Source of the DNA: Nitrospiria bacterium
GTDB lineage: Bacteria > Nitrospirota > Nitrospiria > DASWJH01
Direction of reading: 5' to 3'
NCBI GenBank assembly: GCA_036397255.1
Contig: DASWJH010000046.1
Span: forward strand, 5,020 to 69,019
Length of the DNA: 64,000 nucleotides
The position numbers and the translations under genes are program-made. How positions within the stretch are numbered: the stretch's first letter is position 1; each line of letters opens with the position of its first letter. Of this stretch, positions 1 to 64,000 are shown piece after piece. The notes under the pieces were generated by a model. It was given only the letters and a program-made list of their open reading frames with translations, made no database searches and was not told where the DNA came from.

Positions 1-514
1 GATTCACCAGGAGAATTTTGGCCCCCAGGCATTTTTCCAGCACGGTCGATAAATTTCCCACCTGGTCAACAAAGGTTCCGTGGCCACTTGATCCTATTAC
101 CAACAGAGTTCTACCGGTACCGTGCTTTTCTTTTAATTTTCTAATTCGACTCTGTGCACCAGGTCCACGCTTCGGAAAAAAAGATACCAATCCCGCGCCG
201 ATTGCCATCTTGGCAAGGGCCCTGTCCTGAAGACTTCGGCGGATGTAGTTGAAGAAGACAATCAGAAAAACCGCCACCCCTATTTCTAGGGACAAAAGAG
301 AAATCTTTTCCTTCTCCACTCTGCCCCAGTAAGCGAGGAAACTCCGGGCTACCAGCGGTAAAGACAAGGCAATCCCAGCACTCAGGATAAGGATCACAAT
401 GTGATAGCCAATCCCTGCAGTGTTGGTGATGACATTTCGGATATTCGTGACCACAGTTTTTAAGATCAAGTTACCTCTTTCACGTTTTGTAAAAGGAGAG
501 ACAAGTTCATTCAT
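1..514 (-). CDS. Polyprenyl-phosphate sugar phosphotransferase (WbaP-like), N-terminal part; 3' end lies beyond the window start
   Basis: Manual minus-strand translation from the ATG at 514..512 reads MNELVSPFTKRERGN..., then two hydrophobic TM segments, then RTLLVIGSSGHGTFVDQ (CoA-binding-like Rossmann motif seen in sugar transferases). The reading frame stays open to base 1. It is missing from the ORF table because it is truncated. Confidence 0.4.
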   Translation of the reverse strand, partial: MNELVSPFTKRERGNLILKTVVTNIRNVITNTAGIGYHIVILILSAGIALSLPLVARSFLAYWGRVEKEKISLLSLEIGVAVFLIVFFNYIRRSLQDRALAKMAIGAGLVSFFPKRGPGAQSRIRKLKEKHGTGRTLLVIGSSGHGTFVDQVGNLSTVLEKCLGAKILLVN

Positions 515-1009
515 CAGATTAAAAAACCCGGCCTTTCTCCCACCACCTAACCAATTGATAATGTTCTCAATTTTATGATTTCACCCCAAAAGGGAGGAGT
601 GGGTAAAAAAAAACGTAAGCGTCCTCTCCTAATCATTGGGGTCTCCGCCCCCAAAGTAGAGAGGGTCTTACGCAATGCTCGTTAAGATACCACAGAATGA
701 GCACTGAGGCAAGAGTTGGGAACATTTTGGCCTAGACCACCGTAAATTCGAAAATTTTTAGAGGTACCATCCAACAGACATTTCAACAGAGCTTTTGCGA
801 GAGAGGAATAGAAAAGATAGACGCTCCGTTCCTATAGATTAATTGGGGCAGGTCTTGAAATAAAAAAAAAGTCGGGTATAGATTCTGATTAAACGTGTGG
901 GGTGGAACCAAGTTATATGATTGAAATAGTTTTAAGAGAAGTAAATAATAGGGAATAATGTTGTCCTAAATGGGAATGGAAAGACAAAGGAAGCATTGGT
1001 GGTGTTTAA

Positions 1010-1405
1010 ATGAAAAGTAATTCAATGATTAAAAAAGTTCAAAAAATAGCCGTGGACGTTTATAAGACTTTAGGGTCCGGGCACCCTGAAATCGTTTACG
1101 ATAAGGCAATGCAGGTTGGGTTTCGGCTTGAAAAAATAAAGTACGAGAGCCAAAAAGTAATTGAGTTGAAATATAAAGATCACTGTATCGGTGAGGCGTA
1201 TCCTGATCTTGTTATACATAATGGGCAAGAAAGGTTAGTGGTTGAGCTTAAAGCCGTAGGGGGTCAGATGGGTATTCCCGAGGAGCAACAACTCAAAAAT
1301 TATTTAAAAATTTTAAATTTTAAAGAGGGCCTTCTCATAAACTTTCAACAACCAGGAAAAAGGGACGGTAATACCGAAATTGAATTTAGGGAGGTCTTTA
1401 TTTAA
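1010..1405 (+). CDS. GxxExxY family protein (PD-(D/E)XK-like)
   Basis: The family signature is present: LGSGHPEIVY...AM...GFRLEK...Q..IELKYKDHCIGEAYPDLVI...ERLVVELKAV...QQLKNYLKILNFKEGLLINFQ. Confidence 0.8.
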   Translation: MKSNSMIKKVQKIAVDVYKTLGSGHPEIVYDKAMQVGFRLEKIKYESQKVIELKYKDHCIGEAYPDLVIHNGQERLVVELKAVGGQMGIPEEQQLKNYLKILNFKEGLLINFQQPGKRDGNTEIEFREVFI

Positions 1406-1638
1406 AATCCATATCCTCCCTTGAAAAATGTATTTTTCCCCTTTCTATGCCTTTACCTGTCAGACATTCTACCCTTTTTTGTGCCGCTTCAGGGGTGTAG
1501 TCCATCCTTTGTCTTAAAGATCTAAAACGCATTGTTTTTTTAAATTTAACCGATGCCGGGTCGTTGACAGTCATGACAAATTGGTTTATAATTTGGACAG
1601 TTGTCATATATACATTCTCAATAAAATAGAGGTATTCA

Positions 1639-2085
1639 ATGAAACCCTTAACAATCAAAGAGCGTGATGAGCAAGCCGGGGAAATATTCAGAAAGGTCTT
1701 TCACAAAAAGCCTAAATCCAACATGGACGTGATTGAAATGAGTAAAGAGGGGATTTCCAAAGCATCCCTCATGAATTTTGTGCGTTTTTTGAACTTTTCT
1801 CCGGATCAGGTAGCGCGTATGCTTCCCATTACCCTTCGCACGATTCAGAGGTATTCCAGAAAACAGAAGTTCAACCCTACCGTTTCGGAGCACATTATTC
1901 AGCTGGTGTTTCTCGTGGGAAGAGGCATTGAGGTGTTTGGGTCCCGGGAAAAGTTCATGTCCTGGTTTAATTCTCCAAGTAAAGCCTTGGGAGGGAATGT
2001 TCCCAGCGGTTTGGTCAGCCTTAAAACCGGCGCTCAAATGGTAATGGAAGAGTTGGGTCGGATTGAGTACGGTGTATATGCATGA
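1639..2085 (+). CDS. Xre-like / DUF2384 antitoxin partnered with a RES toxin (ParS/MbcA-like)
   Basis: 148 aa. It sits immediately upstream of the RES-domain gene and overlaps it by 4 bp (ATGA). The C-terminal region is DUF2384-like. Confidence 0.7.
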   Translation: MKPLTIKERDEQAGEIFRKVFHKKPKSNMDVIEMSKEGISKASLMNFVRFLNFSPDQVARMLPITLRTIQRYSRKQKFNPTVSEHIIQLVFLVGRGIEVFGSREKFMSWFNSPSKALGGNVPSGLVSLKTGAQMVMEELGRIEYGVYA

Positions 2086-2546
2086 GGGAGGTTTATCGGA
2101 TTTCTCTCGCCAAGCATGCCCGGGACCTGTCCGGGAGAGGGGCTAGACTGATAGGAGGACGATGGAATAGAAGAGATACGGGGGTGATATATACTTCTGA
2201 ACATCGGTCCCTTGCTGCGATGGAGTATCTGGTCCATGTCTCCTTACCATACCTTCCGGCAGAAATCAAAATTGTCTCGATCGGTGTCCCCGACACAGGT
2301 ATTCCCAAGGAAATTGATCCCGCTAAATTGCCAACTGACTGGAACAGATATCCCGCTCCTTTTTCTTTAGCAGACATCGGGACACAATGGGTATCCAGCA
2401 TGGAAAGTCTTTTATTTCGGGTGCCGTCCGCGGTTGTACCCCATGAGTTTAATATCCTCATTAATCCTGCCCACCCCGAGATGAAGTCCGTCAAAATCCT
2501 CAAAGTTGAAAACTTCGAATACGATAGTAGACTTCACAAGAACTGA
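2082..2546 (+). CDS. RES-domain toxin (ParT/MbcT-like NAD+-targeting toxin)
   Basis: RES signature residues are present: GGRWNRRDTG (R), YTSEHRSLAAMEYLVH (E), and LFRVPSAVVPHEFNILINPAHP (S). Overlaps the upstream antitoxin gene by 4 bp. Confidence 0.8.
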   Translation: MREVYRISLAKHARDLSGRGARLIGGRWNRRDTGVIYTSEHRSLAAMEYLVHVSLPYLPAEIKIVSIGVPDTGIPKEIDPAKLPTDWNRYPAPFSLADIGTQWVSSMESLLFRVPSAVVPHEFNILINPAHPEMKSVKILKVENFEYDSRLHKN

Positions 2547-2576
2547 CCACAGGTAGGACGCCATTAATTTTAACCT

Positions 2577-2797
2577 CTGGATTCCCGCTTTCGCGAGAAT
2601 GACGACACACATTTAGTAGGATGTTACAGGTTCTTTTGTCATTCTCGAATGATCCCATCGGGAATCTAGAAATTAAAGTCTGTCGTTTTAAAGTTTTCCC
2701 CCTTTGGAAAAGGAGGTAGGGGGATTTTAAGATCCGGTTTTCCTCAGATATTGTTTCTAATCCCGTCATTCCCGAATGATCCCATAGGGAATCCAGG
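2577..2797. repeat. Cluster of three short palindromic repeat units of the GTCATTC(C/T)CG...GGGAATC(C/T)AG family
   Basis: Unit 2577-2606 (inverted orientation) reads ctggattcccgctttcgcgagaatgacgac. Unit 2637-2672 reads gtcattctcgaatgatcccatcgggaatctag. Unit 2764-2797 reads cgtcattcccgaatgatcccatagggaatccagg. Each unit has an internal hairpin. Confidence 0.7.
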
Positions 2798-3006
2798 TTT
2801 TACTTTTCCCCTCATTTATAAGGAGCGGAAGGAGGAGGTAGAGTGTTCCCCCCTAACGCCTAACCCCTTACCCTTCACGTTTTTTTTAAAGAAAGCCTCA
2901 AACCTCTCGCCTAACGCCTTCCTTCTCACCCCTTTCGTCTTTTCAAAATAACCCCCTTACCCATCACCCATTCCCCCTCACCGGGTTTTTAATAGGGAAA
3001 CCTCCT

Positions 3007-3223
3007 AATCAATTTTCTTGAGATATATTAAGTATTTCAATATACTTTTGGAGAGGAAAAATATAAATCTAAAAAGATCTAAATTGCATGGCTGACCCCA
3101 TCACTGACCCCATCATGACCCCATAATCAATTTTCTTGAGATATATTAAGTATTTCAATATACTTTTGGAGAGGAAAAATATAAATCTAAAAAGATCTAA
3201 ATTGCATGGCTGACCCCATCACT
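3007..3223. repeat. Two-copy tandem direct duplication with a 118-bp period, plus three short gaccccatca microrepeats at the junction
   Basis: Segments 3007-3105 and 3125-3223 are identical (aatcaattttcttgagatatattaagtatttcaatatacttttggagaggaaaaatataaatctaaaaagatctaaattgcatggctgaccccatcact). The unit contains the inverted repeat AAGTATTTCAATATACTT. Confidence 0.9.
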
Positions 3224-3270
3224 CGTGATCGATACAATCCTTTCTATCCCGCCTGCCTGTCGGACTCGAC

Positions 3271-3570
3271 TCACTTTTCCTTGGATATAACCTGATTTCC
3301 CACTCTTTGACAAAAAGGACACCTCAAATTATTTTCATCCTTTTGAAAATTGTATAAATCATAGACGGCTCCACAGTCGCTGATATAACAAGTGACACCG
3401 AACCGTTTATTCCCTTTCAATTCAGTTGAGATCCTCATTTTTCCGGGACAATCCGGGTCCGGACAGCGATACCTTTGGACTTCTTCATCTGTCGGAGGAT
3501 TTGTTTCGTTTTTTTTATCAACCCCGCAAAGGCAATTTTGGCAATGATATTTCATATCGAACCCTCCCAA
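3271..3570 (-). CDS. Small Cys-rich zinc-ribbon protein (hypothetical)
   Basis: 99 aa with four Cys pairs: CQNC, CPDPDC, CYISDC and CPFC. It shares the motif C-x2-C...C-x3/4-C-x2-VY with the 4327..4779 protein. Confidence 0.55.
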   Translation of the reverse strand: MGGFDMKYHCQNCLCGVDKKNETNPPTDEEVQRYRCPDPDCPGKMRISTELKGNKRFGVTCYISDCGAVYDLYNFQKDENNLRCPFCQRVGNQVISKEK

Positions 3571-3655
3571 TCATTTTTTTTTTACCGCCTCTATTATTGG
3601 GGGACAGATTTGCCTAAAGAGACTTGGTGTCATGTTTAGAAAATACCTTGAGGCC

Positions 3656-3768
3656 GTCATTCCCGCGCAAGCGGGAATCCAGGAATCAAAAACACTGGAT
3701 TCCGGCTCTCGCCCGCGAAGCCTGCCTTCGAATAACTCTATCGGGGAGCGGGTTCGGCCGGAATGACA
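3656..3768. repeat. Composite palindromic MITE-like element of the same GTCATTCCCG...GGAATGAC family
   Basis: The left arm gtcattcccgcgcaagcgggaatccagg is a perfect hairpin (TTCCCGC GCAA GCGGGAA). The inverted right arm ends in ccggaatgac. Both ORFs that overlap this element are probably spurious. Confidence 0.7.
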
Positions 3769-4064
3769 TGGATAAAATTCATGTTTTTTTAAGAACACTA
3801 GTTGAAACAGGAGGTATAGTCAATGACCAACATTGCCCTTTGGGATCTGAAAAGCGAATCGTCGAAAAGCGTTAAATTAGCGGAGAAGGGCGGAGGAAAA
3901 AATTAAAATTTAAACCCATAGCTTTCGGGGTTTAACCTGAAATTTTAAAACCGGGAAGAGCAGGCCTGTTTCGCTTTAAAGCCCTTGACCGGGCTGCCAA
4001 AATCCCTTAAACTTCGACAACCAATCGGATTCTTCAACAACCCTCCATGTTGAAAAAATCATTT

Positions 4065-4141
4065 GCCCCCGTAGCTCAGCAGGATAGAGCAGCGGTTTCC
4101 TAAACCGAAGGTCGCGTGTTCAAATCACGCCGGGGGCACCA
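4065..4141 (+). tRNA. tRNA-Arg (anticodon CCT)
   Basis: Cloverleaf parsed by hand: acceptor stem GCCCCCG/CGGGGGC, D-arm GCTC-AGCAGGATA-GAGC, anticodon arm GCGGT-TTCCTAA-ACCGA (anticodon CCT), variable loop AGGTC, T-arm GCGTG-TTCAAAT-CACGC, discriminator A and an encoded CCA. Confidence 0.85.
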
Positions 4142-4326
4142 CATGTCCCCCTAGCCAAGTTTGACAAAAACCGAATTCTGGGATAAATATTTTGTGAATC
4201 GGGTCCCGCGTTTTTTATTTTGGAGACCGATGCGAAGGAAGCGAATCCTGTCATTTTGTATCTTCTTTTGACAGACGCTTCCAAATCTTGCCAAAATTCC
4301 TGCTTTGTACGTGAAAGATTACGGGC

Positions 4327-4779
4327 GTGATTAAAAGCAAGAGATCTCTGACATCCCGGGAAAAATTCTTTTTTTTCCTCTGGCTGACCTCCCTCATGGG
4401 ATTGCTTTTCTCAAATGTCCTGGATCGATATCTCTCCCATGAGATGATCCAAACGGTCAGTCCGTTGCTCTGGACAAAAATCGCGGTGTTGCTTTTTTTG
4501 GTCTGCTCGGTATTAGTCATCGTGGTTGAATATCAAACGTATAAACTGCAACCCAAATTCCAGTTCATCAAAAACCTCGGACTGACCAGGGATGTCCATT
4601 CGGGGGAATATATTTGTACGGCCTGTCATTCCAAAAGTGTTCGTTCTCCCCTGAAAGAGCGTCAATATGCTTGGTTCTGTCAAACCAAGGGCTGCAAGAC
4701 CGTTTATTATAAACCGGGCCATGAACCGGACCCCAGCAATAAGGATATCCTTGGGGGAGGGTGGGTGCGTGATTATTGA
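4327..4779 (+). CDS. Membrane-anchored zinc-ribbon protein (hypothetical), paralogous to the 3271..3570 protein
   Basis: The N-terminal half has two hydrophobic helices. The C-terminal part reads CTAC...CQTKGCKTVYY, matching RCPDPDC...CYISDCGAVYD of the neighbouring small protein. Confidence 0.5.
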   Translation: MIKSKRSLTSREKFFFFLWLTSLMGLLFSNVLDRYLSHEMIQTVSPLLWTKIAVLLFLVCSVLVIVVEYQTYKLQPKFQFIKNLGLTRDVHSGEYICTACHSKSVRSPLKERQYAWFCQTKGCKTVYYKPGHEPDPSNKDILGGGWVRDY

Positions 4780-5077
4780 TTAAAAGATTTTTTCCCTCCC
4801 GGTGGGTTTTTCGCCCCTTTTCCTTTCTGTCTTAACCTTCCGTTGATCATTCCCTTAAGAACTTTCCGTTGATTAAATACAACGTTTTCAGGAAAAAAAC
4901 CACGCCCATATTCCGTGGCGAAACGTTTTTTCCACCAATAAATTTAAATCGTTCCAACTAATTCCCATTTGAACATATTTAAAAGTAATAGATTATAAAC
5001 CTATTATTTCATTGAGAATATGACAAAAACCCCTAAGTTGACACCCTGTCAGCGGGTGATAAATTTAAAGTGGGGCA

Positions 5078-5764
5078 ATGGCTGTCCTGCAATTTTTAAA
5101 ACATCAACCGCTTTTTTGCTGGGTGAACCCTTTGAAGATTCTAACTCTTTTATTGGCAACCTTTTTTCTGTTTCAAGGATACGGTGTGGAGGGTTTTGCC
5201 CAAGGGACCGCGGATATCATGCACCGGGCACACGGCAAAAAACAGCAGGACCTTCTTATAAAAACGTTTGAGGATATATTGATTTCCGGAAGGGAAGGAG
5301 ATTGGGAAGCTGTAGAAAATTCCATCGCCCGAATCGATGACCGGGTAAAGAAATACGACAGAATATTCGGCACCCGTGTCAGAGATAAACTCGGACGGTC
5401 CCTGGCCGATAAAAATCAGGGAGAAATTCTGAAGTACCTTGCCCAAACCATATTCCTGGGGATTAAAGAGCAATTCAAACTCATTATGGATAGTGACCAG
5501 GAGGACTATCTCGATTCGAGGGCTCGATTGGATAGAGCAAAGGATTATTACCTTAAAATTCTATCCGGCAATATCAAAAGACGTGACCTTGATCGGCACG
5601 TGAAAATCGAAGGACATTTTCTGCTCGCACAGGCATCACTGGGGAATCCGGGTGTTTTTATCGATGTGCCGGTCATGGAAGGGGATATCCGCAGTTTTCA
5701 GCAAGCGGTTTCCGAAATTGAAACAGAAGTCATTCAGGTGTACACCTATTTCAACGATGACTAG
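5078..5764 (+). CDS. Hypothetical secreted or periplasmic helical protein
   Basis: Signal-peptide-like N-terminus (LKILTLLLATFFLFQGYGVEGFA). No recognisable motif. The true start is uncertain. It lies just upstream of the porin gene. Confidence 0.4.
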   Translation: MAVLQFLKHQPLFCWVNPLKILTLLLATFFLFQGYGVEGFAQGTADIMHRAHGKKQQDLLIKTFEDILISGREGDWEAVENSIARIDDRVKKYDRIFGTRVRDKLGRSLADKNQGEILKYLAQTIFLGIKEQFKLIMDSDQEDYLDSRARLDRAKDYYLKILSGNIKRRDLDRHVKIEGHFLLAQASLGNPGVFIDVPVMEGDIRSFQQAVSEIETEVIQVYTYFNDD

Positions 5765-5805
5765 GAAGGAAGACTTAAGATTTTAATAAACCTTCAGGAG
5801 GAGAA

Positions 5806-6936
5806 ATGAACCCCCGACGGTATATTGCGTCAGGCTTCGTCCTCATGTTTTTTCTGGGTATGGGTTTGCCGCAAATTACCCATGCCCAGGGACAGGATGG
5901 GGATTTCACATTCGAGGATGTTTTTTCCACCCGGAAGAAAAAGGAAAAGGTAACCTTCCATGGATATGCGGCCTTCCAGTTTTTTGACCGAGAAGTGCCA
6001 GGTCCCGGGGGGAACAATAGTTTTGATCAGCACATTTTTGAACCGTTTTTCGGTTATCAGATCAATGATCATGTTTTTGCCAAAATCATTATAGAGTTTG
6101 AGCATGCACCTGAAAGAACGGATGACAAGCAATATGCCGAAATTTTCATCGAACAAGCCGAAATCGACATTACACCATGGGAAGGGACAACATTCGCATT
6201 TGGAGCGGTGTTGGTTCCGTTTGGGTTAGAGAACTATTTCCATTCCCCATCGGATAATCGGTTGATCACACGTCCACCTTTGGTTAAAAGCGGCGCAAAC
6301 GGTAATTCTATTCTCAACAATACCTGGACCGATGTGGGGGTACAGATCATACAGGACATTCCAAAAACAGGGACTATGGATTTTTATGTTATTAATGGCA
6401 GTGCGGTACAAAACAAGGACAGTCGGGGAAGGGATACGGTTGGCTCCAATGCTAATTCAGGAAAATCTTTTGGGGCTGAAATTCAGGTCACCGAATTGAT
6501 TCCGGGACTGAATTTTGGTTTTTCTTACGTAACCGGTCCTCATGATACCAACAATAATTTGGAGTCTTATCGATTCGGTTTGCATGCCTTTCTCAAACTG
6601 GGATTTGCTTATTTGCAAGGGGAATATTTATTGGGGACAGATGAAGGATTAGGAACCGCCAGTTTTGATCGGGATGTCTCGGGATACTATGTTCTGCTTT
6701 CCCTGGTTCCCCCTCTCCCTGCGCTTGATAACCGGGTGGATTTTAATGTTCGTTATACGGATTGGACCGCGGATGACAATGCCAAAAATGATTTTTCGGA
6801 GATTGCGTTTGGTCCTCGTATCCAAATATATAAAAACACGTGGATCAAAGCAGAATATCAGATCAACAACGAAAATGGGAATAATGTGGAAATAGACAAT
6901 AATCAAATAGGGGCCCAACTGACAGTCCTATTTTAA
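5806..6936 (+). CDS. Outer-membrane beta-barrel porin (phosphate-selective porin O/P-like)
   Basis: Signal peptide ending ...ITHAQG. The sequence shows an alternating amphipathic beta-strand pattern and ends in a C-terminal Phe (LTVLF), which is typical of an OMP. Confidence 0.55.
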   Translation: MNPRRYIASGFVLMFFLGMGLPQITHAQGQDGDFTFEDVFSTRKKKEKVTFHGYAAFQFFDREVPGPGGNNSFDQHIFEPFFGYQINDHVFAKIIIEFEHAPERTDDKQYAEIFIEQAEIDITPWEGTTFAFGAVLVPFGLENYFHSPSDNRLITRPPLVKSGANGNSILNNTWTDVGVQIIQDIPKTGTMDFYVINGSAVQNKDSRGRDTVGSNANSGKSFGAEIQVTELIPGLNFGFSYVTGPHDTNNNLESYRFGLHAFLKLGFAYLQGEYLLGTDEGLGTASFDRDVSGYYVLLSLVPPLPALDNRVDFNVRYTDWTADDNAKNDFSEIAFGPRIQIYKNTWIKAEYQINNENGNNVEIDNNQIGAQLTVLF

Positions 6937-7010
6937 ATATATTGGGCTGAGCTTTTTTTCGCCTCATTTTAAGAACATTCAAAAATCTTAGAAAGGAAAT
7001 TGTCCTATAA

Positions 7011-9731
7011 ATGGTTTTTTCTTCGATGGTCTCAAAGATTTCGAATCTCAGGAATAAACTACTGGCAGGTTTCCTTATGGTTTCCATTATTCCGATGTTG
7101 GTAATGATGTTGACCTACCTTTCTTTTTTGGAAAGAAGTTTAGAACATGAGGTAAACGATCGTTTAACCGCTGCTCGGACTGGTGTGGAGATAGAACTGA
7201 GAGAAAGAGAAGGTTTCCTATTGAATGAAATCGAAAGACATGTTTCCCAGCCGATATTAATAAGCACCATGACTCGAAACCAATTAGAATTTTTAGAAGG
7301 AATTTTAACTCATTTTTTACAGTTGTCACAAGCGGATTTGATTCATTTGTTTGATAAAAGCGGTAAACCCATCCTTGGTCTTCAAAAATTAAAAAACGAA
7401 AATTTGGAACCCTTTAAACCTTTACGGACTTCCCAAACAGAGCGGGTGAACTCCGTCTCTAATTTCTCGCCTTATTCCCAGGATCAAGCAGGAGAGGGTT
7501 TCATTTTTGGCCCTCCCTCAACCCCTTTGCAAACACCCCCAAGCATTCAATCGGAAATCATCCGAACTACCCAATTCAATCGGCTTTCCCCGGAAATCAT
7601 GGAAAAATTATCAAAAAACGGGGAAGCCATTATTCGAAACCAACATCCAGAGGGGATTCATATTTCGGTTTTTAAAATTTTTCAATTTTCCGGTCAAACA
7701 TTAGGAGTCCTTCAGGAGGGGATGTTACTGGATCAAAATTTTCTGGATAGTCTAAAAAAAAGGACGGGTCTTGAGGTTGCCCTGATCAATCCACAAGGAA
7801 ATGGAATTATATCCTCTTTTCATCCGGTAGACCATTTAAACCATCAGGAAAACCCAAAAAAAATTGCCGTGAAAAAAATTGGGGGAACAGGATATTTTTA
7901 TACCCTCCTGCCCATTGGACCGAAGGAAAGCCCGGTGAGGGTTGCCCTATTTGAATCAAAAAATGCCCTTACCGCAAGCAAAACCAAAGCAACAGGGTTT
8001 TTCTTTATAATATTTGGAATGATTACTGCTGTGGTAATGGGAGCAAGTTTTTTGTCCGCAAAAGCGATCACCCAGCAACAAAATCTGGCCGAAGAAGCCC
8101 TTGAAGCCAGCCGGGCAAGTTTTCGAAACGTGGTTGAAAAAAGCGGAGATGGAATTATTATCGTAGATATGGAACAGATTATTCGGTTTGTAAATCCATA
8201 CAGCAGGCTATTTTTTGAAAATAAAATGACTGTTTTCCCAGGGAAACCTTTTAATTTTCCTGTCGTTCCCAATGAACCCAAAGAAATTGAGATCATTCGA
8301 ATTTCAGGGGGGATAGGGGTGGGGGAAATGTTGACGGTTGAAACAGAATGGAATGGAAAGCCTGCCCATTTGATATCCATCAGGGATATTACCGATCGGA
8401 AAAAGGCAGAAGAGTTGATCGAGCATCAAGCCTACCATGATGCGTTAACCATGTTACCCAACCGTTTATTGTTTATTGATCGCTTGAACCAGGAATTGGC
8501 CCGGTGCGGATGGAAAAAACAGCCTGTGGGTGTCATATTTCTTGATCTGGACCAATTTAAACAAATCAATGATACCCTAGGACATACTATAGGAGATTTT
8601 CTGCTTCAAGCGGTTGCAAAACGGTTGGCGGGTTGCACGCGGGAGGGAGATACCATTGCCAGATTGGGGGGAGACGAATTCACGATTCTTCTTGCCGATC
8701 TTGCAACAACTCAAGACATTCCAAAAATTGCTTTGAAAATCCTTGAAATCTTTTTAAACCCATTTGAATTGAAGGACCACGAACTGTATATCACTTCGAG
8801 TATGGGGATCAGTATCTTTCCGAATGATGGGAGGGATTCAGAGACGTTGCTTAAAAATGCGGATACAGCCATGTACCGTGCAAAAGAAAACGGGAGAAAT
8901 AATTATCAATTTTACATTCCCGAAATGAACACTCGGGTTTCTGAAAGGCTTGCTTTGGAAAATGGACTCCGCCGTGCCCTGGAGAGAAATGAATTCATTC
9001 TTCATTACCAACCCCAGGTCAACCTCAGCACAGGGCAAATTGTTGGAATGGAAGCCCTCATAAGATGGAATCATCCGGAAAAGGGGTTAATCTCCCCCTA
9101 CAAATTTATACCCCTCGCCGAAGAAACAGGTCTAATTGTTCCCATAGGAGATTGGGTGATCCGAACCGCTTGTGCTGTGGCCAAGGCCATGCAATCGGTT
9201 GGAAATACGGGGATCAAGGTGGCTATTAATTTATCGGCGCGTCAGTTTTTACAAAGAGATCTTATTCAAAAAATTGATTCTGCCCTTAACAAATCCTTCT
9301 TGGATCCCAAATATTTAGAGCTGGAACTGACGGAAAGCATGATTCAAAATGCGGTTTCCACCCATTCAACGCTAAAGAAATTAAATAGTATGGGTATCCA
9401 AATTTCAATTGATGATTTTGGGACAGGATATTCTTCCCTGAGCTATTTAAGTCGATTTCCCATAAGTAAATTGAAGATTGATAAATCCTTTGTGCATGAT
9501 ATTACCACCAATCCGGATCACTCATCCATCGTTGCTGCCATTATCACATTGGCTCACAACCTAAACCTTAAAACAATTGCTGAAGGGGTTGAAACCCTTG
9601 ATCAAATGAACTATTTGAAATCAATCCAGTGTGACGAAATCCAAGGTTTTGTTTTTAGCCCCCCCTTGCCCCCCGATGAAATTATGGGTTTATTGTCCCA
9701 GAGAAGCCCCTTAAAAATTCTTCCAAGATAA
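7011..9731 (+). CDS. Membrane sensor c-di-GMP enzyme with PAS-GGDEF-EAL architecture
   Basis: N-terminal TM helix followed by a large extracytoplasmic/linker region and a second TM helix. A PAS-like segment is present (VVEKSGDGIIIVDMEQIIRFVNP). The GGDEF active site reads RLGGDEF with the canonical GHTIGD upstream. The EAL motif (EALIRW) and the DDFGTGYSS loop are both present. Confidence 0.85.
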   Translation: MVFSSMVSKISNLRNKLLAGFLMVSIIPMLVMMLTYLSFLERSLEHEVNDRLTAARTGVEIELREREGFLLNEIERHVSQPILISTMTRNQLEFLEGILTHFLQLSQADLIHLFDKSGKPILGLQKLKNENLEPFKPLRTSQTERVNSVSNFSPYSQDQAGEGFIFGPPSTPLQTPPSIQSEIIRTTQFNRLSPEIMEKLSKNGEAIIRNQHPEGIHISVFKIFQFSGQTLGVLQEGMLLDQNFLDSLKKRTGLEVALINPQGNGIISSFHPVDHLNHQENPKKIAVKKIGGTGYFYTLLPIGPKESPVRVALFESKNALTASKTKATGFFFIIFGMITAVVMGASFLSAKAITQQQNLAEEALEASRASFRNVVEKSGDGIIIVDMEQIIRFVNPYSRLFFENKMTVFPGKPFNFPVVPNEPKEIEIIRISGGIGVGEMLTVETEWNGKPAHLISIRDITDRKKAEELIEHQAYHDALTMLPNRLLFIDRLNQELARCGWKKQPVGVIFLDLDQFKQINDTLGHTIGDFLLQAVAKRLAGCTREGDTIARLGGDEFTILLADLATTQDIPKIALKILEIFLNPFELKDHELYITSSMGISIFPNDGRDSETLLKNADTAMYRAKENGRNNYQFYIPEMNTRVSERLALENGLRRALERNEFILHYQPQVNLSTGQIVGMEALIRWNHPEKGLISPYKFIPLAEETGLIVPIGDWVIRTACAVAKAMQSVGNTGIKVAINLSARQFLQRDLIQKIDSALNKSFLDPKYLELELTESMIQNAVSTHSTLKKLNSMGIQISIDDFGTGYSSLSYLSRFPISKLKIDKSFVHDITTNPDHSSIVAAIITLAHNLNLKTIAEGVETLDQMNYLKSIQCDEIQGFVFSPPLPPDEIMGLLSQRSPLKILPR

Positions 9732-10195
9732 ATACAGAAACTTATTTATTTTCTTTTATTCTAGGAGATTCATTTTATCTAAAACCGAATAATTTACTTC
9801 AATATTGGCTGGAAAACAGCTTGTTAACTTTAAAGTTTTAAAATTCCTTATTGGTGTGAAAAGGTTCAATAGATTTATGCTTTTCTTCCTTCAAGAAAAC
9901 TCAAATCTTCGCAGGTCTCTAAGGCCATCTAAAATTAATAGTTTTAACATTCCCATGGATTTTTTGGGTATCAATTACAAACCTAGGGGCAATAAATTTT
10001 TTTAATTTTTTGGTTATTATCTTCGTGGGACTACGGTTTTTTAAAGCAAAAATCTATCCCTTTATTCAGGGACAATAAAAAGGAATTTTGATTTTTTTAA
10101 TTATTGACTTTTGAACAAAACCTTGTCTTATTAATAAACTATTATCTTTATGCCTATTTTTTATTTCTTCGGAACCTGAGTGTGGACAAGTATAA

Positions 10196-11527
10196 ATGAG
10201 TGTTTTTAAGCAAGCTAACCAATTTCTTAGCAAAGACCTTTGGGCGAAACAAATTGAGACCCTTCCTCTAATGAAGAGGGTAACCTATCGGTGGCTCCGG
10301 CTTGGTGTGGTTGCTATTTCCGAGTTTCAGGAAACCGCCTTGAGTTTTCGCGCCACAGGACTGGTTTATATGACCCTGCTTTCCTTGGTTCCTTTTTTGG
10401 CGGTTATGGTTTCTGTCCTAAAAGCCTTTGGGGTACACCTTCAAATTGAACCGGTTTTGGCCCAGGCTTTTGAACCCCTGGGACCGAAGGGCGCTGAAAT
10501 TACCAGCCGTATTATCGGCTTTATCAGCAACCTCAACGTGAAGGTTTTAGGTGCCGTGGGAGTGGGAGGATTGTTTCTGACGACTCTGCTATCCATTAAT
10601 CAGATTGAACATGCGTTGAATGCGGTGTGGCGGGTTAAAAGACCCAGGCCTTTGGCCTGGAAATTCACCAATTATTTAAGCGTGATTTTGGTAGGCCCTG
10701 TATTGGTGTTCACCGCAATTGGGTTGACGGCTACCGCCCAGAGTCATTGGATCGTTCAGAAGGTTTTAGCGGTGGAATCGGTCGGTTTCCTCGTTGTTTT
10801 ATTTACCCGGTTAATGCCGTTTTTGTTCCTGTGCCTGGCGTTTACTTTTTTATATAAATTTCTTCCCTACACCGAGGTGAAATTAAAATCCGCATTGGTC
10901 GGAGGGATCACCGCCGGTGTTCTTTGGCAATTGGCTGGGATGGGATTTGCTTTTTTTGTGGTGGGGTCGGCAAAATATACCGCTATCTATTCCAGTCTCG
11001 CCATCCTCATTATCTTTCTCATTTGGTTGTATATTGCATGGGTGATTGTCCTTGCGGGAGCGCAAGTGGCCTATTTTCATCAATACCCTTATGCCTATTT
11101 AAACCAAATGAGTTGGAGGCAGGATAGTCAAACCAACCGTGAACGGCTGGGTTTGAACATTTTGGTTTATATTACCCAAAGATACCTAAAGGGGCTTTCC
11201 CCTTATGAAGAGAATGAACTCTCGCATGTTCTCAATGTTCCCTTATCGATATTAGAGGATTTAATTGAAAAATTTATCAGATCCGGGGTCCTTTGCCGAA
11301 CGCTAGAGCCGAAGGGAGTTATTTTAGGAAAACCCCCTGAACAGGTGTCTGTGGTGGAGGTATTGAATCTTATTCAAGAAGGGGATGGGCGAAGTGGTGA
11401 ATTTTTAGAAAAAGATAAAGATCAGGTTTCTTCGCTGCTCCGGAAAAGAGATCAAGCGGTGAAAGAAGAATTGGGACTGATTCATTTAAAATCTCTTGTG
11501 GAGGGAGAAAAAAAAGTTTCCCACTAA
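10196..11527 (+). CDS. YihY/BrkB family inner-membrane protein with a C-terminal soluble extension
   Basis: The typical YihY polytopic core is present (YMTLLSLVPFLAVMVSVLKAFG...). It is followed by an extra hydrophilic tail of about 150 aa. Confidence 0.7.
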   Translation: MSVFKQANQFLSKDLWAKQIETLPLMKRVTYRWLRLGVVAISEFQETALSFRATGLVYMTLLSLVPFLAVMVSVLKAFGVHLQIEPVLAQAFEPLGPKGAEITSRIIGFISNLNVKVLGAVGVGGLFLTTLLSINQIEHALNAVWRVKRPRPLAWKFTNYLSVILVGPVLVFTAIGLTATAQSHWIVQKVLAVESVGFLVVLFTRLMPFLFLCLAFTFLYKFLPYTEVKLKSALVGGITAGVLWQLAGMGFAFFVVGSAKYTAIYSSLAILIIFLIWLYIAWVIVLAGAQVAYFHQYPYAYLNQMSWRQDSQTNRERLGLNILVYITQRYLKGLSPYEENELSHVLNVPLSILEDLIEKFIRSGVLCRTLEPKGVILGKPPEQVSVVEVLNLIQEGDGRSGEFLEKDKDQVSSLLRKRDQAVKEELGLIHLKSLVEGEKKVSH

Positions 11528-11566
11528 CGTTTTTAAAAAATCAGGTAAGATGGGTGAGGCAAGAAT

Positions 11567-12436
11567 TCAGAAAACGCGATTTCTCCCCGATTGCTTTGCC
11601 TTATAGAGTGCCTGGTCTGCTTTGTCTACGATATTCGTCACAGTGTTGCCATCCTCTGGAAATACCGCAATTCCGATACTGACCGTTAAGGAAATTTCTT
11701 CATCTTTTTTAATTCTTATTTTTTTTGAAGCAACGGCTCTGCGGATTTTTTCTCCGGTTGAGAGGGCGTTTAATCGTGAGGTCTCGGGTAAAAGAAAAGC
11801 AAATTCTTCTCCCCCGTACCGAAACACCTGATCCACCCCTCTTACTTTGGATTGAATTAATTTGCTCACAGCAATTAAAACTTTATCCCCCGAGGGATGC
11901 CCATGGGTGTCATTGACTAATTTGAAATGGTCAATGTCGAGCATTAAAAGGGAAAAACAATGGCCAAAACGCTGAGAGCGGCTTAATTCCCCTTTTATTT
12001 GATGGGTAAATTCCTTTTTATTTAATAAGCCGGTCAACCCATCATGAATGGAAAGATTTTCATAATACTGCAATGGAAAAAGCAAATCACGTATGGAGAC
12101 CACACCCGCGATCTCCCCTTTTTTCTCCACCACCAGATGGCGGATTTTTTTGCATTCCATGAGCTCTTCCGCTTCTCCGATGGTTTTGTTTTCATGGATA
12201 GAGATGACTGGGGCTGACATGACTTCTTTGACACTTACCTTTTGTGGATTTAAACCCTCCACCACAACCTTATGCAATATATCAGTCCCGGTTAATATTC
12301 CAATGATTTCCTCCCCCTGACGGATTAAGAGGCATCCCACACCTGATTCTTTCATAAAATGAACCGCAGTCCATACGGTTGAATCGAATTGAATTGATAA
12401 GGGATTTTCCCTCATGACGTTCTCAACGGAAATCAT
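11567..12436 (-). CDS. CBS-pair-GGDEF diguanylate cyclase
   Basis: Two CBS motifs at the N-terminus. The GGDEF domain has RYGGEEF and DTHGHPSGD, i.e. the canonical Asp position rather than the Ser found in Hypr-type enzymes. Confidence 0.8.
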   Translation of the reverse strand: MISVENVMRENPLSIQFDSTVWTAVHFMKESGVGCLLIRQGEEIIGILTGTDILHKVVVEGLNPQKVSVKEVMSAPVISIHENKTIGEAEELMECKKIRHLVVEKKGEIAGVVSIRDLLFPLQYYENLSIHDGLTGLLNKKEFTHQIKGELSRSQRFGHCFSLLMLDIDHFKLVNDTHGHPSGDKVLIAVSKLIQSKVRGVDQVFRYGGEEFAFLLPETSRLNALSTGEKIRRAVASKKIRIKKDEEISLTVSIGIAVFPEDGNTVTNIVDKADQALYKAKQSGRNRVF

Positions 12437-12472
12437 TAGAAGCCTATATCCATGAAGGGTAACGGAGAGAGG

Positions 12473-13105
12473 TTATGGCACAACAATGGTGTCCCCGGGG
12501 TGAAGGATGAAATCTCCCAGGGGGCCTTTTCCAGAGACCACATTATCATATTTCAAAGGGATTCTGATTTGTTGCTCTTTTCCTATTCCATCTTTATTGG
12601 GACGAATCACCTGGATTTGGTTTTTCGATGCGAAGGGGGTAAATCCCCCAGCCAGGGAAACACCTTGAAGAACAGTTGCGTATGATTTGACTTGGTATTT
12701 TCCGGGGCGGGTGACCTCACCCAATACATAGAAAAAGTAGCTGTTGACCTCCTTCACCTGAACGGAAACATTCGGAGTCGTCATAAATTCGTTGAGACGA
12801 TATGCAATCCGGTCCGCCAGTTTATCTGCAGTTAAATCAGCGGCAAGGACATCTCCAACCAAGGGCATTGAAATGTAACCATCAGGGCGAATAATGACTT
12901 CGCCAGAAAGATCGGCATTTTTCCAAACGGTAACCTCTAAAACATCCTCAGGCCCAAGAAAAAACTCTACTGGAGGGATGTACTGAACCGGAAACGTATT
13001 GGGTGTAGAGCAGCCCCACAGGGCCAGAAGCGGAAAGAGGAGGCAGCACAATAATGAAATAACTCTCCTGCGTTGTTTCAACATATGTATTTGATTGTAT
13101 TTCAA
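12473..13105 (-). CDS. Wza-like polysaccharide export outer-membrane lipoprotein (Poly_export + SLBB)
   Basis: Lipobox LLALWGCS. The Wza-family core is present: IGPEDVLEVTVW...GEVIIRPDGYISMPLVGDVLAAD-LTADKLADRIAYRLNEF...VSVQVKEVNSYFFYVLGEVTRPGKY. Confidence 0.75.
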   Translation of the reverse strand: MKYNQIHMLKQRRRVISLLCCLLFPLLALWGCSTPNTFPVQYIPPVEFFLGPEDVLEVTVWKNADLSGEVIIRPDGYISMPLVGDVLAADLTADKLADRIAYRLNEFMTTPNVSVQVKEVNSYFFYVLGEVTRPGKYQVKSYATVLQGVSLAGGFTPFASKNQIQVIRPNKDGIGKEQQIRIPLKYDNVVSGKGPLGDFILHPGDTIVVP

Positions 13106-13418
13106 AGAAAAAATTCCTTGGTTTTTCCTCTTTAAAAATTATAACGGGTCCCGCGTGGGTGTCAATAACAAGAATTAGACCCAAGGAAAGTTAATTTTGA
13201 GCGTTTAAGGAAATATTAAGGTCCCTTCATATTTTAGGGGTATCCAGTAAATTATTCCCATTTTCACAAAACGAGAAATAATATCAAGACACTTAATAAC
13301 CCATTGAAAATAAATAAAATTTAAGCTATTCCCTTGCCCAATGGCTTCCTTGACAAAATCCCATTTTATAATACATTTACCATTAAGGGTTTAAATATAC
13401 GTTATTTGGAAAGAAGGG

Positions 13419-13892
13419 ATGGCCCGGATGAAAAAATGGGAACGGTTTAGAATATCTTTGTTTTTATTGCCGATGATCGTTTTTTATCACGGTTTCGGGG
13501 AGGGTTCAGATTGGAAAATCTTTGATCAGGGAGAAACGTTTTTCTACTATTATTATGAAGATACCATTAGAAAAACCGCTAATGGCATTGTGAGTCTGTG
13601 GATCAGGACCGTCCCTCACCAGAAAGTCGAATTTGAGAAGGTGTTAGAGGAAAGACAAAAGGCAGGGATTCCCCTTCATTCCGAGATTCAAGACTATGGA
13701 TATAGCCTTATTTTTATGAAACTCCATTGTATAGAGAAAAAGGCCAAAATTATTCAGGAAAAGATTTATAATAAAAAGGGCTTTCTTTTAAAATCTTATT
13801 TAGATACAACTGGATGGAAACCCGTCTCCCACCTCGCTTTTGAAGGGGCCCTTTCCGGCCAAGTGTGTCCTGCCAATATTGTCCAAAAATAG
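13419..13892 (+). CDS. Hypothetical secreted protein
   Basis: 157 aa with an N-terminal hydrophobic signal-like segment. No recognisable motif. Confidence 0.4.
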   Translation: MARMKKWERFRISLFLLPMIVFYHGFGEGSDWKIFDQGETFFYYYYEDTIRKTANGIVSLWIRTVPHQKVEFEKVLEERQKAGIPLHSEIQDYGYSLIFMKLHCIEKKAKIIQEKIYNKKGFLLKSYLDTTGWKPVSHLAFEGALSGQVCPANIVQK

Positions 13893-13894
13893 GA

Positions 13895-14330
13895 AGGTTT
13901 TCTCCTTTTAAAATAAAGATCCCCATAGCAAACCCTAGGGTATTCAGAGGAAAAACTAAAATCTCAAATTCCCCTGTGGCCCATTTTCCAAAGGGGGAAC
14001 CTAAGGAGTTGGCCCTTAGCACCCAACGGGAAAAAGTAAGTTCAATTTTTAAAATGATCGTTGGGAAAAGAAAATATTTTAGAGCCTTTTGTGGGGCAAA
14101 GGGTTGGTTCTGGCGGAAAAAAGAAAAGGCACCCAGGAAGGAGGCCCTGTAGGAAAGCGCTATTTTTTTCCTCAATAAAAATCCCCGCAGCAAGACTGCG
14201 GGGTATTTAGAGGAAAAACTAAATCCTCAAATCCCCCTTTATCCCCCTTTTCCAAAGGGGGAACCTAAGCGGTTACCCCGTTGCGAACTACGGGGAATAG
14301 CAAGTTTAAGTTTTTTTTATTTTAAATTCA
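13895..14330. repeat. Two copies (13895-14050 degenerate, 14170-14330 intact) of a hairpin-rich element of about 150 bp downstream of the adhesin gene
   Basis: Both copies share the cores ggtatt(c/t)agaggaaaaactaaa and ttttccaaagggggaacctaag. On the minus strand the intact copy has three GC-clamped hairpins. The last one, CCCCGCAGucuugCUGCGGGG followed by AUUUUUAUU, looks like an intrinsic terminator for the adhesin transcript. Confidence 0.6.
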
Positions 14331-14461
14331 CTTGTGAGAGTTTGGGATCCCCCATTTTTAAAAACAGGAATAATTCTTTTCAACTTTATCCTCTCTCATC
14401 TCCTCCCTTAGTCCAATTATTTTTTAGAGTTAATATAATTTAAAGAAAAAGATTTACCATT

Positions 14462-17400
14462 TCAAATGTTCCCCACCAAAGGACGCATATGGAAAATTTT
14501 CCTCTTTTCCCATTTTTGAAATAAAAACCTTAAACCCATTAGGAAAGGAACAATAAACATTGCGATATCGACATCTCGGTTTTGGTTGTGGCGGGCATCT
14601 TTCACAAAACCGCATCCTCCTACTGCACTCCCCATATCAGAAATGGCTGAGCCTCCCGATTGGGAGGATACAGTTGGTGGCGGAGTGTTGGACCCCCCTG
14701 AACCCGGCTGAGGGGTGCCTTGGACGGTTACTGGGTTCGTTTGATAATTTCCTTGTCCGTCATAGGAAAAAGCAGAGTAATAATATGTGGTTCCATTTTG
14801 CAGCCCAGTGTGGATAGTACTCTGAACCTCATTGGGAACGCCCGTAAAATCTCCAAGTAATTGCCCATCGTTTACATTTTCAGGAAACCCTCCAGTTGTT
14901 TTGAATACAATTCGGGTCCCGATGTAATCGGGATCTGAAGGGCTCGTCCAGGTTAAGAGAATCTCCTGGTCATTTTCAAAGGCGGAAAATTTTTTGATTT
15001 GGCCGGGGGGAATTTGATCCGGTGCTTTTGGGGTTTTAAAAATTTGATCTAGCGATACCGAAAGATTTCCAGCAGTGTCTAAACTTCTGACCCGAAAATG
15101 GTAGGGAAAATCAGGGGTTAATCCATTGATTGTCATTGAATGGTCCAACATCATGGTAGCGTTAAAAGGGGTTGTGTTTTCGTAGTTTGTGGTTTGCCCA
15201 TATTCGATTTGTGAGGTTGCGGCCTCATTGGTAACCCAAGTGATCAGTATGGTGGTGTTGCTTAAAGAAGTTGTGTTAATGTTTGAAATAACCGGGGGAG
15301 TTTGATCCGGTAAAGAAAGGGTGTTAAAGGTTCCGTCATTCGATACAGAAAGGTTCCCCATGGCATCCATTGTCCGGATTCGAAAATGATAGGTTTTTAA
15401 AGAAGATAAACCAGAAAGGGTGACCTGATGACTCGTTTTTAGGGAAGAATCTAGATTTGATATAAATCCATAAGCGGAGGTTAAACCGAATTCAACTTGG
15501 GAAGTTGCGCCTTCATTAGTAGACCAGTTCACTATGGCACCGGAGCCTGTAATATTGCTGGTGTTGATTCCGGAAATGGATGGAGGAATGGTATCAGGGG
15601 GGGGAGAAGTTGTAAAGGTTTTGTCTGCTGACACCGCTTGGTTTCCAGCGGCATCCATGCTCCGTACCCGGTAATGATAGGTGGTTGATGAGGTCAACCC
15701 GGATAGAGATCTGCTGTGGCTGGTGACTAACGTGGAATTCAAGGCAGAGGTGGACCCATAAGCGGTGGTGGTGCCATACTCCACCTGTGAGGTAGCGCCT
15801 TCACCGGTATTCCAGGTAATGGTGGCGCTGGTGCTGGTGACGGACCCCTCGTTGATGGATGAAATAACAGGGGGGGTGGTATCGGGAAGGGGAGAAGTTG
15901 TAAAGGTTTTGTCTGCTGACACCGTTTGGTTTCCAGCGGCATCCATGCTCCGTACCCGGTAATGATAGGTGGTTGATGAAGTCAACCCGGATAGAGATCT
16001 GCTGTGGCTGGTGACTAATGTGGAATTCAAGGCAGAGGTGGACCCATAGGCGGTGGTGGTGCCATACTCCACCTGTGAGGTAGCGCCTTCATCGGTATTC
16101 CAGGTAATGGTGGCGCTGGTGCTGGTGACGGACCCCTCGTTGATGGATGAAATAACAGGGGGGGTGGTATCGGGAAGAGGAGAAGTTGTAAAGGTATTGT
16201 CTCCTGACACCGCTTGGTTTCCAGCGGCATCTATGCTCCGCACCCGGTAATGATAGGTGTTTGATGAGGTCAACCCGGATAGAGATCTGCTGTGGCTGGT
16301 CACCGGTGTGGAATTCAAGGCAGAGGTGGACCCATAAGACATGGTGGTGCCGTATTCCACTTGGGAGGTCGCCCCTTCATTGGTTGACCATGTGATGACC
16401 GAGGCCGAACTTGAAATATTGCTAGCAGTTAATCCGGAAATAACAGGGGGGGTGGTGTCGGGAGCGGGGAGTGTGGTGAAGGTATTATCCGCTGAGGTGG
16501 CCAGATTACCGGCTGCATCGGAACTTATGACCCGGTAATGATAGGTGGTTGATGAGGTCAACCCGGATAGAGATCTGCTGTGGCTGGTCACCAGCGTGGA
16601 ATTCAGTGCCGAGGTGGACCCATAGGACATGGTGGTGCCGTATTCCACCTGGGAGGTAGCGCCTTCATCCGTTTTCCAGGAAATGGAAACGCTGGTGCTG
16701 GTGACGGAACCTTCTGCAATGGATGAAATAACGGGAGGAGTGATATCGGGAGCGGCAAGTGTGGAAAAGGTATTATCGGCAGAGGTGGCCAGATTTCCTG
16801 CCCCATCTCTGCTCAATACACGGTAATGATAGGTGGTTGATGAGGTCAGTCCGGATAAGGCTCTGCTGTGGCTGGTCACCGGTGTGGAATTCAGTGCGGA
16901 GGTGGACCCATAGGCCGTTGTGGTACCATATTCCACCTGGGATGTTGCGTCTTCATCCGTATTCCAGGTTATTGTAGCGTTGGTACTGGTGACGGAACCC
17001 TCTGTGATAGATGAAATGACAGGAGGGGTGGTATCCGGGGGGGAAGTCGTCGTAAATGTGTTATCCCCAGAATTGCCAAGGTTTCCTACATTATCTCGGC
17101 TTAAAACTCTAAAATGGTAAACGGTTGAAGGCAGTAGTCCACTTAAATCTTGGCTATGGGAAGTAACCAGCGTATTGATTAGGCTGGTTGTAGAACCATA
17201 GGCGGAACTGGTCCCATATTCAATTTGAGTACTGGAAGGTTCGTTTGTTACCCATGTAATGGTTGCCCCATTATTGCTGATACTAAGGGAGGAAATATTT
17301 GAAATGGCGGGTGGGGTAGTATCCGGCGGATTTAATGTGATGAAGGTATTATCTCCCGAAATGGCCATATTTCCTGCTACATCCTGACTGACAACCCGGT

Positions 17401-17929
17401 AATGATAGGTGGTAGAGGGGGTAAGGTTACTCAGGGATCGGCTATGGTTTGTGGTTAGGTTTGAATTGATCGGTGTTGATGAACCGTAATTTGTGGTTAC
17501 CCCGTAATCCACCTGGGATGTTGCCCCTTCATTAGTCGCCCAAACAATGTCCACGCTAGAGCTGCCCATATTGACGGCAGATATCGATGAAATGGCAGGT
17601 GGAGTTATATCCCCGAAACTTTTATTCACCTCGATTGAATAAGGACTTTCATTACCTCCAAAATCATAAGCGGTGACCGCAAAAAAGTAGGTTCCCAAAC
17701 CCAATCCAGTTACGGTGTAAGAGGTCTGGTTCCCAACATCCATAGGGGGACTGTAGGTTCGAGAGGCGGTCCCAACGTAAACTTTATATCCTGCCAAATC
17801 GGGTTCGGTATTGGCATCCCAGCTGAGAAAGGCGTCTCCTGCATAACCCAAGCGGGAAAGTGCTAAAAACACAAATATGAATAAGGTGAGTTTAAAAAAA
17901 CAGGATAATGAGCTTGAAAATTTCATCAT
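14462..17929 (-). CDS. Giant secreted FN3-repeat surface protein (adhesin-like, about 11 tandem fibronectin type III-like modules)
   Basis: Signal peptide MMKFSSSLSCFFKLTLFIFVFLALSRLGYA. Roughly 96-aa modules recur, beginning DTTPPVISSI..ATITWNTDEGATSQVEYGTT.AYGSTSALNSTLVTSHSRSLSGLTSSTTYHYRV. The C-terminus has a G/S/P-rich linker, a GGCG motif, then a hydrophobic helix and a basic tail (IAMFIVPFLMGLRFLFQKWEKRK), which resembles a sorting signal or membrane anchor. Confidence 0.85.
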   Translation of the reverse strand: MMKFSSSLSCFFKLTLFIFVFLALSRLGYAGDAFLSWDANTEPDLAGYKVYVGTASRTYSPPMDVGNQTSYTVTGLGLGTYFFAVTAYDFGGNESPYSIEVNKSFGDITPPAISSISAVNMGSSSVDIVWATNEGATSQVDYGVTTNYGSSTPINSNLTTNHSRSLSNLTPSTTYHYRVVSQDVAGNMAISGDNTFITLNPPDTTPPAISNISSLSISNNGATITWVTNEPSSTQIEYGTSSAYGSTTSLINTLVTSHSQDLSGLLPSTVYHFRVLSRDNVGNLGNSGDNTFTTTSPPDTTPPVISSITEGSVTSTNATITWNTDEDATSQVEYGTTTAYGSTSALNSTPVTSHSRALSGLTSSTTYHYRVLSRDGAGNLATSADNTFSTLAAPDITPPVISSIAEGSVTSTSVSISWKTDEGATSQVEYGTTMSYGSTSALNSTLVTSHSRSLSGLTSSTTYHYRVISSDAAGNLATSADNTFTTLPAPDTTPPVISGLTASNISSSASVITWSTNEGATSQVEYGTTMSYGSTSALNSTPVTSHSRSLSGLTSSNTYHYRVRSIDAAGNQAVSGDNTFTTSPLPDTTPPVISSINEGSVTSTSATITWNTDEGATSQVEYGTTTAYGSTSALNSTLVTSHSRSLSGLTSSTTYHYRVRSMDAAGNQTVSADKTFTTSPLPDTTPPVISSINEGSVTSTSATITWNTGEGATSQVEYGTTTAYGSTSALNSTLVTSHSRSLSGLTSSTTYHYRVRSMDAAGNQAVSADKTFTTSPPPDTIPPSISGINTSNITGSGAIVNWSTNEGATSQVEFGLTSAYGFISNLDSSLKTSHQVTLSGLSSLKTYHFRIRTMDAMGNLSVSNDGTFNTLSLPDQTPPVISNINTTSLSNTTILITWVTNEAATSQIEYGQTTNYENTTPFNATMMLDHSMTINGLTPDFPYHFRVRSLDTAGNLSVSLDQIFKTPKAPDQIPPGQIKKFSAFENDQEILLTWTSPSDPDYIGTRIVFKTTGGFPENVNDGQLLGDFTGVPNEVQSTIHTGLQNGTTYYYSAFSYDGQGNYQTNPVTVQGTPQPGSGGSNTPPPTVSSQSGGSAISDMGSAVGGCGFVKDARHNQNRDVDIAMFIVPFLMGLRFLFQKWEKRKIFHMRPLVGNI
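15450..17000. repeat. Near-identical 288-bp tandem DNA repeats inside the adhesin CDS
   Basis: Shadow ORFs 15739..15942 and 16027..16230 are about 95% identical and sit 288 bp apart. The encoded FN3 modules 5-7 are nearly identical at the protein level. Confidence 0.8.
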
Positions 17930-17948
17930 AACTTTTCCCCTTTACATT

Positions 17949-18068
17949 AAAAAAAAACCGCCAAAGACTTTTCCCCTTTGGCGGCTCGGCGGGCATTTGA
18001 TCCCTGAGGGATCATTAGCCCCGGTGCTCTGCGTCACCACCTTTCGATGGATTTGCTCTGAGCAAAGG
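17949..18068 (-). promoter_or_regulatory. c-di-GMP-I (GEMM-I)-type riboswitch, copy 1 (proximal to the adhesin start), with an intrinsic terminator
   Basis: Minus-strand RNA: CCUUUGCUCAGAGCAAAUCCAUCGAAAGGUGGUGACGCAGAGCACCGGGGCUAAUGAUCCCUCAGGGAUCAAAUGCCCGCCGAGCCGCCAAAGGggaaaagucUUUGGCGG-U9. It matches the GEMM-I core remembered from V. cholerae Vc2 (..GGGCAAACC AUUC GAAA GAGU GGGACGCAAAGCC UCCGGCCUAA..): GCAAA(c/u)C, a 4/5-bp P2 capped by GAAA, the J2/3 GACGCAGAGC, and a P3 with CUAA. The terminator is a perfect 9-bp stem plus U9, and its 5' arm CAAAGG could alternatively form P1 with the 5' CCUUUG. Confidence 0.7.
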
Positions 18069-18192
18069 TATCAAACGAACAAGATGTCCCCAATTTATAT
18101 AGGCTTTGAAAGCCCATCCTTCCTAACCAGTGTGAGATTCCAGGCGGAATTCTCACTTTTTTTATTCGATGGCATCCCCCCTTTCTTTTTTT

Positions 18193-18312
18193 AAAAAAAA
18201 CCGCCAAGGATAGTTTTCCTTTGGTGGCTCGGCGGGCATTTGATCCCTGAGAGATCATTAGCCCCGGTGCTCTGCGTCTCCACCTTTCGATGGGTTTGCT
18301 CTGAGCAAAGGG
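18193..18312 (-). promoter_or_regulatory. c-di-GMP-I (GEMM-I)-type riboswitch, copy 2, with an intrinsic terminator
   Basis: Minus-strand RNA: CCUUUGCUCAGAGCAAACCCAUCGAAAGGUGGAGACGCAGAGCACCGGGGCUAAUGAUCUCUCAGGGAUCAAAUGCCCGCCGAGCCACCAAAGGaaaacuauCCUUGGCGG-U8. The core is identical to copy 3. The terminator stem has one mismatch and one bulge. Confidence 0.7.
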
Positions 18313-18391
18313 AATAAAAAGTTAAATTTTTTGGGTTTAATTTTAAAAAACCATAAAGTGTGATTCCCCTATATTGGTTTTAGGTCAAAAT

Positions 18392-18507
18392 AAAAAAGCC
18401 ACCAAAAAGAATCCTTTGGCGGCTCGGCGGGCATTTGATCCCTGAGAGATCATTAGCCCCGGTGCTCTGCGTCTCCACCTTTCGATGGGTTTGCTCTGAG
18501 CAAAGGG
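18392..18507 (-). promoter_or_regulatory. c-di-GMP-I (GEMM-I)-type riboswitch, copy 3 (promoter-proximal), with an intrinsic terminator
   Basis: Same aptamer core as copy 2. The terminator is GCCGCCAAAGGauucUUUUUGGUGGC followed by a U-rich run (9 bp including one G.U pair). Confidence 0.7.
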
Positions 18508-18546
18508 TATTTACTTTATTTAGTTTTTTAAATTTCTTGAAACTGG

Positions 18547-18575
18547 AAATTACACCTGTTTTTAAAATATGTCAA
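18547..18575 (-). promoter_or_regulatory. Sigma70-like promoter driving the riboswitch array and adhesin gene
   Basis: On the minus strand: TTGACA (18575..18570), a 17-nt spacer, then TAATTT (18552..18547). This places the TSS about 25-30 nt upstream of riboswitch copy 3. Confidence 0.5.
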
Positions 18576-19008
18576 GCTTTAAGATTGCAATTTAAAAAAA
18601 TCATTCAAAGATTCCCCCCTTATAACAACCCGACCAAGCCGGGTTGGGTAAAAAGGCTTAAAGAGGTTTCGTGATTGTTCGATCTAACTTTTGTGATGGT
18701 TCCCTTTTTTGGTGCATTTCAAATGCCAAACCCAATTTGGATTTCAAAAAGCATAAAAATTTCAAAATGAATTTGTAAACAATCAACCAGTTAGATCGAA
18801 CTGAATTTTTCTTGATGAGTCAAATTCGTAATGGGTTCGAATAGAATTCCGGAATCGACCTACATAGGGTTGTTCAAAAAGGGCACACTTTTTATGAGAA
18901 AATTTGAAAATCCCAGAAGGATGGGCTTATAATGCTTCGAAAAGGCGGAAATTTCTGGAAAATTTTCCCAACCCACAGGAACCAGCGCTTTTAAAGGGAG
19001 GTTCAAAT

Positions 19009-19404
19009 ATGCTTTTTAAATTAATTTTGCTGTTTTTGGCGGTTCCTTTGGTGGAAATTTACTTTCTTATCAAAGTGGGGGAAATTTTTGGGGCCTTTCA
19101 TACCGTTTTCTTTGTTATATTGACCGCTATAATCGGTGCCTTTTTTGCTCGATTGGAAGGTCTTCGAACCCTTGGGAAAATGCAAATTCAGTTACAAAAT
19201 GGACAGATGCCTGCAGAAGAAATCATTGATTCCCTTTTGATTTTTATGGCCAGTGTTTTATTACTGACCCCGGGCTTTTTAACCGATGCCATTGGATTTT
19301 TGATCTTGTTTCCCGTAACCCGGGTTTTTATTAAACGGTGGCTACGTCGGCAGTTTGATTACTATTTAAATAAACGGGCCATTGATATTCATTTTAAACC
19401 CTAA
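19009..19404 (+). CDS. fxsA: FxsA family cytoplasmic-membrane protein
   Basis: MLFKLILLFLAVPLVEIYFLIKVGEIFG...TPGFLTDAIGFLILFPVTR is typical of FxsA. A GGAGG RBS precedes the internal ATG at 19009. The longer ORF beginning at 18904 is probably an over-extension. Confidence 0.7.
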   Translation: MLFKLILLFLAVPLVEIYFLIKVGEIFGAFHTVFFVILTAIIGAFFARLEGLRTLGKMQIQLQNGQMPAEEIIDSLLIFMASVLLLTPGFLTDAIGFLILFPVTRVFIKRWLRRQFDYYLNKRAIDIHFKP

Positions 19405-19477
19405 CGGTTTATAGATTTAGAAGGATTAATGAATTTTCTATTAAAACCCACTTTAAAATTTTGGAAAAAAAAGAGGA

Positions 19478-19615
19478 TTGACAAATCCCATTGAAAATTT
19501 TATATTAGGAGAAACCTTTAACCTAGCTCTGTGAGGCTAGAAAGGGAAGGAATGGATAAAAAACTAAGTTTACTAAAGGCCTTCTCCTGTCACTAGGGGG
19601 GCCTTTTTTTTTGCT
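19478..19615 (+). promoter_or_regulatory. pyr operon promoter plus PyrR-binding attenuator (binding loop and intrinsic terminator)
   Basis: Promoter: TTGACA (19478-19483), 17-nt spacer, TATATT (19501-19506). PyrR binding loop: CCUAGCUCUGUGAGGCUAGAAAGG (compare B. subtilis ..AGUCCAGAGAGGCUGAGAAGG). Terminator: AAGGCC...GGCCUU followed by U9 (19577-19615), just before the pyrR ATG. Confidence 0.7.
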
Positions 19616-19629
19616 TTTGGGTAATTTGG

Positions 19630-20172
19630 ATGGCAAAGCGATTGGCAAAAGTTATTTTAGTACAACAGGAAATCGAAAGGGCTTTAAATCGGATTTCCCA
19701 TGAAATATTGGAACGACATTCTGGGGCGAAAGAAATTGCTTTGGTGGGAATCAGAACCTGCGGGGTTCACCTCGCCCACCGGTTGGTAAAAAAGATAAAA
19801 GAAATTGAAGGAGTGGAGGTCCCCATTGGGATTTTGGATATAACCCTCTACAGGGATGACCTAGCAACCAAACGCGGACAAGCTGCCCTTAAAAAAACCG
19901 AAATACCTTTTTCAATTTCTCAACAACATATTATTTTAGTCGATGATGTTCTTTTTACAGGGAGGACCATTCGCGCTGCCATGGATGGGCTGGTTGACTT
20001 TGGGAGGCCCCGATCCATCCAACTGGCCATTTTGGTGGATCGGGGGCACCGGGAACTTCCCATTCGAGCGGATTATATCGGAAAGAATATTCCCACCTCT
20101 ATTTCCGAAGAAGTCAAAGTATTACTTGAGGAAGAGGGGGAGGAGGATCGTGTGGTTTTATTCTCGAGTTAA
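19630..20172 (+). CDS. pyrR: Bifunctional pyrimidine operon regulator / uracil phosphoribosyltransferase PyrR
   Basis: PRTase motif [18 protein letters not shown]. The PyrR N-terminal region is conserved. Confidence 0.9.
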
Positions 20173-20211
20173 TTGCGCAAAAAAATAAAAAAATTTTTCT
20201 AAAAGGCTGAA

Positions 20212-21135
20212 ATGCTGAAACAAAAAGATCTTTTGGGAATATGTGATTTGGAACCCGGAGATATCCATCTTATTCTAGAAACCGCAGAATCTTTTAAGGA
20301 GGTGACCGGAAGAGACATTAAAAAGGTCCCGACCTTAAGGGGAAGAACGGTAATAAACCTTTTTTTAGAAGCCAGTACCCGAACTCGAACCTCTTTTGAG
20401 TTGGCGGCCAAACGACTCAGTGCGGATGTTTTAAATTTTTCCCCAAGTTCGAGCAGCCTGAGTAAAGGGGAATCTCTTTTGGATACGGCCAGAAACATTG
20501 AAGCCATGCGTGCGGATATAATTATCATTCGACATACAGCCGCAGGGGCTCCCTGGTTACTGAGCCGACACCTAAAAAGTTCGGTGGTGAACGCGGGGGA
20601 TGGTGCCCATGAGCATCCCACCCAGGCCCTTCTAGATCTTTTTACCATTAAGGAACGGTTGAAAAGAATTGAAGGGCTTCAGGTTGCCATTGTTGGGGAT
20701 ATCAGTCACAGTCGCGTGGCCCGGTCGGATATTTTGGCCTTAAGGAAATTGGGCGCAGAGGTCTGTGTCTCCGGGCCCCCAACCATGATTCCCTGTGGCA
20801 TAGATCGTTTAGGGGTAGAGGTGGAATACAATTTAGACCGTGCTCTAAAGGGAAAGGATGTCATTATTATGCTTCGGCTGCAATTGGAGCGACAAACACG
20901 TTGTTTGTTTCCCAGCCTTCGTGAATATTCAAGGTTGTATGGGCTTACCTCTGAGCGGGTTCAACTGGCAAAAGAACACGCTTTAGTCATGCATCCTGGA
21001 CCGGTCAATCGGGGAATTGAAATCTCCCCTGAGGTTGCGGATGGACTTTCCTCAGTCATTTTAGATCAAGTGACCAATGGGATTGCAGTCCGAATGGCCG
21101 TCCTTTACCTTCTCTCAGGTGGAAAGGAAACCTAA
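20212..21135 (+). CDS. pyrB: Aspartate carbamoyltransferase catalytic subunit
   Basis: STRTRTSFE carbamoyl-phosphate binding motif and the HPTQ motif are present. The stop overlaps the pyrC start (TAATG). Confidence 0.9.
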
Positions 21136-22436
21136 TGGTTTTGATCCGTGGGGGCCGTATTATTGATCCGGCCAATCAAAGAGATGAAATAGTTGATGTT
21201 TTAATTCAAGGTTCAAAAATTACCCGGATGGGTTTAAACCTTGATGCAAAAGGGAGTCAAATTATCGACGCAAAAGGAAAAATTATCTCTCCCGGATTTA
21301 TTGATGTTCATACCCATCTTCGGGAACCTGGTTTTGAGTATAAAGAAACCATTCGAGATGGAATGGCCGCAGCGGCCGCAGGAGGATTTACGGGGATTTG
21401 TTGTATGGCCAATACATTTCCGGTTAATGACAGTCAATCCATTACCGAGTTAATTTTAAAAAAAGCTCGGGCCAATGGAAAGGTTCATGTCTATCCCATT
21501 GGGGCCGTTACCAAAGGGTTAGAAGGGAAAGAACTATCTGAAATGGGTGAATTAATGGAGGCGGGTTGTGTTGGGTTCTCTGACGATGGGAAACCCATTA
21601 TCAATGCACAGGTCATGCGCAGAGCCCTTGAATATTCCAAAGCATTTGATATGCCGATTATTGCTCATTGTGAAGACGAAGATCTTTTTGGTGAGGGGGT
21701 CATGAACGAGGGAGGGGTAGCCACGTCCTTAGGTCTTCAGGGAATTCCCAATGCCTGTGAAGAAACCATGGTGGCCAGGGATATTATTTTAGCCGAGCTG
21801 ACGGGAGGCCGTCTGCACATTGCCCATGCCAGCACGGCAGGGTCCGTGGATTTGATCCGAAGGGCCAAGGCCAAAGGGATCCGTGTGACTGCAGAGGTGG
21901 CGCCGCACCACTTTATTCTAACGGATGAAGCGGTTAGGGAATATCAAACCCACGCAAAAATGAATCCACCTCTGCGGTTTCCCAAGGATGTGGAAGCATT
22001 AAAAGAAGGTTTAAAGGACGGAACGATCGATATGATTGCAACGGATCACGCGCCCCATGCCAACGAAGAAAAAGAGACGGAGTTTGATCTAGCCCCCTTT
22101 GGAGTCATCGGGATGGAAACCGCCCTACCCTTATCCCTAAAATTAGTGGAAGAGGGTCTCCTTTCTTGGAATGAGTTAATTCAAAAGCTTTCCTCTAACC
22201 CCTCTGTTGCGTTCAACCTTCCCGGGGGAAGATTGGAAGAGGGAGGAGAAGCCGATCTGGTTTTGATTGATCCTGAGGCCTTTTGGGTCATTCGTAAAAG
22301 CGAGTTTTTCTCTAAGGGGCGAAATTGCCCTTTTGATGGATGGAGGGTAAAGGGAAGAGTGGAAATGACGTTCATCGGGGGAGAGGTGGTATTTCAGCAA
22401 AAGGGGTGGCCTTCTTTGAACAGGGAAACGGTATGA
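21135..22436 (+). CDS. pyrC: Dihydroorotase
   Basis: Motifs [14 protein letters not shown] and DHAPH are present. Confidence 0.9.
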
Positions 22437-23542
22437 AAAAGGCGTTGTTGGTTTTATCAGATGGAACGACTTTTCAGGGCTGGGGATTTGGGGCCACGGG
22501 CGAGCGAATAGGAGAGTTGGTTTTCAATACCAGTATGACGGGTTATCAAGAAATCCTAACGGATCCTTCCTATAAAGGGCAAATGGTGGTCATGACCTAT
22601 CCCCACATTGGAAACTGTGGGGTAAACCCGGAAGATATGGAATCCCCTCGTCCCTCTTTAGAGGGATTCATCGTAAAGGAGCAGTCCCCCATTTCAAGTA
22701 ATTGGAGATCTAAGCAGGACTTAGATTCCTTTCTAAAAGAAAAAGAGATTGTTGGAATTGAAGGAATCGATACCCGGGCCCTCACCCGGCATATTCGGGA
22801 AAAAGGTGCACAGATGGGAATTTTGTCCACTGAGGACTTGGAAAGGAAAAACCTTTTAAAAAAGGCCGAGCATTCTAAGGGTTTAATTGGTTTGGATCTT
22901 GTTAAAGAGGTAACTTGCCTATCCTCGTATACCTGGGAGGAGGGGAGTTGGGATCCTCAAAATGGATTTAAGAGGCCATCTCAATTTCCATTCCATGTGG
23001 TTGCTTATGATTTTGGAATTAAGCGGAATATTCTTCGTTTGTTGGTGAATGCGGGATGCAGGGTGACCGTGGTTCCCGCGAATACCCCTGCCGAGGAGGC
23101 ACTTCGTTTAAATCCAAATGGAATTTTTTTATCCAATGGGCCCGGAGACCCTGAGGGGGTTTCTTACGCCGTTGCCACGATCCGATCGCTTTTAGGAAAG
23201 AAACCGATTTTTGGAATCTGCCTGGGACATCAATTGTTGGGGCTGGCTTTAGGGGGTAAAACCTATAAGCTGAAGTTTGGGCATCACGGAGGAAATCAAC
23301 CCGTAATGGATTTGAAAACAAAAAAGGTAGAGATCACAACCCAAAACCATGGGTTTGCGGTTGACGTGGACTCCATGGGAGATGACATTGAGTTAACCCA
23401 TATCAATTTAAATGATCAAACCGTTGAAGGAATGAGGCATAGAGCATTTCCTATTTTTTCGGTTCAATACCATCCGGAAGCCTCCCCGGGTCCTCATGAT
23501 GCTTCTTATCTTTTTGACCGGTTTGTGGAGATGATGAAATGA
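22433..23542 (+). CDS. carA: Carbamoyl-phosphate synthase small (glutamine amidotransferase) subunit
   Basis: Internal ATG at 22433 overlaps the pyrC stop (ATGA). The GATase motif GICLGHQ and the catalytic H..E are present. The ORF-table start at 22340 is an upstream extension. Confidence 0.9.
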
Positions 23543-24498
23543 AACAGTTTATGGGGTTTTTCTTATTTGGCCTGCTTGCTTTGGGGTTTTCTGGCTGCAT
23601 TAAGGTTTCGCTTTTTCCAAAACCCGTCCCTTTTGAAGAACAGGTGATTTCAGGAAAGGGAAAAAACAAGATACTCCTGCTCGACATATCCGGAGTCATT
23701 CAGGAGGAAGAAACCAGCCTTTTTTCTGGGGAACCAGATTTAGTCGCCCGGGTGAAGGAACAGCTCACCAAAGCGGCTCGGGATGAAACAATTAAAGGGG
23801 TTTTGCTTAGAATCAATAGTCCGGGGGGAACGGTGACGGCTTCTGACCTTATTCACCATGAGGTAATGGAGTTTAAAAAGAAAACTGGAAAAAAGGTTTT
23901 TGCCGTGATCATGGGTGTGGGTGCCTCTGGAGGGTATTACATCGCGGTTTCCGCCGATAAGATTGTCGCCCATCCCACCACCGTAACGGGGAGTATCGGT
24001 GTCATTATGCTCAACGTCAGCCTCCAAGGCCTTCTTGAGAAAATTGGAATTGAGAATGAAACCATAAAATCCGGCGATAAAAAAGATATGGGGTCTCCCT
24101 TGAAAAAAATGACAGAAGAGGAAAGGGCTTTATTTCAAGGAGTGATTCGAGCGCTTTACGATGAGTTCGTCAATGTGGTGGCTCAAGGTCGTCAAAACTT
24201 AACGGAAGAAAAGATCCGCACACTGGCCGATGGGCGAATTTATTCCTCCCAACAAGCCTTGGCGACCGGATTGGTGGACCAAATCGGGTATCTTCAGGAC
24301 GCTTTTGAGTTGGCCAAAAAAGAAACAGGTTTAGAACAGGCGAAGCTGGTTCTTTATAAAAGGCCGGGGCAATACCGCACCACTATATATTCCCAGGGGC
24401 CATCCAATCCCCCCAGAATTAATTCCTTGGTTCTTTTTGATTTAAAAGGGTTAATCCAACCTGGGGTTCCGAAATTCATGTATTTGTGGGTTCCCTAG
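23539..24498 (+). CDS. sppA: Signal peptide peptidase SppA (S49 family, 36K type)
   Basis: Lipobox/signal LLALGFSGC. Typical S49 core (INSPGGTV...GASGGYYIA). Confidence 0.8.
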
Positions 24499-24539
24499 GT
24501 TAAACCCATTTATTGAGGATTTAAACGGAGGAAAAAGAT

Positions 24540-27500
24540 TTGCCAAAACGCACCGATATTCAAAAGATTTTGATAATTGGATCCGGCCCCATTGTCATTG
24601 GGCAGGGTTGTGAATTTGATTATTCAGGTACCCAAGCGTGCAAAGCCCTCCGGGAAGAAGGATATGAAATTATTTTGGTGAATAGCAATCCGGCAACCAT
24701 TATGACGGATCCTGAAACGGCCCACCGGACTTATGTGGAACCGATTAATGCGGTGGTTATTGAAAAAATTATCGAAGCCGAAAAACCCCATGCTCTTCTT
24801 CCCACAATGGGAGGGCAAACCGCTTTAAACATGGCGTTTCAACTTTCGGAACGGGGAATTTTGGATAAATACGGTGTAAAACTAATTGGTGCATCATATG
24901 AAGCCATTCAAAAAGCAGAAAACCGGGAAGCATTTAAAAATGCAATTATCCGTATCGGTTTAAAAATTCCAGAGAGCTGTTATGTTCGGCAAAAAGAAGA
25001 TGCCCAAGGTTTTTTGGAAAGGGTTGGTTTTCCTGTGATTATCCGTCCCTCCTTTACCCTGGGGGGCACCGGGGGAAGCATTGCCTATAATATTGAAGAA
25101 TTTCAGGAGTACTTGGACTTGGGGTTGGACCGAAGTCCCACCCATGAAGTTCTCATTGAACGGTCCGTATTGGGTTGGAAGGAGTTTGAATTAGAAGTTA
25201 TGCGGGATCTTAAAGATAATGTTGTGGTTATTTGTTCTATTGAAAACCTGGACCCCATGGGAATCCATACCGGAGACAGCATTACCGTTGCCCCTGCCCA
25301 AACCCTAACCGATAAAGAATATCAAATCATGCGGGACGCCGCTATTCGGGTGATTCGGGAAATAGGGGTGGAGACCGGGGGATCCAATATCCAATTTGCA
25401 GTCAACCCCGTCGATGGGGAAATGGTTGTCATTGAAATGAACCCCAGGGTATCCAGGAGTTCTGCCCTGGCTTCAAAAGCCACCGGTTTTCCCATTGCAA
25501 AAATCGCTGCCAAGCTTTCCGTGGGGTATACCCTGGATGAAATTCAAAATGACATTACCCAGGTTACCCCTTCTTGTTTTGAACCCATGCTTGATTATGT
25601 CGTTGTTAAAATTCCTCGTTTTACCTTTGAAAAATTCCCTGAAGCAGATTCGACACTGAATACCCAAATGAAATCCGTTGGAGAAGCCATGGCCATGGGC
25701 CATACCTTTAAAGAAGCATTCCAAAAGGCCTTACGGTCGCTGGAAATCGATTGTGATGGACTGACCCCAAAGCTCCGCCGAAAAAAAAACCGGGATGAAG
25801 GGGTTTCTGATATGGATCTAATCCGGGCGAAATTGGTAATCCCTAATTGGGAACGGATCTGGTATTTAGCGGATGGGATTCGGTTGGGAATTTCTCCGGA
25901 AGAAATCCACCAGCTTTCCCGTATTGACCCCTGGTTCATAAATCAAATCCATGAACTGATCAAATTTGAAGATGTTTTAAAAGCCAAGGGTTTGGAAGGT
26001 CACACTAGAAAAGAAGAACGTATAGCCCCCGATGATTTAAGAAGGGCAAAAAGGGATGGGTTTTCAGATCCAAGTTTGGGCAGTCTTCTCGGGCTATCCG
26101 AAAATGAAGTTCGGGATTTAAGATGGGAAAAGGGAATTGAACCTGTTTATAAACGGGTAGACACTTGTGCAGCAGAATTTGAAGCCTTTACACCTTATCT
26201 CTATTCAACCTATGAACAGGAATGTGAATCCAATCCTACCCATCGCAACAAGGTCATCATTCTGGGTGGGGGCCCCAATCGAATAGGGCAGGGGATTGAA
26301 TTCGATTATTGTTGTGTTCATGGCGCCATGGCCCTTCGAGAAGAAAATTGGGAAAGCATCATGGTGAACTGTAATCCCGAAACCGTGAGTACCGATTACG
26401 ATACATCTGATCGGTTGTATTTTGAACCCTTGACCATTGAAGATGTGATTCAGATCATTCGGGTTGAAAAACCTCAAGGAGTCGTTGTTCAATTTGGGGG
26501 ACAAACACCTCTCAAATTGGCTGTCCCTTTGGAGAAAATGGGAGTTTCGATTTTGGGAACATCTCCGGATTCCATTGATCGCGCCGAAGACCGTGAGCGG
26601 TTCAAAACCTTATTGGAGAAATTGAGATTAAAACAGCCTCAAAGCGGTTTAGCACGTTCCGTAAAAGAAGCCATCGACATTGCAAAGGAAATTCAATTCC
26701 CCATTCTGGTCAGGCCATCCTATGTATTAGGAGGCAGGGCCATGGAGATTGTGTACGATGAGGAAAACCTAAAGGACTACATGCGTTTTGCTGTTAAAGC
26801 CTCCCCTAATCATCCTATTTTAATAGATCGCTATTTAGAAGACGCCATTGAAATTGATGTCGATGCCCTTTGCGACGGGAAAAATGTTTTTATCGGTGGG
26901 ATTATGGAACATATTGAAGAAGCCGGGGTTCACTCAGGGGATAGCGCCTGTTCTCTTCCTCCCTATTCTCTTCTCCCCGGATTTGAAGAGGAACTGAGAC
27001 GACAGACCAAAGCCCTCGCCATTGAGCTAGAGGTTGTCGGCCTCATGAATGTTCAGTTTGCGATAAAAGAAAATGAGGTTTACGTCATCGAAGTCAATCC
27101 AAGAGCTTCCAGGACGGTTCCTTTTGTCAGTAAAGCCATTGGTATTCCCCTTGCTAAACTGGCCATGAAGGTCATGTTAGGACGTTCCCTTCACGATTTA
27201 GGTGTCCAGAAGAGCCCTCCGTTAAGAGGGTTTGCGGTTAAAGAAGCGGTTTTTCCTTTTTCCAGATTTATGGGGGTGGACCCCATCCTCGGCCCGGAAA
27301 TGAAATCCACAGGAGAGGTGATGGGTATAGGTCAAACGTTTGGAGAAGCCTTTGGCAAATCTCAAGCAGGAGCCAATGTGCTCCTTCCTGGAAGCGGAAA
27401 GGTTTTTATTAGTGTAAAAGACAAAGATAAACCCCAAGCCGCCCAAATTGGGACAAGGCTCCGGGGGATGGGTTTTCAAATTGAAGCCACACGGGGAACG

Positions 27501-27797
27501 GCGGATTTTCTACAGCGGCATGGGGTTGATTTGGAAAGTGTAAATAAGGTAAAAGAAGGGAGGCCCCATATTGTGGATCATATGAAGAATAATGAAATTG
27601 GTTTGGTCATTAATACCGTTGGGGATAAAACCTCCCAAAAGGATTCTTATTCAATTAGACGGACCGCTTTAAACCACAATATTCCCTACTTTACCACCAT
27701 GGCTGGGGCACGAGCTGCCATTGAGGGAATTGAAGACTTTTTGAAGAAAGGCATAACAATCCAAGCCATTCAAGATTATCATTCTGGAAAACCCTAA
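24540..27797 (+). CDS. carB: Carbamoyl-phosphate synthase large subunit
   Basis: Two ATP-grasp halves and an MGS-like C-terminal domain. The start codon is TTG (gatTTGccaaaacgc). The N-terminus is conserved: [22 protein letters not shown]. Confidence 0.9.
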
Positions 27798-27864
27798 AAT
27801 CATCTTGAAAAAAAATGTGATTTTGAAAGTGAGGGTTTTCCATTTTTTTTAGAGGGAGGATGTC

Positions 27865-28341
27865 GTGAAAATCCCAATTACCAAAAATGGGTATGAACAG
27901 TTATTAAAAGATTTGGAAAGACTTAAACGGGTGGAACGTCCAAAAGTCATCGAGGCCATTGCAGAGGCTAGGGCCCATGGCGACCTTTCTGAAAATGCAG
28001 AATATGCGGCGGCCAAGGAACGACAATCATTCGTTGAAGGAAAAATTCAAAATCTTGAGAATAAAATATCGGAGGCTCAAATCATTGACACAAAAAATCT
28101 CTCAAATGAAAAAGTGGTTTTTGGTACCACCGTTGTTCTCAAGAATACCGAAACCGATGAAAAAAAGCGTTTTACTTTGGTAGGCCAAGAGGAGGCTGAT
28201 ATCAAAAAAGGGGAAATTTCAGTCCAATCTCCCGTTGGAAAAGCCCTGATAGGACACAAGGTGGGAGATTGGGTAACCATTGTTACCCCCTCTAAAACCG
28301 TGGAATATGAAATCCTTGAAATTGGGTTTGACAGGTCCTAA
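27865..28341 (+). CDS. greA: Transcription elongation factor GreA
   Basis: Coiled-coil N-terminus and an FKBP-like C-terminal domain. The motif GDLSENAEYAAAKERQ is present. Confidence 0.9.
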   Translation: MKIPITKNGYEQLLKDLERLKRVERPKVIEAIAEARAHGDLSENAEYAAAKERQSFVEGKIQNLENKISEAQIIDTKNLSNEKVVFGTTVVLKNTETDEKKRFTLVGQEEADIKKGEISVQSPVGKALIGHKVGDWVTIVTPSKTVEYEILEIGFDRS

Positions 28342-29149
28342 AATACAACAACCTGTTCCCCTTATTACCCTCACCACCGACTTTGGAACAGACGGAATTT
28401 TTGTGGGGTGTATGAAGGGGGTAATCTATGGAATTAACCCAAAGGTTAATATTGTTGATATAACCCACTCTATTGCTTCCTATGATAGGGTTGAAGCGGC
28501 ATTTCTAGTTAAATCTTTCTCTGGGGATTTTCCCTCCTCCTCCATTCATATCGTTGTTGTAGACCCGGGAGTAGGAAGCGCCAGGAAACCCTTACTTATT
28601 CAGACGGTTCATGGTCTATATCTAGGTCCCGACAATGGGGTTTTTACTCCCATCCTGATGGAGGGGAAGCCGAGGGTCCGGGAAATTACCCAAAAACGGT
28701 ATTTTCGCCCTGCAATTGGGGCAACCTTTCACGGAAGGGACCTTTTTGCCCCCGTAGCGGCATGGCTTTCAAAAGGTGTCCCCCCCCAGCAAATGGGTCC
28801 AATCTACCCAAATCCCATGACCATTTCCATTCCGAAACCAGAAAGGATTCGATCCAATCGTATTAAAGGGATTGTAATGTATATTGATCATTTTGGAAAT
28901 CTAATCACAAATATAACATGGAAAAATCTGGAACAATTGGTTGGTTCCAATGTTTTTGAAAAAATCCATGTAAAACTCTCTGGAAGAGATTATGGTGTTT
29001 TAAAAAAAAACTATTCAGAGACACCGGAAGGTAAAGTAGGGGCTCTAATGAATAGTTTTGGAGAATTGGAGGTATTTTGCTACAAGGGCAATGCCCAAAA
29101 ACGGTTACGATTGAAAAAGGGGTCTTCGGTTGAGGTATTCAGGGTTTAA
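28307..29149 (+). CDS. SAM hydroxide adenosyltransferase / SAM-dependent chlorinase-fluorinase family protein (DUF62)
   Basis: Motifs ITLTTDFGTDG, VVDPGVGS and DHFGNLITN are present. The start is ambiguous: ATG at 28307 (overlaps the greA 3' end by 35 nt) or TTG at 28328. Confidence 0.75.
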   Translation: MKSLKLGLTGPKIQQPVPLITLTTDFGTDGIFVGCMKGVIYGINPKVNIVDITHSIASYDRVEAAFLVKSFSGDFPSSSIHIVVVDPGVGSARKPLLIQTVHGLYLGPDNGVFTPILMEGKPRVREITQKRYFRPAIGATFHGRDLFAPVAAWLSKGVPPQQMGPIYPNPMTISIPKPERIRSNRIKGIVMYIDHFGNLITNITWKNLEQLVGSNVFEKIHVKLSGRDYGVLKKNYSETPEGKVGALMNSFGELEVFCYKGNAQKRLRLKKGSSVEVFRV

Positions 29150-29553
29150 AAAAAAAGTTTTCCTAAATTAAAAGAGGTTTTAATTACCATCTTTTGGACA
29201 AATTTTTATTTTCTTTAGATTTTCCGATAAAAATACCCTTGCCTAAGGAAGAAACCCCTATGTTTGAAACCTTTCAATTCCTCCCGATTTTCGAATCGCT
29301 TAGCACCCACCCCTTCTATTGAATCATTTCTTAAAGGAAGAAAGCGGTCTTTTAGAGCCTCCCATCACTTCATTGGAATCCAAGCCTGAAGGCATGTGGA
29401 GCGTTCTAATTTAACAGAATCAGGAATCCATCCCCATTTTATTAGCATTTGCCCAATGGTTAAAATAACTTGGTGGTTTTTTGTTTTCAGGCTAAACTTG
29501 AATAAAGGAAAGAGCCATTCTTTTGTTCGATTAAATTATTCTAGAGGTAAAAC

Positions 29554-30444
29554 ATGGTTGTTTTGGATCGAAAATCCTTATATTCGTTTTTTTTAATATT
29601 AATGGTTTTTGGGCATTTTTTTGAGGATTCGGTTAGGGGAGAAACCCTTAAAATTCATTTGACAGCATTGGATAAAACCGTAAAGGTTGCAAAAGGAGAA
29701 TCTTATAAAGCCTGGACTTTTGAGGGGTTTATTCCCGGGCCAGTGATCCGGGTCAAAGAGGGGGATGAGATTGATTTTATTTTTGAAAATAAGGGTTCTA
29801 TCGCCCATTCAATTGTTTTACATGGAGTGATAACGCCTCCCGATCAAAATTTTAGAAGTGTGGGGCCAAAGGAATCGGTTTCCTTTACCTGGAAAGCCGA
29901 ATTTCCGGGCGTATTTTTATACCATTGTGGAACCTCACCCACATTCCAACACCTTGCCAATGGGATGTATGGTGCTCTGATTGTAGATCCCACAGAGCCC
30001 AGGGAAAATGCAAGAGAAATTGTTTTAGTACAAAGTGAATTTTATTCCTCCCCCCGGAATGTTCACGGAATGCTGAATGGCGAAGCCCGGTTTGTCGTTT
30101 TTAATGGGTATATGAATAAATATGTAGAAACCCCGATAGAAGCGCAACCCGGGGAGCTTATACGGTGGTATGTTCTAAATGCAGGCCCAAACTTTTTCTC
30201 TTCCTTTAATTTGGTGGGGGGGATGTTTTTAAAGGTTTTTGAGAATGGGAACCCCAAACACATAAAAGAAAATGTTCCCCTTTGGACCCTTCCCCCAGGA
30301 GGGGGAGCCATTTTTGAAACACGTTTAAAAGAGGAGGGTGTCTATTCTTTCAAAACCCACGCTTTGGCTGATTCATATCGGGGGGGGATAGGTTTTATTC
30401 GAATTTCAAAAGAAGCAGGTCCCCCTGGGGCCCTTATGCCCTGA
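29554..30444 (+). CDS. NirK-family two-domain cupredoxin protein (copper nitrite reductase-like); function uncertain
   Basis: The alignment to A. faecalis NirK (from memory) is clear. [23 protein letters not shown] matches [30 protein letters not shown] matches [31 protein letters not shown] matches [35 protein letters not shown] matches YAYLNHNLIEA. T1Cu ligands (H, C, H, M) and T2Cu ligands (H, H, H) are conserved, but catalytic Asp98 is replaced by Leu and His255 by Asn. The N-terminus is a TM helix or signal peptide. Confidence 0.6.
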   Translation: [296 protein letters not shown]

Positions 30445-32191
30445 AATAAGGAGTATTTCTTATCTTTAAGGTCCTGATTCGATTAAGCGCCTGGGAGAAT
30501 TCCATTTTTCGGGGAAGGGCATAGTCTCCCCGCTGAAAGGGAGTTAACATATCAAAGCTTTTGGTGTTCAACTCATCAAACATTCTTTGAATTCCCTCCT
30601 TAATAGGTAAATCTTCATTTCCAAAATGTCTTATAAAATAAAAAATCATATCGGCGATTGCCTTGGTTTGTCCTGTTTCAACCAATTGTTCCAAGTGGGT
30701 TAAATCGAGAATGCGGTTTCCAATCCGAAGGGTTTTCAATCCCATCACTTTAATTTTACCTTTTTCTTTTACGTCTCTTCCCAATAGGCTTTCCAATAGG
30801 GGAACCCGGGGTTGAAATACACCAAAAATTTCCCCTCCTTCAGGCTTTCGTGGATGGGAACGTTGTTTGACAATTTCCTTAGACTTTTTTGTTACGTCTT
30901 TTGGGCTGTAATGGTCCATCATGATAACCTGATCTGCCACGGAAAAATAATCTCCCGATCCTCCAGAAATAAGAATGGTTGAGACCCCATGGTCACGGAA
31001 AAGGAGACGGACTTTGTCCAAAAATGGTGTGATGGGCTCTTTTTCTTTGGGAACCAACGACTGCATCCATTCATCCCGAACCATAAAATTGGTGGCACAG
31101 GTATCTTCATCCATAAGAAGGAGCGAAGTACCGATTTCGAGGCTTTCCATAATATTGGCTGCCTGAGAGGTACTGCCACTGGCATTTTCGGTTGAGAATG
31201 ACTCGGAAGGCTGACCGAAGGGGAGGCGGTTGATAAATGGAGAAAGGTTTACCTTAATAATAGATCTTCCTTCTTCTGCTCGGATTTTTATGGCATCTTC
31301 GACGGATACAATATTTTCCCGACCATCTCCTGGAATATGGTTATAAACACCTCTTTCAAGGGCCCTCAGGAGGGTAGATTTTCCATGAAAACCTCCTCCC
31401 ACGATTAAAGTAATGCCTTTGGGAATTCCCATTCCTTTTATAGGTCCTTTATTTGGACGAATTAATTCAATTTCCTTCTCGGGGGGCGAGTTGAAGAAAA
31501 TAATATTTCGGCTAACATCCAAAGGACGATCATCAATACCAGACCTTCTCGGTAAAAGGGATCCTTTTGCCACAAAGGCAACCAGGCCATTGGGTAATAA
31601 CTGGTTGCGTAAGGCATCGGAATCATCCCCCGTTTCAACATGGTCCAAACATTCGACTTGATTGAGGCTTTCATAAAAAAGAGAGGCATAAGCCATTCGG
31701 GGAATTTCCTCCAAAAAAATTCTAATGGCTTCATCCCCAAGAATTTTTCGACCTGAGGCTGGAAGCCTAACAAAAAACCGTACCTCTAAACGATCTATAG
31801 AAATGTTTACGGCTGATCTCTTTAATATTTCCTGACCCCCTGATTCAATGGCAATGGTGTGACCCCCAAAGGTCTCACGGGTCTGTGTAGGAGGAAGGTG
31901 AATTGATTTTGAAAATTGCCTGCCAATATAATCTTCCAAAGCGGTTTGTCTTGAAGCATTTCTAAAAAGAGTTAGGGGAAAACCTGCAACCCTTTGAGAG
32001 ACTATGATGCGGATTCTTGAAGGTGCGGCGAATGGATCCGCCTGTACATGGTCAATGATCAGGGAATACCGTGTAAATTGATAATCTCCTTTAATTTTTT
32101 TAAAGGCTTTATATCCTTTTCCATCAATTTGTTCTAAAATGAATTTCAAGTCCGTTGGCAGCTTCAAAGGACACCTTATTTGAGATGACAC
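30434..32191 (-). CDS. Predicted ATPase of the ABC class (COG3044 / PF09818-like), stand-alone
   Basis: Walker A GGFHGKSTLLRAL and Walker B LLLMDEDTCATNF in a 585-aa soluble protein with no transporter partner nearby. Confidence 0.55.
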   Translation of the reverse strand: MSSQIRCPLKLPTDLKFILEQIDGKGYKAFKKIKGDYQFTRYSLIIDHVQADPFAAPSRIRIIVSQRVAGFPLTLFRNASRQTALEDYIGRQFSKSIHLPPTQTRETFGGHTIAIESGGQEILKRSAVNISIDRLEVRFFVRLPASGRKILGDEAIRIFLEEIPRMAYASLFYESLNQVECLDHVETGDDSDALRNQLLPNGLVAFVAKGSLLPRRSGIDDRPLDVSRNIIFFNSPPEKEIELIRPNKGPIKGMGIPKGITLIVGGGFHGKSTLLRALERGVYNHIPGDGRENIVSVEDAIKIRAEEGRSIIKVNLSPFINRLPFGQPSESFSTENASGSTSQAANIMESLEIGTSLLLMDEDTCATNFMVRDEWMQSLVPKEKEPITPFLDKVRLLFRDHGVSTILISGGSGDYFSVADQVIMMDHYSPKDVTKKSKEIVKQRSHPRKPEGGEIFGVFQPRVPLLESLLGRDVKEKGKIKVMGLKTLRIGNRILDLTHLEQLVETGQTKAIADMIFYFIRHFGNEDLPIKEGIQRMFDELNTKSFDMLTPFQRGDYALPRKMEFSQALNRIRTLKIRNTPYFRA

Positions 32192-32360
32192 CGAATTATA
32201 GTGCCTCCCATCACAAGGGTCAATGAGGGATCGGGTGGGCTTGACAGGTGATGGAATTTTTCATAAGATGGTGAAGCTCAATAAAATCACCTTCAGTTTT
32301 TCCCAACAAACCGTGAAGGCTGGAAATAAGCGATAATGAATCCTGTTCCATACCGGATCT

Positions 32361-33143
32361 ATGCCTTATAAAATTCGGATACCCACAAAAAAAAATAATA
32401 CTGAAACGATCAAAGTCGCCCACCTTTCGGAACGTCTTCTAGATTGGTATGAAGACAACCAAAAGAATATCTTCTGGACGGTTATTGTGGTTTTAGTTCT
32501 GGGAGTGGGGGCTGGCATTTGGTGGTATTATGATAAAAGTGCCCATCGGAAGGCCTTAATCCTTCAATATGAAGCCTCCAAATCGCTCCAGGATGCCCAG
32601 TTATATGAAGGGGACGAGAATGCTACGAGGGAAGCTTACCAATCCGGGATCACTAAATATAAGGACCTCATCCGTCAATTTCCTCGAACGCCCAGTTCGG
32701 CGGTAGCCCGTTATAGGATGGGAAACAGTTATGTGGCCATGGGAGAGTTTGAACAGGGAATTCAGGCCTACCGGGAATTTTTAAACAGGTACGGAAAAAC
32801 CCACAAAATCTCTCCAATGGTTATTCAGAAGCTGGGTTATGTTTACCTTGAAAGGAATGAATTGAATGAGGCTGAAAAGCAATTTAAAGAGGTATCGGAA
32901 TTGGAGGGGGCCAATAGCCGTGATCAATCCCTTTTTGAATTGGCTGGAATTTACGAAAAAATGGGACAAAAGGAAAAAGCCACTTCAATCTACAAACACA
33001 TTTCTGATCAATTCTCTACTTCCCCCATTGCCAGTGAAGCCCTGGCCCGCTTAAAGGGTCTTGAACCCGAACAAAAACCTGGGGAGCAGAACTTAAAACC
33101 TGACGCCAACGAGCCTTCTTCTCCCTCTTCCGAAGAGAAATAA
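32361..33143 (+). CDS. YfgM-like single-pass TPR protein (UPF0070)
   Basis: N-terminal cytoplasmic segment, one TM helix (IFWTVIVVLVLGVGAGIWWYY) and a periplasmic TPR-like helical domain. Confidence 0.5.
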   Translation: MPYKIRIPTKKNNTETIKVAHLSERLLDWYEDNQKNIFWTVIVVLVLGVGAGIWWYYDKSAHRKALILQYEASKSLQDAQLYEGDENATREAYQSGITKYKDLIRQFPRTPSSAVARYRMGNSYVAMGEFEQGIQAYREFLNRYGKTHKISPMVIQKLGYVYLERNELNEAEKQFKEVSELEGANSRDQSLFELAGIYEKMGQKEKATSIYKHISDQFSTSPIASEALARLKGLEPEQKPGEQNLKPDANEPSSPSSEEK

Positions 33144-33279
33144 CCTTTCCAATTCAAAACACATAAACGTTTTTTTTTAAAGAAAAGCGTTCAATGCAAT
33201 GAGCAGGACTCTTTCATTTCCTACAGGTATTTCCAGAGGGATCAAAGGGGCAGGAAGAGGGTGGGAGGTGGTTCTAGAA

Positions 33280-34818
33280 TTACAGGTTTCCTCTATCCAA
33301 AACCAGGACCAGTCGTTTTCCGGGATAGATTCGGTTTGATTTAAGTTTATTCCAATTTTTTAAGGTCTTAATGCTGACATTATATTTTTGTGAAATCTTC
33401 CATAAAGAATCCCCCCGTTTTACACGGTAATAAATCTTCCGGTTATTTTGTTTGTTTTTAGAGGAACTCTTGATTTCGTAGTTGGAGTCAAGATCCACAT
33501 ATTTATTTGCAAGGGGAACGACTAAATATTCACCTTCGCGAAGGCGGGTTCTCCTTCCCATCGTGTTGAGCTCTTGAAGGTTCGAAATGGTGGTTCCATA
33601 TTGACGGGCCAATCCCCAAAGCGTCTGACCCCTTTGAACCTCATGTCGAAAAGCCAATGTTCTTTGATCTTCCGGAATTTTATTGAAGTTTTCAAGAAAG
33701 GTTTCCCGGGATCCTTCAGGAAGTTTTACTTTATAATCCTTATAATTTGGAGGAGTAATGGTGGTTTTTAATTCAGGGTTTAAAAGTTTCATTTCTTTAT
33801 AGCTGACACCAATGGCTTTGGCCATCAGGCGAAGGTCGGTGGGCCGATCCACGGTAACCTCATCGTATTTCAAAGGCTCATGGTAATCGATATTAAACCC
33901 GTAGTGTTCTGGGTTTTTTGCAATGATGGTTGCGGCCATGAATTTGGGAACATAATCTCGCGTTTCTTTCTTAATAAATTTCGTGGATTTTAGATCCCAA
34001 AAATCTTCTCCTTTGGCCTTAATCAATGCCCGTTTTACTCTGCCTTCCCCTGCATTGTAAGAGGCCAGCGCCAACGGCCAAGAACCAAACATATCATACA
34101 GATCTTTTAGATAACGGGAAGCAGCATGGGTGGACTTTACCGGATCTCTTCTTTCGTCAATCCAAGCGTTAATCCGAAGGCCATAATTACGGCCAGTCCC
34201 CTTGATAAATTGCCATGGGCCAGCAGCCCGGGATCTTGAGTAGGCGTAAGGGTTAAAGCCGCTTTCGATCAAGGCTACAAAAACCAGGTCTTCAGGTAAA
34301 CCATTATTTTTAAAAATTTCTTTCATGAGGCCAAGGTAACGTCCTGAGCGGTTTAAATATTCCTCAAAACGGTCCCGAATTCGGACCTGAAAATACCCTA
34401 TATAAGCCTCCACGCTCTCATTAATAACAATGGGAACATCATAGGTTGGTTCATCCAGGACGAGTTCCTCTTCCTCTTCTTCTAATGGAAGTTCGATGAT
34501 GGGGAACAGAGGAGAAAGGGGGTGGTCTCGGGAGGATTTTTTTTCGGTATTTGGGTAGCTTTCATTAAAAAGGAATTTTTCTGAGGCTTGTTCCTGGGAA
34601 GGAAAGGGACTTTCCTCTGAAACCTGATTGGAATAAGTAGAATCGGCTGTTTGGTGTTGAAGTGTTGAAGGTGTAGTCGCACAAGATATTAAAAAAAGGA
34701 GTGCAAAAGATATGGGGATAATAATTTGGAGGCTTTTTCTTTCATTTTTATTCTTCATTGTTTTTTCCGGAGATTTCTTTTTGAATTGAAAAACTGGGTT
34801 TTGTATATTCAGACTCAA
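33280..34818 (-). CDS. mltD: Membrane-bound lytic murein transglycosylase D-like protein (SLT domain + 2 LysM)
   Basis: SLT catalytic region (IESGFNPYAYSRSRAAGPWQF) and two C-terminal LysM motifs (VQRGQTLWGLARQYGTTISNLQELN and VKRGDSLWKISQKYNVSIKTLKNWN). Confidence 0.8.
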   Translation of the reverse strand: MSLNIQNPVFQFKKKSPEKTMKNKNERKSLQIIIPISFALLFLISCATTPSTLQHQTADSTYSNQVSEESPFPSQEQASEKFLFNESYPNTEKKSSRDHPLSPLFPIIELPLEEEEEELVLDEPTYDVPIVINESVEAYIGYFQVRIRDRFEEYLNRSGRYLGLMKEIFKNNGLPEDLVFVALIESGFNPYAYSRSRAAGPWQFIKGTGRNYGLRINAWIDERRDPVKSTHAASRYLKDLYDMFGSWPLALASYNAGEGRVKRALIKAKGEDFWDLKSTKFIKKETRDYVPKFMAATIIAKNPEHYGFNIDYHEPLKYDEVTVDRPTDLRLMAKAIGVSYKEMKLLNPELKTTITPPNYKDYKVKLPEGSRETFLENFNKIPEDQRTLAFRHEVQRGQTLWGLARQYGTTISNLQELNTMGRRTRLREGEYLVVPLANKYVDLDSNYEIKSSSKNKQNNRKIYYRVKRGDSLWKISQKYNVSIKTLKNWNKLKSNRIYPGKRLVLVLDRGNL

Positions 34819-35233
34819 AAGGCTTCTCTTAAGTCATGAGGAAAAATTACCTTTCTCAATTTCTTGTTAATATTATCTTATCGTGCGGAAATGTCAATCT
34901 TAAGGGAATATTTTAGTCAGGGGCTGACAATCTTGAACAAAATTTCCTTAAAACATTAATTTTTTAAAGGTTCAGGTTTTTTCCTGATGGAAGGGTCTCC
35001 AGAGGTTTGAAGACGGAGTTTTTTTGGTTTTCCCCAAAAGGCCATAAAAAAAATTGCATCTTCCAGGGTTTTTTTTGCACTAAAGAGGTGATCCCAAAGG
35101 CTATTTGGAATTTTTTCTTCTGTGATGTTAAACCCCTGAGGGTGGATGGCCTATTCCCATTATTATTTTTCTTTGACAACAAAACCGGGAATTCATATAA
35201 TCAGTAAGTTTAAGATAACAAAGAGGAAATTAG

Positions 35234-37033
35234 TTGCCAAAACTGGGGTTTCGGAATTTTTCCATCATTGCACATATCGACCATGGGAAATCCACTCTGG
35301 CGGATAGACTCCTTGAGTTTACTGGGGCCCTTGAAACCAGGGAAAAACGGGAACAGGTTTTGGATGATATGGACCTGGAAAGAGAAAGAGGGATTACCAT
35401 TAAAGCCCATGCAGTTCGTCTACGGTATACGGACCTTAAAGGGGAAAAATTTATTTTTAATTTAATTGATACTCCGGGCCACGTGGATTTCACCTATGAA
35501 GTTTCCCGAAGCCTTGCCGCCTGTGAAGGAGCCCTTTTGATAGTGGATGCAACCCAAGGAGTAGAAGCCCAAACCATTGCAAATACCTATTTGGCCATTG
35601 AAAATAACCTTACTATCATTCCGGTTATTAATAAAATTGATTTGCCCAGTGCCGATGTAGACCGGGTCAAACATCAAATTCAGGAAATTTTAGGTTTGGA
35701 TGTTGAGGAGATCCTCTTGGTCAGTGCCAAAGAAGGTAAAGGAATTCGGGAAATTCTTGAAGCCATTGTAACTCGAATTCCTCCTCCGTCTACCCAAGCG
35801 GATCAGCCCTTAAAAGCCCTCATTTTTGATTCATGGTTTGATAATTACCAAGGAACGGTGGTTTTGGTCAGAATACTGGATGGAGAGATTTTTCCAGGAC
35901 AAAAAATTCGCTTAATGTCCGTAAAAAGAGATTATGAGGTAATTTCGGTAGGCGTCTTTACACCCAAGAGGGAAACCGTTTTAAGATTATCTGCCGGGGA
36001 GGTAGGGTATATTATTGCGGGAATCAAACGGGTGGAGGATACGAAAATTGGAGATACCATTACCGATGCCCTTAACCCGACCACCCACCCCTTTCCCGGA
36101 TATAAAGAAATTAAACCCATGGTTTTTTGTGGTGTTTTTACCATAGAAAGTGGGCAGTTCAACGAGCTCCGGGAAGCTCTGGAGAAACTACGACTCAATG
36201 ATTCCTCATTTACCTATGAGCCTGAAACTTCTTTGGCCTTGGGTTTTGGGTTTCGATGCGGATTTTTGGGCCTTCTTCACAAGGAGATTATTCAGGAAAG
36301 GTTGGAACGCGAATATCACCTCTCTTTGATCAGTACCGCCCCAACGGTGGTCTATCGAGTCACCAATCAGAAAAATGAAGTGATTGAAGTGGATAATCCT
36401 TCAAAATTACCAGAGCCGCAATCCATTTTAAGGATGGAAGAGCCTTTTATACTGGCAACGTTAATCACCCCGGAACAATTCCTTGGCCCTCTCTTGAAAA
36501 TTTGCCAGAACAGAAGAGGGATTCAACGAGACCTAAAATACCTGGATCAGGAAAGGGTCATGGTGGTTTATGAACTTCCCTTAAATGAGGTCATTTTAGA
36601 TTTTTTTGATCGGTTGAAATCCCTGAGCAAAGGTTATGCCTCTTTGGATTACGAATGGCTCGGTTACCGGGAGGGGAAATTGGTAAAGGTTGATATATTA
36701 TTGAATGGAGAAACATTGGATTCTTTATCCTTTATTGTGGATAAAGAAAAGGCCTATCACCGGGCCCGTCAAATGGTTGAAAAAATGAGGGAAGTCATTC
36801 CCAGACAGTTGTTTGAGGTAGTGATTCAAGCCTCCATAGGGAGCCGAATCATTGCACGAGAAAATGTGAAAGCTCTCAAGAAAAATGTAACCGCTAAATG
36901 CTATGGTGGAGACATTACCCGAAAAAGAAAATTGTGGGAAAAACAAAAAGAAGGAAAAAAAAGGATGAAACAAGTGGGTCGGGTGGAAATTCCGCAGGAG
37001 GCATTTCTGGCGGTTTTAAAAGTAAAGGATTAA
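35234..37033 (+). CDS. lepA: Elongation factor 4 (LepA)
   Basis: [19 protein letters not shown]-domain, DTPGHVDF and the LepA-specific C-terminal domain are present. The start codon is TTG. Confidence 0.9.
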
Positions 37034-37035
37034 AC

Positions 37036-37659
37036 GTGGAAGAAGCAGAGGGAAGAAAAAAATCAGTACTAAGGGAATATGCAGAAGCCATCATTATTGC
37101 CATCATATTGGCCTTATTGATTCGAACATTCATTGTTCAAGCTTTTAAAATTCCTTCAGGGTCCATGATCCCTACACTCTTGGTGGGAGATCACATATTG
37201 GTCTGGAAAATTATTTACGGGATAAAAATTCCTTTTACCGATCAATATTTGATTGAATTTGGGGATCCCAAAAAAGGGGACATAATTGTTTTTAAATTTC
37301 CCAAGGATGAAGAAAAGGATTTTATCAAAAGGGTGATCGGGGAACCAGGGGATACCATTGAAGTTAGGGATAAAGAAGTTTTTTTAAATGGGAAACCTTT
37401 AGAAGAACCCTATGCCATTCATCAGGAATCCCACATTTTGCCGAGAGAATTTCAACCTCGTGATAATTACGGACCCATTGAGGTTCCTCCCTCTTCTTAT
37501 TTTGTGATGGGTGACAATCGAGACCATAGTTTGGATAGTCGTTTCTGGGGTTTTGTGGACCACAACAAAATTAAAGGAAGGGCTTTTATCATCTATTTTT
37601 CCTGGAACGGGGAAGATAGCTGGATCCGATGGGATCGCCTTTTTAGTCTTGTTTCTTAA
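37036..37659 (+). CDS. lepB: Signal peptidase I
   Basis: The GTG start at 37036 sits right after the lepA stop. Motifs SGSMIPTL (catalytic Ser), KRVIGEPGD and GDNRDHSLDSR are present. The 5' part of the ORF-table entry lies inside lepA in another frame. Confidence 0.85.
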   Translation: MEEAEGRKKSVLREYAEAIIIAIILALLIRTFIVQAFKIPSGSMIPTLLVGDHILVWKIIYGIKIPFTDQYLIEFGDPKKGDIIVFKFPKDEEKDFIKRVIGEPGDTIEVRDKEVFLNGKPLEEPYAIHQESHILPREFQPRDNYGPIEVPPSSYFVMGDNRDHSLDSRFWGFVDHNKIKGRAFIIYFSWNGEDSWIRWDRLFSLVS

Positions 37660-37674
37660 GGGACCTGGAAGAAC

Positions 37675-38661
37675 TTGGGAAAAGGGTTAAGAAAATTTCT
37701 GAAAGAGTTTAAGAAGGCAAGAATCCTGGTTGTAGGGGATCTCATGCTGGATCATTTTATTTGGGGGAATGTAACCCGAATTTCCCCAGAGGCTCCCGTG
37801 CCGGTGGTCAATGTGACATCGGAAACCCATTTGTTAGGAGGGGCCGCCAATGTATACCATAATATATTGACCTTAGGAGGGCGGGTTAAGGTTTGCGGAG
37901 TGACGGGACAGGATGAATCCGGAAAAAATCTTCTTTCGATCATTCAAAACCAAGGAGGGAGTACGGAGGGAATCGTTCAATTACCCGGATATCCGACCAT
38001 CCAAAAGACCCGAATTATTGCCCATAGTCAACAGGTGGTCCGCTTTGACCATGAAAAATCTGATTCTTTTTCCCAATCCACGATTGATGCCCTTTTGCTA
38101 ACTGTTGAAAGAGAGTTAAAACAAACGGATTGTTTGGTCCTTTCCGATTATGCAAAGGGGGTTATTAATCCTCTTTTTATGGAGGGGCTCCACCAACTGC
38201 TTCAGCAATATCCCATCAAGGTGGTTGTGGATCCAAAGGTCAGTCATATGTTCCTATTTCGAAATACCACCATAATTACCCCAAACCATTTGGAGGCCTC
38301 CCAGGCAGCGGGGATTGAATTGAAAGGAACCGAGGATTTGATTAAAGCTGGTCAGTCTTTATTGGATAGATTAAAATGCCAGGCAGTGCTCATTACGAGG
38401 GGGGATCGGGGAATGAGTTTGTTTGAACCGGGGGGAAAAATAAATCATATACCCACAGTGGCAAAGGAAGTGTATGATGTCACAGGAGCAGGAGATACGG
38501 TGGTATCAGTTTTGGCTCTGTCTCTGGCCGCAGGGGCTTCCTTTACGGAAGCCGCATTGCTTTCAAACTATGCTGCGAGCATTGTGGTTGGAACAGTTGG
38601 TACCGCAACAGTAAAACCAGAACAATTGGATCAAATCCTTCAACAATCAGAAGAAAATTGA
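37675..38661 (+). CDS. hldE: D-glycero-beta-D-manno-heptose-7-phosphate kinase (RfaE domain I, PfkB family)
   Basis: Motifs LVVGDLMLDHFIWGNVTRISPEAPVPVV and the C-terminal DVTGAGDT are present. Confidence 0.8.
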   Translation: MGKGLRKFLKEFKKARILVVGDLMLDHFIWGNVTRISPEAPVPVVNVTSETHLLGGAANVYHNILTLGGRVKVCGVTGQDESGKNLLSIIQNQGGSTEGIVQLPGYPTIQKTRIIAHSQQVVRFDHEKSDSFSQSTIDALLLTVERELKQTDCLVLSDYAKGVINPLFMEGLHQLLQQYPIKVVVDPKVSHMFLFRNTTIITPNHLEASQAAGIELKGTEDLIKAGQSLLDRLKCQAVLITRGDRGMSLFEPGGKINHIPTVAKEVYDVTGAGDTVVSVLALSLAAGASFTEAALLSNYAASIVVGTVGTATVKPEQLDQILQQSEEN

Positions 38662-39434
38662 AAGTTGCCATTGTTATTCCGGCACGGCTAAAATCCACCC
38701 GTTTACCGGCTAAAATGTTGGTTGAAATAAACGGGAAAGCGTTGATCAGCCATGTTTATGAAAGGGCGAGTAAAGCTCCCAAGGTGGATCGTGTATTGGT
38801 GGCAACCGATAGTTCTGAAATTTTTAAACATATTAAAAAAGAAGGGGGGGAGGTCTACATGACTTCCACCAAACATCCGTCCGGAACCGACCGAATTGCT
38901 GAAGTGGTGGAAAGGGAAATTCGGGCAGACGTGATTGTTAATGTGCAGGGCGATCTTTTAATGGACAGTCCAAAAATGATTGAAGATGCCCTAAGCCCCT
39001 TTTTATCTCCACAGGGAAACCCCGTGATGACCACTCTTAAAAAATCGATTGTGTCCCATGAAGAACTCAATAGTCCTCATGTGGTCAAGGTGGTGACGGA
39101 TGCGAAAGGGCGAGCCCTCTATTTCTCCAGATCTCGGATTCCCTTTCTTCGGGATACCGCTTCAGGAGAGGAATTCCCCCCCAATCTATATTTTAAACAT
39201 TATGGCCTCTATGCTTACCAAAAGGATTTTCTTTTAACTTTTGTTAAACTACCACTTGGGAAACTGGAAATTTCAGAAAAATTGGAACAACTCCGAGCGT
39301 TAGAAAATGGTTATCCGATTGATGTGGTAGAGACCCAAACCGAAGGTTGGGAAATTGATACCCAAGATGATTTAGAACGGGTCCGGAAACTTTGGTGTGG
39401 AAAAAATTTTAAAACCAATGTGGAAAATCAATGA
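38658..39434 (+). CDS. kdsB: 3-deoxy-manno-octulosonate cytidylyltransferase (CMP-KDO synthetase)
   Basis: N-terminus KVAIVIPARLKSTRLPAKML. The TTG start overlaps the hldE stop. Confidence 0.85.
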   Translation: MKVAIVIPARLKSTRLPAKMLVEINGKALISHVYERASKAPKVDRVLVATDSSEIFKHIKKEGGEVYMTSTKHPSGTDRIAEVVEREIRADVIVNVQGDLLMDSPKMIEDALSPFLSPQGNPVMTTLKKSIVSHEELNSPHVVKVVTDAKGRALYFSRSRIPFLRDTASGEEFPPNLYFKHYGLYAYQKDFLLTFVKLPLGKLEISEKLEQLRALENGYPIDVVETQTEGWEIDTQDDLERVRKLWCGKNFKTNVENQ

Positions 39435-39462
39435 AACAGGTTCACTTTACAAAAAAAAATGA

Positions 39463-41076
<1,614 letters not shown>

Positions 41077-41079
41077 CCC

Positions 41080-41913
41080 ATGAATGCTCAGGGCAGATCA
41101 AAAAAAAATATTCGGGTCGGTTCCTTTCAATTGGGCCAGGGTTCGCCTTTATTTTTAATTGCGGGTCCTTGTGTGATTGAAAATGAAACCCTGATTTTAG
41201 AAACCGCTCATCAACTCCAAGAAATTACAAAAAAAGTTGGCATGCCCCTCATTTTTAAATCCTCCTACGATAAAGCCAACCGATCTTCAATCCATTCCTT
41301 TCGCGGGCCTGGAATTTCCAAGGGGTTAGACATTTTGAATAAGGTAAAGGAAAAATACGGCCTTCCTCTTTTGTCTGATGTCCATCAAATCGAAGATATT
41401 CCCATCGCTGCGGATGTTTTGGATATCCTTCAAATTCCTGCTTTTTTATGCCGCCAAACCGATCTTTTGGTTTCCGCTGCAAAAAGTGGCAAGGTTGTGA
41501 ATGTAAAAAAAGGACAATTTCTGGCCCCATGGGACGCCAAAAATATTATTACAAAAATTGAAGAGGCTGGGAGTCAGAAAATTCTTTTGACGGAAAGAGG
41601 GAGTAGTTTTGGATACAATAACCTGGTGGCGGATATGCGATCCATTCCCATTTTAGGTCAATGGGGATACCCTGTTGTCTTTGATGCCACCCATAGCGTT
41701 CAATTACCAGGAGGGGGAGGAAATGTGTCCTCTGGTCAACGGGAATTTGTTCCTCATCTTGCCCGTGCTGCGGTGGCGGTTGGTTGCGATGGCCTTTTTA
41801 TGGAGGTCCATCCTGATCCCGATAAAGCCCTTAGTGATGGGCCCAATATGGTGAGGCTGAAGGACCTTCAAAATCTTTTAGAGCAGGTTTCACGCATTCG
41901 AAATTCCCTTTAA
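41080..41913 (+). CDS. kdsA: 2-dehydro-3-deoxyphosphooctonate aldolase (KDO-8-P synthase)
   Basis: DAHP/KDO8P synthase fold. Motifs FLIAGPCVIEN...FKSSYDKANRSS are present. Confidence 0.85.
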   Translation: MNAQGRSKKNIRVGSFQLGQGSPLFLIAGPCVIENETLILETAHQLQEITKKVGMPLIFKSSYDKANRSSIHSFRGPGISKGLDILNKVKEKYGLPLLSDVHQIEDIPIAADVLDILQIPAFLCRQTDLLVSAAKSGKVVNVKKGQFLAPWDAKNIITKIEEAGSQKILLTERGSSFGYNNLVADMRSIPILGQWGYPVVFDATHSVQLPGGGGNVSSGQREFVPHLARAAVAVGCDGLFMEVHPDPDKALSDGPNMVRLKDLQNLLEQVSRIRNSL

Positions 41914-41964
41914 ACGTTAAAGAATCGAAGGGTAGACATCCTTTTATATTAATCTTTAAAAAAA

Positions 41965-42945
41965 ATGATGAATTCGGAAGATTTAATAAGACAGGCCCAA
42001 CGGGTGTTGGAAATAGAAGCACAAGCTATTTCCGGTTTATTACCCCGACTGGGTAATGAATTTATTCAGGCAGTCAATCTTTTATATTCCTGTCAAGGAA
42101 AAGTTGTAGTCACAGGAATGGGAAAGTCAGGCCATATTGGACAAAAAATTTCTGCCACGCTGTCCAGTACAGGTACCCCAACCTTTTTCCTTCACCCCGG
42201 GGAGGGGAAACATGGGGACTTGGGAATGGTAACCCGACAGGATGTTATGATCATTATATCCAATAGCGGGGAAACCGAAGAAATCATTGATCTTCTTCCT
42301 TTTTTTAAGCGTTTAAATGTCTCGTTAATTTCATTAACAGGGAAACCTCAATCAACCATTGGAAAGGTGAGCCAGGTAGTAATTGATGTGAGCGTGAAGG
42401 AAGAAGCCTGTCCCCTTCAATTAGCTCCTACTGCCAGTACGACCGCAACCTTAGCCATGGGAGATGCCTTGGCTATCGTCCTTCTTCAGAAACGAGGGTT
42501 CAAAGAACAGGACTTTGCCCTGTTTCATCCTGGTGGAATTTTGGGAAGACGTCTTCTGTTAAAAGTAGAAGATGTAATGCATACGGGAGAACAAATTCCA
42601 AGGGTTTTTGAGAATGCGCCAATGAAGGATGCTTTAATGGAAATTACATCAAAAAAACTTGGGGTTACCACAGTAACCAGTCCTTCAGGAGAGTTTAAGG
42701 GAATTATCACCGATGGTGATCTTCGGAGATGGCTGGAGCGGATTGATCACGGCCAGGAATTATTCAACCAGAAGGCAAAAGATATTATGACCCAAAATCC
42801 AAAAACCATTGACCGCGATGCCTTAGCGGCTCAAGCGGTTCTTCTTATGGAAAAATTTTCCATTACCTCCTTAATCATTGTGGTGGGGGGGAAAGCTTTA
42901 GGGATTGTTCATCTCCATGATTTATTAAAAAGAGGAGTTGTTTGA
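41965..42945 (+). CDS. kdsD: Arabinose-5-phosphate isomerase (SIS + CBS pair), KdsD/GutQ family
   Basis: SIS motif VVVTGMGKSGHIGQKISATLSSTGTP and C-terminal CBS domains. Confidence 0.85.
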   Translation: MMNSEDLIRQAQRVLEIEAQAISGLLPRLGNEFIQAVNLLYSCQGKVVVTGMGKSGHIGQKISATLSSTGTPTFFLHPGEGKHGDLGMVTRQDVMIIISNSGETEEIIDLLPFFKRLNVSLISLTGKPQSTIGKVSQVVIDVSVKEEACPLQLAPTASTTATLAMGDALAIVLLQKRGFKEQDFALFHPGGILGRRLLLKVEDVMHTGEQIPRVFENAPMKDALMEITSKKLGVTTVTSPSGEFKGIITDGDLRRWLERIDHGQELFNQKAKDIMTQNPKTIDRDALAAQAVLLMEKFSITSLIIVVGGKALGIVHLHDLLKRGVV

Positions 42946-43472
42946 GTTTTAAATTCAACGATAAAAAAGGGGTTGGGTTCAAAAAACGGCTTCGAAAAAT
43001 CCGTTATCTTTTATTGGATGTTGATGGGGTGTTAACCGACGGAAAAATTTATCTGGATGAGCAGGGAAAAGAGTTTAAGGTTTTTAATATTTATGATGGT
43101 CATGGCGTTTCTATGTTAAAAAAAAACGGTTTTGGAGTGGGATTGCTTTCCGGAAGAAAATCCAAGGCGGTTGGGGTTCGTTCCAAAGAGCTTGGCATTT
43201 CTGAGGTATACCAAGGGATTTCCAATAAACTAAAATGTTATCAAGGCTTTCTTCGAAAGCATAAATTGGAGGATGAACAGGTTGCCTATATGGGTGACGA
43301 TTTAATTGACATCCCCATCATGAAGCTAGTGGGGTTTTCTGTTTCAGTTCCCAATGCAGTCAAAGAGGTAAAAGTCTTTGCTCATTATATTACCCAAAAG
43401 CGAGGAGGGGAGGGCGCGGTCCGGGAAATTGCTGATTTGCTGTTAAAAAAACATGGAAAATGGAAACATTGA
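42942..43472 (+). CDS. kdsC: KDO 8-phosphate phosphatase (HAD superfamily)
   Basis: Motifs LLLDVDGVLTDGKIY and YMGDDLIDIP are present. Confidence 0.85.
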   Translation: MSFKFNDKKGVGFKKRLRKIRYLLLDVDGVLTDGKIYLDEQGKEFKVFNIYDGHGVSMLKKNGFGVGLLSGRKSKAVGVRSKELGISEVYQGISNKLKCYQGFLRKHKLEDEQVAYMGDDLIDIPIMKLVGFSVSVPNAVKEVKVFAHYITQKRGGEGAVREIADLLLKKHGKWKH

Positions 43473-43655
43473 CCGGTTTTCGGTTTACCGTCCACTTCTT
43501 ATGTTTTATTTATAAAGGAAAGCGGAAAAATAGAATTTTTAAAATTACCTTAAAAAAGGAACACTTCCCTTTTTTTAAAGGAGGCCGCCAAAGGTTAATA
43601 TGGGCATGATCCTTATAGGTTTTTTTTCCTTTTCCGCGAAGAACAAAAAAAAACA

Positions 43656-44210
43656 ATGGTCCTAAACCTCCCCAATTTTCTCTCCTTCTTTCGGATTCTT
43701 CTCATTCCCTTTTTTATCCAGATTTATCAGACCCCCTTCCAGGGGCACTTTCAACTTGCCGCACTAATTTTTATCGGGGCCTCCTTCACTGATCTTTTGG
43801 ATGGTTTTTTAGCTCGACGGAGAGGCCAAGTCACCTCTTTGGGAAAACTACTTGACCCGGTTGCTGATAAACTTTTAATTGTTTCCGCTCTGATTATTTT
43901 AGTTTCGGGGGATCGGGTTTCGGTTTGGTTGGCCATCCTTCTAGTCGGTCGCGAGTTTGCCGTAATGGGTTTAAGGTCAATTGCCCTTACCGAAGGGATT
44001 TTTATTTCCGTTGAAAACACGGGAAAATATAAAATGGTTCTCCAAACCTTTGGAATTTTTTTCCTCATTCTGGATCGTTCAATACCCTGGATGGAGGTTG
44101 CCCTAATTGGAAATATTTTGCTGTGGGCTGCCGCTATTTTAGCCTTAATATCGGGGGCACAATATTTTTATCGTTATTGGAAAGAGATGAGGATGAAAAA
44201 TTTGAGCTAA
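43656..44210 (+). CDS. pgsA: CDP-alcohol phosphatidyltransferase (phosphatidylglycerophosphate synthase-like)
   Basis: Motif D..DG..AR......G...D...DK. Confidence 0.8.
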   Translation: MVLNLPNFLSFFRILLIPFFIQIYQTPFQGHFQLAALIFIGASFTDLLDGFLARRRGQVTSLGKLLDPVADKLLIVSALIILVSGDRVSVWLAILLVGREFAVMGLRSIALTEGIFISVENTGKYKMVLQTFGIFFLILDRSIPWMEVALIGNILLWAAAILALISGAQYFYRYWKEMRMKNLS

Positions 44211-44233
44211 AGGTATTGGGGTGAATAAAAAAA

Positions 44234-44836
44234 ATGGATTCTATTTTAAATGGATTAATGGTTATCTTCTCATATGGAATTGGGAATATTCCATTCGGTT
44301 TATGGGTGACCCGGAGGCAAGGGGATAATTCCCTAGAGACCAGCGGGAGTGGAAATATTGGTGCGACCAATGTCTTGAGGGTTTTCGGAAAAAAAGCGGC
44401 ATTGTTAACGTTATTAGGTGATATTGGAAAAGGGGTTCTTGCTGTTGTTTTAACGAGGTATATAACGGGTCAACTGGAATGGGAGGTGGCCTCTGGACTG
44501 GGCGTGGTTCTTGGGCATGTCTACCCCGTTTTTCGAAAAGGAAAACGAGGGGGGAAAGGCGTTGCAACAGGTTTTGGTGTTTTGATGGTTTTAAATTTCC
44601 GAGTTGGGTTCCTAACGTTTCTCATTTGGGGTTTAACTGTAGGCATCTGGCGTTACTCCTCTTTAGGCGCCATAGTTTCATTTGCTTTCTTTCCAGTGAT
44701 TGTCATCTTGATCTATCCTTCCCAACCCTTAATCTATTTTTCCATTTTTTTATTCCTTATCATCCTGAATCGTCATTGGGGAAACGTACAGCGGTTGGCG
44801 TCAGGAAAGGAGCCCAAGCTGGGGTCTTCAAAGTGA
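44234..44836 (+). CDS. plsY: Glycerol-3-phosphate acyltransferase PlsY
   Basis: Motif GSGNIGATNVLRV.G and multiple TM helices. Confidence 0.85.
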   Translation: MDSILNGLMVIFSYGIGNIPFGLWVTRRQGDNSLETSGSGNIGATNVLRVFGKKAALLTLLGDIGKGVLAVVLTRYITGQLEWEVASGLGVVLGHVYPVFRKGKRGGKGVATGFGVLMVLNFRVGFLTFLIWGLTVGIWRYSSLGAIVSFAFFPVIVILIYPSQPLIYFSIFLFLIILNRHWGNVQRLASGKEPKLGSSK

Positions 44837-44983
44837 TTGAGGGATTCCGGGGAGATGGGAATCGTTTTCGGTCTAAACCGTGAATTTTTTTAAAACATTG
44901 TGTTTTTTGATTAAATTGCCCGATCTGGGGTTCAATGCTATATTTACATAAATATAAGTTTTTCCTAACTTTTAACCTTTCCT

Positions 44984-46924
44984 ATGGGAAAATATCTATC
45001 AGTTATTCTAATCGTTTTAATTTACCTTGTACCTGTCTCCCTTCAGGCAGAAGAAATTTCTGATGAAGGGGGGGAACAACCAGAAATAACCTCTAAGGTA
45101 TCCTCCAACCCCCCTCCACTAAATAGTAACTTAAATAGCCTTTATTTTTCGGGTCTTCTACTCCCCCCTAAAATTAATATTTTGTTAGAAATGCGCCAGG
45201 ACCTCCTTTCCCAGGGGGACCAACAAGGAAGTAATGCCATTCTTCTCATTATTCAGATCCTAAAAGAAAGAGAAGGGATTCAAAACCTAAAACACCTTTC
45301 CCAAATCCTCCTATGGGAAGCCACAGAGGCATTTCAGAAGGGAGACCCGCTTCAAGGCAATGCTTTAATTGTGGCGGCATTGAAAATTTCACCTGATTTT
45401 CCTCCTGTTTACACCTATATTTCCCGGAAAGGATGGTCTGTTCAACCTTGGAATATTTTTGAAAATATTTCCAATTCACTAAAAGCCTTAAAAATGAACT
45501 TCAATGATTTTTGGTATTTTTTAAGTTTTATACGGGTTTTATTGGCAGCTTTATTAATCAGTTTTCTTCTATTTAACACCATTTTTATTTTACTAATTCT
45601 TTTGAGATCCTTTCCAAGTTTAGTTCATACATCTTGGGAATGGAGTGGGAAAAAAATTTCGGTTTTTAACCAATGGGGGTTGGTCCTATTACTATTCCTT
45701 TTTCCACTTTTTTGGGATTTACCCTTCTTCTGGATTCTCCTTTTTTGGATGAGTATAGCCTGGTTTTTTTCAAGCCGCGCAGAGAAAACAGTCATGGTCT
45801 CAGGGGGAGTCATTTTACTGATCTTTTTATATACAGGACCTATTTGGGGGGTTTTTTATACTGCCGAGGAGGATCACACCCTTCAAGTAATGGCAGATTC
45901 TGTAAAGGGTGAATGGATTTCTAAAGAACGGATTATGGAAGATTCACTTGAGCAAGCCCCATGGCACATGCAATTTACCGCTGCAACCATTAAAAAAAGG
46001 GAGGGAGCCTGCGATGAGGCCGTTTCTATGTATCAACAACTGCTTAGGAAAACCCCCAGGAAAGAGAAACCTTTAATTTTAAATAATTTAGGGAATTGTT
46101 TCTTTTATCAAAGGCAATTTGAGAATGCAATCCGGACTTACCAGAGTTCTATTCAGGAATTTCCTTCTTTTGTTGCACCCTATTATAATTTGAGTCAAAC
46201 CTATCGGGAGAAACTGGATTTTGATAAAGGAGAAAAAATCTATCAAAAAGCCCTTGAGCAAAATGAGGAAAAGGTTTCTCACTTTTCATTTTTAAGTACC
46301 CTCGGCAACCAATATCAAGTCATTGATCAAACCTTTGGGTTGGATGAAATCTGGAAGCAGGTTTTAGTTCAACGGGAGGGGGGTATTTCAAAAAAGGTAT
46401 GGAGAATATTGGTGGGGGAGCACCCCCAAATTCAAGTGATCTATATTCTTTTAGGTTGGTTTAGCCTGCTGATGTTTTGGGTATACAAAGGACCCCAAAT
46501 GAGAATAACCAAAAATTGCCAATTCTGCTCAAAGACCATTTGTAAAAAATGCCAACGTCATTTAATGGACCACACGGCATGCCTTACATGCTGGAGTGAA
46601 TTAAAAGGAAAACCCGTTACTTTTTTTGCTAAAAACCACAAAAAAGGGGTTAGTGAAGGTATTGGGATTCCACTTATTTTAGGTGGACTGCTTCTCCCCG
46701 GAAGTACTCCGATTTTAATTCATAAATCCATAAAAGGGGCTATTTGGTTAATACTTTTTTTATTTTTCCTGGCTTTTTTCCTTCTTAAACAAACAGGGAT
46801 ATTTATGGTTTCCGATGGGATAAATTTAATTCAGGGAACAGGAAGTTTAATTCCCTGGGTTTTATTTTTTGGAATAGGTGCAATGAGTTTGGTTTTAGAT
46901 CTTAAAAGGGATTTAAAAATTTAA
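44984..46924 (+). CDS. Large polytopic membrane protein with TPR-like repeats and a C4 zinc-ribbon (hypothetical)
   Basis: Signal peptide, many hydrophobic helices, TPR-like segments (NLGNCFFYQRQFENAIRTYQ...YYNLSQTYREK) and CQFCSKTICKKCQRHLMDHTACLTCW. Confidence 0.5.
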   Translation: MGKYLSVILIVLIYLVPVSLQAEEISDEGGEQPEITSKVSSNPPPLNSNLNSLYFSGLLLPPKINILLEMRQDLLSQGDQQGSNAILLIIQILKEREGIQNLKHLSQILLWEATEAFQKGDPLQGNALIVAALKISPDFPPVYTYISRKGWSVQPWNIFENISNSLKALKMNFNDFWYFLSFIRVLLAALLISFLLFNTIFILLILLRSFPSLVHTSWEWSGKKISVFNQWGLVLLLFLFPLFWDLPFFWILLFWMSIAWFFSSRAEKTVMVSGGVILLIFLYTGPIWGVFYTAEEDHTLQVMADSVKGEWISKERIMEDSLEQAPWHMQFTAATIKKREGACDEAVSMYQQLLRKTPRKEKPLILNNLGNCFFYQRQFENAIRTYQSSIQEFPSFVAPYYNLSQTYREKLDFDKGEKIYQKALEQNEEKVSHFSFLSTLGNQYQVIDQTFGLDEIWKQVLVQREGGISKKVWRILVGEHPQIQVIYILLGWFSLLMFWVYKGPQMRITKNCQFCSKTICKKCQRHLMDHTACLTCWSELKGKPVTFFAKNHKKGVSEGIGIPLILGGLLLPGSTPILIHKSIKGAIWLILFLFFLAFFLLKQTGIFMVSDGINLIQGTGSLIPWVLFFGIGAMSLVLDLKRDLKI

Positions 46925-46953
46925 CCCCTTGTTTTTCCTGGAGAATATTTAAA

Positions 46954-48069
46954 GTGGCTCTTGAGGGATCAATTAAAGATTTCGGCCTTGCAGAAATATT
47001 ACAGCTAATTTTTCTGCAAAGAAAAACGGGTATCTTAACCCTGAAGGGGGGAGAGGATCAGGCAACAATCTTATTTGATAAAGGTTTAATTGTTGACGCC
47101 TCATCCTCCGAAAGGGGTGCCGTTGAAAAACTTGGAGAGATCTTGGTCAGGGCAAACCGAATCGATAAGGCACAACTTAAGGAATTTTTAAAGGACCAGG
47201 ATATTGCCAAAGAGAAACTCGGACAAATTATTTCCGAAAGCGGTTTAATTAAAAATGAAGATATCAAAAAGGCCTTAAGTCTTCAAAAACATGAGCTTAT
47301 TTATAGTCTTTTTCGCTGGAAAGAAGGAAATTATCATTTTGAACAGAAACCTTTACGATTCCAAAATGACATCCCCCCTTTGAATACGGAATTTATTTTA
47401 ATGGAAGGCATTAGGAGATTAGATGAATGGCCTTTTTTAGAAAAGGTCCTTCCCTCAAAAGGGCTTATTTTAAAAAAGGTTGAGGGAAAAAAGGAATTCC
47501 TTTCATTAAAGAATGAAGAGCCCGAAATTGATTTTGATATTTTAGAGGGGGTTCCGGAAGGAAAAACCGATGGATATCAATTAAACCCTGATGAATTTGA
47601 AGTCTATCACCTAGCGGATGGGGAAAGAGATGTTCGAACCATTATTAAATTAAGTCCTATAGATGATTTTGAAACATCCAAAGTTTTATCGAATTTGGTT
47701 ACCACAGGTATCATTGAAATTATCGGGGAGAAAAAGCCAGAAATTATTAAAAGAGAGTTATTTTCTAAAAAATTGGGATTAAATAATCAGTTAAAGGAAA
47801 AAACAATTAATGGCTTAATAGGCATAATTATTTTTTTATCAATTTTATCCGTTGGATATAAAATTTTTTTAAACTATAACATTAAATTTGATTCATCAAT
47901 TAGTGAATTTTTAAAGAAAAAAAGGGAGAAAATAGTTATTAAACAGATGGAGCTATATAGGATTCGCAATCAAAAAGAAAATCCCTCAATTGAAAATTTA
48001 AAAATAAAACAATATGGTTTTTTTTTAAAAGGAATGCCATTTGAGGGGGGAAAAGAGGAAGAACCTTGA
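46954..48069 (+). CDS. DUF4388 (PATAN-like) domain protein with a C-terminal TM helix
   Basis: N-terminus GSIKDFGLAEILQLIFLQRKTGILTL is the DUF4388 signature. Probably co-transcribed with the upstream membrane protein (30-bp gap). Confidence 0.6.
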   Translation: MALEGSIKDFGLAEILQLIFLQRKTGILTLKGGEDQATILFDKGLIVDASSSERGAVEKLGEILVRANRIDKAQLKEFLKDQDIAKEKLGQIISESGLIKNEDIKKALSLQKHELIYSLFRWKEGNYHFEQKPLRFQNDIPPLNTEFILMEGIRRLDEWPFLEKVLPSKGLILKKVEGKKEFLSLKNEEPEIDFDILEGVPEGKTDGYQLNPDEFEVYHLADGERDVRTIIKLSPIDDFETSKVLSNLVTTGIIEIIGEKKPEIIKRELFSKKLGLNNQLKEKTINGLIGIIIFLSILSVGYKIFLNYNIKFDSSISEFLKKKREKIVIKQMELYRIRNQKENPSIENLKIKQYGFFLKGMPFEGGKEEEP

Positions 48070-48387
48070 AAACACTCTTTTCCTACTTTACATAATATAT
48101 ATTATCAGAAGTATTATCAAAAGAAGGAATCACCTCTTTAAGTAAACATCCCTCCTTTTTTCAATAATTATTAACAATATTTGTGGAAAACCTGTGGTTA
48201 AGGTTGTGAAAACAGACAATGAAAGGTTATTCTGATTGGGTTCTAGCGGTTTGCATATTTTTAAGGCATTAAACTTTAAACTTTTTCAAAAGGTTAAATA
48301 TAAAAAGGTGAAGGAGAATGATAGGAGGTTTTAGACCAGAAGGAAAGGACCCCAAGGGGCTTGTAGGAACCAAAAATTCATCCCTTT

Positions 48388-49707
48388 TTATTGATTTTGA
48401 TATTGCCGACTGGGAAGAGATCCAAAAATCTGCCCATTGACAACAGAAACAATTTGAATATTTATGACCTGCCCTATACAGGAATTACCAAAAACACTTT
48501 CCCCTTTTAAATGGACCTTGAGGTAGTTATGGGATAATCCAACGGGTCCTTTTTCTCCCTTTAACATTACAAAGGGTAGCGTTCGTCCAATAAATTTATT
48601 TTTAAAAAGCTCCTCCTTCTGCTTGGATAAAACCCTTAAACGTTCGGCGCGATCTTTTTTTTGTAGATCCGGAACCTGATTTTTCATTCTTGCTGCCGGG
48701 GTTCCCGGCCGATTGGAAAAAGGAAAAACATGAAAAGAAGTGATGGGAAGGGAACTCAAAAGTTGATATGTATTTTCAAATTGAGGCAACCCTTCCCCCG
48801 GAAAACCCACCATCACGTCCGTTCCGATAAAAAGGTCATCCATTTTCTTTTTTAATTCGTTAACCAGACTAATGAAAAAACCTGTTGTATACCCCCTTCT
48901 CATTCGTTTTAAAATCAAATCATCCCCGCTTTGGAGTGGAATGTGAAGGTGGTGGCATAAATTTGGAAGATTGCACAGTGTTTCAATCAGTTCAGAGTTA
49001 AAATCCTTCGGGTCAATGGAACTTAAACGAATTCTGGATAATTGGGTTCGGGTCGAAATTTCTTGGAGCAATGTTGCCAGTGATACCTTTGGGTGAATAT
49101 CCCTTCCATAGGCCCCGAGGTATACCCCCGTCAAAACAATTTCATTGTAGCCCTTGTTTACCAAAAGAGTAATTTGATCAATAATTTGTTGGGGAGGTAA
49201 ACTTCGGCTTGGGCCTCTGGCTTTTGGAATAATACAAAAAGTACATCGAAAATTACATCCATCCTGAACCTTTAGGAATACCCTGCTTCGATCACGTTCC
49301 CCATCCACAAAGGGTTGTTGGAGGTTTTTCCCCTCCTCAAACCCATTAACTAAGGTTTGAGGTTCGGCGGCCCCGCACCCTTCTAAATACTCCAGAATGT
49401 TTTTCTTATAGGCGTTTCCTAAAACCACATCTACACCGGGAATCGATTTAATTTCATCGGGATAGGTTTCTGCATAACAACCGGTAACGATAATTCTGGC
49501 TTTTGGATTTTGGCGAACGGCTTTTCGCACCAATTGCCGGGATTGGTAATTGCTTTTGAGGGTAACGGTACAGGTGTTAATAATGTAAACATCGGCCCGG
49601 GTATCAAAGCCAACAATTTGATAACCCTTTCCCCCAGCCAAACTTTCCATCATGGTGGTATCGAATTGATTAACTTTACACCCAAGGGTGGCGAAGGCGA
49701 CCTGCAT
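48388..49707 (-). CDS. mtaB: Radical-SAM methylthiotransferase, MtaB/YqeV-like
   Basis: N-terminal MTTase domain (FATLGCKVNQFDT) and radical-SAM CxxxCxxC (CNFRCTFC). Confidence 0.75.
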   Translation of the reverse strand: MQVAFATLGCKVNQFDTTMMESLAGGKGYQIVGFDTRADVYIINTCTVTLKSNYQSRQLVRKAVRQNPKARIIVTGCYAETYPDEIKSIPGVDVVLGNAYKKNILEYLEGCGAAEPQTLVNGFEEGKNLQQPFVDGERDRSRVFLKVQDGCNFRCTFCIIPKARGPSRSLPPQQIIDQITLLVNKGYNEIVLTGVYLGAYGRDIHPKVSLATLLQEISTRTQLSRIRLSSIDPKDFNSELIETLCNLPNLCHHLHIPLQSGDDLILKRMRRGYTTGFFISLVNELKKKMDDLFIGTDVMVGFPGEGLPQFENTYQLLSSLPITSFHVFPFSNRPGTPAARMKNQVPDLQKKDRAERLRVLSKQKEELFKNKFIGRTLPFVMLKGEKGPVGLSHNYLKVHLKGESVFGNSCIGQVINIQIVSVVNGQIFGSLPSRQYQNQ

Positions 49708-49708
49708 A

Positions 49709-50125
49709 TTAGATTTGCTTTTTATTTTTTAAAGAAAGGAACAGACCGATCACCAGGGTTCCTAAAATGGCCCCGGTGGTATTGGCAATCAGATCGAAAA
49801 AATCCGGAAAACGGGATGGAACAAAAGACTGGTGAAATTCATCTGTAATCCCGTAAATCAAACAAAGAAAAACCACCCAAATTCCAATAAACCGCATTAA
49901 CGGTTTTGATAGAGAGATATACAGTGCCCGGTAAAGAAGGATTGCCAAAATTGCATATTCACCAGCGTGGAAAACCTTATCAAAAAAAGGAAAGGGGCTT
50001 TTTAAATTTCGTAAGGATAGAGATGAAAGGTAATAGATAATTCCCAAATACAAAATAACAAGGCCCCAGTAAAAAAAAAACCGTTTGGGTTGCCCCAGTT
50101 CAAATTTTATCACAGAGCTCCCCAT
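49709..50125 (-). CDS. VanZ-like family membrane protein
   Basis: Motifs DKVFHAGEY...DEFHQSFVPSRF.D...N..GAILG. The start is uncertain and overlaps the miaB 3' end. Confidence 0.55.
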   Translation of the reverse strand: MGSSVIKFELGQPKRFFFYWGLVILYLGIIYYLSSLSLRNLKSPFPFFDKVFHAGEYAILAILLYRALYISLSKPLMRFIGIWVVFLCLIYGITDEFHQSFVPSRFPDFFDLIANTTGAILGTLVIGLFLSLKNKKQI

Positions 50126-51425
50126 CAAAACTGTAGGACTTAACATTGGTAATTTTAACTTTAACCAGCCTTCCACTTAAACTCCTGTCCCCTTTAAAAT
50201 TAATTACCTTATTGGTTCGGGTGCGCCCGGATAGACGATCTAAATTTAACTTACTTGGCCCTTCCACCAGGACTTCATGGGTTTGACCCACAAAACGCTG
50301 GTGTCCTTTTTCGGTGATTTCCCGTTGAAGGTTAAGCACATCCTGTAAGCGTTGCTTTTTGATTTCATTTGGGATTTGTTCGGAGAAATTCAGGGCGGGG
50401 GTATTGGGTCGGTGAGAATAGGTAAAACAAAAAACACCATCGAACTGGATTTCCCTTAACCCATTTAAGGTTTCCTGAAAATCATTTTCTTTTTCACCTG
50501 GAAAACCAACGATTATATCCGTAGTCAAACTAATATTTGGAATAGCTTCTCGAAGTTTGGTTATTTTCTTGAAGTATTCTGAATAAGTGTAGGCCCGCTG
50601 CATTCGTTGCAGAATGGAGTTCGACCCGGATTGAAGAGGAAGGTGAAGGTGTTCACAGATTTTTGTCAGGGTAGCGATTGCATGAATCAGTTTATCGGAA
50701 AGATCCCATGGATGGGAAGTGATAAAACGGATCCGCTCGATCCCTTCAATGTTGTTCAAAGCTTTTAACAGGTCCGGAAAATCTCCCTGCGAGTTTTCGC
50801 TTTTCCCGTATGAATTGACATTCTGACCCAATAACGTTATTTCCTTGAAACCCGAGCGTGAAAGCCCGTCTATTTCAGTGACAATTTCCTGAATTGGACG
50901 ACTGATCTCCCTCCCCCGGGTATAGGGAACCACGCAATAGGTACAAGACTTATCACAGCCTTCCATAATGGAAACCCATGCCTTGATTTTTCCTTGGCGT
51001 TGGGATGGGTAAGGCCGTAAATATGGGGTATCTTCCAATGCAGCGATTTTTTGTTTTCTTTTTTGGACAGCCTCCAGCAATAATGGAAGCCGCCAAATAT
51101 TTTTGGAATTAAATATCAAATCGACCCCAGGACTGCGATGAAAAATACGACTCCCCTCCTGTTTGGCCATACAACCTGCAACCCCGATGATTAAAGAGGG
51201 ATTTTTTTTCTTCAGTTTTTCCATTCGTCCCAGATCACTGTATGCTTTTTGATCCGCTTTTTCCCGAATGCTACAGGTATTTAAAAGTGCAAGATCGGCA
51301 TTCTCCGGATGTTCAGTGGTGGTATAACCCAATTCGGAAAGGATTCCCATGATCCGTTCGGAATCATGTTCATTCATTTGACAGCCAAAGGTTTTGAGGT
51401 ATACCAGGGAATTGGTCATGGACAA
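50100..51425 (-). CDS. miaB: tRNA-2-methylthio-N6-dimethylallyladenosine synthase MiaB
   Basis: Motifs LKTFGCQMNEHDSE, radical-SAM CDKSCTYC and a TRAM-like C-terminus. Confidence 0.85.
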   Translation of the reverse strand: MSMTNSLVYLKTFGCQMNEHDSERIMGILSELGYTTTEHPENADLALLNTCSIREKADQKAYSDLGRMEKLKKKNPSLIIGVAGCMAKQEGSRIFHRSPGVDLIFNSKNIWRLPLLLEAVQKRKQKIAALEDTPYLRPYPSQRQGKIKAWVSIMEGCDKSCTYCVVPYTRGREISRPIQEIVTEIDGLSRSGFKEITLLGQNVNSYGKSENSQGDFPDLLKALNNIEGIERIRFITSHPWDLSDKLIHAIATLTKICEHLHLPLQSGSNSILQRMQRAYTYSEYFKKITKLREAIPNISLTTDIIVGFPGEKENDFQETLNGLREIQFDGVFCFTYSHRPNTPALNFSEQIPNEIKKQRLQDVLNLQREITEKGHQRFVGQTHEVLVEGPSKLNLDRLSGRTRTNKVINFKGDRSLSGRLVKVKITNVKSYSFDGELCDKI

Positions 51426-51606
51426 TAACCCTAAAGTTTATATTTTTTAAAATCCTCTTATCTTAATTTCGAACGACTAAAAGGTCAAGTCAATTTCTTC
51501 TCACACATGACGCCCCCCTCAAAACCCGGCTTGACTTAAACGGAGGGGCTATGTTAATTTAAATTTCCTTTTTGTTTTAGGGCAGTTAGATAAGTGCTGC
51601 TGAGGG

Positions 51607-52164
51607 GTGATGAGGGTAATTGCAGGGGATTTAAAAGGATACCGTCTTTCTACTCCAAAAGGTTACCCCCTTCGGCCCACAAGCGATCGGGTCAAAGAAG
51701 CACTCTTTCAAATTTTAGCGGACAGTGTACAGGGGGTCCATTTTCTTGACCTTTTTTCAGGAACCGGAAACGTGGGGATTGAAGCCATCAGCCGCGGTGC
51801 TCATCATTCGCATTTTGTGGAGAGTCATCCCAACCATCTATCGGTAATCAGGGCCAATATTGAGAAATGTGGGATTCGAGAAAAAACGACCCTTTATCCC
51901 CTTCATGTGGTTACGTTTTTAAAAAAAGCCATCCACCGCAAGGAATGTTTTGAAATCATTTTTTTGGATCCGCCCTATTTTGAAGATGAGGCCCAAGAGG
52001 TACTATTAAGACCGGAATTGGGGGAAATTTTAAAAGACCCAGGGTTGTTGATTATTGAGCACTTTCATAAGCGACCCATCTTAAAAGTACATCCGGGTTT
52101 AAGCAAAGGAAAGGAATATCGCTACGGAGATTCCATTTTATCTTTTTTCAGGAAGGGGCCCTAA
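51607..52164 (+). CDS. rsmD: 16S rRNA (guanine966-N2)-methyltransferase RsmD
   Basis: Motifs RVIAG..KG..L, FLDLFSGTGNVGIEAISRGA and IFLDPPY. Confidence 0.85.
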   Translation: MMRVIAGDLKGYRLSTPKGYPLRPTSDRVKEALFQILADSVQGVHFLDLFSGTGNVGIEAISRGAHHSHFVESHPNHLSVIRANIEKCGIREKTTLYPLHVVTFLKKAIHRKECFEIIFLDPPYFEDEAQEVLLRPELGEILKDPGLLIIEHFHKRPILKVHPGLSKGKEYRYGDSILSFFRKGP

Positions 52165-52655
52165 TGAGAAAGGAAAAACTAGGAGTTTATCCTGGAACCT
52201 TCGATCCCGTGACCAATGGTCATGTGGATATTGTTAAGCGGAGTTTAAAGGTATTTGACCAGGTGGTTGTGGCGGTCGCGGGAAATCCAAAAAAACAACC
52301 CCTTTTCGATTTTAAGGAGAGGGTTCAAATGGTGGAGCAAGCCCTGAAAGGGGTGGAAAATGTTCGAGTGGAAGAATTTGAAGGGCTTTTGGTCAACTAT
52401 AGTCACTCCAAAGGAGCCATTGCCATTATCCGGGGTCTCCGTGCCGTTTCCGATTTCGAATATGAATTTCAAATGGCCTTGATGAATAGAAAGTTAGATT
52501 CAAAAATTGAAACGGTTTTCCTAATGCCCAGTGAAGAGTATTCTTACCTCACATCAACCATCATTAAAGCCGTGGCAAGCTATGGAGGAGATGTAAAGGA
52601 TTTGGTCCCCCCTCTGGTAGAGAAAAGGCTTGGCCAGGTGTTTAAGCGAGCCTGA
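52164..52655 (+). CDS. coaD: Phosphopantetheine adenylyltransferase
   Basis: Motif GVYPGTFDPVTNGHVDIV. Overlaps the rsmD stop (TAATG). Confidence 0.9.
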   Translation: MRKEKLGVYPGTFDPVTNGHVDIVKRSLKVFDQVVVAVAGNPKKQPLFDFKERVQMVEQALKGVENVRVEEFEGLLVNYSHSKGAIAIIRGLRAVSDFEYEFQMALMNRKLDSKIETVFLMPSEEYSYLTSTIIKAVASYGGDVKDLVPPLVEKRLGQVFKRA

Positions 52656-52662
52656 TTTTTCA

Positions 52663-53856
52663 ATGAAACTTGCCAAACGAATCCTTTCGATCCAGCCCTC
52701 CCCCACATTGGCCATTAGTGCCAAAGCCAAAGCATTAAAGGCAAAAGGCCTACCGATCATCGATTTAGGTGTGGGTGAACCTGATTTTGATACCCCTCAA
52801 AAAATAAAGGAATCGGCCATTCAGGCCATTCTCGAAGGGTGGACCAAATACACCCCATCCGGGGGGTTCCCCGAGCTAAAAAATGTTATTTGTGAGAAGT
52901 TAAGACGGGAAAATAAAGTTGAATATGACCCCAGTGAAATTATTGTTTCCTGCGGGGCAAAACATAGCCTTTTTAACATTTGCCAGGTCCTTTTCGAGGA
53001 AGGTGATGAAGTCATCATTCCTGCCCCCTACTGGGTTTCCTATGTGGATCAGGTGGTTTTCCACGGGGCCACTCCGGTTATCCTTTCTACTCGTATGGAA
53101 GATCAGTTCCTCCTAAACCCCCAGGAATTAGAAAGACATATCGGTCCAAAAACCCGTGCCTTGATTATCAATACCCCTTCTAATCCCACCGGTGCCGCCT
53201 ATCCCAAAGATAAACTCGAGGCCATTGCTGAAATTGCCCTTCGACATCAGCTTTTAATTATTTCGGACGAAATCTATGAAAAAATAACCTATAATGGTTT
53301 TAATCATGTGAGCCTTTCATCCCTGAGCCCCGCCATTAAAAGCCAAACCCTTTTGGTCAATGGGGTTTCGAAATCTTTTGCCATGACCGGATGGCGAATT
53401 GGTTATACCGCAGGACCTAGTAATATTATCCAAGCCATGGATAATATTCAAAGCCAAAGCACATCAAATCCGACCTCTATCTCACAAAAGGCCGCCATCA
53501 CCGCCCTTCAAGGGTCCTCCGAGGGTATAAATGAAATGGTTAAAGAATTTGACCGCCGCCGGCGGTTTGGGGTTGAACAATTAAATCAAATACGGGGTGT
53601 GGTGTGTTTTAACCCCCCAGGCGCATTTTATCTGTTCCCAGATGTTTCTAAATATTTGGGTCGTTCCTTTCAAGGAAAAAAAATGAATAATTCCTCAGAT
53701 CTTGTAGAATTTCTTCTTGAAAATGCCCAAATTGCCTTAGTGCCGGGAGAAGCCTTTGGCGCCCCTAAGCATATTCGGATTTCCTATGCGACTTCCTTGG
53801 AAAATTTAAAAGAAGCGCTTAAACGGTTGGAACAGTCCCTTTCAAAATTATCTTAA
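52663..53856 (+). CDS. Aspartate/aromatic aminotransferase (class I PLP-dependent)
   Basis: Start taken at the internal Met (MKLAKRILSIQPSPTLAISAKA...). Motifs GEPDFDTP and the SKSFAMTGWRIGY PLP-Lys region are present. Confidence 0.8.
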   Translation: MKLAKRILSIQPSPTLAISAKAKALKAKGLPIIDLGVGEPDFDTPQKIKESAIQAILEGWTKYTPSGGFPELKNVICEKLRRENKVEYDPSEIIVSCGAKHSLFNICQVLFEEGDEVIIPAPYWVSYVDQVVFHGATPVILSTRMEDQFLLNPQELERHIGPKTRALIINTPSNPTGAAYPKDKLEAIAEIALRHQLLIISDEIYEKITYNGFNHVSLSSLSPAIKSQTLLVNGVSKSFAMTGWRIGYTAGPSNIIQAMDNIQSQSTSNPTSISQKAAITALQGSSEGINEMVKEFDRRRRFGVEQLNQIRGVVCFNPPGAFYLFPDVSKYLGRSFQGKKMNNSSDLVEFLLENAQIALVPGEAFGAPKHIRISYATSLENLKEALKRLEQSLSKLS

Positions 53857-53880
53857 CTTTAAAAGGAGGAAACAAGAACC

Positions 53881-54207
53881 GTGCCCATATATGAATATGA
53901 GTGTAAAAAATGCGGACACCGCTTTGAGGTCATTCAAAAGTTTAGCGATGAACCGATTAGTATCTGTGAAACGTGCGGAGGAAAGGTATCTAAGCTGCTG
54001 GCCGCCCCAGCTTTGATGTTTAAAGGGACAGGTTGGTACGTCACTGACTACTCTTCCAAAGGAAAGAAACCGGTAGCAAAAGAAGGCGATGGAAAAACAA
54101 AAACTGAAAAAGATTCTCCTAAAACGGGACCAAATAAAAAATCTGATAAACCTTCAGCCGAAACCAATAAGAAATCAACCGAAACCAAAGAACCTAAGAA
54201 AAAATAG
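53881..54207 (+). CDS. FmdB-family zinc-ribbon protein with a Lys-rich C-terminal tail
   Basis: YEYECKKCGHRFEV...ICETCGG is the FmdB/CxxC_CxxC_SSSS signature. GTG start. Confidence 0.7.
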   Translation: MPIYEYECKKCGHRFEVIQKFSDEPISICETCGGKVSKLLAAPALMFKGTGWYVTDYSSKGKKPVAKEGDGKTKTEKDSPKTGPNKKSDKPSAETNKKSTETKEPKKK

Positions 54208-54215
54208 CCCTCATT

Positions 54216-54725
54216 TTACCGTTTAGAGGCCTTTCGTTCAATTTTTTGGGCTTTAAGGGCGACACCTTTTTCTAAAGATTGTTTATACCGGGTAAATTTT
54301 GCAGATAAAGTTGAAGAGGTTAGAGCTAGAATTTGTACCGCCAAAAGTCCCGCATTAATGACCCCCGCTTTTCCGATACCCACCGTACCCACAGGAACTC
54401 CGGAAGGCATTTGCACCGTTGACAAAAGCGAATCCAACCCATTTAGGCTGGAGGAAGGGATAGGAACGCCAATAACCGGAAGTATGGTCTGGGCGGCAAT
54501 GGTCCCTGCCAGATGTGCCGCTCCCCCCGCTCCTGCGATTACTACACGGATCCCCCGACGAATCAGTCCACTCACAAACAAATGGGTCCGTTTCGGGGAA
54601 CGATGGGCTGATGTGATGACCACTTCATATTGAATTCCAAAATCCTGAAGAACTTTTCCCGCCTCTTCCATTAATGTAAGGTCTGAGTCGCTTCCCATGA
54701 CAATACTGACGGCTGGTTTACCCAC
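54216..54725 (-). CDS. purE: N5-carboxyaminoimidazole ribonucleotide mutase
   Basis: Motifs VSIVMGSDSDL and SAHRSP. Confidence 0.9.
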   Translation of the reverse strand: MGKPAVSIVMGSDSDLTLMEEAGKVLQDFGIQYEVVITSAHRSPKRTHLFVSGLIRRGIRVVIAGAGGAAHLAGTIAAQTILPVIGVPIPSSSLNGLDSLLSTVQMPSGVPVGTVGIGKAGVINAGLLAVQILALTSSTLSAKFTRYKQSLEKGVALKAQKIERKASKR

Positions 54726-54786
54726 TTTTTTCTCCTTCCCAATCCACTTTATTAAAACTTCATTTGAGACCCGGGGGCCCTACATT

Positions 54787-56079
54787 TTATGAGGTCAGCA
54801 CTTTTTTAGCGATGTCCCTGCGATAGTAGGCTCCATCGAAAGAAATTTTTTCCACAGCATTATAAACTTTTCTATGAGCATCAGGGAACGATTTTCCAAG
54901 GGCAGTAACCGCAAGGACCCGACCCCCATCCGTGTACCACTTTTCGTTTTCCATTTGGGTTCCGGCATGAAAAATAGATATATCCGAGGACTTCTCCGAA
55001 AAGCTTATGCCTTTAATCTCTTTTCCTTTTTCATAAGATCCCGGATAACCCTTCGATGCCATAACAACGGTAATGGCCTTTTGATCTTTAAAAACCAATG
55101 CGTCTTCTTTTAATTGTCCGTTTGCCAATTCCAAAAAAACCTCAATTAAATCCGTTTTAAGTAAGGGTAAGATGACTTGCGCCTCGGGGTCCCCCAATCG
55201 AGCGTTAAACTCCAGGACATGAAGAATTTCCTCCTCTTTTGGGTTGTTTGAGGGGGAAATCATTAACCCTGCATAAAGAAAACCCCTGTAAGGCCGGCCC
55301 TCCTTGGTCATGCCCTGAATCGTGGGTTCAATCACCTCTTTGATGATTCGGCTGCGAAGACGGTCGGAAATCAAGGGAGAGGGTGCAAACGCACCCATCC
55401 CACCCGTATTAGAACCTTGATCCCCGTCCCCCACCCGTTTGTAATCTTGGGATGAAACAAAAGGACATATTTTTTCTCCATCCGTTAAGACAATAAAACT
55501 GACCTCTTCCCCTTGAAGAAATTCTTCAACCACACACCGTTTACCGGCGTCTCCAAAGCATTCACCTTCCATCATATTGGTGACAACCCCAGTAGCCTCT
55601 TCTTCGGACTGAGCGATAATCACCCCTTTTCCACCCGCCAGACCATCTGCTTTAATCACGTAGGGGGGCGGATTTTTTTTAAAAAATGCAGACGCTTCCT
55701 GGACAGAAAAAACGGTATCCCCTTTTGCATTAGGAATCCCATTTCGCTCCATAAATTCCTTTGAAAAAACCTTGCTACCCTCAATTTCAGCCCCTATGGC
55801 AGTGGGCCCCACGATGGCCCGTCCTTCTCTTTCGAAACGGTCCACAATTCCCAGGGTTAAGGGAATTTCTGGTCCAACAACTGTTAAATCAATTTGTTCC
55901 CTTTTGACAAAAGAGAAAATATCTTCAATGCGGTTCACGGAAATGGGGTGTATATGGGCAAGTTGCTGGATTCCGCTGTTTCCTGGAACAGCAAAAAGTT
56001 TTTTTACCAAGGGACTTTTGGATAACTTCCAAACCAGAGCATGCTCCCGCCCCCCCCCACCGATGACTAAAACCTTCAT
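54787..56079 (-). CDS. purD: Phosphoribosylamine--glycine ligase
   Basis: Motif MKVLVIGGGGREHAL and ATP-grasp features. Confidence 0.9.
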   Translation of the reverse strand: MKVLVIGGGGREHALVWKLSKSPLVKKLFAVPGNSGIQQLAHIHPISVNRIEDIFSFVKREQIDLTVVGPEIPLTLGIVDRFEREGRAIVGPTAIGAEIEGSKVFSKEFMERNGIPNAKGDTVFSVQEASAFFKKNPPPYVIKADGLAGGKGVIIAQSEEEATGVVTNMMEGECFGDAGKRCVVEEFLQGEEVSFIVLTDGEKICPFVSSQDYKRVGDGDQGSNTGGMGAFAPSPLISDRLRSRIIKEVIEPTIQGMTKEGRPYRGFLYAGLMISPSNNPKEEEILHVLEFNARLGDPEAQVILPLLKTDLIEVFLELANGQLKEDALVFKDQKAITVVMASKGYPGSYEKGKEIKGISFSEKSSDISIFHAGTQMENEKWYTDGGRVLAVTALGKSFPDAHRKVYNAVEKISFDGAYYRRDIAKKVLTS

Positions 56080-56124
56080 GGCTTATTTATCCCTTTAAAC
56101 CGTTCTAAAATGGCCCCCCCCCCT

Positions 56125-57687
56125 TTAGTGCCTGAAGTGTCTCATTCCCGTAAAAACCATGGTCATATTTTGCTCATTGGCTGCCTGTATGACCTCCTCA
56201 TCTTTTTTCGAGCCCCCGGGCTGAATGATGGCGCTGATCCCCTCCTGAGCCGCATGATCAATTCCGTCCCTAAAAGGGAAAAAAGCATCGGAAGCCATAG
56301 CACAGCCTTTAATGGGCAACCGGGCTTTCATTGAGGCCAACTTAACCGAATCCACTCTGCTCATTTGTCCCGCTCCGATTCCCACCGTCTGTTTTTCGGT
56401 GGCAAAAACAATGGCATTGGATTTAACATGCTTGCAAACTTTCCAGGCGAAACCCATGGCGTAATATTCATTAGGGGTAGGTTTTCGGACAGAAACGACT
56501 TTAAGCTGGGTCAGTCCAGGGATGGTTCCCAGATCTCTATCTTGAAGTATCAACCCTCCTACCACTTTTCGAAAATCCAATCCAGTGGGTTTTCCCTTAA
56601 CGGAAGGTCCAATATCTAAAAGCCTAAGGTCCCGCTTTTTCTTCAATATTTCTAGGGCTGAGTCATCAAACCCCGGGGAAATGATCACTTCAATAAAGGT
56701 GGAAGACATTTCACGGGCAGTGGTTTCATCCACCCTCCGATTCAGAGCTATCACTCCTCCGAAGGCCGAGATAGGATCGGTCTCCCTAGCCTTTTGATAG
56801 GCTTCTGCCAGAGAGGGCCCAGAAGCCACACCACAGGGGTTGTTGTGTTTAATGATGACCACGGTTCCTTCTTCAAATTCCTTTACCAATTCCAATGCAG
56901 AATTCGCATCGAGAATATTGTTAAAGGACATCTCCTTTCCATGCAGTTGAGTTGCATTAGCAATGGAAGGCTCAATGGGTTGAAGTTCACGGTAAAAAGC
57001 TGCTTTTTGATGTGGGTTTTCCCCATAACGAAGATTTTGGATTTTTTCCATATGAATTGAAAACAATTGCGGAAATTGAGAATCTGTTGTATCCGAATCT
57101 CTCTCTTCAAGAAAGCGGGTTATCGCCAGATCGTAATTGGCGGTTAAACGAAAGGCTTTTACCGCAAGGTGCAAACAGGTTTGACGAGACAGGGTTTTTT
57201 CGTTTTTTTGTAATTCATCCAGAACCAACCTGTAATCCGCAGGGTCAACCAAGACGGCAACATCCCGATGATTTTTCGCAGCGGATCGAAGCATCGACGG
57301 CCCTCCAATATCAATATTCTCCACCGCTTCTTCAAGGGGACAATCAGGTTTTTGAATGGTTTCTTCAAACGGGTAGAGATTGACCACCACCATTTGAATG
57401 GGTTTTATTTGATGTTGTTCCATTTGGTTGACATGTTCGGGATTTTCCTGAACCCCCAGAAGACCACCATGAACTTTAGGATGCAGGGTTTTGACCCTTC
57501 CATCCAAAATTTCTGGAAACCCTGTGTATTGAGAAACTTCGGTTACCGGAATTCCCGCTTCCCGTAAGGATTTAGCCGTTCCTCCGGTGGACAGAATTTC
57601 TACTCCTAGGGAAGACAACTCCTTTGAAAAGTCAATGATTCCATCCTTCTTTGAAACACTGATTAATGCCCGCTGAATTTTTTTCAT
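56125..57687 (-). CDS. purH: Bifunctional AICAR transformylase / IMP cyclohydrolase
   Basis: The start is the internal [14 protein letters not shown]. Motifs STGGTAK and LHPKVHGG are present. Confidence 0.9.
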
Positions 57688-57894
57688 TTTAACCCTCGCT
57701 GAGGCCCTTGATGACCACATTTCGGCAATGCAAACAAATAAATCATTAAAATAATAGTTAAACCAGGTAACACCAAATTGTTTTTAAAAAAACAGTATAC
57801 TTAAATTTGAGAAGAAATTTCAAATAGAAAAGTTTTCTTTAAGAGTTTTTCTTCCATAAAATCCGAATAAAACAAGGCGATTTCCCCAGAAAAT

Positions 57895-58587
57895 TTACCC
57901 TGAATCTTTCATTAATACAAGGATAGAGTTCATTACTTCATCCACAATGACCTGGGAAACCTCTTTGGTATTTGGAACATGATCAAATGAAGAAAAATTC
58001 AAAGAGGGTCCGTAGGTAATAATTATTTTCCGAAAAAATCGAGGCCAAAATCTTCCTTTGGGCAACACCTGCTCCGTTCCCTGAAGCAAAACTGGAATGA
58101 TTTTATTCGGTTTTCCAAAATGAATCACCCTGCCAACACCAGGTCTTCCTGGCAATAAATCCCCTGTTGGTGAACGCCTTCCCTCTGGGGCAATAACAAG
58201 GACATTATCCTTCGCCATTTGGACCATAGAATCCATAGCCATCTGGTCCTGCTGACCTCTCCGGACAGGAAAGGCACCCCAGGAATATAAAAGGTAACGA
58301 AGGAATGAATTTTTAAAGAGCTCTTCTTTAGCCGGGGCTTTCCACCAAACCGGGGAAAAAAAAGGCATGCTGGTTACCCCAATGACAAAGGGGTCTATCG
58401 CCGAAATATGATTGTAGAGAAAAAGAACCCCTCTTTCCCCTTTTTTCGGAATGTTTTCCTTCCCCAGTATGGTCACATGATTAAAGATCCGCAAAAGCAC
58501 AATCCAAAAGGAAAGGCCAAAGAAATGCCACAGGTTTAAGAAAAAATGAGGCCCTTTTGAAAATGGATTGGTCACGTCTCCAAGCAT
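57895..58587 (-). CDS. plsC: 1-acyl-sn-glycerol-3-phosphate acyltransferase-like (lysophospholipid acyltransferase)
   Basis: HxxxxD-type motif (NHISAIDP) and APEGRRSPTG. Confidence 0.75.
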   Translation of the reverse strand: MLGDVTNPFSKGPHFFLNLWHFFGLSFWIVLLRIFNHVTILGKENIPKKGERGVLFLYNHISAIDPFVIGVTSMPFFSPVWWKAPAKEELFKNSFLRYLLYSWGAFPVRRGQQDQMAMDSMVQMAKDNVLVIAPEGRRSPTGDLLPGRPGVGRVIHFGKPNKIIPVLLQGTEQVLPKGRFWPRFFRKIIITYGPSLNFSSFDHVPNTKEVSQVIVDEVMNSILVLMKDSG

Positions 58588-58819
58588 TTACCTTTTTCCC
58601 TTATATTTTCTGAAATCTTTTAGGCTGACTTAAATTATTTTTTATAATTAATTTCATAAAGCGGATTAGTTTCGGCCCGAGCGAATGGATTCCAAAATGT
58701 CGAAAAGTTGAAAAATCTGATGTAAAAGGAAGGTTTTTTTTTATAAAGAGAAGCCCATCATCGGGCGAGGGAAAAGCGGAATGGGGGGCAACACCCATTA
58801 GGGAGTTGCCCCCAACCGA

Positions 58820-59137
58820 TTATTTCTTTCTTTTTGGTTTTTTAGCCGCTTTTTTTGTTGTTTTTGTTGTTTTTGCCTTTGTTACTTTTTTGGTTTTCTT
58901 TTTTGCTCGCCCACCCCGAGCCATTTTGGTCCGAGAGACATCACCCTGCTTGTCAATGAAGTATAGAAACCCTGCCTCACGCTTGACAGCAGTTTTTGTG
59001 ACCTTCACAGGCTTGGATGGCTTGTGTTTGCCACCCCCGCGAGCCATTTTGGCTTTGGAGACATCTCCTTGTTTGTCTAAATAATAAAGCCAACCCTTTT
59101 CTCGCTTGATTCCGGCTTTTGCAACTTTCTGTGCCAT
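58820..59137 (-). CDS. Histone H1-like lysine-rich DNA-binding protein with a duplicated N-terminal motif
   Basis: Two 27-aa repeats (KREKGWLYYLDKQGDVSKAKMARGG and KREAGFLYFIDKQGDVSRTKMARGG) followed by a K/A/T-rich tail (AKKKTKKVTKAKTTKTTKKAAKKPKRKK). Confidence 0.6.
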   Translation of the reverse strand: MAQKVAKAGIKREKGWLYYLDKQGDVSKAKMARGGGKHKPSKPVKVTKTAVKREAGFLYFIDKQGDVSRTKMARGGRAKKKTKKVTKAKTTKTTKKAAKKPKRKK

Positions 59138-59210
59138 ATGTTCTCACCTCCTTTAGCTTTTGGATTTCTTCTGTTCCACCACCGATAGTGTCACCCTCTG
59201 GAAAACGGCC

Positions 59211-60983
59211 CTATTCTACACGATCTAATTTAATATGCAACTCTTTTAATTGTTTTGGATCTACTTTGCTGGGGGCCTCTGTAAGAGGGCAAATGGCCTT
59301 TTGGGTCTTTGGAAATGCGATAACATCCCGAATAGATTCCGCCCCACTGAGGAGCATGATCAGACGGTCTAACCCAAATGCAATTCCCCCGTGGGGAGGA
59401 GCCCCAAAATCCAGCGCATCCAATAAAAAACCAAATTTTTCCCTGGACTCTTTTTCATCCATTTTTAATAAAGTAAAGATTTTTTTTTGCATTTCTTGAC
59501 GATGAATACGGATACTCCCCCCTCCCACTTCCTGTCCATTCAACACGAGATCATAGGCACGGGAACGGACCTTAAGAGGGTCGGTATCCAATAAGGGAAT
59601 ATCTTCCTCTTTGGGGGCAGTAAAGGGATGATGAATAGCCACAAACCGTTTTTCAACAGAATCAAATTCAAATAAGGGAAAATCGGTTATCCAAACTGGA
59701 GAAAATTGATTTTGATCAATTAACCCCTTTTTCTCCGAAAGGCTTAAGCGAATTTGGCCCAAGGTTTGGTGGACAACTTTTTGTTGGTCAGCAACAAAAA
59801 ACAGTAAATCGCCCTCTTCTCCACTGAGTTGAGCGGAGATTTGCTCCAGGATATCAGGTTCAAAAAATTTAGCAATCGGGGAGTCATATCCTTTTTGGGT
59901 AACCTTTATCCAGGCCAGCCCTTTTGCGCCTAATGACTTTGCTTTTTCCACCCACGCATCTAATTCGCTCCTGGAAAACTGGGCGAATCCCTTTGCGTTT
60001 AAACCTTTGACATACCCTCCCTGCTTTAACGCATCCTGAAAAACCTTAAATTTTCCATTTTGAACCACAGCAGATAAATCCTTTATTTCCAACCCAAAAC
60101 GAAGATCCGGTTTATCGGTTCCATAACGGTTCAAAGCCTGATGGTATGAAATTCTTTGAAAAGGACGGTCTAATTCAATTCCTTTTGTTTCTCTAAAAAC
60201 AGTCGAAACAAGATCTTCCATTAGGCTGAGGATATCCTCCTCCTGGATAAAAGACATTTCGACATCCACTTGAGTAAACTCGGGTTGTCGATCCGCCCGA
60301 AGATCTTCATCGCGAAAACACCTAACGACCTGGTAATACCGTTCAAACCCGGAAATCATAAGAAGTTGCTTGAAGAGCTGGGGGGATTGGGGAAGTGCGA
60401 AAAAAGTCCCAGGATTCACACGGCTTGGAACCAGATAATCTCGCGCCCCTTCAGGGGTACTCTTGGTTAAAAAAGGGGTCTCAATCTCCAAAAACCCATT
60501 CCTGTGAAGAAATTCCCTGAAACCTCGAACCGCCTGGTGTCTTAATTGAAAAATTTTCTGGATGGAGGGTCTCCTTAGATCCAAATAACGGTATTTCAAC
60601 CGGACCAATTCTGAAACATCGCTCTCCTCCTCTATGGAAAAAGGAAGGGGTCTTGATGGGTTCACAATTTCAATGAAATCGGCCAAAATTTCAATTTCAC
60701 CGGTTTTAATATCAGGATTAATGGTTCCCTCGGGCCGTTTCACCACCTTCCCCGAAACGGCAAGAATAAATTCGTTTCTTACTTCATGGGCAACGTGGTG
60801 GGCGTCTGTGTCGCTTGCCGGGTTGAATACCACCTGTGTAATCCCTTCCCGATCACGAAGGTCTAAAAAAATCAATCCTCCATGGTCTCTTCGTCGGTGA
60901 ACCCAACCTGAAATATAAACTATTTCCCCAACCTCATGGGGTGTAAGCGCTCCACAGGAGTGGGAACGTTTAAAGCCTGTCAT
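59211..60983 (-). CDS. aspS: Aspartyl-tRNA synthetase
   Basis: Class II aaRS motifs and an N-terminal OB fold. The start is taken at the Met that overlaps the rluB stop (TGATG). The ORF-table start is a GTG extension. Confidence 0.9.
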   Translation of the reverse strand: MTGFKRSHSCGALTPHEVGEIVYISGWVHRRRDHGGLIFLDLRDREGITQVVFNPASDTDAHHVAHEVRNEFILAVSGKVVKRPEGTINPDIKTGEIEILADFIEIVNPSRPLPFSIEEESDVSELVRLKYRYLDLRRPSIQKIFQLRHQAVRGFREFLHRNGFLEIETPFLTKSTPEGARDYLVPSRVNPGTFFALPQSPQLFKQLLMISGFERYYQVVRCFRDEDLRADRQPEFTQVDVEMSFIQEEDILSLMEDLVSTVFRETKGIELDRPFQRISYHQALNRYGTDKPDLRFGLEIKDLSAVVQNGKFKVFQDALKQGGYVKGLNAKGFAQFSRSELDAWVEKAKSLGAKGLAWIKVTQKGYDSPIAKFFEPDILEQISAQLSGEEGDLLFFVADQQKVVHQTLGQIRLSLSEKKGLIDQNQFSPVWITDFPLFEFDSVEKRFVAIHHPFTAPKEEDIPLLDTDPLKVRSRAYDLVLNGQEVGGGSIRIHRQEMQKKIFTLLKMDEKESREKFGFLLDALDFGAPPHGGIAFGLDRLIMLLSGAESIRDVIAFPKTQKAICPLTEAPSKVDPKQLKELHIKLDRVE

Positions 60984-61708
60984 CAGCGGGAACCCCACTT
61001 CCTGAGGAGGGTGACCTCCTTTGGATTTAAAAATCGGAATTCTCCCACGGAAAGGCCTTTTAAATTTAAGGGACCATAGGCCACACGTTTGAGTTTTATA
61101 ACCCAGTGACCTACGGCTTCAAACATTCGCTTAACTTGTCGGTTTCTTCCCTCGTGAAGGGTCATTTCTATCCAAGAATTCTTTTCAGTAAGCCCTTTTT
61201 TTTTGACACTGACGGGAACCGCTTTTTTTCCACCAATCTTTACCCCTTTAGTAAGTTTTTCAAGGACGTTTTCGGGTATTTCTCCTCTAATTTTGGCAAG
61301 ATAGGTTTTGGGGATTTCGTGCTTAGGATGCATTAGAGTTTGGGAAAAATCCCCATCGTTGGTAATAATTAAAATTCCCTCGGTATCGAAGTCGAGCCGG
61401 CCAACCGGATAAACCCTTTGGCGTATTCCCTTGAGAAGCTGGATCACGGTGGGACGGCCCTGGGGATCATGTAAAGAGGTAATAAATCCGCGGGGTTTAT
61501 AAAGAAGAATATAGACCTTTCCGGGAGAAGGATTGATTTTTTTTCCATTGACGCAGATTCGATCCTTTAAAATATCAGCCTTGGCCCCCAGGGTATTGAC
61601 CCTATGGCCGTTCACGGTTACTTTTCCAGAATCAATTAACTGTTCGGCCTTGCGGCGGGAAGTTATTCCAGCCTGGGATATAATTTTTTGAAGACGTTCT
61701 TCCATCAT
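60983..61708 (-). CDS. rluB: 23S rRNA pseudouridine synthase, RsuA/RluB family
   Basis: N-terminal S4 domain (RLQKIISQAGITSRRKAEQLI) and the catalytic motif PVGRLDFDTEG. Confidence 0.85.
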   Translation of the reverse strand: MMEERLQKIISQAGITSRRKAEQLIDSGKVTVNGHRVNTLGAKADILKDRICVNGKKINPSPGKVYILLYKPRGFITSLHDPQGRPTVIQLLKGIRQRVYPVGRLDFDTEGILIITNDGDFSQTLMHPKHEIPKTYLAKIRGEIPENVLEKLTKGVKIGGKKAVPVSVKKKGLTEKNSWIEMTLHEGRNRQVKRMFEAVGHWVIKLKRVAYGPLNLKGLSVGEFRFLNPKEVTLLRKWGSR

Positions 61709-61866
61709 TTTTTAATCGTTTATCCTCGGAGTGCAGGGACTATAACAAAAAGAGAGAAATAAGGCAATCCTTATTCAAATGGGAAACCTGGAGCGCAAAG
61801 GAATTTTAAAATGGGTGGAGGGCCCGAACGATTCGGAATTGTTTTTTCCATGTCTTATTTTGAAAA

Positions 61867-62100
61867 TTAACGCTCCCGGCATTGATCCCATGGAACCATT
61901 ACAACTTTTTCCGGTGAGATATCGGATTCTAAACATTCAATCATTCGGCCATTTTGGAGTTCGACCTTCCAAGCGGGTTGCTCATTTATTTGTATGGCCT
62001 TAACCAATCGCCCCCGAAATTCCCTTACCACGATGATTTCTTGGGAATCTGGGGTTTGCTTTTTGGTTCCCTTCACTTTAATGTTTTCCCCTGGATTCAT
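61867..62100 (-). CDS. Small hypothetical protein, possibly with an S1/IF1-like OB fold
   Basis: 77 aa. It resembles IF1 only weakly (KVKGT...WKVELQNGRMIECL versus E. coli MQGTV..FRVELENGHVVTAH). No confident assignment. Confidence 0.3.
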   Translation of the reverse strand: MNPGENIKVKGTKKQTPDSQEIIVVREFRGRLVKAIQINEQPAWKVELQNGRMIECLESDISPEKVVMVPWDQCRER

Positions 62101-62194
62101 TTTTCTCTCCCTGAAAATTATTAAAATAACTCCCTAATGAGGGTGCGTCTTTCCCATGTTCTTATCATAAGAAAGGGTTTTAAATTTGTAAGGG

Positions 62195-63769
62195 CTACTC
62201 CCATTCGATAGTACTTGGAGGTTTGGATGAAATATCATAGACCACTCGGTTTATTCCTTTGACCTCATTGATGATTCGATTGGAAAGGAGTCCCAGGAGG
62301 TCATAGGATAAACGCACCCAGTCTGCCGTCATGCCATCAGTGCTATGGACCGCCCTAATCGCAATCACATAGTCATAGGTTCTTTCATCTCCCATAACCC
62401 CGACGGTTTTTATCGGTAATAGGACCGCAAAAACCTGCCATATCTTCCGAGTCAGCCCCTCCTTTTCGATTTCTTCCGTTACAATATGGTCTGCTTTTTT
62501 AAGCATTTCCAGGCGTTCTTTGGTGATGGGTCCTAGCACCCGAACGGCCAAACCGGGACCTGGAAAAGGTTGTCGCCATAGAAGACCCTGAGAAAGCCCC
62601 AACTCTTTTCCTACTTTTCTAACCTCGTCTTTAAAAAGTTCCCGTAAAGGTTCGATTAACCTTAATCGCATCTTTAGAGGAAGGCCCCCCACATTATGAT
62701 GGGTTTTAATGGTAGCAGAAGGTCCCTTAAACGACACGCTTTCGATGACATCGGGGTAAAGGGTTCCTTGAACCAAAAATTTCACTTTCCCAATGGACCG
62801 GGCTTCCTTTTCAAATATCCGGATAAATTCATTTCCAATAATTTTTCTTTTTCGCTCAGGGTCATTTACATTCTTTAATTTTGTTAAAAATGAATCCGTT
62901 GCATCCACATACCGAATATTGAGATTTAACTCCTTTCGATAGGTTTCCAAAACCTGGTCCGATTCCCTAAATCGAAGGAGCCCATTGTTGATAAAGACGG
63001 AGGTTAATTGTTTTCCAATGGCTTTATGGACCAGAGTGGCCGCAACGGAAGAATCCACCCCGCCACTTATTGCACAAATCACTTTTTCTTTTCCGACCGT
63101 TTTTCGAATTTCTTCGATACTCTGGTTAACGAAGGACCGCATGGTCCATTTGGGTTGGCATCCACAAACCCCAAATATAAACCCATTTAAAATCTCCTTT
63201 CCCATAGGGGTATGAACCACCTCAGGATGAAACTGTAAACCAAAAAACCCTCGATGGGGATTCCCCATGGCTGCATAAGGGGAGTTTTCCGTGTGGGCCA
63301 TAGGAGAGAATCCTGTTGGGAGAGCCTCAATTCGATCACCATGACTCATCCAGACGGTGTTTTTCTTTCGATCTCCATCAGTTCGTGAGAGGTGTTCCAT
63401 AATTCCCTGAAAAAGAATTCCGGGGTCGTCAATTTTAAGCTCTGATGGGCCATACTCTCTTCGTTGGGCTTTTCCCACTTTACCTCCCAAAAGATGGGTC
63501 ATCAATTGCATTCCATAGCATATCCCCAAAATTGGGATACCGAGGTTAAAAATCCCTTTATGGATAAGAGGGGCTCCTTTTTCATAGACACTGGAAGGGC
63601 CACCAGACAAAATAATCCCTTGGGGTTTAAAATCCGTTAATTTACGAAAGGGAACCGTACAAGGTTGTATTTCGGAATAAACGGAACTTTCCCGGATTCG
63701 GCGGGCAATGAGTTGGGTATATTGGGAACCAAAATCAACAATTAAAATCTTATCAAATGTTTTATCCAT
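62195..63769 (-). CDS. guaA: GMP synthase (glutamine-hydrolysing)
   Basis: N-terminal GATase (ICYGMQ), ATP-PPase motif SGGVDSSV, and the C-terminal ...IEWE. Confidence 0.9.
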
Positions 63770-64000
63770 GAGAAAATTAACGGAAGGAATACATGAAGTT
63801 CTTTTTTGGGAATGGGTCCGGACCCGATACGGGGTGGGAATTATCGGAATTATTTGTTTTAAATTTCAGTTTTCAAACTCCATGTTAAAATTTTAGAAAG
63901 GGATAATTATGTAGACTGATGAGGAGAGCCAATGGGAGAGAAAAGTTACATTTCCCACTCTCGGCGGTAATTGGGCGCCTCTTTTGTAATGATCACATCA

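Follow-up and report, generated by a model that had tools for sequence, protein, structure and literature searches.

Gene organization and genomic context

The window, the whole 64-kb stretch of DNA analysed here, carries on its minus strand an open reading frame of 1155 amino acids with bounds exactly at 14462–17929. Pfam searches with the whole protein gave 11 stretches matching fn3 (PF00041; 146.8 bits, cutoff 25) and 9 matching Pur_ac_phosph_N (PF16656; 233.7 bits, cutoff 30). These repeated matches above the gathering score identify an FN3/Pur_ac_phosph_N repeat protein and agree with the roughly 11 FN3-like modules counted in an earlier, sequence-only reading of the locus. The N-terminus with its signal peptide is conserved among relatives. 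The C-terminal FN3 module matches positions 180–263 of the 304 positions of profile NF045522 with 88.6 bits, which is below the cutoff of 150. The protein belongs to a family that is restricted to Manganitrophaceae-type Nitrospirota. The records of 12 metagenome contigs contain an identical protein sequence; three of these contigs were read as DNA and match the window at 100%.

The source annotation of HEX9757257.1 gives the product as 'phosphodiesterase/alkaline phosphatase D-like'. An assignment as a PhoD or purple acid phosphatase enzyme was rejected, since the Pfam matches concern the N-terminal FN3-like domains only and a Metallophos or PhoD catalytic domain is absent.

Genes for GGDEF, GGDEF-EAL and Poly_export proteins lie near the FN3 gene. 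The Wza-like neighbour has TIGR03027 (pepcterm_export) as its best match, with 123.8 bits against a cutoff of 180. In four genomes, one of them that of Ca. M. noduliformans, paralogs of the FN3 gene adjoin PrsK. An association with the XrtA system is seen in loci L107 and L109, and PrsK only in L017 and L022; L107 contains PrsK plus PrsR (above cutoff), PEP-CTERM proteins and XrtA-type exopolysaccharide (EPS) genes. The window gene lies outside such an XrtA-type locus and has only the sub-cutoff pepcterm_export match nearby. The architecture of the protein, its riboswitch leader and the EPS context suggest a role as an adhesin.

Table 1. Features of the FN3 gene, its leader and its neighbours (window coordinates)
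Feature	Position	Strand	Basis
FN3 repeat protein CDS, 1155 aa, NCBI HEX9757257.1, MAG Nitrospiria bacterium	14462..17929	-	ORF reading, Pfam, database record
Signal peptide, aa 1-30, ...SRLGYA/GDA	17840..17929	-	cleavage site inferred from sequence
Conserved N-terminal module, aa 31-105, GDAFLSWDANTEPDLAGYKVYVGT...	17615..17839	-	Pfam DUF4998/fn3; common to all family members
Nine 96-aa (288-bp) FN3 modules, purple-acid-phosphatase-N type, aa 106-969	15023..17614	-	Pfam and repeat analysis
Lineage-specific expansion, units 3-7, corresponding to a single module of ortholog P0174	15599..17038	-	identity comparison with P0174 modules
Two near-identical units, 7 differences/288 bp; one absent from contigs L004 and L026	15599..16174	-	
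Conserved C-terminal FN3 module, aa 970-1065	14735..15022	-	NF045522 profile match and family comparison
G/S/P/T-rich low-complexity linker, aa 1066-1100	14630..14734	-	read from sequence
Conserved C-terminal tail, aa 1101-1155	14465..14629	-	alignment, local HMM, motif scan
GEMM-I aptamer 1 of 3, reads CAGA/GCAAAC, A at Vc2 G20-equivalent	18415..18505	-	Rfam 51.9 bits, gathering score 35
Unit 1 intrinsic terminator, 13-bp stem and T-run	18396..18425	-	terminator scan; fold -17.3 kcal/mol
GEMM-I aptamer 2 of 3	18220..18310	-	Rfam 51.3 bits
Unit 2 terminator-like hairpin, imperfect stem and T8	18198..18230	-	fold -13.4 kcal/mol; alignment of three units
GEMM-I aptamer 3 of 3, ends 48 nt before ATG	17977..18067	-	Rfam 52.2 bits
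Unit 3 intrinsic terminator, 13-bp stem and T9	17955..17987	-	terminator scan; fold -19.5 kcal/mol
Wza-like small polysaccharide export protein, downstream neighbour (context only)	12473-13105	-	TIGR03027 best match
CBS-GGDEF diguanylate cyclase, downstream neighbour (context only)	11567-12436	-	canonical GHxxGD

Repeat array and repeat-number change

Tandem Repeats Finder reports a period of 288 bp at 15589–17035 (5.0 copies, 82% matches, score 1713), a periodicity far beyond chance and the same unit length as had been read from the sequence. The youngest copies, aa 586–681 (15887–16174) and aa 682–777 (15599–15886), are 98% identical in DNA and 97% in protein. Three further units of the young sub-array (aa 298–585) are 70–82% identical, and units outside it 50–60%. 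The earlier description of modules 5–7 as almost identical, at about 95%, therefore holds for two units but not for a third. Because the longest exact run common to the near-identical pair is 85 bp, 150-bp reads or k-mers above 85 distinguish the two.

The closest ortholog, P0174, has one module where the window gene has five. Units 3–7 are 67–77% identical to module 3 of P0174, compared to 51–59% for its other modules, and 70–98% identical among themselves. Across the family the number of central modules ranges from 0 to about 13, and in two closed Manganitrophus chromosomes the family genes differ by two separate indels of 96 residues, that is, of one module. Two contigs that are otherwise identical or nearly identical to the window, L004 and L026, each lack exactly one in-frame unit, with different junctions, and one of them carries an extra SNP. 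The short contigs, the one-to-five difference from P0174 and the Manganitrophus indels establish that repeat-number change is real in this family.

The differences among near-identical contigs could also reflect assembly collapse, with a fixed 11-module gene in this population, a possibility that we regard with some doubt. Assemblers do struggle at the array, since L004 starts within it and contig L005 at a near-identical unit, and the full-length form is the one on record for the 12 contigs mentioned above, including the three compared as DNA. However, no exact run common to the units exceeds 85 bases, and with final k-mers of 99–127 a join of unit 5 to unit 7 requires real reads. Collapse also fits poorly with the distinct junctions and the SNP of the short forms, and with the occurrence of the same type of one-module indel between two closed chromosomes. 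Repeat-number variation within the window's own population is likely. The proposed size variability by repeat gain and loss, for which a comparison of copy number among related genomes had been suggested, is thus borne out across strains and species, whereas within this population it is only plausible.

The central array may expand and contract when 288-bp units recombine unequally or slip against each other. As the array changes in frame, this would alter protein length and not switch expression on or off. Size-variable FN3/Ig-like repeat adhesins are similar in having in-frame DNA repeats of one domain with nearly identical youngest copies, and a repeat number that differs among strains and species. 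They differ in that the domain found here is an FN3 of the purple-acid-phosphatase-N type, and its adhesive activity is putative.

Riboswitch leader

Three tandem c-di-GMP-I riboswitches (GEMM-I, RF01051) with terminators occupy the ~600-nt 5' leader of the FN3 gene, a triplet that is new relative to the sequence-only reading. The matches (51.3–52.2 bits) are on the minus strand like the gene, 48–576 nt upstream of the ATG, and the three units are 88% identical to each other. A competing expression platform is present, as each aptamer is followed by a terminator whose 5' arm, GAGCCGCCAAAGG, includes the 3' strands of helices P3 and P1; in unit 1 this arm overlaps the 3' strands of both helices. 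The hairpin of unit 2 was not flagged by the terminator scan. Because the P1/P3 3' strand stabilised by the ligand is the 5' arm of the terminator, ligand binding should prevent termination, and all three riboswitches are predicted to be ON switches. Transcription would pass through three complete riboswitches, and their arrangement in series should make the response to the cyclic dinucleotide steep and threshold-like.

A comparable leader is Bc3-5 of Bacillus thuringiensis (PMC4759541), which likewise has three complete, very similar GEMM-I aptamer-plus-terminator units, terminators overlapping P1/P3, ON logic (predicted here) and a more digital response. It differs from the window leader in host, which here is a Gram-negative Nitrospirota, and in position 20. 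A 2022 survey counted only 12 c-di-GMP-I triplets, and tandem c-di-GMP riboswitches often occur upstream of surface-anchored proteins (PMC9481103).

The equivalent of position 20 is A in all three aptamers (CAGA/GCAAA), where the RF01051 model column has G. A c-di-GMP-selective GEMM-I of the Vc2 type was rejected because G20, which contacts G-alpha of c-di-GMP, is replaced. An A at this position marks GEMM-Ib aptamers that are bispecific or select cGAMP (PMC6140456), and the predicted ligand is therefore c-di-GMP and/or 3',3'-cGAMP. To count as a cGAMP-selective GEMM-Ib riboswitch, an aptamer needs A20 and shown cGAMP selectivity, and its genome should encode a cGAMP synthase, either DncV or a Hypr GGDEF protein. 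Both GGDEF proteins of the window carry the canonical Asp (GHxxGD), so neither is a Hypr enzyme. GEMM-I riboswitches are found upstream of family members in most related loci, and the aptamer-plus-terminator design precedes those in L019, L020, L024–L027 and L107–L109. The leaders of L108 and L109 combine one G20-type and one A20-type aptamer.

C-terminal tail

The protein ends in a G/S/P-rich linker followed by ...SAVGGCGFVKDARHNQNRDVDIAMFIVPFLMGLRFLFQKWEKRKIFHMRPLVGNI, so the linker, GGCG motif, hydrophobic helix and KRK are as the sequence-only reading described them; the possibility of a frameshifted C-terminus, raised at the same time, is answered by an intact reading frame and the same protein on 12 contigs. 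An invariant Gly-Cys (Cys1106, codon 14612–14614) is followed by a polar spacer of 15 residues, the hydrophobic helix (aa 1122–1137; 14519–14566), KWEKRK and 11 more residues. The family consensus is GGC[AG]M[IV]xP..GPxx[AS]A[DE], then a TM segment and R/K. Gly-Cys is present in 30 of 30 aligned tails, with which the window tail aligns in register, and in this alignment the extracytoplasmic motif is conserved more strictly than the helix. The window tail represents a divergent subtype, lacking the GP and AAD motifs and having Pro and Arg inside the helix.

A local HMM of the tail recovered more than 50 distinct proteins, all from the same FN3 family except P0073, which has another architecture and is the only case outside it. 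When 185,579 species genomes were scanned for the motif, 20 matches resulted, 17 of them in Nitrospirota and each of these 17 followed by a TM segment and basic residues; the other three lack a TM segment and were dismissed as chance matches. With the strict motif a genome has 1–2 such tails, always on members of a single FN3 family, and the tail is absent from all 79 more distant FN3 loci. About a quarter of the family members continue for 25–60 residues beyond the basic cluster. The L023 and L024 proteins have the tail in an internal position; after it come a basic loop, another hydrophobic segment and an extracytoplasmic enzyme domain, a layout that fits an N-out/C-in helix. Homologous FN3 arrays of other phyla carry T9SS-like CTDs, peptidoglycan-binding domains and similar modules at the same end position, which therefore appears to be an anchoring slot. 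As judged from its sequence, the tail is not accidental but a conserved, lineage-restricted and uncatalogued domain with an invariant Gly-Cys.

Is the tail a sorting signal?

The window tail matches none of the NCBIfam and Pfam C-terminal sorting-domain models, even at E≤10, and these include GlyGly-CTERM, LPXTG, the T9SS C-terminal domain and PGF/PEF-CTERM. The 30 family tails give scattered sub-threshold matches to several different -CTERM models, among them MYXO-CTERM (TIGR03901) in three (best E=0.0029), and single weak matches to GlyGly and LPXTG. The sequence-only reading had likened the tail to sortase- or exosortase-type anchors and had named the lack of a sorting-domain hit as evidence against this; that lack is what was found, and the anchor as then proposed is not confirmed. 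A sorting or anchoring role in an uncatalogued form is still the best reading of the tail's sequence.

The closest parallels are the Cys-containing tripartite signals MYXO-, JDVT-, Synerg- and CGP-CTERM, which are processed by myxosortases of the CPBP/Rce1 type (Haft 2023, bioRxiv 10.1101/2023.06.07.544157; PMC11980579). They share with the family tail a Gly-rich motif with an invariant Cys, a hydrophobic helix and a basic cluster, which follow a low-complexity linker in a secreted protein rich in repeats; the bacteria concerned are diderms. The preceding FN3 module resembles the pre-anchor module of the MXAN_2561 family, and a few family tails weakly match the MYXO-, JDVT- and Synerg-CTERM models. 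However, the window tail matches no model, and a conserved spacer of 15–20 residues (M[IV]xP..GPxxAAD) separates Cys from helix in the family, which is seen in none of the known signals. In MYXO-, Synerg-, CGP-, PEP- and GlyGly-CTERM the motif abuts the helix, and the MYXO-CTERM helix contains no charged residues and no Pro (Haft 2023, bioRxiv 10.1101/2023.06.07.544157). The Nitrospirota helix may hold Pro or Arg, and its basic cluster is mixed K/R and often not terminal. Membership of TIGR03901 was rejected: the invariant Cys is there, but not the HMM match or the abutting helix free of Pro and charge. At the genome level MYXO-CTERM is defined by many unrelated tagged proteins together with a cognate myxosortase (MrtX, MrtC or MrtP). 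The tail described here occurs on essentially one protein family instead of dozens of proteins, in Nitrospirota instead of Myxococcota, Synergistota or Thermococci, and an Mrt-type protease was not seen in the scanned parts of the window or beside the relatives' genes. The same holds for CPBP/Rce1-like, exosortase, rhomboid and sortase genes in these places.

In view of the above, three different roles can be considered. Our best explanation, held with moderate confidence, is a Sec-exported FN3 rod with a recombining array, a flexible linker and a riboswitch-ON leader, whose tail would serve initially as a stop-transfer helix, oriented N-out, with its basic residues on the cytoplasmic side. 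The Gly-Gly-Cys, about 15–20 residues outside the membrane, could then be a maturation site for cleavage and/or attachment of a lipid or other group. Maturation would release the rod from its helix in the inner membrane, so that it could be displayed in the envelope or the EPS matrix. In this the tail would parallel signals like MYXO-CTERM, though its motif is another one, its spacer is long and its enzyme is putative.

The tail could instead be a permanent, uncleaved type-I anchor of a periplasmic rod tethered to the inner membrane. In that case the juxtamembrane Gly-Cys/Pro/Gly-Pro residues would have a structural role or bind a partner, for example through a disulfide, and would not be a processing site. 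The failure of sorting-domain models, the lack of sorting enzymes nearby and the long polar spacer between Cys and helix would all agree with this, as would the cytoplasmic extensions of many members, which look like ordinary cytoplasmic tails, and the L023/L024 fusions, in which the helix serves as an internal TM segment. Classical sorting signals are found on many unrelated proteins, and confinement to one family also favours a permanent anchor. Yet paralogs and orthologs have rods of ~3 to 15 FN3 modules, a spread that is hard to fit in a periplasm whose width is fixed. Riboswitch and EPS-locus control suggests that the protein works in the matrix or at the surface, beyond the outer membrane, and the extracytoplasmic motif is conserved more strictly than the helix itself. 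We consider a permanent anchor somewhat unlikely. Cleavage of a divergent PEP-CTERM-type signal by an exosortase (XrtA or a paralog) in an EPS/floc system is very unlikely. The idea draws on the PrsK neighbours in L017, L022 and L107 (above curated cutoff), the similar gene arrangement of L109 (by Pfam domains only), PrsR above cutoff in L107, the true PEP-CTERM proteins and XrtA-type EPS genes in the same loci, and TIGR03027 as the best match of the window's Poly_export protein. The secreted protein, its G/L-rich helix with an R/K cluster and the exopolysaccharide link are also PEP-CTERM-like. However, the PEP motif is absent and TIGR02595/PF07589 match none of 30 tails at E≤10, while the PEP-CTERM tails of the same loci (VPEPxxLLLLGSG...) clearly belong to another sequence class. 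Moreover, the window gene is not in such a locus, its export protein stays below the TIGR03027 cutoff, and an exosortase gene was not seen in the scanned parts of the window.

Implications

A wider reading, which we put forward as quite unlikely in its joint form, is that the tail is an undescribed dedicated sorting signal of Manganitrophaceae-type Nitrospirota and that the A20 GEMM-I aptamers sense 3',3'-cGAMP instead of, or besides, c-di-GMP. If so, the tail would be a fifth Cys-containing tripartite signal, with an unusually long conserved spacer and a putative processing enzyme, and A20 GEMM-I aptamers would gate the tail-bearing substrates. The heterotypic G20 and A20 tandems of relatives would form a two-signal gate. 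Cyclic GAMP/GEMM-Ib signalling has so far been tied to extracellular electron transfer in Geobacter; it would then extend to Mn(II)-oxidising Nitrospirota.

The FN3 protein and its repeat array

The FN3 protein is a secreted rod of FN3 modules, and its central array evolves as single units are gained and lost. The ORF runs as the sequence-only reading had it (14462-17929, minus strand, 1155 aa), and its product has the NCBI accession HEX9757257.1, from a MAG labelled "Nitrospiria bacterium". Pfam unambiguously assigns 11 stretches to fn3 and 9 to Pur_ac_phosph_N, with scores that far exceed the gathering cutoffs, and finds no catalytic domain; the name given in the source record, 'phosphodiesterase/alkaline phosphatase D-like', therefore misleads. 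We infer a matrix or surface role. The identical protein sequence is recorded on 12 metagenome contigs, three of which were read at the DNA level and match the window at 100%.

Tandem Repeats Finder gives the array a period of 288 bp (5.0 copies, 82% matches, score 1713). When the protein was divided into 96-aa units for pairwise comparison, the only near-identical pair was units 6 and 7 (aa 586-681 and 682-777; window 15887-16174 and 15599-15886). These differ at 7 of 288 bases, affecting three synonymous and three non-synonymous codons, and their longest common exact run is 85 bp. Units 3-5 share 70-82% identity with this pair and among themselves, units 1, 2, 8 and 9 are at about 50-60%, and the first and last FN3 modules are divergent. 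The earlier description of modules 5-7 as about 95% identical was thus overstated, since near-identity holds for units 6 and 7 but does not extend to units 3-5.

Repeat gain and loss is clear at the deeper level. In the ortholog P0174 (764 aa, 65% identity, same tail subtype) a single module takes the place of five in the FN3 protein, and units 3-7 all have module 3 of P0174 as their best match. P0156 and P0157 are orthologs encoded on two closed chromosomes of Ca. Manganitrophus (CP114555.1 and CP114561.1); at 95.8% identity, they are set apart by two separate indels, each of one 96-aa module, and across the tail-bearing FN3 family the central module count ranges from 0 to about 13. The copy-number variation proposed in the sequence-only reading is therefore found when related genomes are compared.

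At closer range, contig L004 encodes a 709-aa fragment in the 90% cluster of the FN3 protein and equals the window across 12.4 kb minus exactly one 288-bp unit, leaving a chimeric 6/7 junction with the crossover inside a 36-bp identical run (repeat offsets 251-286). The nearest separate cluster is P0155, a full-length protein of 1059 aa on contig L026 from a different sample; it is the FN3 protein without unit 6 plus one substitution, and its junction lies inside an 85-bp identical run. Short-read assembly is known to have trouble with the FN3 array. Contigs L004 and L005 both break within it, so these one-unit-shorter contigs may still be assembly artefacts. However, the exact shared run is at most 85 bp, against a final k of 99-127, and assemblies ending at such k should not yield one-unit junctions of this kind without real reads.

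A lineage-restricted C-terminal tail

The C-terminus reads exactly as described before, with a G/S/P-rich linker, a GGCG motif, a hydrophobic helix and a KRK end. Its suggested likeness to sortase- or exosortase-type anchors found no backing in NCBIfam, where no sorting-domain model matched the tail at E<=10 with queries of 54 aa, of 84 aa and of the full-length protein; the one related match, below cutoff, was to the FN3 portion of MXAN_2561, a family of MYXO-CTERM-anchored proteins. A homology search with the C-terminal 186 aa returned zero sequences, the query's own cluster included, and an alignment of 30 tails used as query returned three short fragments only; the word index of this search seems poor with short or low-complexity queries. 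In an exhaustive phmmer search with module 10 plus the tail, the FN3 module dominated and none of the hits reached into the tail. The tail family was first noticed by eye, in two phmmer-hit proteins with the same type of C-terminus, and a full-length search added about 35 more tail-bearing proteins.

The 30 aligned tails have the consensus GGGC[AG]M[IV]xPxxGxxxGPxx[AS]A[DE], followed by about 15 hydrophobic residues and RK, and the Gly-Cys is invariant among them. The tails of the FN3 protein and P0174 align in register as a divergent subtype. Against NCBIfam and Pfam the 30 tails gave sub-threshold scatter (MYXO-CTERM 3/30, WGxxGxxG-CTERM 4/30, JDVT-CTERM 4/30, single others). A scan of 185,579 species genomes with the back-translated tail motif found 20 loci, 17 of which belong to Nitrospirota, Nitrospiria or Manganitrophaceae and have a helix and basic cluster after the motif. 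The other three (Bacteroidota, Clostridia) are chance hits, with no helix after the motif. A whole-protein metagenome scan returned distant relatives only (at most 62% identity in the best segment), with no near-identical strains, and the tail was present in 0 of those 79 loci. No second window protein has a similar tail. Tail-bearing proteins are built alike, with a common N-terminal module, n FN3 units, a common C-terminal module and then the tail; only P0073 departs from this plan, combining a choice-of-anchor Q domain with beta-propeller repeats. In view of this shared architecture and of motif loci that, chance hits aside, are all Nitrospirota, the tail is a real, conserved, Nitrospirota-specific domain that contains a helix and is unrecognised by current models.

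In two MAGs (loci L023 and L024) the tail is internal: the reading frame runs on through a basic loop and a second hydrophobic segment to an enzyme domain, as a result of either real fusion or loss of stop codons. The second hydrophobic segment is signal-peptide-like. The tail is predicted to insert N-out/C-in, a topology that the L023 and L024 proteins support. In the most tentative part of this reading, the invariant Gly-Cys would be the site of a maturation step that releases the FN3 rod from the inner membrane. The chief alternative is that the tail serves as a permanent type-I anchor. Less likely than such an anchor is that the tail is a divergent exosortase substrate; the PEP-CTERM tails encoded at paralog loci (VPEPxxLLLLGSG...) are plainly unlike the FN3 tails. 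No sorting enzyme was found among the Pfam-scanned window ORFs, a set covering all but about ten of those of at least 110 aa.

Riboswitches of the FN3 leader

The 5' leader of the FN3 gene contains three near-identical riboswitch units, which the sequence-only reading did not mention. Each has a c-di-GMP-I aptamer (51-52 bits against an Rfam gathering score of 35) followed by a hairpin and T-run, and a conserved 5' CCUUUG is able to form P1. Because the terminator 5' arm (GAGCCGCCAAAGG) includes the 3' strands of P3 and P1, ligand binding is predicted to block termination, which would make the leader an ON switch with a digital response. The predicted behavior is like that of the Bc3-5 triple riboswitch, in which ligand blocks termination (PMC4759541). 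Triplets of c-di-GMP-I are rare but known, with 12 in a 2022 survey (PMC9481103). The same aptamer-terminator design precedes family genes at L019, L020, L024 (two), L025, L026 (three), L027, L107, L108 (two) and L109 (two). No sigma-54 promoter of the FN3 gene was found by eye; a sigma-70 promoter seen by eye (TTGACA-N17-TAATTT, about 18575-18547) was unsupported by a scan.

The base at the position equivalent to G20 of Vc2 tells aptamers that recognise c-di-GMP from those that recognise cGAMP or are bispecific (PMC6140456). It is A in the three leader aptamers and likewise in the aptamers of this type at L019, L020, L024, L025, L027 and L107-L109. A20 marks GEMM-Ib aptamers that are cGAMP-selective or bispecific, a specificity predicted here from sequence. 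The A20-type aptamers read GACGCAGAGC in place of the consensus GACGCAAAGC. In the FN3 leaders of L108 and L109 a G20-type aptamer (AGGGCAAAC) stands in tandem with an A20-type one, an arrangement that may form a two-ligand gate; the L108 G20-type copy scored as the c-di-GMP-I-GGC variant RF03167. Further A20-type aptamers lie just downstream of FN3 genes. Those of L107 and L109 precede genes for unrelated secreted proteins (a 366-aa hypothetical protein and a pectate-lyase/NosD-like beta-helix protein, respectively), a pattern that points to a small set of envelope or matrix proteins under riboswitch control.

Features of the window and of related loci
Feature	Location	Strand	Remarks
Small PD-(D/E)XK nuclease-family ORF	window 1010-1405	+	
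tRNA gene	window 4065-4138	+	66.6 bits
228-aa hypothetical ORF, porin-like ORF, then large GGDEF-EAL gene	window 5078-6936, 7011-9731	+	
CBS-GGDEF gene	window 11567-12436		
157-aa ORF	window 13419-13892	+	N-terminal hydrophobic segment; convergent with FN3 gene
Three tandem c-di-GMP-I (GEMM-I) units	window 17955-18505	-	FN3 5' leader; terminator in each
A20 base of leader aptamers	window 18057, 18300, 18495		5' of GCAAA
296-aa ORF	window 29554-30444	+	Multicopper-oxidase domains Cu-oxidase_3 and Cu-oxidase_2
Leader aptamer regions in relatives	L107 9809-9903; L108 9646-9952; L109 9615-9858		
A20-type aptamers downstream of FN3 genes	L012 7092-7173; L107 12544-12628; L109 12527-12683		
Internal tail	L023 2247-4835	-	No stop codon; purple-acid-phosphatase-like enzyme domain
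Internal tail	L024 4512-6902	+	No stop codon; glycosidase-like enzyme domain

Genomic context

With a GGDEF-EAL gene and a CBS-GGDEF gene together, the region is rich in cyclic-di-GMP turnover genes, and both window GGDEF proteins are canonical. The porin-like ORF has a weak Porin_O_P match. The 157-aa ORF is called as a gene in all examined contigs; it has no Pfam or NCBIfam family and no counterpart beside the ortholog, and the gene downstream of the ortholog is unrelated to it. The multicopper-oxidase ORF is possibly of interest, the host lineage being related to Mn(II) oxidisers.

The genes flanking the FN3 gene in the window showed no synteny with 17 related loci, whose common neighbours are a histidine kinase and a response regulator. 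At L006 and L023 a histidine kinase and a sigma-54 response regulator lie directly upstream of the FN3 gene. At L107 (Ca. M. noduliformans), L109, L017 and L022 the paralog stands divergent from PrsK, and the visible flanks also hold a sigma-54 response regulator (in L107 it is PrsR, above the curated cutoff; in L109 it is identified by Pfam domains only) together with genuine PEP-CTERM proteins and XrtA-type EPS genes. Genes downstream of the L107-L109 FN3 genes have no counterpart in the window or the other loci. The downstream secreted proteins of L107 (12848-13948) and L109 (12726-14156) end in PPxNL[QR]VQ, which, judged from sequence, resembles the opening strand of an FN3 module truncated by a stop codon. 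The fused enzymes of L023 and L024 have similar C-termini (DTTPPA..).

Implications

The finding is real and goes beyond another FN3 adhesin, and every element of it has precedents. C-terminal sorting signals determine the surface placement of large proteins in diderm bacteria. To our knowledge, every newly recognised sorting signal has yielded a new enzyme (sortase, exosortase, rhombosortase, myxosortase), and the Nitrospirota lineage concerned includes the sole cultured Mn(II)-oxidising chemolithoautotroph. The tail, conserved, confined to one lineage, marked by an invariant Cys and overlooked by all current models, thus gives phylogenetic profiling of this lineage a concrete target. The riboswitches tie the FN3 family to cyclic-dinucleotide signalling, and the A20 signature raises the question of cGAMP use in Nitrospirota.

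Follow-up and report, generated by a model that had tools for sequence, protein, structure and literature searches.

The 64-kb stretch of DNA from an uncultured Nitrospiria bacterium (the window, below) carries on its minus strand a surface-protein (adhesin) gene whose leader holds three tandem aptamers, called units A, B and C from 5′ to 3′, each followed by a terminator of its own. In the direction of transcription the features of this locus are:

18547–18575, minus strand: putative sigma-70-type promoter (TTGACA, 17-nt spacer, TAATTT), read from the sequence
18413–18507, minus strand: unit A aptamer, the 5′-most (RF01051, 51.9 bits; our own model R1, 84.7 bits)
18385–18425, minus strand: unit A terminator, a 13-bp hairpin (18425–18396) followed by UUUUUUAUUUU (simple scan and RNAfold)
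18218–18312, minus strand: unit B aptamer, the middle one (RF01051, 51.3 bits; R1, 79.1 bits, below its scores for A and C)
18190–18230, minus strand: unit B terminator, an internally mismatched hairpin and then U8 (RNAfold minimum free energy (MFE) structure)
18070–18189, minus strand: B–C spacer, structured (−31 kcal/mol predicted over 18070–18200)
17975–18069, minus strand: unit C aptamer, the 3′-most (RF01051, 52.2 bits; R1, 86.8 bits)
17947–17987, minus strand: unit C terminator, a 13-bp hairpin (17987–17955) followed by U9 (simple scan and RNAfold)
17936–17943, minus strand: adhesin Shine-Dalgarno sequence (AAAGGGGA; AAAGGGG), 6–7 nt before the ATG (17929), read from the sequence
14462–17929, minus strand: surface-protein (adhesin) gene, 1155 aa, HEX9757257.1
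14183–14203, minus strand: intrinsic terminator closing the adhesin unit, CCCCGCAGUCUUGCUGCGGGG then AUUUUUAUU

The gene product, which NCBI names ‘fibronectin type III domain-containing protein [Nitrospiria bacterium]’, combines a signal peptide with about ten FN3 / Pur_ac_phosph_N-type repeats, a linker rich in Gly and Ser and, at the C terminus, a hydrophobic anchor that has a basic tail; no NCBIfam model of a named C-terminal sorting signal matched this tail even at E ≤ 10. An earlier description of the locus from its letters (the sequence-only reading) called the adhesin giant; at 1155 aa it is large, not giant. That description also placed the last terminator close before the ribosome binding site, and the distance from the end of the last U-tract to the AAAGGGG Shine-Dalgarno sequence is indeed about 8–10 nt. 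The adhesin gene is monocistronic, since a separate promoter (a 12/12 consensus match at 13165–13138) serves the next gene on the minus strand, and no annotated genes lie between the three aptamers.

A cmscan search of the whole window against Rfam 15 gave three full-length minus-strand matches to RF01051 (c-di-GMP-I, GEMM-I) with E values of about 3e-7, at 18415–18505 (unit A, 51.9 bits), 18220–18310 (unit B, 51.3 bits) and 17977–18067 (unit C, 52.2 bits), all of which cover model positions 1–87 of 87 and lie well above the gathering score of 35. The covariance-model check that the sequence-only reading had suggested thus bears out its three near-identical minus-strand GEMM-I units, and every hallmark motif that it quoted is present as given. 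The repeated unit is 129 nt long (18385–18513, 18190–18318 and 17947–18075), and all units share P1 (CCUUUG/CAAAGG), P2 (CCAUC-GAAA-GGUGG), the J2/3 strand GACGCAGAGC and a CUAA bulge; P2 is capped by a GAAA tetraloop in each, and the receptor-like bulge in P3 (CUAA...AAUG) is similar to the consensus CUAAg...uAuG. No other riboswitch family matched in the window, and no fourth copy of the aptamer was found, even at Rfam E ≤ 10 or with the filters off in searches with our own model. A terminator-like remnant at 18591–18612, similar to the terminators' 3′ halves, was considered as a decayed fourth unit, but was rejected as such, there being no aptamer signal upstream of it. The same array, one SNP apart, is present in three further metagenome assemblies, and an assembly artefact is therefore ruled out.

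The fold of this aptamer is also supported by comparison. In 95 related aptamers, drawn from a metagenome pattern scan and not from syntenic loci, compensatory changes were found in 18 of 27 pairs, and paired cells amounted to 95.4%, compared with 85% for shuffled sequences and no more than 49% when partners were slid. Within the window, the unit B aptamer differs from that of unit A by a single G-to-A change (GCCGCC to GCCACC), which breaks the C8–G99 pair adjoining the ligand-pairing C, a position that is C–G in 90 of the 95 relatives; unit C differs from unit A at four positions, including a U-to-C change that makes a U–G pair in P3 a C–G pair.

Each aptamer is followed by its own GC-rich hairpin and U8–9 tract, as the sequence-only reading had stated. 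A simple terminator scan listed two of the three and missed that of unit B; RNAfold gives the terminator as the MFE structure in all three units, with z-scores of −2.75 to −4.6. The 5′ arm of the terminator, GAGCCGCCAAAGG, holds the 3′ strand of P1 together with the ligand-pairing C and a portion of P3; because it contains the aptamer 3′ strand, aptamer and terminator are mutually exclusive. The ligand-free MFE structure of each unit consumes the P1 3′ strand, and a transcript of the aptamer alone folds with P1. In nearest-neighbour energies, from which tertiary contacts and ligand are left out, the terminator is favoured over the P1-enforced state by 15.9 kcal/mol in unit A, 11.0 kcal/mol in unit B and 16.5 kcal/mol in unit C, and the unit B terminator, whose core complementarity is 7/9, is the weakest of the three. 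We scored the switch logic of the relatives by a direct complementarity test with a shuffle control: complementarity of at least 8/9 to the aptamer 3′ strand no more than 55 nt downstream is present in 71 of 93, compared with 10% in shuffles, and in 64 of those 71 the complementary segment is followed by a U-tract. We rejected an OFF-switch reading, as aptamer 3′ strand and terminator 5′ arm are the same nucleotides. The competition between terminator 5′ arm and P1 on which the sequence-only reading had based an ON switch accordingly stands, and the same design is found in the pilM switch of Geobacter and in Bc3-5, the triple array of Bacillus thuringiensis CT-43 (Zhou et al. 2016, PMC4759541). 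From the predicted structures and these validated homologues we infer ON polarity, serial gating and use of the putative promoter.

The leader is thus very likely three complete GEMM-I riboswitches in series, each acting as an independent transcriptional ON switch on a single surface-protein gene. During transcription of each unit the aptamer, including P1 (CCUUUG/CAAAGG), would form first. Binding of a cyclic dinucleotide would hold P1 fast, along with the ligand-pairing C and the base of P3, and keep them from capture by the downstream strand, so that no terminator forms and RNA polymerase continues into the unit that follows; in the absence of ligand, this strand would pair with GAGCCGCCAAAGG to form the hairpin (13 bp) ahead of the U8–9 tract, and transcription would stop. 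Full-length adhesin mRNA would require read-through at all three gates, and output would be the product of three occupancies. The array is expected to reduce leak to approximately its cube, to shift the threshold to some 3.5–4 times K and to raise steepness only modestly.

How modestly can be estimated from a model of independent gates, in which the apparent Hill coefficient is 1.00 with one unit, 1.19 with two and 1.26 with three, while three independent 1:1 gates narrow EC90/EC10 from 81-fold to 32-fold only. The steep, near-digital response that had been proposed for this array is therefore overstated. With a pilM-like leak and maximum, the modelled dynamic range is 13, 178 and 2370 for one, two and three units, and in this model leak suppression and dynamic range, not steepness, are the main gain from the array. 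Commitment to production of a large surface protein would then be tied to a cyclic-dinucleotide signal with a very low predicted leak. Unit B is possibly leaky because of the substitution beside its binding pocket and its mismatched terminator, and may be a degraded gate; if so, the behaviour of the array would be closer to that of two gates.

The copies could also stem from a recent tandem duplication, with a single unit that matters (probably C, by the gene) and upstream ones that are neutral or decaying. The 95–99% identity among the three aptamers is compatible with recent copying, the unit B substitution breaks a conserved pair and weakens that unit's terminator, no GEMM-I aptamer was found at the syntenic position in twelve Nitrospirota pyrR loci, and one related locus (L124) has a doublet plus a decayed third copy. 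Nonetheless, we consider this explanation improbable: the flanking sequences and terminator loops are only 27–75% identical while the aptamers are still 95–99% identical, a gap which implies that selection or gene conversion has acted on the aptamers; each of the three aptamers is complete, scores above the gathering score and keeps a U-tract terminator; any intact leader terminator gates transcription, whether it is ‘needed’ or not; and in the tested Bc3-5 triplet control becomes tighter with each added unit, the triple array being more stringent than the double or single (PMC4759541).

Upstream of this series of gates, the single promoter proposed in the sequence-only reading (TTGACA at 18575–18570, TAATTT at 18552–18547) is a weak candidate, with a consensus match at 9 of 12 positions overall; its −10 hexamer matches at 3 of 6 only, so that our promoter scan left it unlisted. 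Transcription from it would start near 18537–18541. A second weak 9/12 candidate lies about 200 nt farther upstream, at 18779–18750, promoter-like sites are not enriched in the array region according to the promoter scan, and no internal promoter between the units passes a consensus scan. The B–C spacer (about 120 nt) contains a perfect hairpin at 18132–18156, which is unique within the window, and a Shine-Dalgarno-like AAAGGGGGG with an ATG at the start of an ORF of 26 codons (18095–18175). Judged by its sequence, this spacer may be the relic of a duplicated aptamer–terminator–RBS module, and further regulation or an internal transcription start linked to the structured spacer and its RBS-like site is possible.

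Three strong terminators would be expected to yield abundant short transcripts carrying one to three high-affinity aptamers, and this, with the unusually structured B–C spacer, raises the question of whether the prematurely ended leader RNAs (about 150, 350 and 590 nt) themselves act, as ligand sponges or trans-acting small RNAs, so that adhesin control would be just one part of the array's role. We judge this highly improbable, as the spacers differ from unit to unit and are not conserved, the spacer hairpin is found nowhere else in the window, and simple cis-regulation accounts for every feature.

Serial regulation of this kind has precedents. Since it holds three complete riboswitches of a single class, every one of them with an expression platform to itself, the leader is a tandem array (at least two such riboswitches in one 5′ leader). 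The sequence-only reading called a triple array unusual, whereas the survey of Sherlock et al. (2022, PMC9481103) gives 347 doublets and 12 triplets of c-di-GMP-I, and nine triplets of c-di-GMP-II, most of which precede the gene of a surface-anchor protein; it reads tandem arrays as pseudo-cooperative systems with multiple expression platforms, and its array catalogue does not appear to tell A- and G-variant units apart. Bc3-5, which was characterised experimentally and lies upstream of cell-surface proteins, is the closest parallel. Like the window array, it places three complete GEMM-I riboswitches of high similarity in a single 5′ UTR, gives each a terminator that overlaps the ligand-pairing C as well as P1 and part of P3, and has cell-surface or adhesion proteins as targets; its switches were predicted and tested as ON, and ON is predicted here. 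It differs in belonging to a Firmicute and serving a five-gene operon (here, Nitrospiria and a single gene), and in its reported Vc2-like c-di-GMP sites, in place of which the window units have A at the G20 equivalent. The layout is thus confirmed as real, yet already known in other bacteria, and the window array adds a Nitrospiria case to the known triple-array architecture: a clean natural case of serial riboswitch gating in Nitrospirota, a phylum whose riboswitch regulation has been little studied.

The binding pocket bears on which cyclic dinucleotide would open these gates. In Vc2 numbering, which we cross-checked on residues named for pilM and Gs1761, the G20 equivalent is A in all three units (18495 in unit A), and the A47 and C92 equivalents are kept. 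This base lies 5′ of GCAAA, where the consensus has G, and the substitution was absent from the sequence-only reading. The canonical c-di-GMP-I contact set (G20/A47/C92) is thus incomplete at position 20, and all units show the GEMM-Ib signature (GEMM-I fold, A at the G20 equivalent, A47 and C92). With A at this position in all three aptamers, the ligand may be c-di-GMP, 3′,3′-cGAMP or both. The Vc2 G20A mutant of the Vibrio cholerae c-di-GMP-I aptamer has the pocket context found in the window, CAG-A-GCAAACC ... GACGC, a canonical core (as in the Rfam consensus) with the G-to-A change only; that mutant is engineered, whereas the window RNAs are natural and have an additional A48-to-G change.

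Selectivity for cGAMP would make the three units GEMM-Ib riboswitches, and the adhesin would be turned on by 3′,3′-cGAMP from a Hypr GGDEF enzyme or CD-NTase encoded elsewhere. The A, with A47 and C92, in every unit points this way; in Sherlock et al. (PMC9481103) this is the signature that predicts c-AMP-GMP (GEMM-Ib) riboswitches, and for a D. acetoxidans variant the prediction was confirmed by in-line probing. Geobacter argues in the same direction, as its cGAMP riboswitches also occur in tandem (for example upstream of omcAHG, GSU2885, with only doublets reported) and control surface structures. Its GEMM-Ib riboswitches share the GEMM-I fold, the A at the G20 equivalent and extracellular or surface targets with the window units, and its pilM ON switch likewise has a terminator that sequesters the ligand-pairing C. 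Finally, about 15 related loci pair an A-type with a canonical G-type aptamer in a fixed order, which suggests that the two types are not redundant.

The surroundings of the pocket fit such selectivity less well. The lower-P2 pairs that flank it here are G–C and C–G, as in Vc2 and canonical GEMM-I, and not the C–G and U·G found beside the pocket of the cGAMP-selective pilM switch (PMC9262584, supplement); mutations in lower P2 are reported to alter selectivity, without a strict requirement having been established. J2/3 is GACGGAAAG in pilM and GACGCAGAG in the window units. The Vc2 G20A mutant is bispecific in vitro (c-di-GMP 53 nM, cGAMP 120 nM), and the natural A-variants in the studies consulted range from about 1200–1600-fold selective for cGAMP to preferring c-di-GMP, as does Cbe 1-2 (30 nM, against 463 nM for cGAMP). 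Published A-variants bind c-di-GMP through an adenine that is protonated, and bispecificity has been described as widespread.

The enzymes encoded nearby likewise speak against cGAMP selectivity. Both GGDEF proteins in the 64-kb window have Asp at −24, and one has the motif GGEEF: the neighbouring CBS-GGDEF protein is ruled out as a Hypr cGAMP synthase by its Asp and its GGEEF motif, and the GGDEF-EAL protein (7011–9731), considered for the same role, is canonical, with Asp at −24. No cGAMP synthase (Hypr GGDEF or CD-NTase) was seen within the 64-kb window, which, like the difference in phylum, sets this host apart from Geobacter. Contigs with A-type aptamers hold just four GGDEF domains in 731 kb, all of them canonical, which is too few to bear on an enrichment of Hypr GGDEFs there. 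The A-variant pocket of the three units could accept both 3′,3′-cGAMP and c-di-GMP, and we find c-di-GMP or bispecific sensing slightly more likely than cGAMP-selective sensing; the latter is possible but doubtful. [quoted passage not shown]

It is only tentatively that the array may be placed, as a homotypic triple cGAMP-responsive (GEMM-Ib-type) switch, in a large A20/G48 subfamily of soil and sediment bacteria with Ig-like and FN3 targets. If cGAMP is the ligand, riboswitch signalling by cGAMP and its integration with c-di-GMP would reach surface adhesion far beyond Geobacter. The A-type aptamers that stand in series with a canonical c-di-GMP aptamer in many of these bacteria could form a two-messenger AND gate, and such mixed A-type/G-type tandems in soil contigs, should they be confirmed, would be logic gates for two messengers that occur in nature. 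The related aptamers sit before secreted Big_2 or FN3 surface proteins, some of which share the N-terminal domain of the adhesin.

Searching Rfam 15 with the entire window at the gathering threshold gives one tRNA and exactly three c-di-GMP-I matches (RF01051) on the minus strand. The three GEMM-I units proposed by the sequence-only reading are thus borne out, with 51.3–52.2 bits against a gathering score of 35 and model positions 1–87 of 87 covered by every unit; the motifs it quoted are all present as written. The units, called A, B and C from the 5′-most to the 3′-most before the adhesin gene, are located as follows:

18415–18505, minus strand, unit A aptamer (RF01051, 51.9 bits)
18220–18310, minus strand, unit B aptamer (RF01051, 51.3 bits)
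17977–18067, minus strand, unit C aptamer (RF01051, 52.2 bits)
17947–18075, 18190–18318 and 18385–18513, minus strand, 129-nt repeat units (repeat comparison)

A permissive Rfam scan (E ≤ 10) of 17600–19000 returned nothing further but noise, and a covariance model of our own found no fourth aptamer copy when its filters were switched off. The array recurs with one SNP in three other metagenome assemblies, which excludes an assembly artefact; the triple array is real and well formed. In the metagenome locus L002 (1301–2011, compared with window 17930–18640) this population SNP lies in unit C (GCCCGCC to GCCAGCC), in an unpaired bulge, and the change is towards the Rfam consensus (AGC), with 54.6 bits instead of 52.2.

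The aptamers are mutually 95–99% identical, whereas their flanks have diverged (50–75% identity in the 28 nt after P1 and 27–40% in the 30 nt upstream), and therefore the aptamers have been under purifying selection or homogenisation. An SD-like AAAGGGG and an ATG follow each terminator, which suggests that the duplicated module was aptamer-terminator-RBS. The B–C spacer (18070–18200, minus) is long, with a strong predicted structure (–31 kcal/mol), and holds a perfect hairpin, GUGAGAAUUCC-GCC-UGGAAUCUCAC, at 18132–18156 that is found nowhere else in the window, and an SD-like AAAGGGGGG and ATG that start a 26-codon ORF (18095–18175). Similar AGGGG...AUG motifs also lie behind the terminators of units A and C.

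A single upstream promoter for the whole array is plausible from the sequence: TTGACA-N17-TAATTT lies at 18575–18547 (minus), with a –10 hexamer that matches at 3/6 positions, and a second candidate (9/12) at 18779–18750. In the promoter scan no site inside the spacers passes, and the array region shows no enrichment of promoter-like sites. Upstream of the putative promoter, AUCUUUGAAUGAUUUUUUUAAA at 18591–18612 (minus) resembles the three terminators in their 3′ half and U-tract (repeat family D2), with no aptamer remnant alongside.

As had been claimed, every unit has a terminator of its own, a GC-rich hairpin with U8–9 behind it at the end of the unit. The hairpins of A and C are picked up by a simple terminator scan, and in all three units the RNAfold MFE structure is a terminator hairpin (z-score against shuffles –3.1 for A, –2.75 for B and –4.6 for C). 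The terminator 5′ arm, GAGCCGCCAAAGG, consists of the P3-base 3′ strand, an unpaired C that aligns with ligand-pairing C92 of Vc2 (the Vibrio cholerae c-di-GMP-I aptamer, our numbering reference) and the P1 3′ strand, so aptamer and terminator are mutually exclusive. The ON-switch logic previously proposed agrees with this prediction; each unit would be a transcriptional ON switch in which the two structures compete for one strand. Nearest-neighbour energies computed without ligand favour the terminator over the P1-enforced state by 15.9, 11.0 and 16.5 kcal/mol in units A, B and C, and the MFE structure of a transcript ending at P1 still has P1. This arrangement is expected for kinetic, co-transcriptional control, in which P1 would form before the downstream terminator strand exists. 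In pilM, a validated Geobacter cGAMP ON switch, the terminator was shown experimentally to sequester ligand-pairing C75 (PMC9262584), and Zhou et al. (2016, PMC4759541) predicted the same logic, and tested it, in B. thuringiensis CT-43 for the Bc3-5 triplet.

Metagenomes scanned with a degenerate core pattern, AGAGCAAA-N6-GAAA-N6-GACGCAGAGC, gave at least 120 stretches with at least 119 distinct cores. RNAalifold on 95 aligned aptamers among the matches listed recovered P1, P2 and P3, with compensatory changes at 18 of 27 pairs, and P1 covariation is visible by eye (CGCUG/CAGCG, CUCUG/CAGAG, CUUUG/CAAAG). In these 95, standard pairs fill 95.4% of cells versus 85.0% in column shuffles (none of 500 shuffles reached the observed value), both-side changes occur in 251 cells versus 63 in shuffles, and sliding the partners by 1–3 columns lowers standard pairs to 24–49%. 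The expression-platform design also appears conserved: among the matches listed, 71 of 93 relatives can pair the aptamer 3′ strand, at 8/9 positions or better, with a segment within 55 nt downstream (10% in shuffles), and 64 of the 71 have a U-tract behind that segment.

Unit B departs from this pattern. A G-to-A change at 18220–18222 (GCCACC) breaks the C8–G99 pair beside the ligand-pairing C, a pair that is C–G in 90 of 95 relatives among the matches listed, and also puts mismatches in its terminator (18190–18230; core complementarity 7/9). Unit B is probably the leakiest gate, with the lowest predicted affinity.

The proposed steep, near-digital response is not what independent 1:1 gates in series give. 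For one, two and three gates the modelled EC90/EC10 is 81-, 40- and 32-fold, with apparent Hill coefficients of 1.00, 1.19 and only 1.26, and the three-gate EC50 rises to about 3.9 K. With a leak of ~6% and maximal read-through of ~80% borrowed from pilM modelling (PMC9262584), dynamic range goes from 13 to 178 to 2370, and three gates have a modelled off state of ~2 × 10−4 and a maximum of ~0.5. A small Hill gain and a large drop in leak describe, in this model, a leak-suppressing threshold device, in agreement with Bc3-5, where the third unit cuts background and starts to cut the maximum (PMC4759541).

The interest of the array rests mainly on ligand specificity. The family assignment of the sequence-only reading stands, but it overlooked that Rfam model position 11, the unpaired base directly 5′ of GCAAA and the equivalent of Vc2 G20, is A in all three units (CAG-A-GCAAA). 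In our register A47 is the A that comes directly behind the GACGC pair strand; the register gives the named U15·G38, tetraloop A28 and C75 on published pilM (PMC9262584), and is consistent with A14 and A41 of Gs1761. A review associates G at this position with c-di-GMP and A with c-AMP-GMP (Sherlock et al. 2022, PMC9481103), and the 20/47/92 signature, 'AAC', would class the units as GEMM-Ib-like. The A alone does not confer selectivity, because, in published accounts, Vc2 G20A binds c-di-GMP (53 nM) and cGAMP (120 nM) about equally, the natural A-variant Cbe 1-2 favours c-di-GMP (30 nM versus 463 nM for cGAMP) and bispecificity is described as widespread, and because lower-P2 mutations are reported to alter selectivity (PMC9262584).

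Selective, validated pilM has C–G and U·G beside the pocket (A-CU-AAA ... GAC-GG-AAA), whereas the window units have canonical G–C and C–G (A-GC-AAA ... GAC-GC-AGA). We take the window pocket to be the Vc2 G20A context with A48 additionally changed to G. The position after intercalating A47 is G in units A–C (J2/3 GACGCAGAGC, 18463–18472 in unit A), and is a highly conserved A in the Rfam consensus and A in G-type partner aptamers and pilM; the metagenome pattern itself demanded this G, so the matches listed were all selected for it. The canonical pocket-flanking pairs argue against cGAMP selectivity, as do the two GGDEF proteins of the window, CBS-GGDEF (11567–12436) and GGDEF-EAL (7011–9731), both of which keep the canonical Asp at position –24 relative to the motif; in CBS-GGDEF this motif is GGEEF, never present in Hypr enzymes. 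Pointing the other way, A-type and canonical G-type aptamers are paired at ~15 related loci among the matches listed, in fixed order, which suggests that the two types are not functionally redundant. We consider cGAMP-selective units unlikely, and c-di-GMP as the physiological signal a tentative choice a little short of evenly balanced; what is left falls to bispecific or other sensing.

These mixed tandems, in soil and sediment metagenome contigs, have an A-type aptamer (GCUCAGAGCAAA...GACGCAGAGC) and, ~90 nt on, a G-type (ACAAAGGCAAA...GACGCAAAGC):

A-then-G loci among the matches listed: L086, L093 (example, 6709–6987, minus strand), L096, L097, L098, L102, L118, L128, L133, L137, L147, L164, L170, L175, L201, L202
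G-then-A loci, both on AT-rich contigs: L092 (1296–1603), L168 (964–1283)

A mixed tandem might act as a natural gate with two inputs (cGAMP AND c-di-GMP), or offer two affinities for one ligand. The accessible literature yielded no report of an all-A triplet or a mixed A/G pair; its surveys do not tell A-variants from G-variants, so the arrays they catalogue may include some of these kinds.

This riboswitch class is well known for its tandem arrays. For c-di-GMP-I the review tallies 347 doublets and 12 triplets; for c-di-GMP-II it has 9 triplets, most of them ahead of a surface-anchor protein gene (PMC9481103). Another survey reports significant tandem enrichment for c-di-GMP riboswitches, and doublet GEMM-Ib tandems are known in Geobacter. 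With 12 triplets catalogued, and Bc3-5, of the same architecture, polarity and target class, already tested, the triple array cannot be called unusual; new here are the Nitrospiria host and the A-variant in all three units.

The array occupies the leader of an ORF (14462–17929, minus) whose 1155-aa product is large, not 'giant' as first described, with a signal peptide, ~10 FN3 / Pur_ac_phosph_N-type repeats (Pfam E = 2e-70 and 2e-43) and, C-terminally, a Gly/Ser-rich linker, hydrophobic segment and basic tail. NCBI lists the identical protein, derived from a MAG, as HEX9757257.1 ('fibronectin type III domain-containing protein [Nitrospiria bacterium]'). A strong terminator (14203–14183, minus) follows the gene, and the next minus-strand genes, a Poly_export/SLBB polysaccharide exporter and then CBS-GGDEF (11567–13165), have a 12/12 sigma-70 consensus (TTGACA-16-TATAAT, 13165–13138), which argues that the array controls the adhesin gene alone. 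At related loci among the matches listed, the first downstream ORF almost always has a signal-peptide or lipoprotein N-terminus, five complete downstream proteins are Big_2/Big_1 Ig-like repeats (E 1e-35 to 1e-65), and L122, L168 and L167 share the adhesin's N-terminal FN3-like domain (39–48% identity). The A-type subfamily would, on these neighbours, regulate surface repeat proteins, targets that fit the general picture of GEMM-I regulons.

In the adhesin tail (14462–14700) the Gly/Ser-rich linker is followed by GGCGF, a hydrophobic helix and the basic cluster QKWEKRK, a layout like MYXO-CTERM or PEP-CTERM type sorting signals; the tail gave no match to NCBIfam models. Residues 986–1078 partially match MXAN_2561-family proteins, and the best NCBIfam match of the Poly_export/SLBB gene, below cut-off, is the PEP-CTERM-system exporter. 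Together with the CBS-domain diguanylate cyclase (GGEEF, canonical Asp), this exporter gene makes up a c-di-GMP and exopolysaccharide module that adjoins the riboswitch-controlled adhesin, and the 906-aa GGDEF-EAL protein (7011–9731, plus) is a second c-di-GMP turnover gene <10 kb from the array. At 19405–19629 of the window the PyrR-binding-site RNA (RF00515) has no hit that exceeds the gathering score; the PyrR relatives in GTDB genomes are in Nitrospirota MAGs (≤71% identity), and in Nitrospirota relatives this RNA lies directly 5′ of pyrR (L005:5849–5952, L014:5832–5952 and L010:1623–1739).

Follow-up and report, generated by a model that had tools for sequence, protein, structure and literature searches.

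Three tandem GEMM-I aptamers lie upstream of a surface-protein gene

The window (the whole 64,000-nucleotide stretch of DNA that was analysed) carries on its minus strand a gene, at 14462..17929, that encodes a 1155-aa secreted protein and that we take to be the regulated gene. Translation and Pfam matches gave the protein a signal peptide and ~10 FN3 / Pur_ac_phosph_N-type repeats. Its C-terminus consists of GGCGF, a transmembrane segment, and a basic tail, and a sub-threshold NCBIfam match pointed to a MYXO-CTERM family.

An Infernal cmscan search found three full-length RF01051 (GEMM-I) matches on the minus strand, which scored 51.3-52.2 bits, well above the 35-bit gathering threshold, and spanned model positions 1-87 of 87. 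Aptamer 1 (17975..18068, minus strand; 52.2 bits) is nearest the gene, followed by aptamer 2 (18218..18311, minus strand; 51.3 bits) and by aptamer 3 (18413..18506, minus strand; 51.9 bits), which is 5'-most in the transcript. A covariance model of our own, R1, scored the same three elements at 83.7, 82.6, and 83.9 bits, respectively. The inter-aptamer gaps are 101 and 149 nt. P1, P2, P3, the GAAA tetraloop on P2, and a CUAA...AUG receptor-like motif are intact in all three aptamers; in aptamer 3, P1 is CCUUUG/CAAAGG and J1/2 is CUCAGA. The three copies differ from one another at ≤4 positions and, judged from this near-identity, are evidently recent duplicates.

Each aptamer has its own terminator, so that the locus is a tandem arrangement of three complete aptamers, each with its own hairpin and U tract. 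The terminator scan called the terminator of unit 3 at 18390..18425 (minus strand; stem GAGCCGCCAAAGG/CUUUUUGGUGGCUU, then a U run) and that of unit 1 at 17946..17987 (minus strand; a 13-bp stem GAGCCGCCAAAGG/CUUUGGCGGUU, then U9). In unit 3, the terminator is part of the ligand-free minimum-free-energy fold (-47.0 kcal/mol, z = -3.4), and its 5' arm is made up of the P3 3' strand, J1/3 (G91, C92), and the P1 3' strand. The corresponding fold of unit 1 reached -52.8 kcal/mol (z = -4.8). The terminator of unit 2 (18193..18230, minus strand; GAGCCACCAAAGG...CCUUGGCGG, then U8) came from the minimum-free-energy fold; it is weaker than those of units 1 and 3, has internal mismatches, and was uncalled by the simple terminator scan. 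In each unit, the terminator 5' arm shares sequence with the 3' strand of P1, and we therefore read all three units as transcriptional ON switches. Immediately 3' of the unit 1 terminator lie a Shine-Dalgarno sequence, AAAGGGG, and then the start codon at 17929.

By eye, we identified a candidate promoter at 18540..18573 (minus strand), ~30 nt upstream of aptamer 3, with a TTGACA -35 element at 18573-18568 and a TAATTT/TGTAAT-like -10 element. The consensus promoter scan did not report this stretch, and we regard it as a putative promoter.

The position of Vc2 G20 holds an adenine in all three aptamers

The first-pass annotation had claimed that the nucleotide equivalent to Vc2 G20 is A in all three aptamers, and had proposed a covariance-model alignment as a check. 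In the Infernal alignment to RF01051, model position 11, with consensus G, was A in all three (..CUCAG-A-GCAAA..), at 18495 in aptamer 3, 18300 in aptamer 2, and 18057 in aptamer 1; the claim is thus borne out. Model position 11 is unpaired and directly precedes the GCAAA helix, which begins with G-C/C-G pairs. We took the Vc2 numbering from the Cd1 mapping in PMC9262584, in which Cd1 G11 is the equivalent of Vc2 G20 and Cd1 C87 is the Watson-Crick partner. Counting along the Cd1 sequence in the supplement of that paper placed G11 directly 5' of GCAAA and C87 at the first C of UUG-CC. Likewise, A14 of Gs1761, the counterpart of G20, is the final J1/2 nucleotide ahead of P2 (PMC6274999, PMC6140456). 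Model position 11 is therefore Vc2 G20, independently of the covariance model.

Two further pocket residues, A47 and C92, are kept in all three aptamers (GACGC-A; G/A-C-C), and the C92 mapping was checked against Cd1 C87. C92 lies at 18419, 18224, and 17981 in aptamers 3, 2, and 1, and G48 at 18467, 18272, and 18029; C90 of aptamer 3 is at 18421. J1/3 of aptamer 2 reads A91-C92, a G91A change relative to units 1 and 3. None of the three thus has the G20 that marks c-di-GMP selectivity, and all three combine A at this position with a kept C92, the combination by which PMC6140456 and PMC9481103 define GEMM-Ib. The literature agrees with the annotation that G20 recognizes G-alpha at the Hoogsteen face and that Geobacter A20 aptamers are cGAMP-selective (PMC6140456, PMC6456294); A at position 20 enables cGAMP binding, and A20G reverts the RNA to c-di-GMP selectivity (PMC6140456, PMC6456294, PMC9481103). 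Since the window aptamers are evidently recent duplicates, their three adenines should count as a single evolutionary observation.

A20 belongs to a conserved class with G48:C90

We next turned to metagenomes, using the pattern GCAAA-N6-GAAA-N6-GACGCAGAGC as the sole requirement, and found >120 loci with related aptamers. A20 was present in 123/124 aptamers of this class, and J1/2 was exactly CUCAGA in 113 of them. The class is diverse: pairwise identity averages 0.74, no other member matches the window copies at more than 74%, and P1 co-varies from sequence to sequence. Covariation supports the structure: among 116 distinct relatives, paired cells made up 89-93% and 18-19 pairs showed double changes, compared with 23-49% of cells paired in a slid-register control. 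The retention of A in 123/124 diverse aptamers argues that A20 in the window is not drift.

Positions 48-90 are G-C in 94 class sequences, A-U in 11, and G-U in 3. In a control set with A48, G20 occurred in 48 of 52 aptamers and A20 in 4, a comparison between sets drawn from different collections. Sporadic A20 aptamers on viral contigs keep A48 and the canonical J1/2 and look like single substitutions, not a coherent class. In the Gs1761 structure, the A42-U73 pair is the counterpart of 48-90, and simulations of that structure show low-occupancy hydrogen bonds between A42 and the ligand's alpha nucleotide (PMC6274999). Two residues facing the alpha nucleobase thus seem to be altered jointly in the class (A20, and G48:C90 for A48:U90), although part of this coupling could be due to common descent. 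Taken together, these features place the window aptamers in a distinct conserved GEMM-I subclass defined by J1/2 CUCAGA, A20, and G48:C90.

At 17 loci, an A-type and a canonical G-type aptamer share one leader, which suggests that the two types are not redundant; such non-redundancy would in turn support an altered alpha-base site. All A-type members examined have terminator platforms, and their G-type tandem partners look translational. Downstream proteins of the class carried Big_2 in 51/72 cases and fn3 in 6/72.

A literature search with CUCAGAGCAAA and GACGCAGAGC returned unrelated primer matches only. The closest PyrB relatives of the window are in Nitrospirota MAGs (69-71% identity), and no GEMM-I element was found at the pyr loci of these MAGs. 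A regex search over all 80 genome loci gave zero GEMM-I elements, so that the assignment of the organism is weak, and a Gemmatimonas Ig-like homologue (P0033) had no leader whatsoever.

Nearby dinucleotide-making enzymes are of the canonical type

Hypr GGDEF enzymes are recognized by Ser/Thr in GHxxG[ST]. Pfam identified two GGDEF proteins in the window, and both have the canonical Asp, as the first-pass annotation had read them: a GGDEF-EAL protein at 7011..9731 (plus strand; GHTIGD) and a CBS-GGDEF diguanylate cyclase at 11567..12436 (minus strand; GHPSGD, with a GGEEF motif). The latter gene lies downstream of a Wza-like export gene (12473-13105). The annotation's further remark that no cGAMP source is evident in the window also held: among all window ORFs of at least 150 aa, Pfam and motif scans gave no DncV-like protein, no CD-NTase, and no GGDEF of the Hypr type (Ser/Thr). 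None of these turned up among the called genes and precomputed Pfam matches of the 10 kb beyond the window either. When ~0.8 Mb, including ~0.73 Mb flanking class members, was scanned for the Ser/Thr GGDEF motif, the result was again negative, in an amount of DNA that is far below a whole genome. The four GGDEF genes in the metagenome class loci all encode the canonical Asp (4/4), and all lie just upstream of an A-type aptamer.

Proposed mechanism and ligand

We favor a reading, to which we assign a probability of roughly 60%, in which the leader holds three serial antitermination riboswitches of a distinct A20 GEMM-I subclass, with a 3',3'-cyclic dinucleotide as ligand and an alpha site adapted to adenine. 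Without ligand, GAGCC-GC-CAAAGG, which comprises the P3 3' strand, J1/3 including C92, and the P1 3' strand, would pair with the downstream CUUUGGCGG to form the terminator. When ligand is present, the dinucleotide would be clamped within the three-way junction, where C92 would pair with the ligand guanine, A47 would intercalate, and A20 would read the other base at its Hoogsteen face. P1 (CCUUUG/CAAAGG) would then form, the terminator would be blocked, and RNA polymerase would continue. With three such checkpoints in series, the FN3 surface-protein gene should switch on steeply, in a near-digital manner.

From the pocket residues, we infer a 3',3'-cyclic dinucleotide whose guanine occupies the beta site, and an alpha site adapted to adenine. 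The near-invariant A20, the coupling to G48:C90, and the tandems with G20 aptamers support an altered alpha site. Because an alpha site of this kind would suit adenine, the RNA should bind 3',3'-cGAMP in vitro at least as well as c-di-GMP. We rejected c-di-AMP as a ligand: C92 is kept, and c-di-AMP binding has been reported for a G20A/C92U double mutant (PMC7288161).

A20 by itself does not confer cGAMP selectivity, because c-di-GMP is still bound by both Vc2 G20A and Cbe 1-2. [quoted passage not shown] The passage of PMC9262584 that cites Ren 2015 states that lower-P2 mutations affect selectivity; the class keeps the canonical lower P2, which counts against cGAMP. As the physiological signal, we give cGAMP or another A-containing dinucleotide nearly even odds; c-di-GMP sensed at lowered affinity is a lesser but substantial prospect, and something else accounts for the remainder. 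The first-pass annotation had offered cGAMP or promiscuous specificity by likeness to Geobacter GEMM-Ib. Its range of options stands, but the likeness does not, as J1/2 and the P2 base differ. More tentatively, and at somewhat short of even odds, the A20/G48:C90/CUCAGA aptamers may be a separate class, specific for cGAMP or an adenine dinucleotide, that evolved independently of Geobacter GEMM-Ib.

The strongest alternative, which we consider a real possibility though one that we would bet against, is that these are ordinary c-di-GMP riboswitches. A20 and G48:C90 would then merely lower affinity or speed up kinetics, canonical GGDEFs would make the ligand, and each unit would be a kinetically controlled transcriptional switch that responds at a higher c-di-GMP range. 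Adhesin-like targets form the classic c-di-GMP ON regulon, so that the adhesin-like surface proteins downstream favor c-di-GMP and count against cGAMP. So do the Vc2-like J1/2 and lower P2, and the canonical Asp in the two window GGDEFs and in all four of those near class members. The pairing of terminator-type A aptamers with translational-looking G-type partners would fit a kinetic/thermodynamic split in the sensing of one ligand. c-di-GMP is, moreover, still bound by Vc2 G20A (53 nM, through a protonated adenine) and by Cbe 1-2 (30 nM) (PMC6140456). However, a c-di-GMP ligand should tolerate or favor G20, yet G20 occurs in 1 of ~125 class members, and the canonical aptamers that share leaders with A-type aptamers keep it. 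A second residue that contacts the alpha base is altered in concert, which also speaks against this alternative. In addition, to our knowledge, affinity tuning through a change of pocket residues has not been recorded.

A different ligand with a C92-pairing guanine, neither c-di-GMP nor 3',3'-cGAMP (a linear dinucleotide such as pApG or pGpA, or another CD-NTase product), seems improbable to us. The pocket is unlike both validated types at J1/2, 48, and 90, and the class is dominant where cGAMP signalling is undescribed, as judged from Gemmatimonadota-named downstream homologues (NCBI) and the Nitrospirota-like window contig. "Snuggler" variant aptamers with new ligands are also a known phenomenon (PMC7266159, PMC5473149). 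Nevertheless, A47, C92, A18, and the overall scaffold are unaltered, nothing else has changed beyond substitutions that are known, or would be predicted, to turn the alpha site from G to A recognition, and the class has no associated enzyme that would indicate another ligand. Lastly, a neutral or degenerate, functionally meaningless A in decaying duplicates is very improbable: near-identical recent duplicates would have inherited it once, but each of the three copies has kept its helices, tetraloop, CUAA..AUG, A47, C92, and matched terminator, and we rejected decaying pseudo-aptamers on class-level conservation, with A kept in 123/124 relatives at a mean identity of 74%.

Significance

To date, cGAMP-sensing riboswitches have been established in Geobacter and its relatives, and we know of no cGAMP pathway in Gemmatimonadota-like or Nitrospirota-like bacteria. 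cGAMP pathways have an apparently narrow distribution (bioRxiv 10.1101/600031), and more cGAMP-sensing RNAs are expected outside the known groups (PMC8835794). A large, conserved subclass that couples A20 to another coordinated change in the pocket offers a concrete candidate that would be cheap to test. It occurs in abundant lineages of soils and sediments, frequently alongside a canonical c-di-GMP aptamer. If cGAMP is preferred, this second-messenger system would reach new phyla. If the class is cGAMP-specific, riboswitch cGAMP signalling would govern surface adhesins in Gemmatimonadota-like and Nitrospirota-like bacteria, and each of the 17 leaders with A-type and G-type aptamers would act as a natural logic gate with two inputs (cGAMP AND c-di-GMP). 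If c-di-GMP is bound instead, the class would exemplify natural affinity tuning through pocket editing. For annotation, an A at the G20 position is not to be taken as a Geobacter-type cGAMP switch.

Comparison with known systems

The J1/2 of Vc2, which we take to be CACAGG, is near-identical to the CUCAGA of the window aptamers. Vc2 (PDB 3IRW, 3MUM, 4YB1) has the same fold and shares the G21-C46/C22-G45 P2 base, the GAAA tetraloop, A47, and C92. Its natural residue is G20; the G20A mutant, which has the same A as the window aptamers at the alpha-site reader, is artificial, and it is bispecific, slightly favoring c-di-GMP (53 nM c-di-GMP, 120 nM cGAMP; PMC6140456). Unlike Vc2, which has A48:U90, the window class has G48:C90 and a terminator that competes with P1.

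Geobacter GEMM-Ib members select cGAMP over c-di-GMP ~1000-fold or more. These aptamers (Gs1761, Gm0970, pilM) resemble those of the window in having A at the G20 position and in keeping C92 and A47. The pilM ON switch has a mutually exclusive aptamer and terminator (PMC9262584), as in the window, and Geobacter also has tandem copies (PMC6456294, PMC9262584). The Geobacter pocket is different, however: J1/2 is ACAAUA (pilM supplement, PMC9262584; Gs1761 residues, PMC7288161, PMC6274999) and not CUCAGA, with Gs1761 pocket residues A11, A12, U13, A14, and C15 (PMC7288161), and P2 opens with C-G/U-G (CUAAA...GACGG; C15-G40), where the window aptamers, aligned with pilM, have G-C/C-G. The window aptamers have neither ACAAUA nor C-G/U-G, and position 48 is A in Geobacter but G in the window. 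The Geobacter regulon comprises cytochromes and pili, whereas the window target is an FN3-repeat surface protein outside exoelectrogenesis. Geobacter has a known cGAMP source, the Hypr GGDEF GacA, and none was seen in the window or in the 10 kb beyond. The window aptamers are thus not of the Geobacter GEMM-Ib type, and Geobacter selectivity cannot simply be transferred to them because their J1/2 and P2 base differ.

Like the window aptamers, Cbe 1-2 of Clostridium beijerinckii is a natural A20 aptamer outside Geobacter; it is reported as bispecific or c-di-GMP-preferring, with a ~15-fold preference (30 nM vs 463 nM cGAMP; PMC6140456). The cluster-3 aptamer of Desulfobacca acetoxidans (Sherlock et al., 2022), compared here by its description alone, likewise has A in place of G at this position; it gained cGAMP affinity, largely kept its c-di-GMP affinity, and is a predicted ON switch. 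In other respects it closely resembles the G-type aptamers that neighbour it, and its partners are AdoCbl switches.

In architecture, the three-aptamer leader resembles the Bc3-5 triplet of Bacillus thuringiensis, which also consists of three complete riboswitches with their own platforms and an adhesin-type gene downstream (PMC9481103). Sherlock et al. (2022) counted 12 triplet c-di-GMP-I leaders, and control by c-di-GMP-I switches becomes more digital when they occur as tandems or triplets (PMC9481103). The B. thuringiensis triplet is validated as c-di-GMP-responsive (PMC9481103), whereas the window triplet is A20/G48:C90 throughout.

Three complete riboswitch units precede an FN3 gene

Scanned against Rfam, the whole window gave four matches above the gathering score, namely one tRNA and three full-length c-di-GMP-I aptamers (RF01051) on the minus strand at 18415-18505 (unit 3), 18220-18310 (unit 2) and 17977-18067 (unit 1). 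The aptamers scored 51.3-52.2 bits (threshold 35), and their strand runs towards a 1155-codon ORF (17929-14462, minus strand; the FN3 gene). Downstream of every aptamer comes a hairpin rich in G+C, with a U run; a terminator scan called the hairpins of units 1 and 3, and that of unit 2 came from a minimum-free-energy fold. Since every unit has a complete aptamer and hairpin, we regard 17949-18507 as a single leader that carries three full riboswitches.

Folded alone, each unit formed a terminator (z = -3.4, -2.6 and -4.8 for units 3, 2 and 1). The terminator 5' arm, GAGCC-GC-CAAAGG, consists of the outer P3 3' strand, J1/3 including C92, and the P1 3' strand (P1 is CCUUUG/CAAAGG in the window), so that aptamer and terminator are mutually exclusive. 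Ligand binding would prevent termination, giving a transcriptional ON switch, and three units in series might produce a digital response.

At most four positions differ between any of the three aptamers, which are recent duplicates. Boxes resembling the Shine-Dalgarno AAAGGGG before the FN3 gene lie upstream of each aptamer (GGGGGAAUC / GGGGAAUC / GGGGGGAUG; 18590-18625, 18355-18375 and 18175-18195, minus strand); their recurrence suggests that the terminator-to-Shine-Dalgarno segment was originally part of the duplicated unit. Within the spacer of units 2 and 1, a hairpin, GTGAGATTCCAGGCGGAATTCTCAC, then T7 (18137-18165) reads as a plus-strand intrinsic terminator with no plus-strand gene end nearby; on the minus strand the A/U run comes before the hairpin, not after.

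The FN3-gene product has a signal peptide, then ~10 repeats of FN3 / purple-acid-phosphatase-N type, and a hydrophobic, basic C-terminus. Within the gene (14462-17929, minus strand), almost identical repeats recur every ~288 nt and show up as a series of spurious ORFs at 15739, 16027 and 16603. The protein shows a sub-threshold match to the MXAN_2561 MYXO-CTERM-anchored family and ends in GGCGF, a transmembrane helix and KRK, which may be a sorting signal. After it on the same strand, 11567-13105 encodes a Wza-like protein for polysaccharide export (Poly_export + SLBB) and a CBS-GGDEF cyclase; an opposite-strand 157-aa ORF without a family match separates these two genes from the FN3 gene. The FN3, export and cyclase genes look like a small surface/biofilm neighbourhood.

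Elsewhere, near the left edge of the window, a RES-domain protein (2082-2546, plus strand) is encoded close to the tRNA (4065-4138, plus strand; an Rfam match). RES-domain proteins are the toxins of RES-Xre type systems. A PyrR-like gene (19630-20172) precedes pyrB, whose product is closest to those of Nitrospirota MAGs (69-71% identity), a weak assignment of the contig. The Rfam PyrR element had no match at the gathering score in the whole window; PyrR-binding attenuators precede pyr genes in the closest Nitrospirota MAGs (L007:6535-6638, L008:9293-9413) and in one Proteobacteria MAG (L012:944-1043).

Position 20 is adenine in all three aptamers

The first-pass annotation had read A at the equivalent of Vc2 G20 in all three aptamers and cautioned that its numbering could be one off. 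In the Infernal alignment to the Rfam model, position 11 has consensus G, unpaired and directly 5' of the G-C/C-G pairs opening the GCAAA helix; this column holds A, not G, in 3/3 window aptamers (..CUCAG-A-GCAAA..; 18495, 18300 and 18057, minus strand), and A47 and C92 are kept. In Cd1, G11 is the equivalent of Vc2 G20 and C87 the cytosine pairing with the ligand (PMC9262584); numbered from the supplement sequence of that paper, G11 is immediately 5' of GCAAA and G86-C87 lies within UUG-CC. Gs1761 has P1 1-8/76-84, J1/2 9-14, P2 15-40, J2/3 A41 and J1/3 G74-C75 (PMC6274999), and its A14 has been equated with G20 (PMC6140456), making A14 the final J1/2 nucleotide. Both mappings agree with the alignment; the numbering was correct and the A stands. 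Because the copies are recent duplicates, A20 in all three is a single inherited state.

A20 occurs in a distinct A20/G48:C90 class

The window aptamers depart from the consensus at another site too, two nucleotides past the P2 helix (GACGC-A-G-AGC vs A-A). We scanned JGI metagenomes with GCAAA-N6-GAAA-N6-GACGCAGAGC, which fixes G48 and leaves position 20 free, and obtained at least 120 stretches. Among the 124 matches listed, position 20 is A in 123, J1/2 is exactly CUCAGA in 113, and a (G/A)GCC-GC 3' junction followed by the complement of the five nucleotides before J1/2 is found in 103. P1 varies in these matches (CGCUG/CAGCG, CUUUG/CAAAG, UUCUG/CAGAA and others), 97 distinct members have a mean pairwise identity of 0.74 (minimum 0.46), and no other member listed exceeds 74% identity to the window copies. 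As a control, the same pattern with A48 was run on viral contigs, a different collection from that of the class scan; the 52 non-redundant aptamers had G20 in 48 and A20 in 4, with no true A20/G48 aptamer among them.

A covariance model built from 20 sequences was searched against all fetched loci. In its alignment 89% of cells were paired, compared with 23-45% in slid-register controls; at columns 48-90, 94 sequences held G-C, 11 A-U and 3 G-U, whereas the Rfam register, 49-90, was paired in only 12%. This 48:90 pairing is consistent with A42-U73 in the Gs1761 structure; when that structure was simulated, A42 N3/O2' hydrogen-bonded the ligand's alpha nucleotide at ~20% occupancy (PMC6274999). 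Relative to canonical aptamers, two alpha-base-facing residues, position 20 and the 48:90 pair, are thus altered together; the 48:90 change amounts in essence to a single event separating the two classes. Among the matches listed, L126:1603-1694 is the only aptamer with G20 in A-type context (CUCAGG...GACGCAGAGC...GGCC-GC); a canonical G-type aptamer follows it at 1787-1880, and the former may serve as a natural "revertant" in specificity tests.

Among downstream proteins of the matches listed, 51/72 carried Big_2 Ig-like domains and 6/72 carried fn3, a pattern that the window FN3 protein fits; NCBI homologues of one are named Gemmatimonadota, Gemmatimonadaceae or Gemmatimonas. The model search found 19 canonical aptamers in the same metagenome loci (G20, A48, mostly U90, J1/2 ACAAAG-like), and at least 17 leaders held both types 60-100 nt apart, A-type first in 14 and G-type first in 3. 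These include L104:10455-10733, L098:5690-5952, L095:6709-6986 (minus strand) and L179:1583-1856, and a further 13 in L120, L131, L100, L137, L168, L088, L141, L151, L206, L174, L099, L094 and L172. In those inspected, the A-type carries a separate terminator, the G-type adjoins the Shine-Dalgarno and start codon, and the gene that follows encodes a Big_2 Ig-like lipoprotein. Three A-A doublets were found; among the matches listed, the A-A-A triplet occurs only in the window. The two pocket types coexist in the same genomes and leaders yet stay distinct, which argues against their being interchangeable: they would sense either different ligands or a single ligand with widely differing affinity or kinetics. 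Such a leader could be a natural two-input gate.

The ligand of the A-type aptamers

G20 pairs with the G-alpha Hoogsteen face and C92 with G-beta; in Gs1761, A-alpha is read by A14 (PMC6140456). For Vc2 G20A the affinities are 53 nM for c-di-GMP, bound via N1-protonated adenine, and 120 nM for cGAMP; for Cbe 1-2, a natural A20 aptamer, they are 30 and 463 nM, respectively (PMC6140456). An A20G change made Gm0970 c-di-GMP-selective instead of cGAMP-selective (PMC6456294), and in Desulfobacca an A-variant acquired affinity for cGAMP while losing little for c-di-GMP (PMC9481103). Tight cGAMP binding thus needs A20, yet A20 does not predict selectivity.

We put at roughly 0.6 the probability that the window holds three functional transcriptional ON switches, members of a distinct A20/G48:C90 subclass, and that these bind 3',3'-cGAMP no less tightly than c-di-GMP. 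The near-invariance of A20 across a diverse class, the coordinated second change at an alpha-base-facing residue and the coexistence with canonical aptamers all point to an adenine-adapted alpha site. That cGAMP or another A-containing dinucleotide is the physiological ligand seems just short of an even bet.

c-di-GMP as the physiological signal keeps a sizeable minority of our expectation. J1/2 and lower P2 are Vc2-like in the window aptamers, bispecificity is known among A20 aptamers, and the targets of A-type switches are adhesin-like. Both window GGDEF proteins have the canonical Asp (GHTIGD and GHPSGD), as originally reported, and we likewise saw no evident cGAMP source: no SMODS/CD-NTase, DncV-like or Ser/Thr-type GGDEF protein was found in window ORFs of at least 150 aa or within 10 kb beyond them. 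Four GGDEF genes lie in the ~0.73 Mb around class members, 4/4 Asp-type and all directly upstream of an A-type aptamer, ending a few hundred nt before it (L087:~5567, L128:~368, L165:~952 on the minus strand, L167:~10232). Their motifs read NDTFGHV[AS]GD / NDRHGHDVGD, and those of L087, L128 and L165 look orthologous. Canonical cyclases nearby, with no cGAMP synthase seen in the window, the 10 kb beyond or the class flanks, favour c-di-GMP within the tiny part of each genome that was sampled.

Comparison with known systems

Precedents exist for A-for-G at position 20, for cGAMP riboswitches and for triple tandems. In the accessible literature, with the 2015 primary papers outside its scope, we did not find a coherent CUCAGA / A20 / G48:C90 class, its near-exclusive link to Ig-like/FN3 surface proteins, its presence beyond known cGAMP-user lineages, or its pairing with canonical aptamers.

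J1/2 is CACAGG in Vc2, and the window J1/2 and P2 base reproduce the Vc2 arrangement with A replacing G20. With J1/2 CUCAGA and a G-C/C-G P2 base, in contrast to ACAAUA and the C-G opening pair in Geobacter, the window aptamers are not of the Geobacter type. Geobacter pilM reads ..CG-ACAAUA-CUAAA..GACGG-AAAGCC..GGGAU-GC-CGAAAU (J1/2 ACAAUA; PMC9262584 supplement), and its J1/2 and C-G opening pair match the Gs1761 pocket residues G8, A11, A12, U13, A14 and C15 (PMC7288161).

A c-di-GMP-I / c-AMP-GMP pair is absent from Table 2 of the 2022 tandem-riboswitch review (PMC9481103), in which Sherlock et al. counted 347 c-di-GMP-I doublets and 12 triplets, citing a validated triplet in Bacillus thuringiensis. 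The three serial window units match the "pseudo-cooperative" arrangements reviewed there, and their aptamer/terminator exclusion follows the same logic as the Geobacter pilM ON switch (PMC9262584).

Follow-up and report, generated by a model that had tools for sequence, protein, structure and literature searches.

The gene and its surroundings

Analysis of a 64,000-nucleotide stretch from the genome of an uncultured Nitrospiria bacterium (contig DASWJH010000046.1; hereafter, the window) revealed an intact open reading frame on the plus strand at positions 29554 to 30444, which ends with a TGA stop codon at 30442-30444 and encodes a NirK-derived two-domain cupredoxin of 296 amino acids. The open reading frame list, a Pfam search and a phmmer search of the PDB all identified this product. 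The protein contains the Pfam domains Cu-oxidase_3 and Cu-oxidase_2, and its best PDB matches are the NirK proteins of N. europaea (4kns) and Geobacillus (3wia), both at an E value of about 1e-53, which bears out the NirK family membership proposed in an initial sequence-only reading of this locus.

The first 29 residues (29554-29640, plus strand) consist of MVVLDRK, a hydrophobic core and the end VRG|E, contain neither a twin-arginine motif nor a lipobox, and probably constitute a Sec signal peptide. Residues 6 to 23 are predicted by AlphaFold2 (AF2) to form a helix, with lower pLDDT there. ETLKIHL, where the mature protein presumably begins, lines up with the first residues of the solved NirK cores and with AxA-type sites of the sister proteins, which points to a cleavable Sec signal peptide cut at VRG/ETLK. 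Of the N-terminal transmembrane segment or signal anchor proposed earlier, the hydrophobic N-terminus stands, but it does not look like a membrane anchor. Nor is the protein distinguished by being short, as had also been proposed, since canonical sister NirKs with intact catalytic Asp and His residues are likewise 291 to 296 amino acids long. The C-terminal tail (...GALMP) is conserved in the small clade formed by the query and its closest relatives, here referred to as the Val clade, and is common to the canonical sisters.

Upstream of the gene, we identified a conserved block, TTGGTG-17 nt-TAAACT (29470-29498, plus strand), which we assign with low confidence as a probable sigma-70-type promoter. 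Both hexamers and their spacing are kept in the window and in the related loci L001, L004 and L003, while the spacer sequence diverges. It travels with the gene, being kept in L004 even though the sequence context further upstream differs there. A scan for consensus promoters and terminators gave results at chance level and missed the block because its −35 hexamer matches the consensus at only 3 of 6 positions. A ribosome-binding site, AGAGG, lies 6 to 7 nt before the ATG (29543-29547, plus strand), with GAGG found in L001, L004 and L003. FNR/NnrR-type boxes upstream were also at chance level (68 matches versus 62 expected).

On the minus strand, a convergent gene encodes an ABC-class ATPase (30434-32191; ABC_N / ABC_ATPase / MRB1590_C, PF09818/PF20446/PF21117), and the 3′ ends of the two genes overlap by 11 bp, in agreement with the convergent arrangement described before. 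This ATPase is not distinctive and shows no sign of a functional link to the NirK-like gene. The neighbors are housekeeping genes (pyr genes, greA and genes for SAM hydrolase-like, ABC-class ATPase, TPR and LysM/SLT proteins, and lepA) and offer no functional clue. The SAM hydrolase-like gene upstream (28280-29149) remains syntenic only in L003 and not in L001 or L004, and the sister NirKs sit elsewhere. No denitrification, NO-detoxification or regulator genes were found near the locus and no second nirK copy was found within the window. Recent horizontal transfer is unsupported, the GC and GC3 contents of the gene matching those of its neighbors.

A NirK fold with intact copper ligands and a replaced catalytic apparatus

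The AF2 model of the monomer has a pLDDT of 91.8, and the top 50 Foldseek matches to it are all NirKs (TM 0.79-0.88; 0.82-0.88 to GtNiR and NeNirK). By its sequence, the query falls among the clade II/class II NirKs and into the 'SSFHV' type of Nitrospirota. In a neighbor-joining tree with bootstrap, the Val clade (100% support) is nested within a set of short canonical and Nitrospira-type NirKs, with 74% support for the Val clade plus the short sisters. Its branch is accelerated, the distance to outgroups being about 1.01-1.04 versus 0.74-0.79 for the sisters. The TIGR02376 score is 133 bits for the query and 133-145 bits for the Val clade, i.e., 40-65 bits below the canonical class II sisters (182-201 bits); the curated cut-off of 296.3 does not discriminate within clade II because the canonical sisters fall short of it as well. 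The identity of a two-domain multicopper oxidase was ruled out. The query lacks H-x-H/HCH motifs, carrying H85..V88.H90, H124-C125-G126, N219.V221 and K267.H269 at the corresponding oxidase sites, it matches 3gdc at an E value of 2e-27 versus 1e-53 for NirKs, and it nests inside the clade II NirKs instead of clustering with non-NirK two-domain oxidases.

As claimed in the sequence-only reading, all copper ligands are retained: H85, C125, H133 and M138 for the type 1 (T1) copper and H90, H124 and H269 for the type 2 (T2) copper, as revealed by the alignments and checked codon by codon. H124-C125, the T2 His and T1 Cys that form the Cys-His electron wire, are followed by the T1 ligands H133 and M138 (29923-29967, plus strand). 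Among the aligned close relatives, these four positions do not vary (183/183) except in P0004, the nearest outlier, where a Tyr takes the place of a T2 ligand. Every full-length member of the Val clade keeps the three T2 histidines.

The catalytic residues, on the other hand, are replaced. The sensor loop H85-S-I-V88-L89-H90-G91-V92 (29806-29829, plus strand) carries T1 His85, T2 His90 and Val88 at the position of the catalytic Asp (AfNiR Asp98). HSIVLH aligns residue by residue with HSMDFH, and the loss of the Asp noted earlier holds true, while its replacement is Val88 and not the Leu that had been named; Leu89 aligns with Phe99. T2 His90 is followed by Gly91-Val92 where relatives have Ala-Ala. 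Within N219-L220-V221 (30208-30216, plus strand), Asn219 occupies the catalytic His position of the clade II 'SSFHV' motif (SSFNLVGG versus SSFHVVG / SSLHPIAG), as had been proposed, and Val221 the Ile(CAT) position. A shifted alignment that would rescue the Asp or His was not recovered: V88 and N219 fell into the catalytic columns in every alignment (HMMER against 4kns/3wia, MAFFT of 122 and of 184 sequences, and hmmalign of 149 family representatives). A sequencing or assembly error was rejected as well, the two residues recurring across independent assemblies (12 contigs; P0121, P0122). Among close relatives, Asp occupies its catalytic position in 180/184 and His in 182/184; among family representatives, each of the two is present in 139/149. 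Both residues have been described as 'conserved in all CuNiRs ... required for enzymatic activity' (PMC6608623), and the study that defined the 'SSFHV'/TRPHL motif used the catalytic Asp as an inclusion criterion (PMC4770552).

Column analysis revealed two further replacements. N240-V-P242-L243 (30271-30282, plus strand) stands in place of the conserved G-V-Q-T. The Gln/Glu-Thr pair (GtNiR Gln267/Thr268), which hydrogen-bonds His(CAT) and T2 His100 and has been proposed as a proton switch (PMC4846774, PMC12221283), corresponds to Pro242-Leu243 in the query, with the same offset of +23/+24 from His(CAT) as in GtNiR. In the 149 representatives of the wider family, position 243 is less uniformly Thr (85 sequences, compared with 25 that have Ala and 14 that have Val), and the loss of this Thr therefore weighs less than that of the Asp and His. 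Furthermore, K267-T-H269 (30352-30360, plus strand; strand E262-270 of the model) places a Lys two residues before T2 His269. Position 267 is V/L/M/I in all other sampled NirKs, and outside the clade no Lys was seen there among 95 genomic loci and 149 family representatives. Oxidase-like relatives carry His at positions 88, 219, 221 and 267, in each case as part of an H-x-H motif paired with a T2 ligand position. Because K267 and H269 share one beta-strand in the AF2 model (i/i+2), and by homology with these H-x-H motifs, Lys267 is predicted to face the metal cavity. We found no literature support for a pocket role of AfNiR Val304.

The copper ligands and the Cys-His wire, all intact, are consistent with a genuine NO-forming nitrite reductase in which Lys267-NH3+ would bind nitrite and donate a proton in place of Asp98/His255, with water giving the second proton. 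In nitrite reductases of unrelated families (siroheme NiR, NrfA and cd1 NirS), cationic Lys, Arg and His residues bind nitrite and donate protons to it, and the Lys in question is fixed in all four clade members, unique in the family and located at a position predicted to face the cavity. Retained function is also the default expectation, as most Nitrospiria carry nirK (PMC11033732). Nevertheless, the canonical mechanism has lost four separate elements together, and even the conservative D98N substitution lowers activity about 100-fold and scrambles the nitrite binding modes (PMC12221283). Since neither the His(CAT) position nor the 242/243 pair is fixed within the clade, no alternative network apart from the Lys is conserved. 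The surroundings of the gene, with neither denitrification, NO-detoxification or regulator genes nor FNR-type boxes above chance level, also argue against this reading, and we consider it unlikely.

Distribution and selection of the Val clade

The Val clade comprises three full-length sequences, P0001, P0002 and P0003 (64-100% identity), and a deletion variant, P0005. No further members were found in a profile search of 1.84 billion representative proteins; a scan of the GTDB species representatives yielded none either (best match 48%, canonical), a scan of JGI metagenomes returned only the already known L003 contig, and a word search with the clade profile added none. The JGI label for the clade is 'nitrite reductase (NO-forming)'. 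Val88, Gly91, Asn240 and Lys267 are fixed in P0001 to P0003 and also in P0005 where that part remains, whereas the clade members differ from one another at positions 219 (N/H/G/H), 220-221 and 242-243. We note that the drift at 219, 220-221 and 242-243 also fits a pocket that is no longer used.

P0005, encoded at locus L004, carries an in-frame 61-codon deletion that removes the whole copper-ligand segment, while the frame remains open and the promoter block is kept; nothing convincing was found in the way of microhomology at the deletion junction. In at least one lineage, the gene is therefore dispensable or non-catalytic. Together, P0004 and P0005 hint at a repeated loosening of the site.

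Of 72 family-conserved columns, 58 are retained. Replacements at conserved columns affected 10/19 positions in the T2 shell versus 4/53 elsewhere (p of about 1e-4), where the T2-shell windows are sequence neighborhoods set after some of the changes had been seen and do not represent three-dimensional distances. No such enrichment was observed in ten control relatives. The T1 region is untouched, most replacements lying in the T2 shell. The clade is under purifying selection, with a dN/dS of 0.14 both between the window and L001 (dS 0.73) and between L001 and L004 (dS 0.34); synonymous divergence to L003 is saturated (dS >1.7).

The gene may still be a relic nirK heading for loss in a lineage with no need of nitrite reduction, its substitutions being early decay. 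The clade is very rare, and the five sequences of the wider group each carry a different active-site lesion, one of them the 61-codon deletion. This reading is, however, disfavored by the dN/dS of about 0.14, and the open reading frames of the clade remain intact at 64-82% amino acid identity. The conserved promoter-like block and ribosome-binding site, the 58/72 conserved columns kept and the confident AF2 model also speak against decay, and we regard it as very improbable.

Alternatively, the protein could be a catalytically dead pseudoenzyme that acts as a periplasmic T1 electron shuttle, in copper binding or buffering, or in a structural or partner-binding role, with its T2 pocket unconstrained. 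Such a protein would account for the untouched T1 region next to a T2 shell that took most of the replacements, for the variation within the clade at positions 219, 220, 221, 242 and 243, which are 94-100% conserved in close relatives, for the open frame and promoter block of P0005 despite its missing copper-ligand segment, and for the Tyr at a T2 ligand position of P0004. Pure relaxation, on the other hand, leaves unexplained both the fixation of V88, G91, N240 and K267 across a dS of >1.7 to L003 and the retention of all three T2 histidines in each full-length Val-clade member. We view this alternative as unlikely.

A probable remodeling of the T2 pocket and comparison with known systems

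The explanation we favor, to which we give about an even chance of being right, is a functional two-copper protein whose T2 pocket has been remodeled away from canonical nitrite reduction. The protein, probably secreted, descends from Nitrospirota clade II CuNiRs and keeps their two-cupredoxin fold; the replacements arose on a single accelerated branch and are clustered around T2, and the gene came under purifying selection afterwards. The proton-coupled apparatus is wholly replaced (Asp(CAT) by Val88, His(CAT) by Asn219, Gln-Thr by Pro242-Leu243). Trimer assembly, two coppers per subunit and T1-to-T2 electron transfer are likely retained, and efficient canonical reduction of nitrite to NO has probably been lost. 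The T2 pocket, whose Asp side would now be apolar and whose other side would be cationic, may have been retuned for another ligand, such as a small neutral molecule (O2 or NO) or another anion, or for another use of the reduced copper. More tentatively, we propose that in deep-branching, non-nitrifying Nitrospiria the proton relay was swapped for an apolar wall (Val88, Leu89 and Leu243) and Lys267, which would allow either nitrite reduction by a Lys route or a new substrate (O2, NO or an N-/S-oxyanion). The earlier suggestion of a divergent nitrite reductase with a different proton network, or of a recruited copper protein, fits these results, to which the loss of Gln-Thr, the putative pocket Lys and the purifying selection have now been added.

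The CuNiR literature holds Asp(CAT) and His(CAT) to be universal and essential, and this natural variant tests which parts of the site serve what. Because the Asp, the His and the second shell are replaced, genome surveys that list this gene among the nitrite reductases are probably mistaken, and homology-based nirK counts would assign a capacity for denitrification or NO formation to Nitrospiria lineages in which it is probably absent. The miscount disappears once the columns of the Asp and His are inspected, as was done in PMC4770552. In evolutionary terms, the clade suggests active-site remodeling within a lineage, with an accelerated stem followed by purifying selection. Its importance is limited by the clade size of three full-length sequences and one deletion variant.

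Among characterized enzymes, GtNiR of Geobacillus thermodenitrificans (3wia, 3x1e, 3wkq) and the NirK NE0924 of Nitrosomonas europaea (4kns) share with the query the two-cupredoxin fold (TM 0.82-0.88, rmsd 1.6-2.0 Å; 36% identity, E of about 1e-53). Their copper ligands are identical to those of the query, with His, Cys, His and Met at T1, three His at T2 and a Cys-His bridge between the sites; they also have the 'SSF-x-V' frame of the motif and a core that is short and carries no additional domains. They differ in that their Asp98 is Val88 in the query, His244/255 is Asn219, Gln267-Thr268 is Pro242-Leu243, Val292 (AfNiR Val304) is Lys267, and the Ala-Ala/Val after T2 His100 is Gly-Val. The nearest tree neighbors, at about 50% identity, are the short canonical NirKs of Nitrospirota and relatives (P0133, P0135, P0007, P0134 and P0006) and that of Nitrospira sp. 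KM1 (P0025). Like the query, they have 291-296 amino acids and a Sec-type N-terminus, and their C-terminal tail (...ELMP / ...PLMP) is similar to that of the query; in contrast to it, they keep the Asp, His, Gln-Thr and Val, are not accelerated, lie in other genomic contexts and score 182-201 bits rather than 133-145 bits against TIGR02376.

The AfNiR D98N and H255N and GtNiR D98N mutants (9kws, 9kwu, 9kwt, 9kwv), which lack the catalytic acid and/or His and keep both coppers, are by analogy the best available experimental proxy for the loss of these residues, D98N showing the roughly 100-fold lower activity and scrambled nitrite binding modes described above (PMC12221283). These mutants are, however, single conservative laboratory changes, whereas the query has an apolar Val, changes in both residues and the second shell, and an added Lys, a combination maintained by natural selection. 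Finally, type C two-domain multicopper oxidases (3gdc) and the oxidase-like L098 and L099 resemble the query in their two-cupredoxin architecture, in which domain 1 holds T1, in the trimer and inter-subunit metal site predicted for the query, and in positions 88 and 267, which would face the metal. The type C oxidases form a trinuclear cluster with eight His in four H-x-H/H-C-H motifs, and L098/L099 have HTH, HLH and HPH, whereas the corresponding stretches of the query read HSIVLH, YHCG, FNLV and FKTH and provide no more than the three T2 histidines of a NirK.

NirK ancestry and loss of the catalytic residues

The NirK-like gene (window positions 29554..30444, plus strand) is an intact open reading frame with an ATG start, a TGA stop and an AGAGG ribosome-binding site 6-7 nt 5′ of the ATG, and its 296-amino-acid product (P0001) carries the Pfam domains Cu-oxidase_3 and Cu-oxidase_2. 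The top NCBIfam model was TIGR02376 (copper-containing nitrite reductase), against which the protein and its closest homologs, here referred to as the Val clade (full-length P0001, P0002 and P0003 plus the deletion variant P0005), scored 133-145 bits, compared with 182-201 bits for canonical class II sisters; as these sisters also miss the cut-off, it is uninformative. The closest solved structures were Nitrosomonas europaea NirK (NeNirK; 4kns, E value of 7e-53) and Geobacillus NirKs (3wia, 3wkq and others, E value of ~1e-52), whereas the two-domain multicopper oxidase 3gdc matched far more weakly (2e-27), and a trinuclear-cluster oxidase identity was rejected. An AlphaFold2 model built from an alignment of 100 sequences was confident (pLDDT 91.8, pTM 0.87); its best 50 Foldseek matches in the PDB were all copper nitrite reductases, and it superposed on Geobacillus thermodenitrificans NirK (GtNiR) and NeNirK with TM scores of 0.82-0.88 and an rmsd of 1.6-2.0 Å. 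Bootstrapped neighbor joining placed short canonical NirKs as sisters, followed by Nitrospira-type NirKs. The protein descends from, and works like, a clade II NirK.

The sequence-only reading had claimed that all copper ligands persist while the catalytic Asp and His are replaced by Leu and Asn, respectively. The T1 ligands (H85, C125, H133 and M138) and the T2 ligands (H90, H124 and H269) are indeed all present, and Asn219 occupies the position of the catalytic His (SSFNLVGG versus SSFHVVG or SSLHPIAG). The Asp is also missing; its replacement, however, is Val88 and not Leu, since HSIVLH pairs one-to-one with HSMDFH and Leu89 aligns with the Phe that follows the catalytic Asp in NirKs. Pairwise HMMER, MAFFT (122 and 184 sequences) and hmmalign (149 family representatives) alignments agreed, and therefore neither residue is present at a shifted position. 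Recurrence of V88 and N219 in independent assemblies (12 contigs from four sources; P0121 and P0122) ruled out sequencing error. The loss is real, and it is more extensive than initially noticed.

Two further traits proved not to be distinctive. The canonical sister NirKs, at 291-296 amino acids, are equally short, and the N-terminus proposed to be a transmembrane or signal anchor is hydrophobic but resembles a Sec signal peptide, probably cleaved after VRG29, where it aligns with the AxA sites of relatives.

Replacements around the T2 site

Using ~180 close relatives, we screened for columns with conservation of 90% or more outside the Val clade and a replacement in each of its members. The clade-wide replacements were L77F, D88V, A91G, A92V/I, P178A/S, G240N, Q242P/S, T243L/F/I and V267K. 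Within sequence windows around the T2 site, which were picked partly post hoc, from the sequence after part of the pattern was known, 10/19 conserved columns were replaced versus 4/53 elsewhere (Fisher p~1e-4), and none of ten control relatives showed such a concentration. Positions 242 and 243 correspond to Gln267 and Thr268 of GtNiR; in either protein the pair is offset by +23 and +24 relative to the catalytic His. In GtNiR, the hydroxyl of Thr268 and the carbonyl of Gln267 share a bifurcated hydrogen bond with Nd1 of this His, and the Gln267 side chain bonds the T2 ligand His100 (PMC4846774); the pair is a proposed redox-coupled proton switch that holds the proton on the catalytic His (PMC12221283). 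Therefore, the acid, the base and the second shell of the base are all gone. The Cys-His wire and the copper ligands are retained and the proton-coupled apparatus is replaced, Val88 and Lys267 being fixed in the clade.

Lys267 lies two residues N-terminal of the T2 ligand His269 in the same predicted beta-strand (E262-270). Oxidase-like relatives at loci L098 and L099 have H-x-H at 88/90, 219/221 and 267/269, which means that residues 88, 219, 221 and 267 face the metal cavity between subunits. Every NirK sampled has V, L, M or I at position 267, and Lys occurred there in 0/149 family representatives and 0/94 genomic loci once the clade's own contig was excluded. On one side, the pocket has thus been deprived of its acid, and on the opposite side it would have acquired a cationic Lys, whose three-dimensional placement we infer. 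The unique fixation of Lys267 would suit a nitrite reductase assisted by this residue, and unrelated nitrite reductases work with cationic proton donors; we nonetheless regard such an enzyme as unlikely.

The relatives at L098 (421-1170), L099 (10001-10750) and L100 (3587-3982) are NirK-like two-domain cupredoxins of ~31% identity with HTH at NirK positions Asp98/His100, HLH at His255/Ile257, HPH at Val304/His306, 'YHCD' in place of HCH, and Leu as the axial T1 residue. Judged by these motifs, they look like intermediates between NirK and trinuclear-cluster two-domain oxidases.

A rare clade under selection

Identity to the window protein drops sharply among relatives: P0002, P0003 and the nearest outlier P0004 share 82%, 64% and 59%, respectively, P0005 shares 85% over half the length, and the next relatives share only ~50%. 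Support for the group of P0001, P0002, P0005 and P0003 was 100%, and 72% with P0004 added. The Val clade is accelerated, with a mean corrected distance to six outgroups of 1.01-1.04 versus 0.74-0.79 for all sisters, including P0004. Across 184 aligned close relatives, active-site lesions were confined to this small group, bar a single truncated sequence and a case of probable misalignment at the C-terminus. P0004 (L005 269-1102) retains Asp, His, Gln-Thr and Val and has Tyr at T2 position His124/135 (FNYYCGT); its only source is one contig of 1.2 kb, and the sequence may therefore contain an error.

Val88, Gly91, Asn240 and Lys267 are common to P0001, P0002 and P0003. P0005 (L004 2397-3104) shares Asn240 and Lys267 and has the Ser/Ile version of 242/243, and an in-frame 61-codon deletion has removed six of its seven copper ligands. 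Its retained parts are 85% identical, its frame is open and the promoter-like block is kept; a DUF4258/DUF2283 pair stands beside it in place of the SAM hydrolase-like gene. This deletion, together with drift at 219-221 (position 219 being N, H, G and H in P0001, P0002, P0003 and P0005, respectively) and 242-243, would fit a pseudoenzyme left with no more than T1 electron transfer or copper binding. Against this reading stand the new residues that became fixed and the T2 histidines, all of which are retained, and we consider it doubtful.

Nei-Gojobori dN/dS was 0.14 both for the window versus locus L001 (dS 0.73) and for L001 versus L004 (dS 0.34), while synonymous sites were saturated in comparisons with L003 and L005. 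A TTGGTG-17-TAAACT block lies 56-84 nt 5′ of the ATG with constant spacing in four members, one of which has a different upstream context, and the base composition equals that of the neighboring genes. These sequence data indicate a gene that is native to its genome and maintained by purifying selection; simple decay, contradicted by dN/dS, is very improbable.

No Val-clade member was found among 185,579 GTDB species representatives, a JGI contig scan yielded solely one already known contig, and an exhaustive profile search across 1.84 billion cluster representatives recovered the window protein alone (635 bits; next match, 278 bits). All six His/Cys ligand positions are kept in 121/149 representatives spanning the family, of which only four lack Asp or His (two oxidase-like, one Glu, one Asn) and none lacks both. 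Two other natural variants of the NirK family retain every His/Cys ligand: in P0437 (494 aa), Asn replaces the Asp and residue 267 is Glu, and in P0402 (322 aa), Glu stands in both the Asp and the catalytic Ile positions.

The LepA of the host, listed by NCBI as 'Nitrospiria bacterium', is ~74% identical to that of Candidatus Manganitrophus/Manganitrophaceae and ~71% to that of Nitrospira, the only closer relatives reaching 84-91%. As the sequence-only reading stated, the gene converges with one for an ABC-class ATPase (PF20446/PF09818/PF21117), the 3′ ends overlapping by 11 bp. Upstream lies a SAM hydroxide adenosyltransferase/(R)-SAM hydrolase-like gene (28280-29149, plus strand; PF01887 and PF20257), whose product scored 144 bits, well below the NCBIfam equivalog cut-off of 350. 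Its synteny with the NirK-like gene holds in L003, the only locus that conserves the order SAM hydrolase, nirK-like, ATPase. Canonical sister NirKs occupy unrelated contexts, and the rest of the window is housekeeping (pyr operon, greA, lepA, pyrG, purH and aspS).

Elsewhere, c-di-GMP-I riboswitch aptamers occur three in tandem (RF01051; 17977-18067, 18220-18310 and 18415-18505, minus strand; 51-52 bits versus a gathering score of 35) directly upstream of a gene (14462-17929, minus strand) for a 1,155-aa protein with about eight purple-acid-phosphatase-N/fibronectin-III repeats and DUF4998. This gene contains a fivefold 288-bp tandem repeat (15589-17035) and has higher GC (0.495); it is unusual for a giant repeat surface protein to be preceded by a triple aptamer. 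At 3006-3223 there is a perfect direct repeat of 118 bp (1.8 copies) that includes a 12-bp CTGACCCCATCA sub-repeat and is located ~850 bp upstream of tRNA-Arg(CCT) (4065-4141), and a BrkB-family membrane protein (10196-11527, plus strand) may be fused to an Rrf2 transcription-regulator domain, the C-terminal match being weak (26.5 bits, cut-off 30).

Proposed function and comparison with known NirKs

We give about an even chance to the reading that an electron would still be taken up at T1 and delivered to T2, that efficient canonical nitrite reduction would no longer be performed and that the T2 pocket would have been retuned. Replacement of the catalytic Asp by Asn leaves activity two orders of magnitude lower, with nitrite bound in several modes (PMC12221283). 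Within the searchable literature, we found no publication that describes a variant of this kind; entry into one NirK dataset requires both catalytic residues (PMC4770552), and because large surveys practise catalytic-motif filtering (PMC4770552, PMC10999283), such a variant would stay hidden. The tiny clade and uninformative context limit its weight. Still, a naturally selected NirK without Asp, His and Gln-Thr and with a pocket Lys would surprise a CuNiR specialist and is easily tested, and its JGI label, 'nitrite reductase (NO-forming)', warns against nirK calls made by homology only. The protein has the fold, the T1 and T2 sites and the phylogenetic placement of known NirKs and lacks their catalytic Asp, catalytic His and Gln-Thr pair, and it is therefore filed as NirK-derived rather than as a NirK enzyme.
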